Below are positions 1 through 64,000 of a stretch of DNA of 64,000 nt, in pieces. Source of the stretch: the human T2T-CHM13v2.0 reference genome, Homo sapiens; NCBI RefSeq assembly GCF_009914755.1, contig NC_060934.1; one strand, written 5' to 3'. The notes beneath the pieces are model-generated. The model did no database searches and had not been told where the DNA came from. It saw only the letters and a list, made by a program, of their open reading frames with translations. Numbering within the stretch: position 1 is the first letter of the stretch; the number at the start of each line of letters is the position of its first letter. A program made the translations under genes and the position numbers.

Positions 1-1241
1 AGCAAAGCATTCAAGATGTAGCCTGGCTGTTTCTAGTAGCCTATGCACACTCATGAGCAAAAAAATGATGTAAAACTGGAACTTATATTTAAAAGGGAGG
101 TGTAAAAGTTTGGAAATTTTGCAGCCTGGCCATGTGGTACAAAAGAAAAACCATTTTCAGGGGAAGAATTCAAACCAGCTACAGAAATTTGCCTAAGTAA
201 AAAGGACTAAATGTTAATAGCAAAGACAATGGGGAAAATGCCTCAAAGGCATTTCAGAGACCTTTGTGGCAGCCCCTCCCCTCACAGGCCCCAAGGCCTA
301 GGAGGGAAGAATGGTTTTGTGGGCCAGACCCAGGACCCCAATGCCCTGTGCAACCTCAGGACGCTGCTCCCTGCATCCCAGCCCTCCAGCTCAAGCCATG
401 GCTAAAAGAGCCCCAGATAGGTCTCAGACTCCTATTCCAGAGGGTGCAAACCATAAGCCTTGGCAGTTTTCATGTGGTGTTAAGCCTCCAGATGCTCAGA
501 GGGCAAGAGCTGAGGCTTGGAAACCTTGAGCTAGATTTCAGAGGATGTATGGAAATGCCTGGATGTCCAGGCAGAAGTCTGCTGCAGGGGTGAAGCCCTC
601 ATGGAGAACCTCTACCAGGATAGTGTGGAGGGGAAATGTGGGGTTGGATCCCACACACAGAGTCCCCACTAGGGCACTTCCTAGTGGAACTGTGAAAAGA
701 GGGCCACTGTTCTTCAGACCCCAGAATGGTAGATGCGCCAACAGCTTGTAAAGTGTGCCTGGGAAAGCTGCAGGCACTCAACACCAGCCCTTGAGACCAG
801 CCATGGGAGCTGAGCCCTGCAGAGCTAAAGCAGTGGAGCTCCTCAAGGCCTTGGGAGCCCAACCCTTGCATCAGTGTGCCCTGAATATGAGACATGGAGT
901 CAAAGGAGATTATTTTGGAGCTTTAAGATTTAATGACTGCCCTTCTGTGTTTTGGATTTGCATAGGGCCTGCAGCCCCTCTCTTTGGCTGATTTCTCCCT
1001 TTTGGAATGGGTGTATTTACCCAGTGTCTGCACCTCCATTGTATACTGGAAGTAACTAACTTGTTTTTGATTTTACAGGCTCATAGGCAGAAGAGACTTG
1101 CCTTGTCTCAGATGAGACTTTGGACTGTGGACTTTTGAATTAATGCTGAAATGAGTTAAGACTTGGGAGACTGTTAAGAAGGGATGACTATATTTTGCAA
1201 TGTGAGAAGGACATGAAATTTGGGAGGGATTGTGGGCAGAA
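1..1241 (+). mobile_element. MaLR internal sequence (MST/THE1-int type), truncated by the window start
   Basis: Typical MaLR-int sequence. It ends in a purine-rich tract (gggagggattgtgggcagaa) just before the LTR start tgatatgatttgg. The ORFs at 211-991 are decayed MaLR-int frames. Confidence 0.85.
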
Positions 1242-1928
<687 letters not shown>

Positions 1929-3052
1929 TAGACCTACAAAAAGATTTAGCAGCACAATAATAGTGAGGGACTTCAACACCACCCTGTCACTATTAGATCA
2001 TTGAGGCACAAATATAACAAAGAATCTGGACTTAAACATGACACTTGACCAATTATACCTAGTAGACATCTACAAAATACTCTGCTCATCAACCACAGAA
2101 TATACATTCTTCTCATCTGCACACATAACATACTGCAAGGTCGACCACGTGCTAGGCCATAAAGCAAGTCTCAATAAATTCAAAAAACTCAAAATCCTAC
2201 CAACCATACTCCTGGACCACAGTGGAATAAAAATAGAAATCAATACCAAGAAGATCTCTCAAAACCACACAATTACACAAAAATTAAACAATTTTCTCCT
2301 AAATGACTTTTGGGTGAACAACAAAATTAAGACAGAATTTAAAAAATTCTTTGAAGTAAAAAATGAAAACAAAGACACAACATAGCAAAATCCCTGAGTT
2401 GTATCAAAAGCAATATTAAGAGAAAAGTTTATAGCACTAAATAGCTACCACAAAAAAATTAGAAAGATCTTAAATTAACAATTTGACATTCCACCTAAAG
2501 GAACTAGAAAAACAAGAACTCCAAAGCTAGCAGAAGAAAAGAAATAACTAAAATCAGAGCAGAATTGAGCTAAATTGAGACACAAAAATCCAGACAAAGA
2601 ATCAACAGAAACAAAAGTTTGTTCTTTGAAAGGATCAAGATCAATAGACTGCTAGCTAGATTAACAAAGAAAAAATAGAGAATATCCAAATAAGCAAAAT
2701 CAGAAATGACAGAAGTGACAACCAATCTCACAGAAATACAAAAGATCCTCAGAGACTATTATGAATGCTTCTATGCCACAAACTACAAAACCTAGAGGAA
2801 ATGAATAAATTCCTGGAATCATACAATCTCTCAAAATTGAATCAGCAAGAAATTGAAACCCTGAACAGACCAATATCAAGTTCAGAAATGTAATTAGTAA
2901 TAAAGCACCTACCAAAAAACAAAGAAGTCCCAGACCAGAAAGATTAACAGCCGAATTCTACCAGACATACAAAGAACAGCTGGTACCAATTCTAGTGAAA
3001 CTATTCCAAAAAATCGAGGAGGAGGGACTCCTCCCTAATTCTATGGAGCCAG

Positions 3053-3244
3053 CATCACCTGATACCAAAACTTGGCAAAGACACAACCGAAAAAGACTAC
3101 AGGACAATATCCCTAATGAACATAGATGCAAAAATCCTCAACAAAATACATCACCTGATACCAAAACTTGGCAAAGACACAACCGAAAAAGACTACAGGA
3201 CAATATCCCTAATGAACATAGATGCAAAAATCCTCAACAAAATA
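3053..3244 (+). repeat. Perfect 96-bp tandem duplication inside L1 ORF2
   Basis: 3053-3148 is identical to 3149-3244. The peptide [32 protein letters not shown] appears twice in ORF 2995-3282. Confidence 0.97.
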
Positions 3245-3392
3245 CTAGCAAACCGAATCCAGCAGCTAATTCAATAAGCTAATTCACCATGATCACATAG
3301 GCTTATAGGCTTGATTTCTAGGATGAAAGTTTGGTTCAACATAAGCAAATCAATATATGTGATTCACCACACAAGCAGAATTAAAAACAATT

Positions 3393-3710
3393 GGCTAGGC
3401 ATGGTGGTTCACATCTGTAATTCCAGCACTTTAAGCAGCCAAGGCAGGAGGATCACATGAGACGAAGAGTTTGAGACCAGCCTGGGAAACATAGTGAGAT
3501 ACTCTCTCTACCAAAAAAAAAAAAAAAAAAAAAAAAAATTAGCTAGGTATGGTGGCACGTGCCTGTAGTCGCAGCTACTCAGTGGGCTGAGGTAGGAGAA
3601 CTGCTTAAGCCCAGTAGGCCAAGGCTGCAGTTGGCCATGATCATACCACTCCAGCCTGGGAAACAGAGTGAGACTTTGTCTTGAAACACATACATACATA
3701 CATACAAACA
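3393..3710 (+). mobile_element. AluJ-like element with an expanded A linker
   Basis: Diverged Alu dimer with a long internal A run at about 3513-3538 and a (CATA)n tail. Confidence 0.9.
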
Positions 3711-4243
3711 AAAAACATATGATCATCTCAATAGATGCAGAAAAAGCTTTTGATAAAATCTTACATCCCCTCATGATAGAAACCCCCAAGAAACTAGACA
3801 TCAAAGGAACATACCTCAAAATAATGAGAGCTATCTGTGATAAACCCACAGCCAACATCATACTGAATGGGCAAAACTGGAAACATTCCCCTTGAGAACT
3901 GGAACAAGATAAGGATGCCTATTCTCAGCACTCATTCTTCATAGTACTAGAAAGAAGTGTTACCCAGAGCAATCATCCAAGAGAAAGAAATAAAAGTCAT
4001 CCAAATAGGGGAAAAAAAAGAAGTCAAACTATCTCTCTTTATGGATGATATGATTCTATTCATAGAAAACCCTAAAGACTCCACCAAAAGGCTCCTAGAA
4101 TGGATAAATGACTTTGGCAATGTTTCAGGATACAAAATCAATGTACAAAAATCAGTAGTATTTTTATACACCAATAATGTTCAATCTAAGAGCCAAATCA
4201 AGAACACAATCCCTTTACAATAGCCACAAAAAAATGAAATACC

Positions 4244-4551
<308 letters not shown>

Positions 4552-6354
4552 CTAGAAACATATCTGACCAAGGAGGTGAAAGATCTCTACAAGGAGAACT
4601 ACAAAACACTGCTAAAAGCAATCACAGATGACACAAACAAATAGAAAAACATTCCATGTTCATGGATTGGAAGAATCAATATTATAAAAATGGCCATATT
4701 GCCCAAAGCAATCTATAAATTCAATGCTATTCCTATCAAACTACCAATGTCATTTTTCACAGAACTAGAAAAAAACTATACTAAAATTCATATGGAACCT
4801 AAAAACACCTGAAAAGCCAAGGCAATCCTAAGGAAAAAGAACAAAGCCAGTGGTATCACATTAACTAACTTCAAACCATACTAATAAGGCTATGGCAACC
4901 AAAACTGTACCACTCATAGTACTGGTATAAAAACACAGACCAATGGAACAGAATAGAGAACCCAGAAACAAAGCTGCACACCTACAGCCATCTGATCTTT
5001 GACAAAGTTAACAACAACAAAAAAAGCAATGGGGAAAGGATTCCTTATTCAATAAATGGTGCTGGCATAGCTGGCTAGTCATAAGCAGAAGAATGAAACT
5101 GGACCCCTACCTTTCACCATATGAAAAAATTAATTCAATTTATAAGAATCCTAGAAGAAAACCTAGGAAACACCATTCTGGACATCAACCTTTGGAAATA
5201 ATTTATACTTAAGCCCTGAAAAGCAACTACAACAAAAACAAAAATTGACAAGTGGGATCTAAGTAAATTAAATGGCTTCTGCACAGCAAAAGAAACTATC
5301 AACAGAGTAAACAGATGACCTAGAGAATGGGAGAAAATATTCACAAACTACTCACCCAACAAAGGCTTAATATCCAGAATCTATAAGGAACTTAAACAAC
5401 TGAACAAGCAAAAACTAAATAACCTCATTAAAAAAATGGGAAAAAGACATGAACAGACACTTCTCAAAAGAAGATATACAGGCAGCCAACAAGCATTTAA
5501 GAGTGTTCCACATAACTAATCATCAGAGAAATGCAAATAAAACCACAATGAGTTGCCATCTCACAGCAGTCAGAATAGCTATTATTTAAAAAAGGAATGC
5601 CTGTACACTGTTGGTGAGAATGTAAATTAGCTCAGCCACTATGGAAAGCTATTTGGAGATTTCTCAAATAACTTAGAACTACCATTCAATCCAGCAATCT
5701 CGTTACTGGGTATACATCCAGAGAAAACAAATCATTCTACCAAAAAGACATATGCACTCGCATGTTCATGGCAGCACAATTCACAACAGCAAACACATGG
5801 AATCAACCTAGGTGCTCATTAACAGTAGACTGGATAAAGAAAATGTGGTACAGATACACCTCGGAATACAATGCAGCCATAAAAAAAACAAAATCACATC
5901 CATTGAAACAACATAGATGCAGCTGTGAATTAACACAGGAACAGATAACCAAATAATGCATGTTCTCACTTCTAAGTGGGAGATAAACATTGGGTACTCA
6001 TGGACAGAAAGATGACAACAATAGACACTGGGGACTACTAGAGGAGTGAGGGAGAGAAGGAAGGTTGAAAAACTAACTATTGGTTACTATTCTCAGTACC
6101 TGAGTGATGGGATCATTTGTACCCCAAACCTCAGCATCGTGCAATATAACCAAGTAATAAATTTATACATGTACCTCCCAAATCTAAAAGTTGAAAAAAA
6201 ATTTTAAAAAGAATAAATGTTATTCACCATTATTAATGTGATTAGGTGTAATTTAATCTTGACTGAAAATAGCTAATTGTTTAACTAAAAGTTTAGTTTT
6301 TCCTATAGCATATCTAATATAAGTTGAAAGTGTCTTTCTTAAAATGTATGAGAT

Positions 6355-6745
6355 CCTTACAATGGAATACTATCTGACAATTATAAGAAATGGAGTACTA
6401 ATATAAACTACAGTGCGGATGAGCTTTGAAAACATTATGCTAAGTGAAAGATGTCAGTCACAAAAGACCACATAATACAAAATTTGTTTATATGAAATAT
6501 CCAGAGCAGGCAAACATATAGAAACAAAAAATAAATAAGTGGTTGTCAGGAATTGGGAAGAAGTTAATGAGGAATGACTGATAACAGGTAAAGAGTTTCT
6601 TCTGAAGGTGATGAAAATGTTTAAAAATCCAATTATGGAGATGACCATAAAAATCCATGAATATACTACAAAACACTGAATTTTATATATTAAATCAGTA
6701 AATTTTGTGCTATATATATTTTATCTCAATAAGGCTCTTAAAAAT
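6355..6745 (+). mobile_element. Ancient L1M (L1MB/MC/ME-type) 3' end
   Basis: aatggaatactat...ttgaaaacattatgctaagtgaaag...ttatctcaataa. Confidence 0.75.
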
Positions 6746-7184
6746 ATATAAGGAAAATTTTCTTTCAGCCTAGTTGAACACATTGAAAACTAATGATCCC
6801 AAAGGACAGACATTAGAAAAGTTACAGCAATATTTAGACGTCTATCAAATCACTAAAAGGGTTTAATGTGTTTCTTATATTTGTTTATTTTAAATTTGTG
6901 TATGAAAACGTGATTACTGGTGAATTCTAACAAACATTTAAGGGAGAAATAGTATTAGTTTTATACAAACTCTTCGAGGAAGTAGGAGAGGAGATACCTG
7001 TCCCCAATTTATTCTATGATGCCAGCATGGCTTTGATACCAAAACCAGAAAAAGATATTAGAAAAAAATAAAACTACTGACAAATAAGGATACTACATCA
7101 CAACAAAGTTGGGCTTATCCAGGAAAATAAGGTTGTTTTAACATTCAAAAGCATAAATATAACTCAACATACTAACAAATTAGT

Positions 7185-7203
7185 ACACACACATGCACGC
7201 ATG

Positions 7204-7244
<41 letters not shown>
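7185..7244. repeat. (CA)n microsatellite
   Basis: Directly visible in the sequence. Confidence 0.95.
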
Positions 7245-7246
<2 letters not shown>

Positions 7247-7476
7247 CTACAATAGATGCAGTAAAGTCATTTGATAAAATCCAAAATCCATTCCTCATAA
7301 AAACTCTCAACAAAATGAGAATTAAAGGAAACTTTGTTCATTTAATAAAGAGCAACTATGAAAAATATATAGGTAGCATCATATTTAATGGCAAAAGACT
7401 GAATGATTTCACCCTGCTATGGTTTGAACATGCCTCCACCTTCACAAAAGCATATGTTGGAAACTTAATCCCCAGT

Positions 7477-7857
7477 TGCATTAGTCCATTTTCACACCAG
7501 TATAAAGAACTGCCTGAGACTGGGTAAGTTATAAAGAAAACAGGTTTCACTGACTCACAGTTCCACAGGCTGTGAAGGAGTCATGGCTGGGGAGGCCTCA
7601 GGAAACTTACAATCATGGCAGAAGGCGAAGCAGAGGCCAGCACATCTTCTCATGACTGGCAGGAAAGAGAGACAGTGAAGGGGGAAGTGCTACACACTTT
7701 TAAACAACCAGATCTCATGATAACTCAGCATCGTGAGAACAGCAAGGGGGAGATCTGCCCCCATGATCCAATCACCTCCCAACAGGCCCTTCCTCCACCA
7801 CTGAAGATCATAACTCAACATGAGATTTGTGTGGGGACACAGAGCCAAACCATATTA
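7477..7857 (-). mobile_element. MSTA-like solo LTR, antisense
   Basis: tgcattagtccattttcacacc...gtggggacacagagccaaaccatatta. Approximate TSD ccagt / ccaat. Confidence 0.85.
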
Positions 7858-8018
7858 CCAATACAATAGTGTTGGGATGTGCAGCCTAATGGGAGGTATT
7901 TAGGTCATGCAGGCTCCACCCTCATGAATGGATTAATGCCATTTATAAAAAGGCTTGAGCCTGCAAGTTTGATCTCTTGCTCTTTCTTGCCCTCTCTTTG
8001 CCCTTCTGCCATGAGATG

Positions 8019-8271
8019 TGTAGGGGTGGGTTGCCCCTACACACCTGTGGGTGTTTCTCGTAAGGTGGGACGAGAGATTTGGAAAAGAAAAAGACACAGA
8101 GACAAAGTATAGAGAAAGAAATAAGGGGACCCGGGGAACCAGCGTTCAGCATATGGAGGATCCCCTTATTTCTTTCTCTATACTTTGTCTCTGTGTCTTT
8201 TTCTTTTCCAAATCTCTCGTCCCACCTTACGAGAAACACCCACAGGTGTGTAGGGGCAACCCACCCCTACA
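8019..8271. mobile_element. Palindromic HERV-K(HML-2) LTR5_Hs U5-U5 mini-element
   Basis: Right arm 8161-8271 matches the LTR5_Hs 3' end (...gagaaacacccacaggtgtgtaggggcaacccacccctaca). Left arm 8019-8129 is its exact reverse complement. The 31-bp spacer is the adjacent LTR sequence in antisense. Flanked by AGATG at 8014-8018 and 8272-8276. Confidence 0.93.
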
Positions 8272-8650
8272 AGATGACTCACCAAACAGGTCCTTATGAT
8301 ATGCCAGCCCTTCAATCTTAGACTTCCCAGCGTCTCGAACCTTGAGCCAACACACTTCTGTTCATTATAAATTACCCAGTCTGATATTCCGTTAGCACAA
8401 AATGGACTATGACACTAAGACCTGCAATAACACAAGAATGTCCACTGTTACCACTTTTATTCAATATTCTACTAGAAGTTCTGGACAGTGCAATCAGCAA
8501 GAAAAATAAATAAAAAGCATTTATATTTGACAGGAAAAGGTAAAACTATCTTTATTCTCAAACAACATGAATGTCTTTATAGAAAATCTGATGGACACTA
8601 CTAAGAAGCTACTAGAACTAATACATGAATTTATCAAGATTGTAGGTTAT

Positions 8651-10039
<1,389 letters not shown>

Positions 10040-10934
10040 TTATAAGATCAATATACAAAAGTTAATTGTATTTTTATGTATTAGCGACAAATAATAAAGA
10101 ATTGAAATTTCATAAACAATGTCATTTATAATAGAACTCAGGAATTTTAAAACACCTGGGAAATACTTAGAGATAAATACTTAGAATTAAAGCCAACAAA
10201 AGATGTGCAAGACCTGAAAACTATAAAACATTGAGAGATAAATGAAAGAAAATCTAACTAAATGGAGTAATATATATATATATATATACTTTGACCCTAT
10301 GTTGAAATACTCAATCTTGTTAAGAGGTCAATTCTCCCAAAATAGTTCTGTAGATTCAACACAATCTCAATTAAAATCCCAGTTTGTTCTTAAGGGAAAA
10401 TGACAAGTTGGTTCTAAAATGCAGATGAAAATACAAAGGACCTAGAACAGGCAAAACCAGTCTGAAAAAGGACAAATTTGGGGCCAACGTTGCCTGATTT
10501 CAAATCTTATTATAAAGCTACAGTAATCAAGGCAATGTATTATTGGCATCAAGACAAATAGATCAGTAGAGCAGAATAGAGTCCAAGAATGGACCCACAT
10601 ACATGGACAATTGATTTTTGACAAAGATGCAAAGGTAGTTCAATAAAGAAAGGGTTGCCTTTTTAACAAATGCTGCTGAAACAAGTGGCTATCCATATGT
10701 AAAACAAACAAAACTTAGCACCATACATACAAATAATTAACTCAGAATGGGTCACAGACCTAACTATAAACCTAAAACTATAGAGCTTTTTGAAGAAAAC
10801 ATAGAAGTTCTTTATGACTTTTGGTTAAGGAATATTCTCTTAGATGCAACACAATAAGCAAAACACATGAAAGAAAAAATGTAATAAAAGACTTTGTGAA
10901 AAATAAAACATTTGCTCTTCAAAAGACACTGTTA

Positions 10935-11448
<514 letters not shown>

Positions 11449-11562
11449 TTAAAGCCACAATGAAATGTGGGAAGAAAGGAATATGCAATACCAAGATGTC
11501 ATGAATAAAACAATATTCCAACATCAAAGACAACAGAAATGGACTAGGTAAACACTCTAAGG

Positions 11563-11911
11563 CAGGGGTCCCCAACTCCCAGGCCACAGACTGGTATCAG
11601 TATGGGTCTGTGGCCTGTTAGGAAGGGGGACCACACAGCAGGAGGTGAGCAACAGGTGAGCAAGCATTACCACCTGAGCTCTGCCTCTGTCAGATCAGAG
11701 GTGGCATTAGATTCTCATAGGACCCTAAACCCTATTGTGAACTGTGAATGTGCAGGATCTAGGCTGTGTACTCCTTATGAGAATCTAATGCCTCATGATC
11801 TGAGGTGGTACAGTTTCAACCCGAAATCATCCCCACCCTCAACCCTTCCCCCGTAGAAAAACTGTCTTCCACTAACCTGGTTCCTGGTGCCAAAAAGGTA
11901 GGGGACTGCTG
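11563..11911 (+). mobile_element. MER1B-like hAT-Charlie DNA transposon
   Basis: Termini caggggtccccaac ... ggtaggggactgctg. Approximate 8-bp TSD ctctaagg / ctctagga. Confidence 0.85.
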
Positions 11912-12211
11912 CTCTAGGAATTGCTTATTCACCATCAGTAGCAGAAACCCAGAATTTCAAGATTTTTGTTACTGATGGTAAGTAAACAATTCTAAAATAT
12001 GGAATAGATCAATCAGAAATATTGTTAAAGTTAAAGCCCACAGATGTGCCTATGCATCTTTGTGAGAATAATGATAGATGAAACAGCAATCTCAAATATA
12101 GCAACAGCCATGAGCTCCTACAAAAAAAAAAAACCCTGTTGCTGAAATATACAGCCTTGTTGCCCACACAAAGCCTGTTGGTGGTCTCTTCACACAGATG
12201 CGCGTGACATT

Positions 12212-12229
12212 TGGTGCCAAAACCCGGGA
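12212..12229 (+). promoter_or_regulatory. Primer-binding site complementary to tRNA-Phe(GAA)
   Basis: tggtgccaaaacccggga vs TGGTGCCGAAACCCGGGA: 17/18 match. Confidence 0.85.
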
Positions 12230-12711
12230 TAGGAGGACTCTTTCGGGAGACTGGTCCCCTGTCCTCGCCCTCGATTCATGAGGAGATCCACCTACAACAT
12301 CAGGTCCTCAGACCACCAGCCCAAGGAACATCTCACCAATTTCAAATCAGGTAAGCAGTCTTTTCACTCTTCTCCAGCCTTTCTCACTACCCTTCAATCT
12401 TCCTCTCTCACTACCCTTCAATCTCCCTGCCCTTCCAATTCCAGTTGTTTTTCCTCTCTAGTAGAGACAAGAGGACACATTTTATCCGTGGACCCAAAAC
12501 TCTGGCGCAGTCCCGGACTCGGGAAGACAGTCTTCCCTTGGTGTTTAATCACTGTGGGGATGCCTGCCTTGGTCATTCACCCACATTCCCTTGGTGGCAA
12601 GTCAACTGTGGGGACGCCTGGTTTGGCTGCTCACCCACATTGCAGCCCAGGGCTGCTCACCATCCCCTTCTCCGTGTCTCTGCCTTTCTCTTTAAACTTA
12701 CCTCCTTCACT

Positions 12712-13950
12712 ATGGGCAACCTTGCGACCTCCATTCCTCCTTCTTCTCCCTTAGCCTATGTTCTCAAGAACTTAAAACCTCTTCAACTCACACCTGACCT
12801 AAAACTGAAACGTCTTATTTTCTTCTGCAATACCACTTGGCTCCAGTACAAACTCGACAGTGGTTCCAAATAGCCAGAAAATGGCACTTTTAATTTCTCC
12901 ATTTTACAAGAGCTGGATGATTTTTGTCAAAAAATGGTCAAATGGGTCTGAGGTGCGCCTGCTGTCCAGGCATTCTTTTACACATTGGTCCCTCCCTAGT
13001 CTCTGCTCCCAATGCGATTCATCCCACATCTTTCTTCTTTCTCTCTTGTCTGTTCCTTCAGTCTCCACCCAAAGCTCTGAGTTCTGTGAATCCTCCTTTT
13101 CTACAGACCCATCTGACCTCTCCCCTCCTCCCCAGGCTGCTCCTTGCCAGGCCGAGCCAGGTCCCAATTGTTCCTCAGCCTCTGCTCCGCCACCCTATAA
13201 TCCTTCTATCACCTCCCCTCCTCACACCCGGTCCGGCTTACAGTTTCGTTCCTCGAATAGCCCTCCCCAACCTACCCAACAATTGCCTCTTAAAGAGGTG
13301 GCTGGAACTAAAGGCATAGTCAAGGTTAATGCTCCTTTTTTCTTTATCTAACCTCTCCCAAATCAGTTAGCGTTTAGGCTCTTTTTCACCAAATATAAAA
13401 ACCCAGCCCAGTTCATGGCCCATTTGGCAACAACCCTTAGACACTTTACTGTCCTAGACCCAGAAGGGCCAGAAGGCCGTCTTATTCTCAATATGCATTT
13501 TATTACCCAATCCGCTCCTGACATTAGAGAAAGCTCCAAAAATTAGATTCCGGCCCTCAAACCCCACAACAGGACTTAATTAACCTCACCTTCAAGATGT
13601 ACAATAATAGAGAAGAGTTGCAATTACTTGCCTCCACTGTGAGAAAAACCCCAGCCACATCTCCAGCACAAAAGAACTTCAAAACGCCTGAACCACAGCA
13701 GTCAGGCATTCCTTCAGGACCTCCTCCCCCAGGATCTTGCTTCAAGTGCCAAAAATCTGGCCACTGTGCCAAAAATGCACAAAGCCCGGGATTTCTCCTC
13801 AGCTGTGTCCCATCTTTGCAGGACCCCACTGGAAATCGGACTGTCCAACTCGCCTGGCAGCCACTCCCAGAGCCCCTGGAACTCTGGCCCGAGGCTCTCT
13901 GACTGACTCCTTCCCAGATCTTCTCGGCTTAGTGGCTGAAGACTCACACT
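12712..13950 (+). pseudogene. gag: HERV-H gag pseudogene
   Basis: MGNLATSIPPSSPLAYVLKNL..., PPPY late motif and CCHC remnant, broken by stops and frameshifts. Confidence 0.85.
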
Positions 13951-13989
13951 GCCCGATCGCCTCGGAAGCCTACAGGACCATCACAGATG

Positions 13990-15745
13990 CTTTGGATAAC
14001 TCTTATAGTGGAGGGTAAGCCTGTCCCCTTCTAAATCAATATGGAGGCTACCCACTCCACATTACCTTCTTTTCAAGGGCGTGTTTCCCTTGCCTCCATA
14101 ACTGTTGTGGGTATTGATGGCCAGGTTTCTAAACCTCTTAAAACTCCCCAACTCTGGTGCCAACTTGGACAATATTCTTTTATGCACTCCTTTTTAGTTA
14201 TCCCTACCTGCCCAGCTCCCTTGTTACGTTGAGACATTTTAACTAAATTATCTGCTTTCCTGACTATTCCTGGACTACAGCCACACCTCACTGCTGCCCT
14301 TTTCCCCAGTTCAAAGCCTCCTTTGCATCCTCCCCTTGTTTCTCCCTACCTTAATCCACAAGTATGAGACACCTTCACTCCCTCCTTGGCAACTGATCAT
14401 GCACCCCTTACTATCCCATTAAAACCTCATCACCCTTACCCTGCTTAATGCCAATATCCCATCCCACAGCATGCTTTAAAAGGATTAAAGCCTGTTATCA
14501 CTCGCCTGTTACAGCATGGCCTTTTAAAGCCTATAAACTCTCCTTACAATTGCCCCATTTTACCTGTTCAAAAACCAGACAAGTCTTATAGGTTGGTTCA
14601 GGATCTGTGCCTTATCAACCAAGTTGTCTTGCCTATCCACCCCATGGTGCCAAATCCATATACTCTCCTATCCTCAATACCTCCCTCCACAACCCATTAT
14701 GCTGTTCTAGATAAACCTAGCTGACCCCATAAATCCTAAATCCTTTCCCCACTCCCCTTGCCATTCCTTAAAAAACAGCCCTAAAAGCTGCTCCCACACT
14801 AGCTCTCCTTGAGTCATCCCAACCTTCTTTGTTACACACAGCCGAAGTGTGGGGCTGTGTGGTCGGAATTCTTACACAAGAGCCAGGACCGTGCCCTGTA
14901 GCCTTTCTGTCCAAACAACTTGACCTTACTGTTTTAAGCTGGCTCCCACATTATTCCGGATACCACACCTGACCCCCATGACTGTATCTCTCTGACCCAC
15001 CTGACATTCACTCCATTTCCCCATATTTCCTTCTTTCCTATTCCTCACCCTGATCACACTTGGTTTATTGATGGCAGTTCCACCAGGCCTAATCGCCACT
15101 CACCAGCAAAGGTAGGCTATGCTATAGTATCTTCCACATCTATCATTGAGGCTACTGCTCTGCCCCCCTCCACTACCTCTCAGCAAGCCAAACTCATTGC
15201 CTTAACTCAAGCCCTCACTCTTGCAAAAGGACTACATGTCAATATTTATGCTGACTCTAAATATGCCTTCCATATCCTGCACCACCATGCTGTTATATGG
15301 GCTGAAAGAGGTTTCCTCGCTACGCAAGGGTCCTCCATCATTAATGCCTCTTTAATAAAAACTCTTCTCAAGACTGCTTTACTTCCGAAGGAAGCTGGAG
15401 TCATTCACTGCAAGGGCCATCAAAAGGCATCAGATTCCATCACTCAGGGGAACACTTACGCTGGTAAGGTAGCCAAAGAGGCAGCTAGTGTTCCAACTTC
15501 TGTCCCTCATGGCCAGTTTTTCTCCTTCTCATTGGTCACTCCTATTTACTCTCCCACTGAAGTTTCCACCTATCAATCCCTCTACACTCAACGCAGATGG
15601 TTCTTAGACCAAAAAAAAAAAATCTCCTTCCAGCCTCACAGGCTCATTCTATTCTGTCGTCGTTTCATAACCTCTTGCATGTAGGTTACAAGCTGTTAGC
15701 CCACCTCTTAAAACCTCTCATTTCCTTTCCATCGTGAAAATCCAT
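13990..15745 (+). pseudogene. pol: HERV-H pro-pol pseudogene with internal deletions
   Basis: Protease (ATHSTLPSFQG...VVGIDGQ), RT N-terminus (PILPVQKPDKSYRLVQDL) and RNase H (VNIYADSKYAFHILH). The RT core and most of integrase are missing. Confidence 0.8.
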
Positions 15746-15799
15746 CCCCAGTCCACCACTCTTGACTCCCTCTTGGAGTGGAGAGATGATCTTTGCTGA

Positions 15800-16700
15800 C
15801 AGGACACACTCCAGTACTTTCACCCTGATGAAGTCCTATTCTTTACTTTTATACTCACTCTTATTCTCGTTCCCATTCTTATGCCACCCTCTACCTCTCC
15901 CCAGCTATCTCAACCACGCTATCAATCTCACTCACTCTCTCCTGGCAGTTTCTTTTCTTTTCTTTTTCTTTTTCTTTTTTTTTTGAGATGGAGTCTCACT
16001 CTGTCGCCCAGGCTGGAGTGTGGTGGCGCTATCTCGGTTCACTGCCTCCCGGATTCACACCATTCTCCTGCCTCAGACTCCCAAGTAGCTGTGACTACAG
16101 GTGCCCACCACCATGCCCGGCTAATTTTTTGTATTTTTAGTAGAGACAGCATTTCACTGTGTTAGCCTGGATGGTTTTGATCTCCTGACCTCGTGATCCG
16201 CCCGCCTCAGCCTCCCAAAGTGCTGGGATTACAGGCGTGAGGCACTGCACCCAGCCTCTCCTAGCAGTTTCTAATCCATCTTTAACGAACAATTGCTGGC
16301 TTTGCATTTCTCTTTCCTCCAAAATCACCAAGGCCCTGACTTACTCACTGCTAAAAAAAAGGGGGACTCTATATTTTTAAATGAATAGTGTTGTTTTTAC
16401 CTAAATGAATCTGGCCTGGCATATGACAACATAAAAAAACTCAAGGGTGGAGCCCAAAAACTCGCTAACCAAGCAAATAATTACATTGAACCCCCTTGGG
16501 CACTGTCTAATTAGATGTCCTGGTTACTCCCAATTCTTAGTCCTTTAATACCTATTTTTCTCCTTCTTTTATTTGGACCTTGTGTCTTCCGTTTAGTTTC
16601 TCAATTCATACAAAACTGCCTCCAGGTCATCACCACTAATTCTATATGACAAATGCTCCTTCTAACAACCCCACAGTATCACCCCCACCCCAAAATCTTT
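15800..16700 (+). pseudogene. env: HERV-H env remnant (TM part)
   Basis: About 16316-16405 reads LQNHQGPDLLTAKK-GGL..FLNE*CCFYLN (immunosuppressive domain and CX6CC region), followed by a hydrophobic anchor. Confidence 0.75.
15949..16256 (-). mobile_element. AluY-like, antisense, inside HERV-H env
   Basis: Poly-T then reverse Alu. TSD ctctcctggcagtttct / ctctcctagcagtttct. Confidence 0.92.
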
Positions 16701-16865
16701 CCTCAGTTTAATCTCTCCCACTGTAGGTTCCCACACCACCCCTAATCCCACTAGAAGCAACCCTGAGAAACATCGCCCGTTATCTCTCCATACCACCCCC
16801 CAAAATTTTCACCTCCCCAACACTTCACCATTTTGTTTTTTCTTATTAATATAAGAAGACAGGAA

Positions 16866-17252
16866 TGTCAGGCCTCTGAGCTCAAGCTAAGCCATCATAT
16901 CCCCTGTGACCTGCACATATACATCCAAATGGCCTGAAGCAACTGAAGATCCATAAAAGAAGTGAAAATAGCCTTAACTGATGACATTCCACCATTGTGA
17001 TTTGTTCCTGCCGCACCCTAACTGACACGATATATTCTCCCTCGCCCTTAAGAAGGTACTTTGTAATATTCTCCCCTGCCCTTAAGAAGGTCCTTTGTAC
17101 GCCTAACCCAAACCTATAAGAACTAATGATAATCCCACCACCCTTTGCTGACTCTCTTTTCGGACTCAGTCCACCTGCACCCAGGTGAAATATACAGCCT
17201 TGTTGCTCACACAAAGCCTGTTGGTGGTCTCTTCACGTGGACATGCATGACA
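16866..17252 (+). mobile_element. HERV-H 3' LTR (LTR7B-like, type II repeats)
   Basis: Polypurine tract aagaagacaggaa, then tgtcaggcctctgag..., a tandem atattctccc..gcccttaagaaggt.ctttgta, and the end catgaca. Confidence 0.88.
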
Positions 17253-17469
17253 ATGAGAATGCACGTACACATGGAGGGAAATGACACACATTGGGGCCTG
17301 TCGGGTGGCTTGGGGCGGGGAGAGCAAAAGGAAGAATAGCTAGTGGACACTGGGCTTAATACCTAGGTGACGGGATGATCAGTGCAGCAAACCACCATGG
17401 CACACGTTTACCTATGTAGCAAACCTGCACATCTTGCACATGTACCCCTGAACTTAAAAGTTGAAGAAA
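17253..17469 (+). mobile_element. L1PA (about L1PA11-13) 3' UTR fragment
   Basis: gcagcaaaccaccatggcacacgtttacctatgtagcaaacctgcacatc...gaacttaaaagttgaagaaa. Confidence 0.85.
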
Positions 17470-19371
17470 GGAGTGAAAGCGAAAAATGGTGGATATGAGG
17501 CAGGACTAAATTGCAGCTCCCACTCAGAAAGACAGAGCAGTGTGTAGAAACTCACATAATGAACCTCTGCTCCAAGAACTACCACAGGAACATACCAGGA
17601 AAGCTGAGAGAGTCCACAGACCCTTTGAAGGAAGTGGATTGCTCCTGCAGGCCCTGGGAGACAGACAAAAAACTGTGAGTGCCCAAAGTGTGAAAGGGGG
17701 ATTGTCCACGCCCAAACACACACCCTCACAGGGGAACCTGAAGGTCTAGATCACAGGAGAAGGATTTGACCTTACCTGGAGCAGAGACAAATTTAAAGAG
17801 CCAAGTGAAATACAGGGGTAGAAGAAGCAGCAAGAAGAGCCTGTGGGCTCTCTCAGTCCCCAGAGAAGCCATTTCTGACTTTGTCTCACAGAGGTTCTTG
17901 GGGAGGGCTACCAGAGGAACTGGGAAAAGACCACAGGGAGAAGGAAACTTGCAGTTGAACTTTGTAACAATTTCAACCTAACACGAAGTTTCCCGGACAG
18001 AACTTGGGGGAGGGAGTGAATCGCCAGCGCAGACACAGCACAGAAGCCACAGCAGGTCGGGAGATGCAAAATCTGAATGCCCTGCTTTGCTTTCTCAGCC
18101 AGGAGGCTGGTTGCCTGAGGCAAGTTCTCAGCCCTGCTTACCTGCTGCCTGGAAATAAACTGGGTGCTGTTGTGGCGGCATGGTGGGAATGAGACCAACG
18201 TTTTGGGCTGTATGGGAGCTGAATAAGGCCTATAATGCTGGCTTTCTCACACTTCTCTGGTGACCTGCATGGCACGGCAGAGGCAGCCATAATCCCCCTG
18301 AGAATATAACTCCATTGGCCTGAGAACAACACACCCATCCCCCACAGCAGCCACCACAAGCCCTACCCAAGGAGAGTCTCAGCTCAGACACGCCTAACCC
18401 TGCCCCCACGTGATGGTCTTTCTCTACTCACCCTTGTAGCTGAAGACAAAGGACATAATCTCTTGGGAGCTCTAGGGACCCACCCACTGCCTAATCCTCC
18501 CTATACTACCACAGCTGATGCTCTCTTGAAAGCACCATCTCCTGGCAGGAAGCCAATCAACACAAAACGAGTACAATAAACAAAACTACAACTAAAAACC
18601 CTGACAGAGTCCATTTTACTTCCCTGCCACCTCTAACAAAGCAGGTGCTACTACCCATGGCTGAGAGACCTGAAGATTGTTCACATCACACGACTCTGTG
18701 CAGACACTCCCCAGTACCAGCCTGAAGCCCGGCAGCTCTGCTGGGAGACTAGATCCAGAAGACAAATAACAATCACTACAGTTCAGCTCTCAGGAAGCCA
18801 CATCCCTAGGGGAAGGGGGAGAATACTACATCAAGGTAGCACCCCATGGGACAAAAGAATCTGAACAGCGGCCCTTGAGCCCCAGATCTTCCCTCTGACA
18901 TGGTCTACTCAAATGAAAAGGAACCAGAATAACAATTCTGGTAATATAACAAAACAAGGTTCTTTAACACCCCCCAAAAGATCACACTAGCTCACCTCAC
19001 CAGCAATGGATCCAAACCAAGACGAAATCCCTGAATTACCAGAAGAATTCAGAAGGTCGATTATTAAGCTAATCAAGGAGACACCAGAGAAAGGTAACAA
19101 ACAAATGATACAAGATACAAGGGGAAAAATCCTCAGTGAAATAGCATAAATAAAAAACAATCACAACTTCTGGAAATGAAGGACACACTTACAGAAATAC
19201 AAATATACTGGAAAGTCTCAGCAATAGAATCAAACAAGCAGAAGAAAGAACTTCAGAGCTCAAAGATAAGGTTTTCAAATTAACCCAATCCAACAAACAC
19301 AAAGAAAAAAAATTTTTTTTAAATGAACAAAGCCTCCAAGCAGTTTGTGATTATGTTAAACGACCAAACCT

Positions 19372-19813
<442 letters not shown>

Positions 19814-20231
19814 TCAAAAAACACCTGGGAAATGTATTGCAAAAAGATCATCGCCTAGGCACATAGTCATTAGGTTATCTAAAGTCAAGATGAAGGAAAG
19901 AATCTTAAGAGCTGTGAGGCAAGAGTACCAGGTAACCTATAAAGGAAAATCTATCAGAGTAACAGAGATTTCTCAGCAGAAACCCTAAAAGCTAGAAGGG
20001 ATTGGGGCCCTATCTTTAGCCTCCTTAAATGAAACAATTATCAGCCAAGAAGTTTGTATCCAGCAAAGAAGCCTTCATAAAAATGAAAGATACAGCCTGT
20101 TTCAACAAACAAATGATGAGAGAATTTGCCACTACCAACCCAACACTACAAGAACTGCCAAAAGGAGCACTAAATCTTGAAACAAATCCTCCAAATAAAC
20201 CAAAACAGAACCTCCTTAAAGCATAAATCTC

Positions 20232-20550
<319 letters not shown>

Positions 20551-20706
20551 CTACAAAACAGAAACACAATAAATAAATTGATTAATTAATTAAATAAATA
20601 ATAAATAAATAACAAGGTATTCAGGCAACAAATAGCATGATGAAGAGAATAGTACCTCACATCTCAATACTAACATTGAAGGTAAATGGCCTAAATGCTC
20701 CACTTA

Positions 20707-21081
<375 letters not shown>

Positions 21082-23861
21082 CTAACAACACATAGACCCA
21101 TATAAAATTAAGGTAAAGGAGTGAAAAAAGATATTCCATACAAATGGACACTGAAAGTAAGCAGAAGTGACTATTCTCATATCAGACAAAACAAACTTTA
21201 AAGCAACAGCAGTTAAAAAAGACAAAGAGGGACATTATATAATGATAAAAATAACTTGTCCAACACAAAAATATCAGTCCTAAATATATATATGTAACTA
21301 ACACTGGAGCTCCCAAATTTATACAGCAATTAATACTAGACCTAAGAAATGAAATAGATAGCAACACAATAATAGCAGGGGACTTCAATACTCCACTAAC
21401 AGCACTAGACAGGTCATCAAGACAGAAAGTCAACAAAGAAACAATGGATTTAAACTATACCCTCGAGCAAATGAACTTAATGTTACGCTAGAACTTAATG
21501 AACTTAATGTTTCAGAACATTCTACCCAACAACTGCAGAATACACATTCTTTTCATCATCACATGGAACATAATCCAAGATACACCATATCATAGGCCAC
21601 AAAACAAGCCTCAATAAATTTAAGAAAACTAAAATTATATCAAGTACTCTCTCAGACCACAGCAGAATAAAATTGGAAATCAACTCCGAAAGGAACCCTC
21701 AAAACCATGCAAATATGTGGAAATTAAATAACCTGCTCCTAAACAATCATTGGGTCAACAATGAAATCAACATGGAAATTTAAAAATTCTTTGAACTGAA
21801 CAATAATAGTGACATAACCTAGCAAAACCTCTGGGATACTGCACAGGCAGTGCTAAGAGGAAAGGTCATAGCAGCCTTAAATGCCTACGTGAAAAAGTCT
21901 GAAAGAGCACAAATAGACAATCTTAAGGTCACATCTCAAGGAAGTAAAGAAACAAGAATAAACCAAACCCAAACCCAGCAGAAGAAAAGAAATAACAAGA
22001 TCAGAGAACTAAATTAAGTTGAAACAAAAAAGTACAAAAGATAAATGAAACAGAAAGCTGGTTCTTTGAAAATATAAATAAAATTGATAGAACATTAGCA
22101 AGGTTAACCAAGACAAGAAGAGAGAAAATCCAAATAAGCTCGATTAGAAATGAAATGGGAGATACCACAGAACCAATACCACAGAAATACAAAAAATTAT
22201 TCAAATACAAAAAGATCATACTATGAACACCTTTACGTGCATAAACTAGAAAACCTAGAGGAGATGGATAAATTCCTGGAAATATGCAATCCTCCTAGGT
22301 TAAACTAGGAAGAAATAGATACTCTGAGCAGACCAATAACAAGCAGTGAGATTGAAATGGTAATTTAATAATTGTCAACAAAAAAAAGTCCAGGACCAGA
22401 CAGATGCACAGCTGAAGTCTATCAGACATTCAAAGAAGAATTTGTACCAATCCTACTGACACTATTCCACAAGATAAAGAGAGAATCCTCCCTAAATTAT
22501 TCTATGAAGCCAGTATCACCCTAATACCAAAACAGGAAAGGATATAACAAAAAAAGAAAAACTACAGACCAATATCCCTGATGAACACAGATGCAAAAAT
22601 CCTTATCAAAACACTAGCTAACTGAATCCAACAGTGTATCAAAAAGATAATCCACCATGACCAAGGGGGTTTCATTCCAGGAATTCAGGGATGGTTTAAT
22701 ACATGCAAGACAGTAAATGTGATACACCACATAAATAGAATTAAAAACAAAAATCACATTATCATCTCAATAGATGCAGAAAAAGCATTTGAGAAAATCC
22801 AGCATCTCTTTATGATTAAAACCCTCAACAAAATTGGCATAGAAGGGACATACCTTAATATAATAAAAGTCATCTATGACAGGCCCACAACCAACATAAT
22901 ACCGAATGGGGAAAAGCAGAAAGTACTCCCCCTGAGAACTGGAACAAGACAAGGATGCCCACTCTCACCACTTCTATTCAACATAGTACTGGAAGCCCTA
23001 GCCAGAGCAATCAGACAAGAGGAAGAAATAAAGGACATCCAAATCAGTAAACAGGACATCAGACTGTCAATGTTTGCTGATGACATGACTGTATACATAG
23101 AAAACCCAAAAGACTCATCCAAAAAGCTCCTAGAGCTAGTAAAGGAATTCAGCAAAGTTTCAGGATACGAAATTAATATACAGAAATCAGTAGCTCTGCT
23201 ATACACCAGCAGCAACCAAGCTGAGAATCAAATCAAGAACTCAACCCCTTTTACAATAGCTGTGAAACAAAACAAAACAAAACAAAATTTGGGAATATAC
23301 CTAACCAAGGAAATGAAAGACCTCTACACGGAAAACTACTAAACACTGCTGAAAGAGATCACAGATGACACAAACAAATGGAAACACATCCCATGCTCAT
23401 GGATGGGTAGAATCAATATTGTGAAAATCATCATACCGCCAAAAGCAATCTACAAATTCAATGCAATTCCTATCAAAGTACCACCATCATTCTTCACAGA
23501 ACTAGAGAAAACAAACCTATAATTCATATGGAGCCAAAAAAGAGACCACATAGCCAAAGCAAGGCTAAGCAAAAAGAACAAATCTGGAGATATTACATTA
23601 CCCAACTTCAAACTATACAATAAGGCCATAGCCACCAAAACTGCATGGTTCTGGTATAAAAACAGGGACACAGACCAATGGAACAGAATAGAGAACCCAG
23701 AAATAAAGCCAAAAAGCCACCTGACCTTCAACAAAGCAAACAAAAACATAAGGTGGGGAAAGGACACCCTATTCAACAAATGGTGCTGGGATAACTGGCA
23801 AGCCACATGTAGAAGAATGAAACTGGATCCTCTTCTCTCACATTATACAAAGATCAACACA

Positions 23862-24154
23862 CCTGGGTGCAGTGGCTCACGCCTGTAATCCCAACACTTT
23901 GAGAGGCCGAGGTAGGTGGATCACGAAGTCAGGAGTTCGAGACCGGCCAGGCCAACATGGTGAAACCCCGTCTCTACTAAAAACACAAAAATTAGCCAGG
24001 CATGGTGGCAGACGCCTGTAATCCCAGCTACTCAGGAGGCTAAGGCAGAGAATTGCTTGAACCCGGGAGGTAGAGGTTGCAGTGAGCCCAGATTGCACCA
24101 CTGCACTCCAGCCTGGGCAACAGAGTGAGACTCCATCTCAAAAAAAAAAAAAAA
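23862..24154 (+). mobile_element. AluS
   Basis: Alu dimer. TSD about aaagatcaac / aaaaatcaac. Confidence 0.93.
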
Positions 24155-25935
24155 ATCAACTCAAGATGGACAAAGACAACCTGAATCCATAAAAATTCTA
24201 GAAGGAAACATTGGAAAAACCCTTCTAGACATTGGCTTTGGCAAAGACTTCACAACCAAGAACCCAAAAGCAAATACAACAAAAACAAAGATAAATACAT
24301 GGGAATTAATTAACTGAAAAGCTTCTGCACAGCAAAACAATCAGCAGAGTAAACAGACAGCCCACAGAGTGGGAGAAAATCTTCACAATCTATACATCTG
24401 ACAAAGGACTGATATCCGGAATCTATAAGGAACTTAAACAAATTGCAAGAAAAAAAAAATCCCATCAAAAAGTAGACTAAGGACATGAATAGACAATTCT
24501 TAAAAGAAGATAGACAAATGTTCAACAAACATATGAAAAATTGCTCAACATCACTAATTATCAGGGAAATGCAAATCAAAACCACAATGCGATACCACCT
24601 TACTCCTGCAAGTGTGGGCATAATAAAAAAAAATAAAAAAATAATAGATGTTGGCATGGATGTGGTGAAAAGGGAACACTTTTACACTGCTGGTGGGAAA
24701 GTAAACTAGTACAACCACTATGGAAAACTGTAGAGATTCCTTAAAGAACTAAAAGAAGAACTGCCATGTGATCCAGCAATCCCCCTACTGGGTATCCAGG
24801 GGAAAAGAAGTCATTACTTGAAAAAGATACTTGTACATGCATGTTTATAGCAGCACAATTCAAAATTGCAAAAATATGGAACCAGCCCAAATGCCCATCA
24901 ATCAGCAAGTGGATAAAGAAATTGTGGTATATATCTACCATGGAATACTACTCAGCCATAAAAAGGAACAAAATAAAGACATTTGCAGCAAGCTGGATGA
25001 AATTGGAGAGGATTATTCTAAGTGAAGTAACTCAGGAATAGAAAACTAAACTTTGTATGTTCTCAGTCATAAGTGGGAGCTAAGTTGTGAGGATGCAAAG
25101 GCATAAGAATGATACAATGGACTTTGGGGAATCAGGGAAAAGAGTGAGGGGCATGAGGGATAAAAGACTACACAATGGCTACAGTGTACACTGTTCAGGT
25201 GATGGTTGCATCAAAATCTCAAAAATCACCACTAAAGAACTTATTCACATAACCAAACACTACCTGTTCCCCAAAAACCTATTGAAATAAATAAATAAAT
25301 AAAATTTTTTTAGTTGAAGAAAAAAAATCATGGTCTGAGAATTTTCCTTCTGCCTCTGCCTTTGGCCTAAATGCAATAATTTACAAATGATAGACAAGGA
25401 AAATGTTATCTGAGAAAATTTGGTTCTAAATCTAGGCACTGAAATTTGGGAGAATCAGGTCCAAGACATAAACCAACCCCTAAAGATATGAGACTAGTTT
25501 CCAAGAGAAACAGAGGACATAAGTCTTCTCTCCTGGAATTGCTTGATGCATATATTTAGGCAGAACACATATAAAATGGGCAGAAGGACAGACAGATGGA
25601 TGATGGATGGAAAGATGGATAGACAAACAGATGCAGGGAGGGACAAATAAATGATCCAGTAACTGACAGAACTCTCTTTTAAAAGTGAGTACTACAGGTG
25701 GGAGGGATTGCCCTTTAACCATGAGAGAGACAAAAAGAAGCCATGATCCTTTGGCCAGTGAGAATGTGTGCACTATCTCTGCTGCCAGGGACATAATTTC
25801 TAAGATCCAGTCTGAAACAAGCCTTTACAGAAGAGAAAGGCAAACCCAACATTAATCAATCTGGAGTCATATAACTTCCCTGGTAACATTTGTATAAGTA
25901 AAGAATAGCTACATGCCTATTAACAGTGTAAAGCA

Positions 25936-26219
25936 GGCAGGTGCGGTGGCTCACGCCTGTAATCCCAGCACTTTGGGAGGCCAAGGCAGGCAGATCGCTT
26001 GAGGCCAGGAGTTTGAGACCAACCTGGCCAACATGGCAAAACCCTGTCTCTACTAAAAATACAAAAAATTAGCCAGGCGTGGTGGCCTGCGCCTGTAATC
26101 CCAGCTACTCGGGAGGCTGAGGCAGGAGAATCGTTTGAACCTGGGAGACGGAGGTTGCAGTGAGCAAAGGATCCTACCACTGTGCTCCAGCCTGGAACTC
26201 TGTCTCAAAATAAAAAGAA
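25936..26219 (+). mobile_element. AluS
   Basis: TSD aacagtgtaaagca / aacagtgtaaggca. Confidence 0.92.
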
Positions 26220-26240
26220 ACAGTGTAAGGCAAGAAGTCC

Positions 26241-26310
26241 ACAAACCTGCACGTCCTGCACATGTATCTTGGAACTTAAAATAAAATAAAGTAAAATTTA
26301 AAAAAAACCC
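26241..26310 (+). mobile_element. Short L1PA 3'-terminal fragment
   Basis: acaaacctgcacgtcctgcacatgtatcttggaacttaaaataaaataaag. Confidence 0.75.
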
Positions 26311-29300
26311 TTCAAACAGAAAAGAAATAATTATTTTTAAGACTCAGTTTTCATAAAAATTAACAAAAATTAAAAAGCATTAATAGAGGAGTAAGGTTTT
26401 CCTTCAAATTATTTTTATACTTAAATATGTCAAGCCTGTAGTCTGTGTCCAAATATTTAAAGTGTTAACCATTTAAAAATAAATTTGACTGTCATATACG
26501 TTAAAAAAAAATTCAACCACAAAAAAGAGAGATAACATTTCCAGGAGCAGCTGGATGCTTTCAGAACTTCCCATTCTGTCTGAGATTAGTTATTAGGAGG
26601 CTAAATGCAGCTAATGAAATTCTCTAACAAGGATGGTACTGCAGCTGTCTGAAAAATAACTTCTTTTTAAATTTCCAGAGTAAACTGGAGGAAGTTTTCA
26701 TATAGCATAAAGTCAAACCATACAACATTCATCTGGGAAATATACTTCGCCAAAGCAGACTTAGCTGTCTCACTTACATAGGTGTAACGTTTTAAACTAG
26801 AATAAAATTCTTCAAGGGCACCCTTTTCCAGTCCAGTTCTCGTGAAAATTTTATTATTTAATATCAGAACTGCAAGGTACCTAAGAAATAATTTAATCTA
26901 GCCCTTCATTTTACAGATGTAGAAATTTGGGCTCCTGCAGGGCCAGAGAACAAGTTACTGTAGCAAGTGAGTGACTCAAATTTAGAAAACAGTTCCCCCC
27001 AAATCCAGTATTAGTTCCTTCCAAAAATATCTGGGAAGAGAAAAAAGGTAATGGCTGTTAGAGAACTGAAGTACTTTTGCATTCAGCTTCTAATTTTTTC
27101 GATTAAGATAAAGACAAACTGAGGTGAAATCTTTAAAGTTTATTTTACCGTTTACAGTTAACCCTTTTTATTATTCCTCTTTAGTACATCTCTGTTTTCT
27201 TTGCAGGTGCTCATGCAGATGGCATGAAGCAGGAAGTCCTTCTTGACTCGTACGCCTTAGTACCCCAAGGGTACAGTGACCACATAATGTATTATCTAAC
27301 TTGGGACATTTATGAGCACTGAAGGGAATATTACTAATAAGTAAACAATGACCAACACATAAAGTGGACTTTCTTAGACAAACTGGAACATGTTATGGTC
27401 ACCCTTCTTAAGTATTACCTGCTTTGGTTGTCTGGGCTAAAAACCATCCCAGCAACAGCTCCTCTCCCTTCTTTCCTTTTGAATTTAATCCTGACCCATT
27501 TTACGGCATTCTTCTAATCCTAAACTCCATCCCAAGGATATGTGAAGCCCATGCTCTTTGAATCCTCCCTCTTTCCAACAGTAACATCCGTCTTGGGTCT
27601 TCTCCATACCCTTGCCCCCAACAAAATGATTGTAGTGTTTCCCCTAAGGCAGGCAACATCATCTCTGGTACCAGCTCAGAGCAGGCTCCTTCAGGCCAGA
27701 ACATCTAGGGCATGGGACTGTAAGAGAACCCTTCTATTGGGAATGAAGGGAAGAGATTATTACATGAAGGGGTGGGTGTGGGTGTGTGTATGTGATGTGC
27801 AATCCTGGTAATGTTAATGACTTATTAAAAGCACATCGTATCATGGACATAGATAAGAAAAAAACAGCCAAATAGAAATAACTGAAAATTTGGTTTTATT
27901 AGTAATATTTAATAATGGTAGCATATATACCCAAAACATTAGGATCTTATTCCTTTTATCACACATAGTGCTTCGCCTGTAGTAAATGCCCAATAATTAT
28001 GTTGAAAAATGAATAAAACTAATTTTTGAATTATTACATATAAATACAATATTCGTTGGAACAACAATCATAACAACTCCATTTAGTAACAACTACAGTG
28101 AGCCAGACACTATATACTCGGTGCTTCATATACATTTTCTCTACTAATGCCTATTTACACTACAACCCAATAATTATTCTTTGTATCACTAAATGTCTTT
28201 ATTTCATTAGCAAAGAAAACTCTATAGAAAAGTATTAAAATTGCATAGTTGGGTGTTTGTGTGGCATGGTTGTCTAGCCATCACTTTTTAAAGAATTTTG
28301 CTTCCAGCCCAGGGTTTTTCACTACACATTAATCTCTTTCATATATATGTCTCAAATAACCTATTAGCCCCTTATTTTCTCTAGTGCTCTCATCTGAACA
28401 TTCATAACCTCATACAAATTATATTTATAATGTTCTTTTATGCATTCCAGAATTCTTTTTACATCTTTTTTTTAATCTACGCTTGGAGTCTTGAAATCCC
28501 CATAACTGATAAATAGGATAAGCTGCTATTAGTAATAGCAGACAAGAAACAATATTGAGTTCTCTGCAGAGGTTGTTAAATCAGGCACAATGACACAAAT
28601 ACAAAAACAGGCAAATTCTTTTTTATTCAAGCCACAGGGGTGCCATTTAGTTCTACAGAAGTACCCTAGTATGTCAAATTAGATGCCGTGGAGTGACTTA
28701 GGTACTGGAAAGAATACTGTAATATAAAAATATTATCCTACTATAATAATATTTGAGCATATTTGTAAATTTAAAATAACGCCAAAACTGCTGATTGAAA
28801 CCATTTATACTTCTGTCACCCGCTTAGAATAGAAATATTAAATTATGGTGCTATATTACCCAGTCATAAGCTAAATTACCACGTCAATTCTGAAAGAATG
28901 GGACAGAGGCGACAATGGATAGTGACTGCCATCTTGTGGGTTTTTATCTAATTACAGGGAAACTACTTAAGGCAGACATTTGAAAATTGCTAGGAGTTAA
29001 TTTATCACCCGTTCAAATCAAGATATCCCGTGGGGATATAAATAACATAAAAACAATCATCTCTATCATATCATCTTATGGCTTTATAAAGTCAAAATTG
29101 TGCACACAGGTGCACATGCATGCAAAAATATAAGTTAAAAACCATAGATAATCTCATTAATTCTCCTGGGATGTTTACACCACTTTGAGAAAATCAGCAT
29201 TTTATTCTGTTTTGCTGTGGACAGCAGAGTTAGAACCAACAAGTAAAAAGTAAACGAAAATAAGGTTTTTGGCTCAGTTTAAGGAAAAGTCTGCCAAGTA

Positions 29301-29649
29301 AAGCTGTTCAACAAAGATAAAATGAATCCCTTATGAGGTAGTGAGCTCAGTGTCACTGGATGAAACCATGAAAAGACAGAAATAGTGGAAGAGTGTTGGT
29401 TTTTCACCAAGTGAGAGCTCCATGAGCCCTTCTACCCCTGAGGGAACTTAGGATCCCCTCCCGACCCTCCATGTTACAGGCATCTAATAGAAATATGTAG
29501 CATTTCTATTTAATATTTCTAATAAAAACATTTAGCGTTTGTGTATCATGGTGGTTTTTCTGTGTATAAATGTCATATGCACAATACAGTAAAATATAAA
29601 CCCACAAATTCCTAAGAAAAGATGGAAAAATATCATATAATACAGCTTA

Positions 29650-30006
<357 letters not shown>

Positions 30007-32584
30007 TTAGGGATAGAAGACTCTTCACAATATTTTGATAATGAACATTTGTAAAGTAATATGCATGTGAAAAAAAAGTTTGGAAGATAGACATGGCTGT
30101 TTCTGGATTTACAAGTGATTTTCTGTTATTCTTTATAGTGTTCTATATTTCCAAAATGTTCTATAATAAATACATATTACTTATGTCCTCACAAAATAAT
30201 AATTTTTAAAAAATAAAATTTGACCCTATCACCATGGTCTCAAATTCCTATTTTTACACTCTGCCCTATCATTGGCATGCAGCTTCCATTCTCAGGGTTC
30301 TCTCACATTCAGAAGACAGCTGCTGGAACTCCAGTCATCATACCTAATTTCTATACAGGAATGGCTGTGTCATTCCTGGATTTCCCATCCAAAAATTTCC
30401 ACTTATATCTCATGGCCACTCCTAGCTAAAAAGGAGGCTGAGAAATACATAATTTTGCTGCCTCAAATAAAATGTGGGCTTCTGTTTATCAGGATGAAAA
30501 AAGGATGAATACTGAGTAGGCAACTAGCATTCATGGCCACAGAAATCAATAAATCTGGATTTAAATCCCAGTTCCACTAAACTTACTGTGTGATCTTAGG
30601 CAAATTATTTGGACTTTCTATTTCTTCTTCTAATTTACTATTAAAATAGCCACTTCATAAACTTATTGAAGGGAGAGTATGTAAAAGTAGCTGTCACACA
30701 GTAGGTGTTCAGTAAATGAAAGGTTCAGGTCATTCCTTTACTGAAAGTACCAAAAGAGTGTTCTGCAATGGAGAATAAGAATAATCATGAAATGTTTAAA
30801 GGAGACTATGTTCTAGGCAAGTATTTCCCTTTCAAAAAATGCCTGTTTAGATTCTACACTTCAAACTACCAAAGATAACTAAGTCATCAAAATCACAATT
30901 TACAAAAACTATGTTTCTCTCCTAGTTGTTGAGCTCATATGGATTCCCTGGATCTTCATTTATCATCAGAAAAAAAAAGAAATATCATTTCAGAATTTCA
31001 ACAGGGTTGCAATTGTTGTTCTTTTTGATAGAAGACAGAACCAGTTAGGAAGAAGAAAGAAAATTGATTCTTTTCATGAAAGGATTCCATTGCTCTTTAC
31101 TGATACCATGGAAAGTGATAGCACATAAATGAGCTATCTCAGAGGAGTACTATACCCAAATTATATACAGAAAGGCAGGATGATGCTGGATTTTTGGACC
31201 AAGAACATCCACTCTGATAAAGAGCATGTTGGCACAGGAAAAACAGAAGTAAAAGAGTTCATAGTTCTCAATAAAAATCAAGGCTTTTATTACTTACCTA
31301 AGGGAGTATGCTTTACTAAGAGAGATTCCTAAATTGTAAATAAAATCCAGGTTCCAATTTCTTACACTATAACTAAAAGAATAGCTTTCCTTTGTCAAAT
31401 ACTGTGGTTCATCAGAATACCCGTGAAACTAACTTTTGAGTGGTAGGTTTTAACAAGCTCTAAATTTAATGCATGGAACAACTCCATAAGTAAATATGAA
31501 TGCCTAGTGTACATAAGACAGAAGCATTTAATAATCTCCAGCTTTGTCCCATATGGGGCTACCCAGGGCTCTTTTTACTATGGGAAACCAAGCTATGACA
31601 AACAAAACCCATGGGAAACATAAAATGTGTTCCACCCCCTCAGAGATTGGCAAGTCACCAGGGGAGGCAGACTAAATAAATTCTCTATTTGCATATTGCT
31701 GTCAGGGACTACACTGAGTAAATAAAACAGACGTGACTTTCTTGAAAAATCCCATACTCTGTATATGAAAATTCACACTGGCACATATTTTTAAGTTGAT
31801 GTCAGAGGAGACCCAGAGGCCTTCTCAGCAAATCCTTTGGAGACTCCTTCTAGCAACCCAAAAATGAGATAGAGTGGGGCTATGCACAGAGCCTGTGACT
31901 ATAAGGTCCAGGAGAGCTGGGTTCTTCACTGGCTTTGCCATTAACTGTTGTATGACCTTGGACAAGTCTCTTCAGCTCTCTGAATCAGAAGTTCTTCAAA
32001 GTCCCTTCCAAATCCAAAATGATTAGTTTGTGAATATCACAGATTTGTCACAAGGCAGGTTACAGGCCTCATGAGGCAAGAGCTAAGTAAAGGAGAGTGA
32101 AAGGTCTATTAGAGGGTCAGTGAATGAACCTGATCATGTAAAGAAGGATTCAGTATGGGTAATAACAGGAGAAAAGGTTGAAGAGAGAGGTCTGGCCAGA
32201 CCATGAAGGGTTTTGAATACCACTGCAACTTTTAAAGCACACTTACATTTATCTAACATCTGCTGTATAGTAATGCCTCAAATGTACCCAGTTACATAAA
32301 AACGGAACAAAATGGGCATTTTAGATTCATATGCATTCCCAAATATCAACTGCCTAATGATTACTTCAACTTCCCCTCCACACCTTTCATTAGAGAAGCT
32401 AACAACGACAGAATTTCCTCTTCCCTTTCCTAGACTCTTAAGGACAATGGAACAGTCACAGTTTGAAGTATAAAAGCACCTCTGACCAAATTCGGGAATT
32501 ATTCAGTACCTTCCCTACCTACTTTGCATATGTAACACGGCTCTCACTTCCTGCCACCTAGTGTTATGATTAACTGTGAGTATG

Positions 32585-32965
32585 TCTGTCTCACATTGCA
32601 AGCTAGGCCATACAGCTCAGTTATTAAAATTCCAGCTCTGGATTCAAATCCAGACTCCTCCATTTAATTGTTCTGTGACCTTGAACTAGACACTTAAATC
32701 CCTGAGGTTCAGCTACTTTTTTTATTCACTCACTCAACAAATATTAAGTGCCTTTATGTGTGAGGTACAGCTCTAGATCCTGGAGCCAGACTGCATGGAT
32801 TCAAATTCTGAGCTGCTACATACTAAATGTGTGATTTGGGCAGATTACTTAACTTTCTGTACCTCAAATCTCATTGTAAAATTATGATAATAATAGTACC
32901 TATCTCATGAGTTATTAGAAGGATTAAGAGTTAGTACGTATTAAAAACTTAGAATAGTGCCTATA
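32585..32965 (+). mobile_element. Cluster of MIR/L2 fragments
   Basis: MIR-like cores ggattcaaatcc...tgtgaccttg and ctggagccagactg...gtaaaattatgataataatagtacctatctcat. Confidence 0.65.
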
Positions 32966-33840
32966 TTAATATATAACAACATATACCATAGATGCTGTAC
33001 ATTGTGTATGTTATTATTGTTAAACAATAACTTATTAATATTATCTTATTAATTTTATATTACATCTTATTAATTTTAAGTACATATTAAAAACAGAATA
33101 GTGCCTATATTAATATATAATAATATATACTATATATACTATACATTGTATAAGTAATATGTTACTTATTATTGTACTATTTTTATAATTACTATATTTA
33201 ATAAAGTGTTATATCGAGAGAATTCACAAAATATCCAACTTACTCTGCTACCTCATTTGAGAACATCTGAAAACATATATTCTGTTTTCTGTTATAATAA
33301 AAGTGTCATTTGTAAAAACACAAGAAATCAGTAATTGTTGCTTTGTCCTACAAAAGTAACTTATAACTCCTAAAATTCTCCATTCTTGATTATTTCATTT
33401 AATAACTTACTGCTCTCGTAATAGTATTTGAATTATTATATATTTTCTGAAAAGTATGCTACTTGGGAAGTTTCTTTGTTAAGTAAGTGAAAGAGCTTTG
33501 AAATTTCCTTTATCTTCCCTTTATCATTAAAGGTTGTGATTAATCCTGTGACTCTACTGGATTACTTTATTAAAAGAGTTTGTCTCATTTAAATTAAGAT
33601 TGTTAAGCAAGGAACAGATTGTGTAAGACCCTGTAGATCATGGTAAACAGTTTAGATTTAATTCTAAATATACCAGAAAGGCATTTCAGGGTTTTAAGAA
33701 GATACAAAGACACAAACAGGTTGAAAGTAAGAGGATAGAAAACTATATCCCATGCAAACAGTAACCAAAAGAGAGCTGAGTTGGCTATATTATTATCAGA
33801 AAAAAAAATAGATTTAAGCCAAAGAAAGTTACAAAAGACA

Positions 33841-34135
33841 GGCCGGGTGCGGTGGCTCATGCCTGTAATCCCAGCACTTTGGGAGGCCGAGGTAGGCAGA
33901 TCACAAGGTCAGGAGATCGAGACCATCCTGGCTAACAAGGTGAAACCCTGTCTCTACTAAACATACAAAAAATTAGCCAGGCATGGTGGCAGATGCCTGT
34001 AGTCCCAGCTACTCAGGAGGTCGAGGCAGGAGAATGGCGTGAACCTGGGAGGGGGAGCTTGCAGTGAGCCAAGATCATGCCACTGCACTCCAGCCTGGGC
34101 AACAGCACAAGACTCCGTCTCAAAAAAAAGGAAAG
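33841..34135 (+). mobile_element. AluY
   Basis: AluY diagnostics present. TSD aagaaagttacaaaagaca. Confidence 0.93.
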
Positions 34136-34765
34136 AAAGTTACAAAAGACAAATTAAGATATTGTATGTTGAAAAAAGGCTTAACTCATCAAGATATAAC
34201 AATTATATACATATGCACAAAGTCCCAAAACAAATAAAGCAAAAATTGACAGAACTAAAGGGCAAAATATATAGTTCTATAATCATAGTTAAAGATTTCA
34301 ATAACTCACTTTCAATAACAGAACAACCAAATAGAAGATCACCGAGGACATAGAGGACTTCAACAACATTACAAACTAATAACACCTAACAAATGTACGG
34401 AATCCTCTACCCAACAATAACAGAACGGATTCTTCTCAAGTGCACAAGAAACATTTTCCTGGACAGACTGTAAGTTAAGCCACAGAACAAATTTTAAAAG
34501 ACTAAAATTATACAAAATATGTTTTCCAATCACAATAGAAAGAAACCAAGAAAACAACTAAAGGAAAACTGGAAAATTCACAAATATCTGGAAATTAAAT
34601 AGCACATGCTTAAACAAACAATCAGATCAAAAAGAAATCACAAGGGAAACTTGGAAATACACTGCGACAAATAAAAATGAAAATATAACATACCAAAATT
34701 TACGAGATGCAGCAAAAGCGAAAGGGAAATTTATAGCTATAAATGCCTACGTTAAAAAAAGAAGG

Positions 34766-35089
<324 letters not shown>

Positions 35090-35205
35090 CTAAACTTAAG
35101 GAACTACAAATAAAAAATGCAAAACAAACCCAAAGCTATCAGAAGGGAGAAAATAATAAATATTAGAGATACATAAAATAGAGAAAAAAATAAGAGAAAA
35201 TCAAC

Positions 35206-35370
35206 AGGCTGGCTGCAGTGGCTCATACCTGTAATCTCAGCTGCTTGGGAGGCTGAGGTGGGAGGATTGCTTGAGCCAGGAGGGCAAGGCTGCAGTGAGC
35301 TGATCATACCACTGCACTCCAGCCTGGGTGACACAGCAAGACCCTCACAAAAAATCAAAAAAAAAGAAAT
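35206..35370 (+). mobile_element. Monomeric Alu (FAM/FRAM-like)
   Basis: Single monomer of about 150 bp with an A tail. TSD about aaaatcaaca. Confidence 0.8.
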
Positions 35371-36539
35371 TTAAAAAAAAATTTTTTTAAAGGGAAAATC
35401 AACAATATCAAAAATTAGTTCTTTGAAAAGATTAACAAAATTAACAAACCTTTAGGCAAATTGACTAAGATAAAAAAAGAGAGAAGACCCAAATTACTCA
35501 AATCAGAAATGAAAAAGGGGACATTACTACTGATTTTATAGGAATAAAAAGGCTTAAAAGAGAATACTATGAATAACTGTAAACCAAAAAATTGGATAAC
35601 CTAGAGGAAATGGATAATTTCCTAGAAACACACAAACTCCTAAACTAACTCAAGAAGAAACAGAACATCTGAATAGATCTAAAACAAGTAAGGAGATTGA
35701 AACAGTAATCAAAAACCTAGACTGAATCAGTAATCAAAAATGTTTCAACAAAGAAAAGTCCAGAACTGGATGACTTCACTGATGAGTTCTACCAATTCTG
35801 CCATTTAAAAAGGAATTAACACCAATCCTTCTAAAACTATTCCAAAAAACTTAAAGAGGAAGAAACATTTACTCACTCTACAAGGCCACCATTACCCTGT
35901 TATCAAAGCCTGACAAACACACAAGTAAAGAAAACTACAGACCAATATCCCTTATGAACATAGATGTTAATAATCCTCAACAAACTACCAGCAAGCATAT
36001 TAAATGCTTAATATTAAAAGAATTACTTACCACAATCAAGTGAGTAGGATTAACCCCCAGGAATGCAAGGATGGTTCAACATACAAAGTTAATCAATGTA
36101 ATATGCCATATTAACAGAATGAAAGAAAAAAACATATAATGACCTCAGTTGATAGAGTAAACGCATTTGACAAAGTCCAATACCCTCTCATGATAAAACC
36201 ACTTGAACTAGGAACAGAAGAAAAATTCCTCACAGTGATAAAGGCCATATACAAAAAAACTCACATCTAACATCATACTCAATGGCAAAAGAATGAAGCT
36301 GGACCTCACCTTACACCAGATACAAAAATTAACTTAAAATTGATCAAAGACCTAAAATTAAGAGCTAAAACTATAAAAGTTTCTTAATCTTAGAAGAAAA
36401 CATGGGCAAATTCTCATGACTGTGTATTTGGCAATAGTTTCTCTCTTTTTTGGCAACAGCTTTTTAAATATGGTCCCAAAAGCACAAGCAACAAAAGAAA
36501 AAATAGGTAAATGGCCTTCATTAAAATTAAAAATATTTG

Positions 36540-36727
36540 GGTTTTTTAACTTTCATTTTAAGTTCAGGGGTACGAATGTAGGTTTGTTACATAGGTAAAC
36601 TTGTGTCATGGGAGTTTGTTATACAGATTATTGCAGCACTATTCACAATAGCAAAGACATGGAATCAACCTAAATGCCCATCAATGATAGACTGGATAAA
36701 GAAAATGTGATACATATATACCATAGA
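36540..36727 (-). mobile_element. Mini L1PA insertion with a 5' inversion (twin priming)
   Basis: Antisense L1PA 3' end (36540-36631) joined to a sense ORF2-end segment (36632-36727). Flanks aaaattaaaatattt / aaaattaaaaacattt. Confidence 0.75.
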
Positions 36728-36884
36728 AAATTAAAAACATTTGTATATTAAAGCACACTGTCAAGAGTATGAAAAAACACCCCTACAGAGTGGGAGAAAA
36801 TATCTGCAAACCACTTAAGTAATTAGGGTTTACTATTCAGAATATATAACGAACTCTGACTCAATGACAAATAGACAATTCAAT

Positions 36885-36939
36885 TATTTTTATTTTATAA
36901 TTTCAACTTTTATTTTAGATTCAGGGGCACATGTGCAGG
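36885..36939 (-). mobile_element. Very short antisense L1PA 3' end
   Basis: tttcaacttttattttagattcaggggcacatgtgcagg. Flanks gacaattcaatt / gacaacccaatt. Confidence 0.7.
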
Positions 36940-36999
36940 GACAACCCAATTTTTTAAATGGGTTTTAAATGGCCCATTTAAATTTTTTAAATGGACAAT

Positions 37000-37295
37000 G
37001 GGCTGAGGTAGTGGTTCATACCTGTAATCCCAACACTTTGGCAGGCTGAATGGGAGTACTACTTGAGCCCAGGAGTCTGAGACCAGCCTGGCAACATGGT
37101 GAGACCCCTGTCTCTACAAAAAAAGGAAAAAAAAATTAGCTGGGCAGAGTGGTACATGCCTGTAGTCCCAGCTACTCAAGAGGATAAGGTGGAGGATCAC
37201 TTGAGCCTGGAAGATTGATGCTGCAGTGAGCTGAGTGTGCCACTGCACTCCAGCCTGGGTAACACAGTGAGATGCTATCTCAATAAAAAAAAAGA
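37000..37295 (+). mobile_element. AluJ
   Basis: Diverged Alu dimer. Confidence 0.9.
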
Positions 37296-37305
37296 AATGC
37301 AAATG

Positions 37306-37442
37306 AAAGAAAGGGAAGGAAGGAAGGAAGGGAGGGAGGGAGGGAGGGAGGGAAAGGAAAGGGAAGGAGTGGGGTGGAGGGAGGGAGGGGAGGAAGGGAG
37401 GAGGGAGGGGAAGGGAAAGGTGAGGGATGGAGGAAGGAAGGA
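37306..37442. repeat. Purine-rich (GGAA/GGGA)n low-complexity tract
   Basis: Directly visible in the sequence. Confidence 0.9.
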
Positions 37443-37496
37443 TAAAATGGGTGATGGACTTGAATAGACACTTCTCCAAAGAAAATATATAAATGA

Positions 37497-37802
<306 letters not shown>

Positions 37803-39011
37803 TCAGCAGGCACATGAAAACATATTCCAATCATTAGTCATTAGGAAATGCAAATCAAAACCACAATGAGACACCACTTCACATGCACTAGGTTGGCTAT
37901 AACAAAAGTGAGAGAGAGAGAGAAGAAATATTGCTGAGGATGTAGAGAAATCAGAATCCTCATACATAGCTAATGGGAACGTGAAATTACACAGCTGCTG
38001 TGGAAACAGCTTGGCAGTTCCTCAAAAAATTAAACGTGGAATTACCAACAATATGACCCAACAATTCCACTTGTTATATATCCAAATAATTGAACAGATG
38101 GACTCAAATACTTCTACATGAATGCCCACAGCAGCATTATTCACAATAACCTAGAAGGTGAATATGATCCACGTTGTCTATCATCAGATGAATGGATAAA
38201 TAAAATCTTATATATGTACACAATGGAATATTCAGCCATAAAAATGAATGAACCTTGAAAACACACTAAGCAAAACAAGCCAGACACAAAAGGACAAATA
38301 TTGTATGATTCCACTTATATGAAATATCTAGAATGAGCAAATTCATAGAGACAGAAAATAGATTAGTGGTCACCAGGGGCTGGGGAAAGTGGGCGATGAG
38401 GGTTAGTGCTTAATAGGTAAAGACTTTCAGTATGGGGTGATGAAAAAGTTTTGGAAATAATGGTGATGACTGTATGACATTGTGAATATAATGACATTGA
38501 ATTATACACTTAAAAATTGTTAAAATGAAAATTTTCTGTTATGTATATTTCATCACAATAAAAAAGCTTTATAAATGAAAAAAATTAATGTGTTAAAAAA
38601 CAAAATATTTAAGACTTATCCCATTACATTAATGTTGATACCAACCAGTATTCCTTGAGTACTGTTAAATGCTTGGAACTGTGCAAACTGCTTAATAGGA
38701 TAGTCTCTCATTTAATTCTCACTGTAACACTGTAAGATAGATACTTTTATCATCCCATTTTTTGAATAAGAAGAATGATGCTTAGAGAGCTTGCAGTAAG
38801 CAGTGATGCATAGATTTGAACTTGAAATTCACCCTCTTAATCACTATCCTATACTTGGGGATCGCTAAATACCTCTCACAAACAACATAATAGCAGAGAT
38901 TTGTTTCATTTATCTTTGTATCTCCAGCATCTAGTACAGAACCTTCCCTAGAGCAGAATTCATTAAATGTTTGTTGAATTATCTTAGAGCTAATCCTGCA
39001 AATATCAAACG

Positions 39012-39500
39012 TGTTGGTTCAGGTCCTCTGAAAAGCAAATGCCAAGAAGGAATCAGACATCCAAGAGATTTACTTAGGGAAATGCCCACGAAGGATCAAG
39101 GAGAGAAGCAGCAGGAATAAATGAGGAGAGCCTTCAAGTTATGATTAGGAATGACAATTGTGAAAGAAGAGAAGGAATGAGGACTGGGCAGGAAGAACCT
39201 CAAGCTAGAGCACAGCTCAGAGAAAGTCTTCACCAGGCCAACATGGAGTGTCCAAGCAAAGACTGCCATCAGAGGAGTCCCAGTTGAGCAGAAATGGCCC
39301 AACCTAGTAAACCAGCTGAGCTCAGTCATTGGCTGGGAGCAGCAGTGGGTGTGAGGGTGGCAGGGGTGTGTGGCTTGGAGTGAACATCACAGACAATGTG
39401 AAGAGAATATGGTCTGGTGTGAACATCTGGAGTCATCCAGCTATGTTTCTTGCAGCAGATCCTCTTAAATGGAGATCTGAGCAGTACACCTCCAGGATTA
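39012..39500. mobile_element. Ancient ERVL-type LTR (LTR33/LTR16-like)
   Basis: tgttggttcaggtcctctgaaaagcaaatgccaag...agatttacttagggaaatgccc resembles old ERVL LTRs. Highly diverged. Confidence 0.45.
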
Positions 39501-42500
39501 TCACACCAACTTCAAACATTTACCTTAAGAAAATGGAAATTTTTCCCTAGGTGGTTCACTTTAAAACAAGGGAGTCTGAAAATCAATAGCATTCATATCT
39601 CAATGTAGAGATGTATATTTTGATGTCTCAAGCTCATTCAGCCATTACTTTGCCAAAGTTGCTTATCTTTAATAACTGGTAAATAAGAAAGCTAGTTACT
39701 GAGGAGTAAAAATAGTTTATACTAAAAATGGCTTCTGGTAGGGGATCCTAAACCCAAGTCAAAAAAGAAAGAAATGTTGTGGAACACTAGTCATTGGATT
39801 AAGACAGCATGAGGTTAGATTCTTCTAGAAGCTGTAGCTAAAGGGGTTAGGTCATGTCATATTTTGAATTTTACAGGTAGAACTGACGTAATAATTTGAG
39901 TTGAAAAAATGTAAGAATAGGGTTCACAGTAAGTTGAGAAATTTAACATGATGAGAGTGAGAGTGAAGGAAATAAGTTAAGACCCTAGGTAAGTCCTTTC
40001 TCAGGGCTTCAGTTCCCCATTCCTAAAATCTAAGGGATAGGCTAGATTACATCGTGTTCTTTAAATTGTGTTCCAGGGAGCCCTGAGCAAGAAAATCTAG
40101 AACATGATGTTGAATTGGTAGGGTCACGGTGGATGGTTCTGTTAAGCTCTACCACGATAGCTTACACATAAGTTCCATGTGTAATTTTATGTTGTATATA
40201 TTTATGTACATGATACAAAAGACTTCTGCCACTTTAATACAAAAGCAACTAGGTATCTTGAAGTTCTAAGCTTTTAGAATTTAATTATCCCAGAATAAAA
40301 AGAAGGTGTAAATTCTGAAAAAGAGTAAAAGGCAGAGAAGGAGGAGGAGAAGGATGGCTAAAATAAGACATATAACTGATGAAAAGTTTATCTCCTTTCC
40401 ACCAAAATGAGGGAATGAAATGAGGAAAAATACATGGGATCCAGGAACCAGGGAATTCAACACAGGAGAAAAGCAAAGGGAACCCAAGGTAATGGTGAAG
40501 GGGGACACTGGGAACTATACAGCTGTACAGCAGCCTAGAGAACAATCAATCCAGATTGGAAAAAGACATGAAAGAGCTGCAAGAGGGACAGCCTCAAGCA
40601 AAAAAAAAAAAAAAAAAAAAAGAATGAAAACTGGTAGATTATATGTTTGAGTGAATTGAGGAAACATAATGGAGAATCTGGGATGAAATAATGATAGATG
40701 CATTTAAAAATCAGCCAGGTAATTCTCAACCCTAAGGAAAATAAAATTTGTGTAAGAAAGAAATTTAATTATGGTATACTTATATAGTTTAGCTGTGAAT
40801 ATTTTCATAGTATTAGTAATCATTAAAATACCAGCTAAAAATCTAATATAATTAAATTGGGCCATGGTCACTGTCTTCTGTTTTACCAAGCCCCAAAAGA
40901 TTTTTTCACATGGTAACATTCTGCGTCCCTGTAAGAAGTGACAAAAAATGGAGACTTGGGTCATAGGAGAGGCAATTTAAGAAGCATCAGGAGTGCCTAA
41001 AGATGGACTGAGAGGCAGCTGATGTTTGAAACCATCCACAGTGCAACAGATTGCAAAATTTCAGGTTGCGTAAATAAGGTAAAGTCTCTAAAAAATCTGT
41101 AGTACTTAAACTAAATCATAAATAGAAGATGAAACAATTTACATGGCTGCAAAAAATATTATTTCTAATATTAGAACCCAAGAGTGTGTTAATGGAGACA
41201 TCATCTGTTTTTTTTTGGAACTTTCTTCTTCGTTTGGTTGTAGTAAATGTCCTATTCCTTTACTTTTCACATCCTACAATTACTGGTGGCAATTTTTAGC
41301 AATAAAAAATTGTTATCCATGATTTTTCTTTTTAGAATGCAGTTTATATTATTCTGATTGAGTCATCTTCTTGAAAGTTAATTAATTTTTTACTCAGTTG
41401 CCAAGAGTATTTTAACATAGGGGGAATATCAGTGGAGTAAAAATATTATTTCATATAAAAGTTAAGGTTTTCCAATCACAGATGACTAGTTTTTTAAAGT
41501 AGTTATTTTCTTTTTCTTCAACTTATGGTGCCCTACTTGCAATGAAATGCCATTTTCTTTAAATTCTGACGTCTTGGCAAAGGGTTATTTTAACCGACAC
41601 TCAAGTCAGAAGCTTATTTGTAATGTTCTTTCACTTCAGTTTACGGCAAATTAAATTATGGTTTCAGTTAAACAAAATTACATTAAAAACTGTACTGCTG
41701 AAATAAATAAATACCAGCTAACGAAAGGTTATATTATAACTAGAAGACAAGGGGAGCAGGAGGAGGACAGGGCAGTATAAATGAACTAAAACCTCATCTT
41801 TCACAGAAGGCACCCAATATCTAATATGCTAAAGAAGAAACTAAAAATGGTTGCTTCTGACAGAAGACTCAGAGGTAAGCAGGGGTTGGGCCAAGAACAG
41901 CTTCCCCTCCCCGCCCACTTATAGATCTATAAACCTATAGATTGTTTAAATTTTAAATTATGAAAATATATTTGATTAAAATTATTTTTTTTAACTTTAC
42001 ATCGTCATAAAATGATAAAGAGAGTAGGGGGCAGGGAAGAGAGTCGTCTTAAAGTTTTCTTTGCCTTTATTTGGGTTCAGGGCAGATATAATGGAGAAGT
42101 GAAAAAGCCAGAGTGAAAAAGCTTGGAGCTTCTAAAAGGCAGAACCCTGAGTATTTCATTCATCTCTGTGTCCCTAGTACCCAACACTATGCCTCATACC
42201 TTGTAATAATTGTAAAAGGATTATTGAACAAGGTCTAAGTAAGGCTTCCTAATGATGTCAGTCATATCTTCCTACATTCCTTCCAGGAGGGCAAAGGGTG
42301 CCACTGAGCCCAACTGACAACAGAGCAACTCACTGTTAAGGGATCCATCTCTTTACTGGAGAGATGATCATGTGATTTACTAAGAAACAGCTATCAGTGG
42401 AGCGAAAAGCCTGAGGAAATTTTCCACCTCAGACCAGGTGGTTCTTATGTTTCTCTCTGATCACTCTCCATTTATGGACTATTGGCCCATAGTGGGTTGG

Positions 42501-43154
42501 GGCACAGAGTTGTAAGGAATAAAACAGCTGGTTTCTAGTTATGAACCTCCCACAAATTAGCTGTGTGGAGAACAACAATTCCTCCAAGCCTCAGTTTAAT
42601 GGTAACAGAAGCTTATACCAAATAATCTCAAAGGTCTAATTCAACTTTAACATTCTATGACCTTAGGTGACCTAGACAAATTATTGGAATGTGAGGTGTA
42701 GAACTTTCTTGAGCTGCTGGATCAACAGAGCTGAAGATTTCTGAGGATATTTGGAGGTGTCATCAATATTTCTAATCAAGAAAATTAAGTCCTAGGGATA
42801 GTCACTGACATTTAGAAATCATTCAAAAAGACTTTTTGGTCTGATATAAGTGAAAAGGGTAAAAATAATTGTTGAACAACGAAAAGTAATTTGAGCTAAA
42901 GTGAACCATGAAGAAGCCCCCTTCTTATGAGTATTCTGTCCCCAGAAAGAATACTGGGGAGGAAACAATTACAAGTAGGAGTAAAGGGTAAAAGAGTTTA
43001 CAAGGTTGATGTCAGAATAACATGAATTAGCACACAAGGCCACAGGGGATGGATCAAAACCAATGGAGGTCCCATCCTGAATTTACAAGGGTCTGGTCTT
43101 CATTTGCTTCTCACTTCTGCCCTCTCTGATTAGTGGCTAAAGAATCACCACATG

Positions 43155-43463
<309 letters not shown>

Positions 43464-44395
43464 TTAGTGCCAGAAGAGACCATGGAAATCAACCTTTTGG
43501 CATCCTATCTCGTTTTTTCTTTCTGATGAAGATCCATGAAGCCTCGAGAGAAGAGATTTTCGAAAACTACATTCCTAGTAAGTGATAGGGCTAGGCCCAT
43601 CACCCAGACAAACTCAGATCTTCAGATCTAGGTTTGCATACTTTTTCTTCCTTGGCTCACATTCTCTCTCTTGTTCTCACTCCCATTTAGTTATTTAGTT
43701 ATAAAAGATAATGGCCTATAGTGGGTTCCAAACTGTCGAGTAAATCACACTGTAGTGAGCCCCACTGAGAAAGGCCTGCACAGGTGTCTGGGCAGAGACA
43801 GAGAAAAGCCAGATTCTTCCATTCAGTTTTTGGCAAGCTCCATTCCCCTCCAGTTAAATTTAAATGAATTTTTAAGAATGAACAAAAAACTAGAAACCAG
43901 AGGGGGCCAAATAAATGGCTTTTGAATAAATAAATAAAAGGTTGTAAGGGCCTACATATCCTGTTGGTTTGAAAATGTTCAAAAAGCAGAAGAGTATGAA
44001 GGGAGGGGAGGAAAGGGGAGAGGAGCAAGTAGCCAGACACATCACATGGAAAATGTTTGAAAACAGGCTGGGAACTGGCTAAAAGCAGAGTAAGTAAATA
44101 GTTGGGAAGTTGGCTGGAAATTTGCACCAGAAAGCATTCTTATTTATTCATTCATCAAATAAATATGTTCTGAATGTCTACTAGTGTATAACACTCTTCT
44201 AAGCCCAGAAGGAAGTACTCAAAACATTAAAATGCACTCTGAGTCATGAGAAGTTTGTAATTTAGTTGGAGGGAGGACATATGATTGAACAAGCATTCAG
44301 GGAGTGCTTACCACATGCTCGGCACTGTGGTAGGTGCTAGGTATTATAGACATGAATGAGACAGCCTCTGCACTCATGGAACTCACATTCTAGAG

Positions 44396-44709
44396 CAGTG
44401 TTGTCCATCAGAAAAATAATGAGAACCACAAATATGAGCCACACATATATTTTAAAATTCTCTAACAGCTATATTTTAAAAGGTTAAATAAATGGATATG
44501 TTAATTTTAATAATATATTTTATTTAACCAAACATATCTGAAATATTATTTCAACATGTAATTAATATAAAAATGAGATATTTTACATTTTACATTCTTT
44601 TTTTCGTACTAAGTCTAAAATCCACTGTGTATTTGCACATCTCAATTTGCTCTAGCCACATTTCCAGTGCTCACAAACCACATGTGAGCTACCTTATTGG
44701 ATGGTACAG
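44396..44709. mobile_element. MER33-like hAT-Charlie element
   Basis: cagtgttgtccatcagaaa ... ctagccacatttccagtgctc...attggatggtacag, flanked by tctagag on both sides. Confidence 0.7.
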
Positions 44710-46109
44710 ATCTAGAGTAATACTTCTCAAACTTCTTTTGATAAACATAAATATTACATTTGTCTGAAGTTTTTGATATACACCTTCTCTGCTCCCGCCT
44801 CCCCAAACCCTTCCTTGTTCAAGCAGAAATTCTCTATTTTCGCCTCTCCCTTCCTACCCAGTTGATAATCTCTACTTTGCTGGCTAAAGCAGGGGGCCAA
44901 AAGTTCTATGGTTTTCCAGGGTATAAATGACCCTCTTCACCTGTAAGATCTGATACTTAGCTACCCATACCCCACATACCACTCACACATACATCTATCT
45001 GAAAATTGTCATAAAATCTTAACATCACACAAATATAAAATAAAATAGTAACATGGGAAGTAAACAGCAAAAAGGAAAAAAAAAGGAAGCTATATAAGTT
45101 GATTCAAAAAGTAGTGCCTGATCATATAGCAAATGGTATAAGTTAGAACTGAGAAACATTGGATAGGCCAGAACAGTCAGGGAAGCCTTTATTGAGAGAA
45201 TGGGATTTGAACTGTATCTTGAAAAATGAATAATGCACATTGAAATAAAACATAAAATACTTTGCCTTTGTCATATAAAAATAAGAATTTGAAAACTTGG
45301 GCCATTCATCACTTAAAATGCATTTTTAAAAATTTCTGAGAAGATTGTGTACCCAGTTCTAGGATAACTTTTACAGAAAGGGATAAGAACATTTTGTTCT
45401 TCCTATAAAAATGGATAGGTTGGTAGATTAAGGGTCATGATCAAGTGAAACATAACTGGTTTTTACAGCTGCCAGTTTTAAAAGAAAACAGACACTGGCG
45501 AAGCTTTTTTTAATCTTTAAACAGTTTTAAAAAGTATATAGTGACAAAAGAGTAACTAAAAAATTAATCAAGAAAACAGAACATTATACTTTAATCAATA
45601 ATATAACAATTACGAGTTTTCAAAATTTCAGCCCAGATTATAGTCAATTACAAGAGACAGAAAATAGAGGAAAATATGTGCAGGGCATGGCCTACAGAGA
45701 AAGGTATAAATGTCTTATTCTCTCAGTCCAAACCCAAATTATTCCTATAACTTCCCAAGTCTATCAGACAAAATCCTTGTCCAAATGCCTGGACAAATTC
45801 TTGTCCAGGTCCAGCACTGATGGACAAGGCTAACATCTTAAACTCCAAACCAGATTCAGGTTTTCTCCTCAGTCTTCACCTGCTACTAAACCTACTTAGG
45901 GCATGAATGACCCTTCCTCAAGATATTTATCTCAGGTGAATGCGGCAGTAGTGTCTGACCAGTGGATTATGTTCTAAAAATTTATATCTAATAAGATTGC
46001 ACCTAAATTAACACATCTTAACACTCAAAATAGGATGGTGGTAAAGAGTGCAGACTTGAGCATTAGACCACCAGGGTTTCGATAATCCCCACTCTTATGA
46101 AGATACATA

Positions 46110-46352
46110 TTCTAATTTATATGTACACATATATATATAGAGACAGAGAGAGAGATGAGCTGTGCTATATGTTTATGTATTTATATATTATATGTAAATT
46201 TTTATATATTATATAGTATATAATACATACATATATAATATATAATATATAAATATATAATATATACATATAATATATAATATATACATATAATATATTA
46301 ACATATATAATAATATATAATATATTTATATATAAATACATATTATATATAT
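46110..46352. repeat. (TA)n-rich low-complexity tract
   Basis: Directly visible in the sequence. Confidence 0.9.
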
Positions 46353-46460
46353 GTTGCTGCGCTATATTTATTATACTTTACCAACAGCATTCACAGGACA
46401 GAGCAATACTCATTCTAAGACATTGTAAGTGGGACTGGCAAGTTGTAAATTAGCAATCTA

Positions 46461-46821
<361 letters not shown>

Positions 46822-48548
46822 TCACTCAGTAGTTCTACTCTCTGAAGTCTGAAGTAACTATAGCCTCGCAAAAATCTATAAAAACAGAGATGTTCATAAT
46901 AGCATAATCTGTTAGATGAGAAATGAATTCAAGCTAAATACTTATCAGTGGAAAATTAACAGTAATAATAGCCTTTCATAAATAGCATTTACTTTGTATC
47001 AGGCAATATTCTAAGAGGTTTTCATGTGTTGACTCATTTAATCCTTTCAACAGACGAGTACTATATTCTCAATTTTAAAATAGAGAAATTGACGTACCCA
47101 AATTAAGATGTCCAAAGTCATACAGATAAAAGGTGGTAGAACCAGGAAATAATCCAAAGTCTGTGTTCTCAACAACCATAAAATACTGCCTCTCAGGAGA
47201 ATGGAATTATGGTATGTCCACACAATAGACTACTAAATAACCACTGATTTGGGTTTATGAATTATGTATTCAAACTTTGGAAATGCTTATGTTGTAATGT
47301 TAAGTGAAAAAAAGCAAGATAAAATCATACATAAACACACTCACAGTTATTATTCCAACTAAGTAAAACAAGACTGAATTAAAGATGTTTTTTTCTTTCT
47401 TCCCTATATTTTCTAAAATCTTTGTAATACTGTATTTAACTTTTTTATACAAGAGGCAACTGGAAAGTACAGCCATACTTTTGCTGATGAGAGAATAGAT
47501 CTCAACGATACACTTTGTTTTCAAAAACTTATTTATGAAAAATAGCAAGGTTAGGCAGATAAAGATTATGCCTTTGGAATCAAAAAACTTATGCTGAAAA
47601 ACCTGAAACACTCCACCCAAACCCTGTAAGGAAGATTTATCCTCATCTGTAGAATGGGGATATAAACAAACCCTACAATCACTGCAAAGATCAAATAAGA
47701 TGGTTCAGGTGGAAACAAATTGGAAAGAAATTTGGTATTATTTCTCAGTCTGAAGTACAGGCCAGCATAACCTTTAGGTTATCATCTTAGACAACACTGC
47801 CTCCAAAAAGTGTCTCCTGACTGCCTAAATCTAGCTTCTTTAGCCTTGGCTTAGGAGCAATTACACCCCAAATGTGACGTATCACTTATCACACTGAGTA
47901 TTGTCTGTTTAATCACTTTCTATTTGGGGGAACTTCAATAGCTATTTTGAAGTTTGCAGCAAACTTTAAAAGCTTGCTCATATAGCCTTCCAAAAGACTT
48001 CTATTAAATACAGGCCTCTGAACATTTAGCTTTCCATGTAGGATGCAGTAGTCTGAAGCATGTAAACATTACCACTTACAATAACTGGAAAGGCTGGATA
48101 TGAGATAGGAGGTGAGACTGGACTCCAGAGGCAGGGCTCAGATGCTGAACCAGATTGAGGACTAACTAAAACAGGGCCAGGGTGGAAGCAGCTTTCAATC
48201 AGATGCCCCCCCAACATGCCGTTTCAATTTATGTTTGCCATGAACACAGAGTTACTGCCCCTTTCTGCGGAAATGACTCAATGAGCCCAAATTTCTGCAT
48301 CAACCACCCCTTAATCTACATGCAATTAAAAGTGGGCATAAATATGACTGCAAAACTGCCCTGAGCTGCTACTCTCTTGCCTACAGGGTATCCCTGCTCT
48401 GCAGGAGCAGTCACAGAGCTGTAACACTGTTTCTTTAATAATGCTGTTTTCTTCTATCACTGGCTTGCCCTTGAATTCTCTCCTGGGCAAAGCCAAGAAC
48501 CCTCCTGGGCTGAGCTCCACTTTGGGGCTTGCCTGCCCTGCATCAGCT

Positions 48549-48566
48549 TGGTACCCAATGCAGGGT
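48549..48566 (+). promoter_or_regulatory. Decayed PBS, closest to tRNA-Lys(CUU)
   Basis: tggtacccaatgcagggt vs TGGCGCCCAACGTGGGGC: 12/18 match, all mismatches transitions, located 3 nt after the LTR end. Confidence 0.5.
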
Positions 48567-50267
48567 GAAGAAAGAAGATGGCTTCATGAGATATGGCAGT
48601 CGGAGATCTGGGAGCCACAGTCTGTAAGGTGGCAGTCGGCCAGTGACAGTCAGCAGGGCAGTAGTCAAGGACTGGCCAGGCAGCAGTCAGAGATCTGCCT
48701 GCTGGCAATCCACAGAGTGATGGTCAGCAGGAAAGTAATCATCTGGACAGCAGTTGGCAGGAAGGCAATCATCGATGGGAGGGCAGGAAGGCAGGACAGC
48801 AGTCAGTGGATGGCAATTGACGAGATGAGGAGCAGAGAGGGAGCAAAGCAGAGCTGTAATACTCTAACACCAACCAAGGGCTCTTTTCAGAGCTACATTT
48901 TCCCCGGCAAGCAGCAGAGCCCATCAGAAGAGCAAGCAGCCACAGTTCCACTACCTCGTGTAGGGCCTGCTTCTCCCCACCGCAGCCTGGTGGGTTACCT
49001 GTGCAGGCCCATCCCACTGCCACAGTTGAGCCTACTGGTGGAGTGGCCATAATGCAGTCTGCCTCATGTGACACCCGCCCCTCCTGCTGGCAGCCCGGTG
49101 GGTTACCACCCATGCAAGCCCTTCCCACTGCTGCAGTTGAACCAAGCCCATGCAAGTTGAGGTATCCTGGAGAGATCTTCACCAAGGTCCCACACTAAAA
49201 ATCAGTCAGCGCCGTTTCCACTCTGGTGAAGAGGTGACTGTTCCTTCTGCCCACACTCCCATAGTATCAGGAGAACTAGGGAATAAAGTAACAGCCTTTG
49301 GCTAGGCAATTGCTTAGAAGTCCCTCATTGTTTGAATGCCAGAAAGCATGTCCTTGTCACCCCTTCTCCCACTCCTTTGTCTTCTGACTCCATTGTATTG
49401 TTCCATCAGTCATTTTATTTTCAGTCCTAAAATGGGTGCAGTCTTATGTTTGCTTTTAACTTTCTGTTAATTGTGTGTGGGTAATTATAACAAGACACTT
49501 GATTGTGAGAGACCCCTGTTTTGTTCACTCTAGGATGCCAGAGTCATGTCGTTCTGTGACCCCAACTTGGTCTTGGGTTCACTGCTGGCCACCCCCTGGG
49601 TGGCCCAGGGTTTTCAACACTTGGCGAGGGGACCCTTATTGGCTGCAATTTGGACACTCTGAATTTTCAGCATTGGTAATTTTGACCACCCTCCAGATGC
49701 TTTGGGGTATTTGGTGTTGACATTCCCTATAGTATTGTGGGTTATAGCCGCTCCCCCAGGCGAATGTTGGTCTTGCCTTTTTCTGCCCTAAAGTTTGAAG
49801 TATTATTTTCTTAATTGCCAATTCCAAGTGCTTTCCTGTGTGCTGTCTTATAACTGCTTTGCTCAAGCCCCTCTTGGTCAAAGGAAATGGGGAGTTCCTA
49901 GGCCCCTGGCCTGACAGAGCTACCTACAGCATTAGCCAAGTGGCCACCCAATATTCTTTTTCAGTGTCTCTGCTACTGGGTAGGTTCTCTGGCAAGTCAG
50001 AGCCTCTGAGGTCTCCACCTGGGCAACGCTGTCTACCCTTCCCTTCCTCCCTTACACAGTCACCATCTGTTTAGCCCATCTCTCTGCACAACCCTCACTC
50101 TCTGTGGAATTTTGGCTTAACAGCCACCTAACTGCCCATTTGAAGCTTGTAATCTACTTTTGTAACACCTTGCTATCAATAGAAAGTGGGAAATGAAAAG
50201 AGAAAAGTAAGTAGGCATTTACTAAACTTAGGCTAACTGAAACCCCTTGTAGTGACCCTTACTAGAC

Positions 50268-52145
<1,878 letters not shown>

Positions 52146-52189
52146 GAGGCCCAAGGTCCTCTACGGCTCCCACTGGACACCTTACAATC

Positions 52190-55100
52190 TCCATGGAAGA
52201 ACCTCGGGTAACTCCTGATGGAACAGGCAAAAATACTGAGTTCTTATTGGATATAGGAGTAGCCTACTCAGATTTAACCCATTTCTCAGGGCCACTGTCT
52301 TCCTACTCTTGTACAGTAATGAGAATTGATGGCCATCCAAAAATAAGGAGATTCACTCACCCCCTTGGTTGTACCATGGGGTACCATGTTTTCCCACAGG
52401 TTCTTCCTCATGCCTGAGTGTTCTATCCCTCTCATGGGGAGACACTTACTTTCCCAATTACAGGCCACAGTTCAGTTTGGGATGCCTCATGAGAAGGCCA
52501 ACAGGCCAGGAAGGGACACTTCTCCTAACTTTAAGTGCTTTTCTTAACACAGATAAGAAGACCTCCCTTCCGTCACATATTGTTTCTCAAGTAGACCCCT
52601 CTGTTTGGGACACAGAAGTTCCCAGCAGAGCTGTTAATATACCCCCAGTTGAGGTTGTTTTAAAACCCAATGTTAATTATTCATGGAAAAAACAGTATCC
52701 TTTGAGACCCGAGGCTCAGAGTGGCATCCAGGCCCTAGTAACAAAGTTCCCAAAGTATGGATTATTACAATGCTGTCAGTCTCCATGTAACACCCCCATT
52801 TTACCTGTAAAAAAACCAAATGGGGAGTATAGATTTGTTCAGGATCTAAGGGCAGATAATAAGGCAGTAGTCCCAGTTCATTCAATAGTTCTTAATCCTT
52901 ACAATATTGACCCAAGTCCCTGAAGATGCTTATTGGTTCATAGTGTTAGACTTAAAGGATGCTTTCTTTTTATATTCCTAGTATATTTTTGCTTTTGAAT
53001 GAACTGATCCAAACACTCATGCTGCATCTCAGCTTACCTAGACAGTTCTTCCCCAAGGTTTTAGGGATAGTTCCCACCTCTGTGGCAATGATTTGGACAA
53101 AGAGTTAAGGGAACTACAGTAAACTAATGGGTCCCTCTTGCAATATGTAGATGACTTATTAGTTTCTAGCTCTACTAGGGAAGACTCTGACAGAGACACA
53201 ATCCAGCTCTTTAATTTTCTGGGAAAGTGAGGGTATCAGGTATCCCCCCATATAGCCCAGATCTTTGCAGAAGGTTAAATATTGGGGATATGTGCTTACT
53301 CCTGGGACAAGGACTTTGGTCCCAAGGACTTGCTCCTCCTTGCCTTCCACCATGTTTGTGAGGCTTCCCAGCCACATGGAACTGTAAGTCCAATTAAACC
53401 TCTTTCCTTTGCAAATTGCCCAGTCTCAGGTATGCCTTTATCAGCAGTGTGAAAATGGACTAACACAGCATCCTAACTCAAAGGTTAGGGAATAGCTCCA
53501 GACCAGTGGCTTACTTTTCTAAACAGCTAGACCAGATGGCAGCAGGGTGGCCAGGTTGCTTGTGAGCCATGGCTGCCACCACTCTACTGGTAGAAGAAGC
53601 CAGAAAGTTTACCTTTGGACAACAATTAGATATCATGAGCCCCCACCAAGTACAGGAGGTCTTAGCAACAAAAGGACACCAATGGTTAACAGGAGCTCAC
53701 TTACTTAAATACAAGGCCCTTCTGCTTGACACCCCAGATGTAACTCTTAACGTATGTAAAATTTTAAACCCTGCTACCTTGTTACCAAAGTTCATGTCCC
53801 AGGAAACAGATCCCCAACTCACTCATTCCTATGTGGAAACCACAGAATAGATCTACTCTAGCAGGCCTGACCTCAAAGATGAGCCCCTGCCTAATCCTGA
53901 TGTTGAGTGGTTTACAGAGAAGAGTAGCTTTACACATGAGGGAGTAAAAAGGGTGGGTTATGCAGCAGTTAGCCAACAAGCAGTCACTAAGGCAAAAACA
54001 TTGTCTCCCCAGACTTCCACTCAAAAAGCAGAACTAATTGCTTTATTAATCGGGGCCCTCCAATCAGGAAAAGACTTAAGAGTCAATATATATACTGACT
54101 CTAAATATGGGTTTCTGGTGCTCCATACTCATGCTGTTAAATGGAAAGAAAAGTGACTATTAACAGCTAAGGGATCCCCCATACAATATCACTTTGAGAT
54201 CCTGGAACTTTTAGATGCTGTCCAGCTCCCAAAGGAGGTAGCAGTTATACACTATTCACTACTGGGGACGCCAAAAGGGAGAAATCTCTATTATCAAAGG
54301 AAATGCTCTGGCTGACAGAGCAGCTAAGACCATAGCTAAAGAACACCAGTATTACAGGCCACTGCACTAATGCCAGGTACTCCACCCATGTCAGCCACAC
54401 GATATTATACCCATGAGGAAATTAATTGGGCAGAACAGAAAGGCTTACAAAAAGATCCCTCAGCATGGTTACTAGGAAGCAACAAACTTTTTCTTCCCAA
54501 GGCTGAGCAATGGAAGATAGTTAAGTATTTCCATGACTCCTCACCTTTGGGATGGGACTCCCTATTCAAATTAGGTTTTCAAATCTTTTGGGGAAAGAAA
54601 CTATTCCAGACTGTAAAGAGGGTCACCAAGGCCTATGAACTTTGTGCCTGTAATGGCCCAGGAAGACACCCCATAGCCCCACCTCTACTCAAATCTGTAC
54701 AATATCGAGGGACATACCCTGGGGAGGACTGGCAACTAGATTTTACTCAGATGCCACTTTTCAGGGGACTAACATATTTGCTAGTATTTATAGACACTTT
54801 CATTAGGTGGACTGAAGCTTTCCCTACAAGGACAGAGAAGGCATTAAAAGTGTCCAGATTTTTACTTAAAGAGATCATCCCACGATTTGGATTACCTAAA
54901 AGTCTGCAGAATGATAACAGATCCTCCTTCACAGCTAAAGTGACCCAGCAGGTTTCCTTAGCCTTAGGTATTACCTATCAACTTCACTCCTCCTGGAGAC
55001 CTCAATCCTCAGGTAACGCAGCAAAAGCTCATATTTTAACAAGGATATTAGCAAAGTTCTGTCGGAAGATCTCAGAGGCCTGGGTTTCTCTCTTACCAAC

Positions 55101-55601
55101 AGCCCTTTCATGTGTAAAGATGGCTCCAAAGGGAACTCTGAAACTTAGTCCATTTGAATTGACTCATGGAGACCCTTTTTAACTTCAGACCTCCTGCTTG
55201 ATTAAGAGACACATAGAATGAGCACCCATATTATCAACTTAGGCCAGGTTCTGAAGGCCCTCCAAGCATATGGAAATAAAATATTGCCCCCTCCCCAAAG
55301 GGAAATAATTAACCGCCCTGTTCGACCAGGAAACTTAGTCCCGCTAAAAACTTGGAAAGAAGGATCCCCTGAAGATCATTTACAGTCAAAATGGAAGGGC
55401 CCCTATCAGGTGTTATTGAGTACCCACACTACTGTTAAACTTCAGGGAATAGCTAGTTGGGTACACCCGTCCAGGATTAAACATGTTTTGTATGAGTCGC
55501 AGGCACAAAAGGAGGACACCACAAACTACATATATGAGCCTTTGGAGGATCTCTGCTACTTGCTTAAAAGAATCAACACTCAGCCAGAAGTGGTAACATG
55601 A
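52190..55601 (+). pseudogene. pol: ERV1 pro-pol pseudogene
   Basis: Protease FLLDIGVAYS; RT SPCNTPILPVKKPNGEYRFVQDLR and QYVDDLL; RNase H VNIYTDSKYG; integrase WQLDFTQMP...IDTF (ORF 54370-55182) and WKGPYQVLL. Confidence 0.9.
53329..53467 (+). mobile_element. THE1B-like LTR 3' fragment inside pol
   Basis: cttgctcctccttgccttccaccatg...attaaacctctttcctttgcaaattgcccagtctcagg...aatggactaacaca. Confidence 0.85.
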
Positions 55602-55840
55602 TGCTGTGGGTAGGAAAAGGCACTTTAATTTTGCTCTTCTTCCTGCTCTGTTTTTTACCCCTCCTAGGATGTTTGATCACTATCTTTTCACTAATTTTTT
55701 GCCCTTGCTTGTTTAGCCTCTTAAAGTTAATGTATTCTAGATTACAACCGTTCCAGGTAAAACAATGCTGGCACAAGGCTTCCAACCCATCCCATCTACT
55801 GACCTGGAGAATAAAAGCATTCTGCCTCTGGGCCCCTTAG
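55598..55840 (+). pseudogene. env: Collapsed env: signal-peptide-like start fused to the TM anchor and cytoplasmic tail (80-aa ORF)
   Basis: MMLWVGKGTLILLFFLL joined to FLPLLGCLITIFSLIFCPCLFSLLK...SRLQPFQVK. Located between the end of integrase and the 3' LTR. Confidence 0.65.
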
Positions 55841-56415
55841 ATTAGGCATCCAGAGATTTTTTACTACAGTTTGAGCCTATGCCCATAAGCTCAGCAGGAA
55901 GCAGTAACAGAAGATGGACCTCCGCCCTTCTGAAGCCTGTTTAAGATTAAGGAGGAGTATCTAATCTGATGCAGGACTCAGCTCCAGAGGTGAGACTTAG
56001 ACATCAGGCCAGATTGAGGACTAACTAAAACAGGGCCAGAGCAAAAGCAACTTTCAATCAGACATGCCTACCAGCCTGCCATGGCAACACCCAGGAGTTA
56101 CTGCCCCTTTCCATGGCAATGACCCAGTGAGCCAAAAGTTACTACTGCTTCCCTAGAAATTTCTGCATGAACTGCCCCTTAATCTGCATGCAATTAAAAG
56201 TGGGTATAAATATGACTGCAAAGCTGCCCTGAGCTGCTACTCTCTGCCTACAGGATAGCCCTGCTCTGCAGGAGCTTCACAGAGCTGTAACACTGCTTAT
56301 TCAATAATGCTGTTTTCTTCTACCTCTGGCTTGCCCTTGAATTCTTTCCTGGGCAAAGCCAAGAACGCTTGTGGGCTAAGCTCCACTTTGGGGCTTGCCT
56401 GCCCTGCATCAGATA

Positions 56416-57826
56416 CATTGTAAAAATCATATGTTTAAAGGTATCAAAGAGCTACAAAGGCAATAAGGAGTATCAGAAACAAAATTCCAGAGAGCAGAGA
56501 ACCATTCATAGGTGATCTAAGGGTCTAAAGTGCTTTCAGGGCATTTGCCATTTCTGAGCAAATATTTGGGGTATGTGCTCACTCCTGGGACAAGGACTTT
56601 GGCTAGTGGCTGAGATCTGGAATTGGGCCAAGCACAGGAATGCTGCTTACAGACAGAAACGAATGAAACTTTTTATAGACACATGGGCAGGAGTGACAAA
56701 ATAGAAGATTTAAGAAGCCTCAAACACAAGCTTCCTCCTCAAGGTATTTTCTGAATTTTTAAGATGAGTCAAAACTTTAGAAAAGCAGAATGGAATTTCC
56801 TAGAGTCTATGAATACTTACTATTTAGGAAACAAAGACTGGTTAGGGAAAAGAGCCTTGAATACAGCCATGGCAGGTGAAAGCCCTGGAGATTAATACTA
56901 ACATCTGCTGTCACATTTGCCAATATGGGCACAGCTAGAGGCTGAGAATCCACACTTGTCAGAAGGCTGCTTCTGAAAAATAGAGAAACTGGTGGAGTTT
57001 TGGCAGTTGTACAGTTGTACCAAAATTGGAGACTTGACAGACTTTAAACCAGCAGCCTCTCTATTCCTCAATAAATCTGTGATATTTTGAAGCTTCATGG
57101 GGTGGAAGGCTAAAGAGCTAATCCAAAACCTCTGTAAAGTGGAGTGAAAATTTCCACAGAGCCTTGGTTCTAAACAAAGGACCCCAGGCTCTCAATGAAA
57201 AGCCATGAAGTACCACTTCCTAGGAACAGGGAAACAAAAGTGGACTAGTCTGACCAAAATTGCAAACCAGACTTGACCTAAATAAGTGCATAAACTGGAT
57301 TAAGGTGTTCAGATCCCCATTCTATTTTCTTAGACTAGGAAAGAGTGAATCTTAATTTTAAAAATAAGTGTTTAAAAGGAAGGAAGGAAAAAACAAAGGA
57401 AGGAAGGGTTGATGGGTAAATCACCTCTGGTGGAAGAAACCATCTTCTGAAGCCTTGAGAGTTGGGGTGTTATTATTTTAACATAATACATCTTACATGG
57501 CTGATAACCAATAAAAGCAGACCCATAGGTCATACAGATATTGGAGTTAGCAGACCAGGACTTTAAAATACCTATGACTTATATATATGAATATATATTC
57601 AAATAAAGGAAAAGACAGACAGTAGAAATGAAAAGATACAAAATTTCAACAGAGAAATGGAATTTATAGAAAGAATCAAATGGACATTCTGACTCAAACT
57701 AAATATCTGACATTAATAACTCAATGGATGTGTGTAAAAATAGATTGACCTAACAGAAGACAGGATAGTAAACTCAAAAGAAATCAATAGAAAATATCCA
57801 AACTCACACACATAAGCGCGCGCGCG

Positions 57827-57880
<54 letters not shown>

Positions 57881-58098
57881 AGACTGCTGGGGAGTAGGAG
57901 AGAACAAAGGAAGAGAGAAGAAAAAAAATGAAGAAGACACAAACAGAGAGGGAAAACAGTGCTAGAGACTTATGGGACATGGGCAAAATATCTAATATAC
58001 ATGTATTTAGAATTCCAGAAGAGCAGAGAGGAAATGGAACACCAGCAGTATTTGAGGAGATATGTTGGAGGATTTTCTAAAAGTGATGAAAGATCCAC
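56416..58098 (+). mobile_element. Ancient L1M 5'/ORF1 region (host of the ERV1 provirus)
   Basis: ORF1-like sequence (cagatattggagttagcagaccaggactttaaaata...; acatgtatttagaattccagaagagcagagagg). Confidence 0.6.
57816..57879. repeat. (GC)10(AC)22 alternating purine-pyrimidine tract
   Basis: Directly visible in the sequence. Confidence 0.95.
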
Positions 58099-59690
<1,592 letters not shown>

Positions 59691-59693
59691 AAT

Positions 59694-59694
<1 letters not shown>

Positions 59695-59731
<37 letters not shown>
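59695..59731. repeat. (CA)n microsatellite
   Basis: Directly visible in the sequence. Confidence 0.95.
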
Positions 59732-59734
<3 letters not shown>

Positions 59735-59969
59735 TGGCTACAGTGGGAAGAAACAAAAACCTGAAACAGAGGTTCACAATTTGATCTAAATAAGATCTGT
59801 TTTGGAAACCACTTTGGCAGTTCCTCAAAATGTTAAAGTTATCATATGTCCTAGCAATTCTACTCCTATGTATACACACAAGAGAGTTAAAAACACATGT
59901 CCATTCAAAAACTTATACATGAATGTTCAAAGCAACATTATTCAAAATAGCAAGAAAATGGAAACAATC

Positions 59970-60271
59970 GGCCAGGTGCGGTGGCTCATGCCTGTAATCC
60001 CAGCATTTTGGGAGGCCGAGGCAGGCAGATTCCCTGAGATCAGGAGTTCAAGATTAGCCTGGCCAACATGGTGAAATCCTGTCTCTACTAAAAATACAAA
60101 AATTACCCGGGTGTGGTGGCACACGCCTGAAATCCCAGCTACTCGGGAGGCTGAGGCAGGAGAATTGCTTGAGGTGGAGGTTGCAGTGAGCCGAGATTGT
60201 GCCTCTGCATTCCAGCCTGGCCGACAGAGCAAGACTCTGTCTCAAAAAAAAAAAAAAAAAAAAAAAAAAAA
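59970..60271 (+). mobile_element. AluS
   Basis: TSD about aaaatggaaacaatc / aaaaggaaaccatc. Confidence 0.93.
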
Positions 60272-60416
60272 GGAAACCATCAAAATCTCCATCAACCAAT
60301 GAAATAAGCAAACTGTGGCATATCCATACAATGGAATATTATTTGGCCATGAAAAGAAGTACTGATGCATGTTACAACATGAAAGAACTTTGAAAACATT
60401 ATACGAAATTCGTTAA

Positions 60417-60927
60417 CCCTTTTTCTGTTTGCCCCAGGAATACTTGCCAGCAGCACCTGTGGCTGCAAGGGTTACCCAGAGATAACTTTGCCACAGAATA
60501 TCTCACTTTTATTATTATTTTTGCATCACTTTAGTATATCAACTTTGGAGACAAAATATATCATTCTATTCATAGAATTCTGTTTTTAGTAGTGGCATTT
60601 CCATTTACAAAATATAGTAATTCTTGATCACTGAAAATGTCAAATCCTAGAAAACAGCATTCCTACGTGGGATGATAACATCATTCTTGAACAATTGTTG
60701 GCCAAAGATTCATTTGATGAATCTAATTTTTCCAAAATAGGCGATTCTGATGAGTCAGATGATGCTGATGTTAGTTCGGTTTAGAAATAACTCCAAGAAC
60801 AGTTCTTGTATTTTATTTTCACATTGAGAAACAGGCAGATTTGCTTCAGCCTCAAAGAGTATGTTTATGTAAAATTAAATGAGTGCTGGCAGAGAGCTGT
60901 ATTTTTTTTTTCTAAACAAGAAAAGGG
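60417..60927. mobile_element. MER75 non-autonomous piggyBac
   Basis: TTAA|CCCTTTTTCTGTTT ... AAACAAGAAAAGGG|TTAA: terminal inverted repeats and a TTAA TSD, about 510 bp long. Confidence 0.9.
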
Positions 60928-61424
60928 TTAAGTGAAAGAGGCCAGATACAAAAGACCACACATTGTATGACTCCATCTATATGAAATGTCCTGAATTAGA
61001 AAATCCATAGAAACAGAAAGTAGATGTGTAGTTGCCAGGGGCTGGGTGTAGAAAGAATGGAGAGTAACTGTTAATGGGTATAAGTGGGTTTTTGGGGGGC
61101 AGGTGATGAAAATGCTGTGAAATTAGGTAGTCATAATGGTTCCACAACTCTGCAAATATACTAATAACCAGTGAATTGTATACATTAAGAGGATTAGTTT
61201 TATATTACGTGGAATATATCTCAAACTATTTAAAAATGAGCAAAACATTTGAACAGGCACTTCACAAAAGAGTACAACTAAACAGTCAATTTGTGAAAAG
61301 GTACTCAACTTCATTTGTCATCAGGGTTATGTGAAGTAAAACCATAATGAGATACTACTACACACCAACCAGATGGCTAAAATGAAAAGGACAGAAAATT
61401 CTAAGAGTTCATAAAGACACAGAG

Positions 61425-61620
61425 CAGGGTCAGCAAACTATTATGCACCACCTACTTTTCTAAATGAGGTTTTATTGAACACAGCCATGCTCATTCATTT
61501 ATGTACTGTCTATGGCTTCCATTCTACAAAGACAGAACTGAGTATCTGCCACAAGTCCATATGGCCTGCAAAGCCTAAAATATCTATTATATAGCTTATT
61601 AATATCTGGCCCACCACCCT
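61425..61620 (+). mobile_element. MER58A-like hAT-Charlie element
   Basis: cagggtcagcaaacta...ttttattgaacacagccatgctcattcattt...atggcctgcaaagcctaaaatat. Confidence 0.7.
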
Positions 61621-61742
61621 TGATGTGAAGCAACCAGAACTCTGATACACTGCTACTGGGGCTATAAATTGGTGCAACCATTCTGGAAAACTATATGGCA
61701 GTATCTACTGTAACTCAACATTTGTATATGCTATATATTTTG

Positions 61743-62188
61743 TGTATTAGTTTCCTGTGGCTGCTGTAACAAATTACCACAGCCTTAGTGGCTTAAAACA
61801 ACACAATTTATTCTCTTACAGTTTGGGAAGCCAGAAGTCTGAAACCAAAGTATCAAGTGGACCACACTCCCTCCAAAAGCCCTAGGTGAAAATTCTTTAT
61901 CTCTTCCAGTTTCTGGTGGCTGCCAGCATTCTTAGTTTGTGGCTATATCACTCCATCTTCACATTGCCTTCTGCTCTGCGTATTTCTAACTTCCTACCAG
62001 CTCCTTCTTATAAGAACGCTTATGATAGCATTTAGGGCCCACCTGGAAAATCCAGGATTATGTCCTCATCTCAGAATCCTTAATTTAATTACATCTGCAA
62101 AGATCTTTTTTCTAAATAAGGTAACATTTACAGCCTCCTGGTATGAGGACATAGACATATCTTTGGGAGCCATTATCAGCCTATCCAA
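61743..62188 (-). mobile_element. MLT1B/C-type MaLR LTR, antisense
   Basis: tgtattagtttcctgtggctgctgtaacaaattaccac...ccattatcagcctatcca. Confidence 0.8.
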
Positions 62189-62476
62189 CAATTCCACTCC
62201 AGGGCATATAGAGCCACTAAAATATATAAAAACATATTGAGTTGTAACCTTGTAATTGATTAGTTTTTCCTGTGTGCATGTTATACTTCAAAGAAAAGAA
62301 AAACCTACAGTATTCTTTGCTCATCATTAATTAACATCTAAAATTTTTCATTGTAAAGTGTAAATAATTAGAAAGGATATACAGTGAATTTTAGCATAAT
62401 TTTTAAAGATATTTTTAAAGAAAATTGTTATATCACCCCTTCAGATCTACCCAGTGGAATGTAAATATTGGAATGA

Positions 62477-62814
<338 letters not shown>

Positions 62815-63144
62815 TAATGAGATCTTCAGAAATTCATATCATTTTTATTTCTCCTATAACATAATTTTTCATTCCACTTTCCCTACTGCATTTAATCTGA
62901 GTGTATTATACTTTTATATTTGGAGATCTATCAATCATCCTATCATAATTCTCTGATACAAAAAAGTATGATAAACTTAATATTTTAACTTTTTTGACCA
63001 TAAGGCTTTGAGTATTTAAAAAATAAAAAAGTCTTCTGAGTCATATTGTCATGACAATTACTATTAGTACCCAATTGAGCAAAATAACATAAACATCATA
63101 AAATGTATATAGATACTGAACATAAAAATTTTATTGGCAATGTG

Positions 63145-64000
63145 TAGGCATACCTCATTTTATTGTGCTTCACTTTATTGCACTTTGCAGACACTGTGTT
63201 TCTTACAAAACTGAAGGTTTGTGGCAATCCTGCATTAATGCCATTTTTCCAACAACATGTGCTCACTTCATGTTTCTATGTCACTTTTTTGTAATTCTTG
63301 TTAATATTTCAAGCTTTTTCATTATGATTATTATGTTTGTTATGGTGATCTGTAATCAGTAATCTCTGGTATCACTATTGTAGTTGTTTGGGGGTGCCAT
63401 GCCTATGTAAGATGACAAACTTAACCAATAAATGTTGTGTGTGTTCTGACTGCGCCTCTGACTGGCCCATTCCCCCATCTTTTCCCTCATCTCAGACCTC
63501 CTATTCCCTGATTGAAATTAGTCCTATTAATAACCATATTAAAATTAGTCCTAATAATAACCCTACAACGGCCTCTAAGTGTTCAAATGAAAGGAAGAGC
63601 AACACATCTTTCACTTTGAATCAAAAGCTAGAAATAATTAAGCTTAGTGAGGAAGGTATGTCAAAAGCTGAGACAGGCCGAAAGCTAGGCATCTTGTGCC
63701 AAAGTTAGCCAAGCTATCAATACAAAGAAAAAGTTATTGAAGGAAATTAAAAGTGCTACTCCAGTGAACACACAAATGATAAGAAACTGAAATAGCCTTA
63801 TTGCTGATATGGAGAAAGTTTTAGTGGTCTAGATAGAAGATCAACCCAGTCATAACATTCCCTTAAGCCAAAGCCTAATCCAGAGCAAGGCCCTAGCTCC
63901 CCTCAATTCTATGAAGGCTGAGAGAGGTGAGGAAGTTGCCCAGGAAAAGTTGGGACTAGTAAAGTGTGGTTCACGAGGTTTAAGAAAAAAAGCCATCTCC
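63145..64000 (+). mobile_element. Tigger1 DNA transposon, 5' part with a decayed transposase
   Basis: TIR-like taggcatacctcattttattg. The transposase N-terminus (T)ASKCSNERKSNTSFTLNQKLEIIKLSEEGMSKAETGRKLG has its ATG mutated to ACG and is broken downstream. Confidence 0.9.

What the first reader, a model, noticed from the sequence alone, without database searches (positions are those of the whole stretch)
8014..8276. Integrated U5-U5 fold-back of HERV-K(HML-2) LTR5_Hs: a retroviral 'MITE' that may derive from self-primed minus-strand strong-stop DNA
Seen in the sequence: a 253-bp insert (8019-8271) with perfect 111-bp inverted arms and a 31-bp spacer. Both ends are the U5 terminus (TGTAGGGG...CCCCTACA), there is no U3, and a clean direct repeat AGATG flanks it; removing the insert and one AGATG restores the host MST (ccatgagatgac). 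Established: a normal solo LTR5_Hs is about 1 kb and begins with U3 (TGTGGGGAAAAG). Integrase joins CA ends and makes short TSDs (usually 5-6 bp for HML-2). Minus-strand strong-stop DNA starts at the U5 end, and in HIV-1 it can self-prime in vitro. Inference: 8019-8164 has the polarity of nascent minus-strand DNA. Its 3' end ...GGATCCC can pair with GGGA at 8126-8129 (TCCC junction microhomology at 8161-8164) and copy back to U5. Converting that hairpin into duplex DNA gives a substrate with two U5 att ends that integrase could insert. It would be a germline fossil of aberrant reverse transcription and possibly an unrecognised class of ERV insertion.
Basis: partly seen in the sequence, partly recalled or inferred. 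Interest (0 to 1): 0.92.

Follow-up and report, generated by a model that had tools for sequence, protein, structure and literature searches.

The report
Folded-back retroviral U5 insertion, recurrent
A 253-base insert made only of the last 146 bases of a HERV-K LTR folded back on itself was inserted the way a retrovirus inserts; the same fold-back junction occurs at two other human loci, which points to a mis-primed reverse-transcription product that was nevertheless integrated into the germ line.

Summary
Window 8019-8271 is a 253-bp palindrome (perfect 111-nt arms, 31-nt spacer) made only of LTR5_Hs positions 823-968. Both ends are U5 termini and AGATG flanks both sides. Paralogous copies of the host repeat carry one pentamer, so AGATG is a true target-site duplication.

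New here: the element is not unique. The same junction occurs at exactly three places in T2T-CHM13:
- the window;
- a 260-bp element on chr15 with a 6-bp duplication and 8 bases of primer-binding site at one end;
- the 5' end of the catalogued human-specific 10q24.2 provirus (ERVK-17, "lacking a 5' LTR"), which has an intact 6-bp duplication.

A scan for head-to-head U5 pairs at spacings 0-270 found only these three.

The long arm ends 25-30 nt downstream of AATAAATA, within 0-6 nt of a published HML-2 transcription start (position 826).

Best reading: run-off minus-strand strong-stop DNA snapped back on a 4-nt homology, copied itself, and was integrated by the viral integrase.

Main rival: the window copy is the recombinational remnant of a fold-back-headed provirus.

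My literature searches found no description of this structure. I rate it a new variant of a known kind, of high interest to retrovirologists.

The parts
8014..8018 (.). Left copy of target-site duplication AGATG
   Evidence: Paralogues of the host repeat carry a single pentamer here (16 of 29 with a 5-base overlap).
8019..8164 (-). Long arm: reverse complement of LTR5_Hs positions 823-968 (146 nt), uninterrupted. On the + strand it has the polarity of minus-strand DNA, beginning at the base next to the primer-binding site.
   Evidence: segment map; identical over all 146 nt to 15 of 26 ordinary LTR5_Hs copies sampled; this stretch starts 146 nt from the LTR end in 26 of 26 LTRs, at position 823 in the 19 that are 968 bp long.
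8019..8041 (.). Terminal mini-palindrome TGTAGGGG-7 nt-CCCCTACA of the U5 end (mirrored at 8249-8271)
   Evidence: I6. DNA hairpin -7.8 kcal/mol, z -3.0, 2 of 200 shuffles fold as well.
8126..8129 (+). GGGA, the proposed acceptor site on which the 3' end of the long arm primed
   Evidence: paired with 8161-8164 in the minimum-energy DNA fold. One search lists two other GGGA sites (8067, 8134).
8130..8160 (.). 31-nt spacer (loop); part of the contiguous long arm
   Evidence: all positions that break the palindrome lie here.
8161..8164 (+). TCCC junction microhomology, shared by the end of the long arm and the start of the short arm
   Evidence: query 143-146 assigned to both segments.
8161..8271 (+). 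Short arm: LTR5_Hs positions 858-968 in forward orientation, ending in the U5 terminus ...CCCCTACA
8272..8276 (.). Right copy of target-site duplication AGATG
7880..8013 (.). Host interspersed repeat interrupted by the insert (continues at 8277 to about 8400)
   Evidence: 766 first-look candidates, of which the 40 scored all matched at 80-100% identity (one is the window's own copy); both flanks align contiguously in paralogues. Family name not tested.

Best explanation
The insert is a by-product of HERV-K(HML-2) reverse transcription that the viral integrase then placed in the germ line. Proposed sequence of events: (1) Minus-strand DNA primed by tRNA-Lys at the primer-binding site was copied to the 5' end of an RNA that began at about LTR position 823. 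This gave a 146-nt strong-stop DNA ending ...GGATCCC-3'. (2) Instead of transferring to the 3' end of the genome, its last four bases (TCCC) paired with GGGA 32 nt upstream on the same strand or a sister strand. (3) Reverse transcriptase extended it back to the U5 end, and into the tRNA, giving a PBS tail. (4) A complementary strand was made, giving a 253-bp duplex with an authentic U5 end on each side. (5) Integrase inserted it with a 5-bp duplication. Shown: the anatomy, the duplication, the recurrence of the junction, the PBS bases at chr15, and the attachment to a provirus at 10q24.2. Inferred: the order of events, the RNA 5' end at 823, and how the second strand was primed.
For: Anatomy and duplication. 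Both ends are exact U5 termini next to a duplication of the size ordinary LTR5_Hs insertions make (17 solo LTRs: 7 with 5 bp, 9 with 6 bp, 1 imperfect). The same 23-nt junction occurs at exactly three places in the assembly with no mismatch; the 7 further hits all have 3 mismatches, against 5 in the reversed-pattern control. The flanks differ and the duplications are AGATG, ATCTAT and CACCTG, so these are separate integrations. The 10q24.2 copy differs from the window copy by about 10%, so the junction arose at least twice. Head-to-head U5 pairs at spacings 0-270 number three, all with this junction. The chr15 copy contains TC plus 8 PBS bases. These bases are never part of an LTR, so an intermediate still joined to its primer was involved. 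At 10q24.2 the short arm runs into PBS-leader-gag, and the whole 7389-bp unit has an intact 6-bp duplication with an inverted U5 end on the left. The fold-back therefore existed before integration. Both 10q24.2 arms share a 6-nt deletion found nowhere else in the genome and absent from the same provirus's 3' LTR, as expected if one arm was copied from the other. The long arm ends at LTR 823, 25-30 nt after AATAAATA. Bhardwaj 2015 (PMC4379556, section 3.5 read) reports RNA-seq starts at 826. Benachenhou 2009 (PMC2664473, passages) says, citing Kovalskaya 2006, that HML-2 transcripts start close to AATAAA. An RNA starting at 823 has a 7-bp stem at its very 5' end (z -2.7), a TAR-like arrangement. 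Self-priming of strong-stop DNA from such a hairpin is documented in vitro for HIV-1 (PMC6088434, section 5.1 passages).
Against: The DNA snap-back pairing is weak. In the 146-nt fold it appears in the minimum-energy structure but with ensemble frequency 0.0002, and it is absent from the centroid. The isolated 39-45-nt hairpin is only -2.5 to -2.6 kcal/mol, and 188 of 200 shuffles fold as well. The GGGA at 8134 would pair about as well but was never used. The match to the published start site is not exact. The landmarks in Bhardwaj's figure legend are offset by -3 (GC box, TATA, Inr) and +3 (E box) from a 968-bp LTR, so their 826 is my 823-829. Their truncation assay did not confirm that start, and the same paper the canonical start. 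The HIV-1 review states that self-primed products are dead ends and are not seen in endogenous reactions. Second-strand synthesis is unexplained by data. Sequence cannot tell a directly integrated 253-bp duplex from a collapsed longer provirus. No orthologous empty site could be examined.
Confidence: 0.55

Rival explanations
1. The fold-back had the same origin but entered the genome as the 5' end of a longer provirus of the 10q24.2 type (inverted U5 - U5 - PBS - genes - 3' LTR). Homologous recombination between the 107-111-nt forward U5 arm and the U5 of the 3' LTR later removed everything in between. This left the 253-bp form with its original duplication, in the same way solo LTRs arise.
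For: A provirus of exactly this architecture exists, with an intact duplication. Recombination between its two direct U5 copies would give precisely the window structure. Most HML-2 insertions are solo LTRs (stated in Subramanian 2011, PMC3228705, passages).
Against: The homology is about 110 bp, not about 970 bp, so recombination should be much rarer (general knowledge, not measured here). Even so, 2 of the 3 fold-back loci are short. No HML-2 internal sequence remains in the window or beside the chr15 copy. The window arms are still identical to each other and to the commonest LTR5_Hs sequence, which leaves little time.
Confidence: 0.25
2. The fold-back arose during reverse transcription by strand switching guided by the short inverted repeat in U5 (GGGATCC ... 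GGGTCCC), without a physical DNA end at 823. A growing minus strand that had copied U5 down to position 858 jumped onto another minus-polarity strand at TCCC and copied it to its 5' end. On this reading the nearness of 823 to a transcription start is a coincidence.
For: The two junction partners are the two halves of one stem. The final sequence is identical under this model. At 10q24.2 the short arm is the one joined to the PBS, which this order of synthesis also explains.
Against: It does not explain why the copied arm begins at the point where two published studies place RNA 5' ends. Four bases of homology are available at other sites. All three events show the same end point.
Confidence: 0.12
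3. An ordinary solo LTR or provirus integrated here and was later rearranged by the host (fold-back inversion with loss of U3 and R).
For: Palindromes do arise by replication errors in genomic DNA (general knowledge).
Against: The inverted arm ends exactly at a U5 terminus directly next to an intact duplication. This holds at all three loci, with three different duplications, and all three share the identical junction. The chr15 copy has PBS bases that a solo LTR lacks.
Confidence: 0.03
4. Assembly artefact in T2T-CHM13.
For: None found. Raw reads could not be examined.
Against: The palindrome is far shorter than the reads used for such assemblies. The same architecture sits at three loci with different flanks. 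The 10q24.2 locus was already listed as lacking a 5' LTR in earlier human builds (PMC3228705 table; PMC3590776 passages).
Confidence: 0.01

Closest known systems
TAR-dependent self-priming of HIV-1 minus-strand strong-stop DNA (in vitro; Guo et al. 1997 as reviewed in PMC6088434, section 5.1 passages read)
   Same: A strong-stop DNA whose 3' end is the image of a 5'-terminal RNA stem folds back and is extended along itself. The window's long arm has that polarity and starts at the PBS-adjacent base, and the junction shows the expected microhomology.
   Different: The HIV-1 product is known only from cell-free reactions and is described as a dead end. Here the product is integrated, inherited and recurrent. 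The DNA hairpin is much weaker than cTAR.
Solo LTR5_Hs of HERV-K(HML-2)
   Same: Same sequence family, same TG...CA termini and same 5-6-bp duplication.
   Different: A solo LTR is about 968 bp of U3-R-U5 in one orientation. This insert has only positions 823-968, present twice in opposite orientations, with a U5 terminus at both ends.
10q24.2 provirus ERVK-17 / c10_B (Subramanian 2011; Schmitt 2013)
   Same: It carries the identical fold-back junction and an integrase-type duplication.
   Different: There the fold-back replaces the 5' LTR of a 7.4-kb provirus. The passages I read describe it only as lacking the 5' LTR. Its U5 belongs to a different LTR5 sub-lineage (about 90% identity to the window copy).
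HIV-1 proviruses with asymmetric LTRs (PMC9278108, passages read)
   Same: Integrated proviruses whose two LTRs differ because of errors and inter-template transfers during reverse transcription.
   Different: Those are deletions in one LTR. No inverted U5 duplication or miniature U5-U5 insert is described there.
MITEs (miniature inverted-repeat transposable elements)
   Same: Small size, terminal inverted repeats, short flanking duplication.
   Different: MITEs are amplified families moved by a DNA transposase that excises them. Here there are two short copies with different left ends, and the ends are retroviral att sites. Retroviral integrase does not excise DNA (general knowledge).
L1 twin priming (recalled, not checked)
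   Same: A reverse-transcription accident that leaves an inverted duplication in a germ-line insertion.
   Different: Different enzyme and target-primed chemistry, with a poly(A) tail and longer duplications; none of these is present here.

Membership tests
HML-2 integrase-mediated insertion | Insert ends 5'-TG...CA-3' directly abutting host DNA | tested here: met
   TGTAGGGG...CCCCTACA at both boundaries.
HML-2 integrase-mediated insertion | 5-6-bp target-site duplication, single copy in the empty site | tested here: met
   AGATG on both sides. Single pentamer in 16 of 29 paralogues (paralogues, not orthologues). 17 ordinary solo LTRs: 7 with 5 bp, 9 with 6 bp, 1 imperfect.
HML-2 integrase-mediated insertion | Sequence belongs to LTR5_Hs | tested here: met
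   146 nt identical to 15 of 26 sampled genomic LTR5_Hs copies. The family label comes from the finding and from papers; no repeat library was available.
Solo LTR | Complete U3-R-U5 in one orientation | tested here: not met
   Only LTR 823-968 is present, twice and inverted. No other HML-2 DNA in the window.
Self-primed minus-strand strong-stop DNA product | One arm has minus-strand polarity and begins at the base adjoining the PBS | tested here: met
   8019-8164 = LTR 968->823.
Self-primed minus-strand strong-stop DNA product | That arm ends at the 5' end of the template RNA | tested here: inconclusive
   It ends at LTR 823. The published start at 826 maps to my 823-829 because of inconsistent numbering. 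The same paper canonical. Kovalskaya 2006 was seen only as a citation and a paraphrase.
Self-primed minus-strand strong-stop DNA product | The 3' end pairs with an internal site; the junction shows that microhomology | tested here: met
   TCCC/GGGA, 4 nt.
Self-primed minus-strand strong-stop DNA product | Stable 3'-terminal hairpin comparable to cTAR | tested here: not met
   -2.5 kcal/mol; 188 of 200 shuffles fold as well. The RNA image of the stem is predicted.
Self-primed minus-strand strong-stop DNA product | Extension reaches the 5' end of the template and enters the tRNA primer (PBS copy) | tested here: inconclusive
   Not visible in the window copy, where integrase would remove it. PBS bases are present at chr15, and a full PBS follows the short arm at 10q24.2.
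MITE / DNA transposon | Amplified family mobilised and excised by a transposase | tested here: not met
   Only two short copies plus one proviral copy in 3.1 Gb. The short copies differ at the left end. No transposase is involved.
L1-mediated retrotransposition | Poly(A) tail and 7-20-bp duplication | tested here: not met
   No A-run at either end; 5-bp duplication.

The most novel reading that the evidence does not exclude
The junction is a fossil imprint of the 3' end of HML-2 minus-strand strong-stop DNA. If so, it fixes the 5' end of the RNA that was actually reverse-transcribed at LTR position 823, 25-30 nt after AATAAATA acting as a TATA box. That implies a very short R region and would settle the old puzzle of start sites 'between R and U5'. 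It would also show that self-primed strong-stop DNA is not a dead end. With its PBS tail it can stand in for plus-strand strong-stop DNA in the second strand transfer (10q24.2), or it can be made double-stranded and integrated alone (window, chr15). That would define a third structural class of retroviral insertion beside the provirus and the solo LTR.
Probability: 0.4. Interest if true: 0.9.

Novelty: new variant of a known kind. Interest (0 to 1): 0.8.

Why it matters
Self-priming of strong-stop DNA has been a test-tube phenomenon, regarded as a dead end that nucleocapsid protein suppresses. Three inherited insertions with one identical fold-back junction would be the first natural record that such products form in vivo, survive and are integrated.

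They would also give a nucleotide-level read-out of where the reverse-transcribed HML-2 RNA began. That speaks to the unresolved position of the HML-2 transcription start and R region.

For genome annotation, these elements are easily read as two unrelated LTR fragments or as a 'missing 5' LTR'. Recognising the class allows a systematic search in pangenomes and in other ERV families.

Tried and rejected
(1) Shared private variant. I first thought GTGTAGGGG was a private variant linking the window and chr15 copies. My recalled consensus was wrong: 15 of 26 ordinary copies have the identical 146 nt, so the idea was dropped.

(2) Exact equality of the long-arm end with the published start site 826. 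I withdrew this after finding that the paper's landmarks are offset both by -3 and by +3 from a 968-bp LTR. Only 'within 0-6 nt' stands.

(3) Locating the poly(A) site (R/U5 border) from polyadenylated genomic copies. The pattern search found nothing, so the length of R is not determined.

(4) Thermodynamic preference for the GGGA site used. Not supported.

(5) Origin of the 10q24.2 arm variants from another LTR lineage. The 6-nt deletion exists only in the two arms, so no donor lineage was found. A copying error before snap-back, or later conversion between the arms, remains open.

(6) Autointegration. Rejected because the internal junction joins two internal U5 positions and no CA terminus.

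(7) Plus-strand snap-back at the viral DNA end. Rejected because it would centre the palindrome on the U5 terminus, not on position 823-858.

(8) Sources that were unavailable. Fuchs 2011 is not held. Kovalskaya 2006 and Macfarlane & Simmonds 2004 could not be read. Bhardwaj's Figure S3 was not seen.

I replaced it with nine 30-base bins using 16-mers.

(10) Searching the literature for the printed LTR stretch gave only a primer listing.

Full report
OBSERVATION. The repeat finder gives one strong inverted repeat, arms 8019-8132 and 8158-8271 (114 nt, 99%). Comparing the element with its own reverse complement shows that every non-palindromic position lies in 8130-8160. The arms are therefore perfect over 111 nt with a 31-nt spacer. 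AGATG lies on both sides (8014-8018, 8272-8276).

WHAT THE PIECES ARE. I mapped the element onto a natural 968-bp LTR plus primer-binding site (the 5' LTR of a provirus in locus L026). Positions 8019-8164 are LTR 968->823 in reverse orientation, without interruption. Positions 8161-8271 are LTR 858->968 in forward orientation. The two segments share four bases, TCCC. There is no U3, and no other HML-2 sequence lies anywhere in the 64-kb window. The 146-nt long arm is identical to 15 of the 26 ordinary LTR5_Hs copies that the genome search returned. An early idea that the element carried a private variant rested on a wrongly recalled consensus and was dropped.

THE FLANKING REPEAT IS A TARGET-SITE DUPLICATION. 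The insert sits in an old interspersed repeat: 766 first-look candidates, of which the 40 scored all matched at 80-100% identity, one being the window's own copy. I aligned the left and right flanks separately to 29 paralogous copies. In 16 of them the two alignments overlap by exactly five bases, and three copies read ccatgagatgAC. The target therefore had one pentamer. These are paralogues, not orthologues; ape genomes were not available. Among 17 ordinary LTR5_Hs solo LTRs in my sample, 7 have 5-bp duplications, 9 have 6-bp duplications and 1 is imperfect. Five bases is thus normal for this integrase.

THE ELEMENT IS NOT UNIQUE. A search of the window's own assembly (T2T-CHM13) with the junction-bearing 146 nt returned two further places that match on both strands. 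A search with the 23-nt junction string found exactly three places with no mismatch. The other seven hits all had three mismatches, against five hits for the reversed control pattern. I then scanned for any head-to-head pair of U5 anchors (exact 16-mers) at spacings 0-270, in nine bins. That range covers every fold point from the anchors through U5 and back to the reported start sites. Only the same three loci appeared. Copies with mutated anchors would have been missed.

LOCUS 2, chr15:25,927,434-25,927,693. This is a 260-bp element flanked by ATCTAT on both sides. Its junction, spacer and right arm are identical to the window's. Its left end differs. In place of the last 25 bases of the inverted arm it has 33 bases in forward orientation: LTR 946-968, then TC, then the first eight bases of the primer-binding site. 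These join the inverted arm at position 943 with a 1-2-base overlap. PBS bases are never part of an LTR, so this element cannot come from a solo LTR. It points to an intermediate in which a plus-sense strand had been copied past the U5 end into the tRNA primer. The order of segments is what a second snap-back of that strand would give, but I could not explain why the left boundary lies at position 946. That position is the start of a stable terminal mini-palindrome (-7.8 kcal/mol, z -3.0), which recreates ...CCCCTACA-3' on the other strand.

LOCUS 3, chr10:100,703,746-100,711,134. This locus lies 573 kb from the window element. It is the catalogued 10q24.2 provirus ERVK-17/c10_B, listed as human-specific with no LTR-based age (Subramanian 2011, PMC3228705, table passage). 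Schmitt 2013 (PMC3590776, passages) describes it as lacking the 5' LTR, lying in an ABCC2 intron, absent from non-human primates, and carrying an intron-like 1372-bp env deletion. Read in proviral sense, the locus is:
- flank CAGGTG;
- inverted U5 (968->823);
- forward U5 (858->968);
- TC, PBS, leader, gag and the rest of the internal region;
- a 986-bp 3' LTR;
- flank CAGGTG.

An intact 6-bp duplication around a unit whose left end is an inverted U5 terminus shows that the fold-back existed before integration and that integrase used two U5 ends. Both arms share a 6-nt deletion and two adjacent changes that the U5 of the same provirus's 3' LTR lacks. The arms differ from each other at one CpG site. 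The deletion occurs nowhere else in the genome. This fits one arm being a copy of the other, made from a strong-stop DNA molecule other than the one that built the 3' LTR. Later mutation with arm-to-arm conversion is not excluded. This copy is about 90% identical to the window copy, so the junction arose at least twice independently.

WHERE THE LONG ARM ENDS. In 26 of 26 LTRs examined the long-arm sequence begins 146 nt from the LTR end, at position 823 in the 19 that are 968 bp long. AATAAATA lies at 793-800.
- Bhardwaj 2015 (PMC4379556, section 3.5 read) calls this motif the TATA box, gives 793 as the supposed canonical start, and reports RNA-seq starts mainly at 826.
- Their landmarks do not map consistently onto a 968-bp LTR: the GC box, TATA and Inr are at my position minus 3, and the E box at my position plus 3. 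Their 826 therefore corresponds to my 823-829. Their truncation assay did not confirm that start, and I could not see their Figure S3.
- Benachenhou 2009 (PMC2664473, passages) states, citing Kovalskaya 2006, that HML-2 transcripts start close to AATAAA, which may act as a TATA box.
- A 2026 paper (PMC13238051, passages) repeats that the start lies at the 3' end of the annotated R.

I saw Kovalskaya 2006 only as a citation. The long arm thus ends within 0-6 nt of an experimentally reported RNA 5' end, at normal TATA-to-start spacing (general knowledge). I could not find the poly(A) site from genomic fossils, so the length of R is open. Betaretroviruses such as MMTV have very short R regions (recalled, not checked).

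FOLDING. An RNA starting at 823 is predicted to pair its first seven bases with bases 33-39, in both the minimum-energy and the centroid structure (z -2.7, 1 of 200 shuffles). This is a 5'-terminal stem, as TAR is in HIV-1. In the DNA image, the minimum-energy fold of the 146-nt minus strand does pair the terminal TCCC with GGGA 8126-8129. However, its ensemble frequency is 0.0002 and it is absent from the centroid. The isolated hairpin is only -2.5 to -2.6 kcal/mol, no better than shuffles, and the GGGA at 8134 serves as well. Thermodynamics therefore allows the pairing but does not explain why this site was chosen.

MECHANISM.
Shown:
- the arms, their polarity and the microhomology;
- integrase-type ends and duplications at three loci;
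- PBS bases at chr15;
- continuity with a provirus at 10q24.2.

Inferred:
- Strong-stop DNA ran off at the RNA 5' end near 823.
- Its 3' TCCC primed on GGGA of the same or a sister strand.
- Extension reached the U5 end and the tRNA, giving a strand with a PBS tail at its 3' end.
- That strand has the same business end as plus-strand strong-stop DNA, so it could make the second strand transfer and yield the 10q24.2 architecture.
- Alternatively, a primer annealed to the PBS tail would convert it into a 253-bp duplex with two U5 ends, which integrase inserted (window, chr15).

RIVALS. The main rival is that the window copy is the remnant of a 10q24.2-type provirus after recombination between its forward U5 arm and the 3' LTR U5. 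Sequence cannot exclude this; short homology and two short copies out of three argue against it. A second rival is hairpin-guided strand switching without a physical end at 823. Post-integration rearrangement and assembly error are very unlikely, given three loci with exact termini, three different duplications and one junction. Autointegration and plus-strand snap-back predict other junctions.

WHAT IS KNOWN. Self-priming of HIV-1 strong-stop DNA is an in-vitro phenomenon, called a dead end and not seen in endogenous reactions (PMC6088434, section 5.1 passages). I found no description of an integrated U5-U5 fold-back. The evidence for that absence is:
- six keyword searches and one search for the printed sequence;
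- passages read in Subramanian 2011, Schmitt 2013, a 2026 pangenome preprint (10.64898/2026.09.22.753638), Macfarlane 2015 (PMC4422153) and the HIV asymmetric-LTR paper (PMC9278108).

Subscription papers, repeat-library annotations and supplements were not visible, so an earlier mention cannot be ruled out.

VERDICT. I rate it a new variant of a known kind (an aberrant retroviral integration product) with a specific, testable mechanism, and of high interest.

Noticed in passing
L001 1387-1419 (chr15:25,927,434-25,927,466): The left end of the chr15 fold-back carries LTR 946-968 + TC + 8 PBS bases in forward orientation, in place of the last 25 bases of the inverted arm. The segment order fits a second snap-back after copying into the tRNA primer, but the boundary at 946 is unexplained.
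   Followed up: partly
window 8019-8271 and L041 9095-9335 (chr10:100,710,894-100,711,134): Two of the three fold-back loci lie 573 kb apart on chr10. Under uniform placement this has a chance of roughly 1 in 1000 (my arithmetic). Their sequences differ by about 10%, so one is not a copy of the other. Unexplained.
   Followed up: no
L013, reverse strand 1492-1617 (chr11, about 71,165,289-71,165,402): A U5-only LTR5_Hs fragment (LTR 847-968 plus TCT, 100% identical over 125 nt) sits in unique sequence with no flanking duplication. It may be another captured strong-stop-like fragment, inserted without integrase at one or both ends.
   Followed up: partly
L041 9095-9335 versus L041 1947-2092: Both fold-back arms of the 10q24.2 provirus share a 6-nt deletion and two adjacent changes absent from the U5 of its own 3' LTR. 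The deletion is unique in the genome.
   Followed up: yes
window 8019-8041 and 8249-8271: The last 23 bases of LTR5_Hs U5 form a stable mini-hairpin (8-9-bp stem, -7.8 kcal/mol, z -3.0), so either strand ends in ...CCCCTACA-3'. This may matter for integrase recognition of odd ends.
   Followed up: partly
PMC4379556, figure 5 legend, compared with L026: The promoter landmarks given for the 22q11.23 LTR Hs are offset by -3 (GC box, TATA, Inr) and +3 (E box) from a 968-bp LTR. That LTR has a 6-bp difference between Inr and the E box, or the numbering is inconsistent.
   Followed up: no
L016 (chr9, about 107,439,241): An LTR5_Hs copy only 415 bp long from its TGTGGGG start to its U5 end, with a 5-bp duplication (ATAAT): an internally deleted solo LTR.
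   Followed up: no
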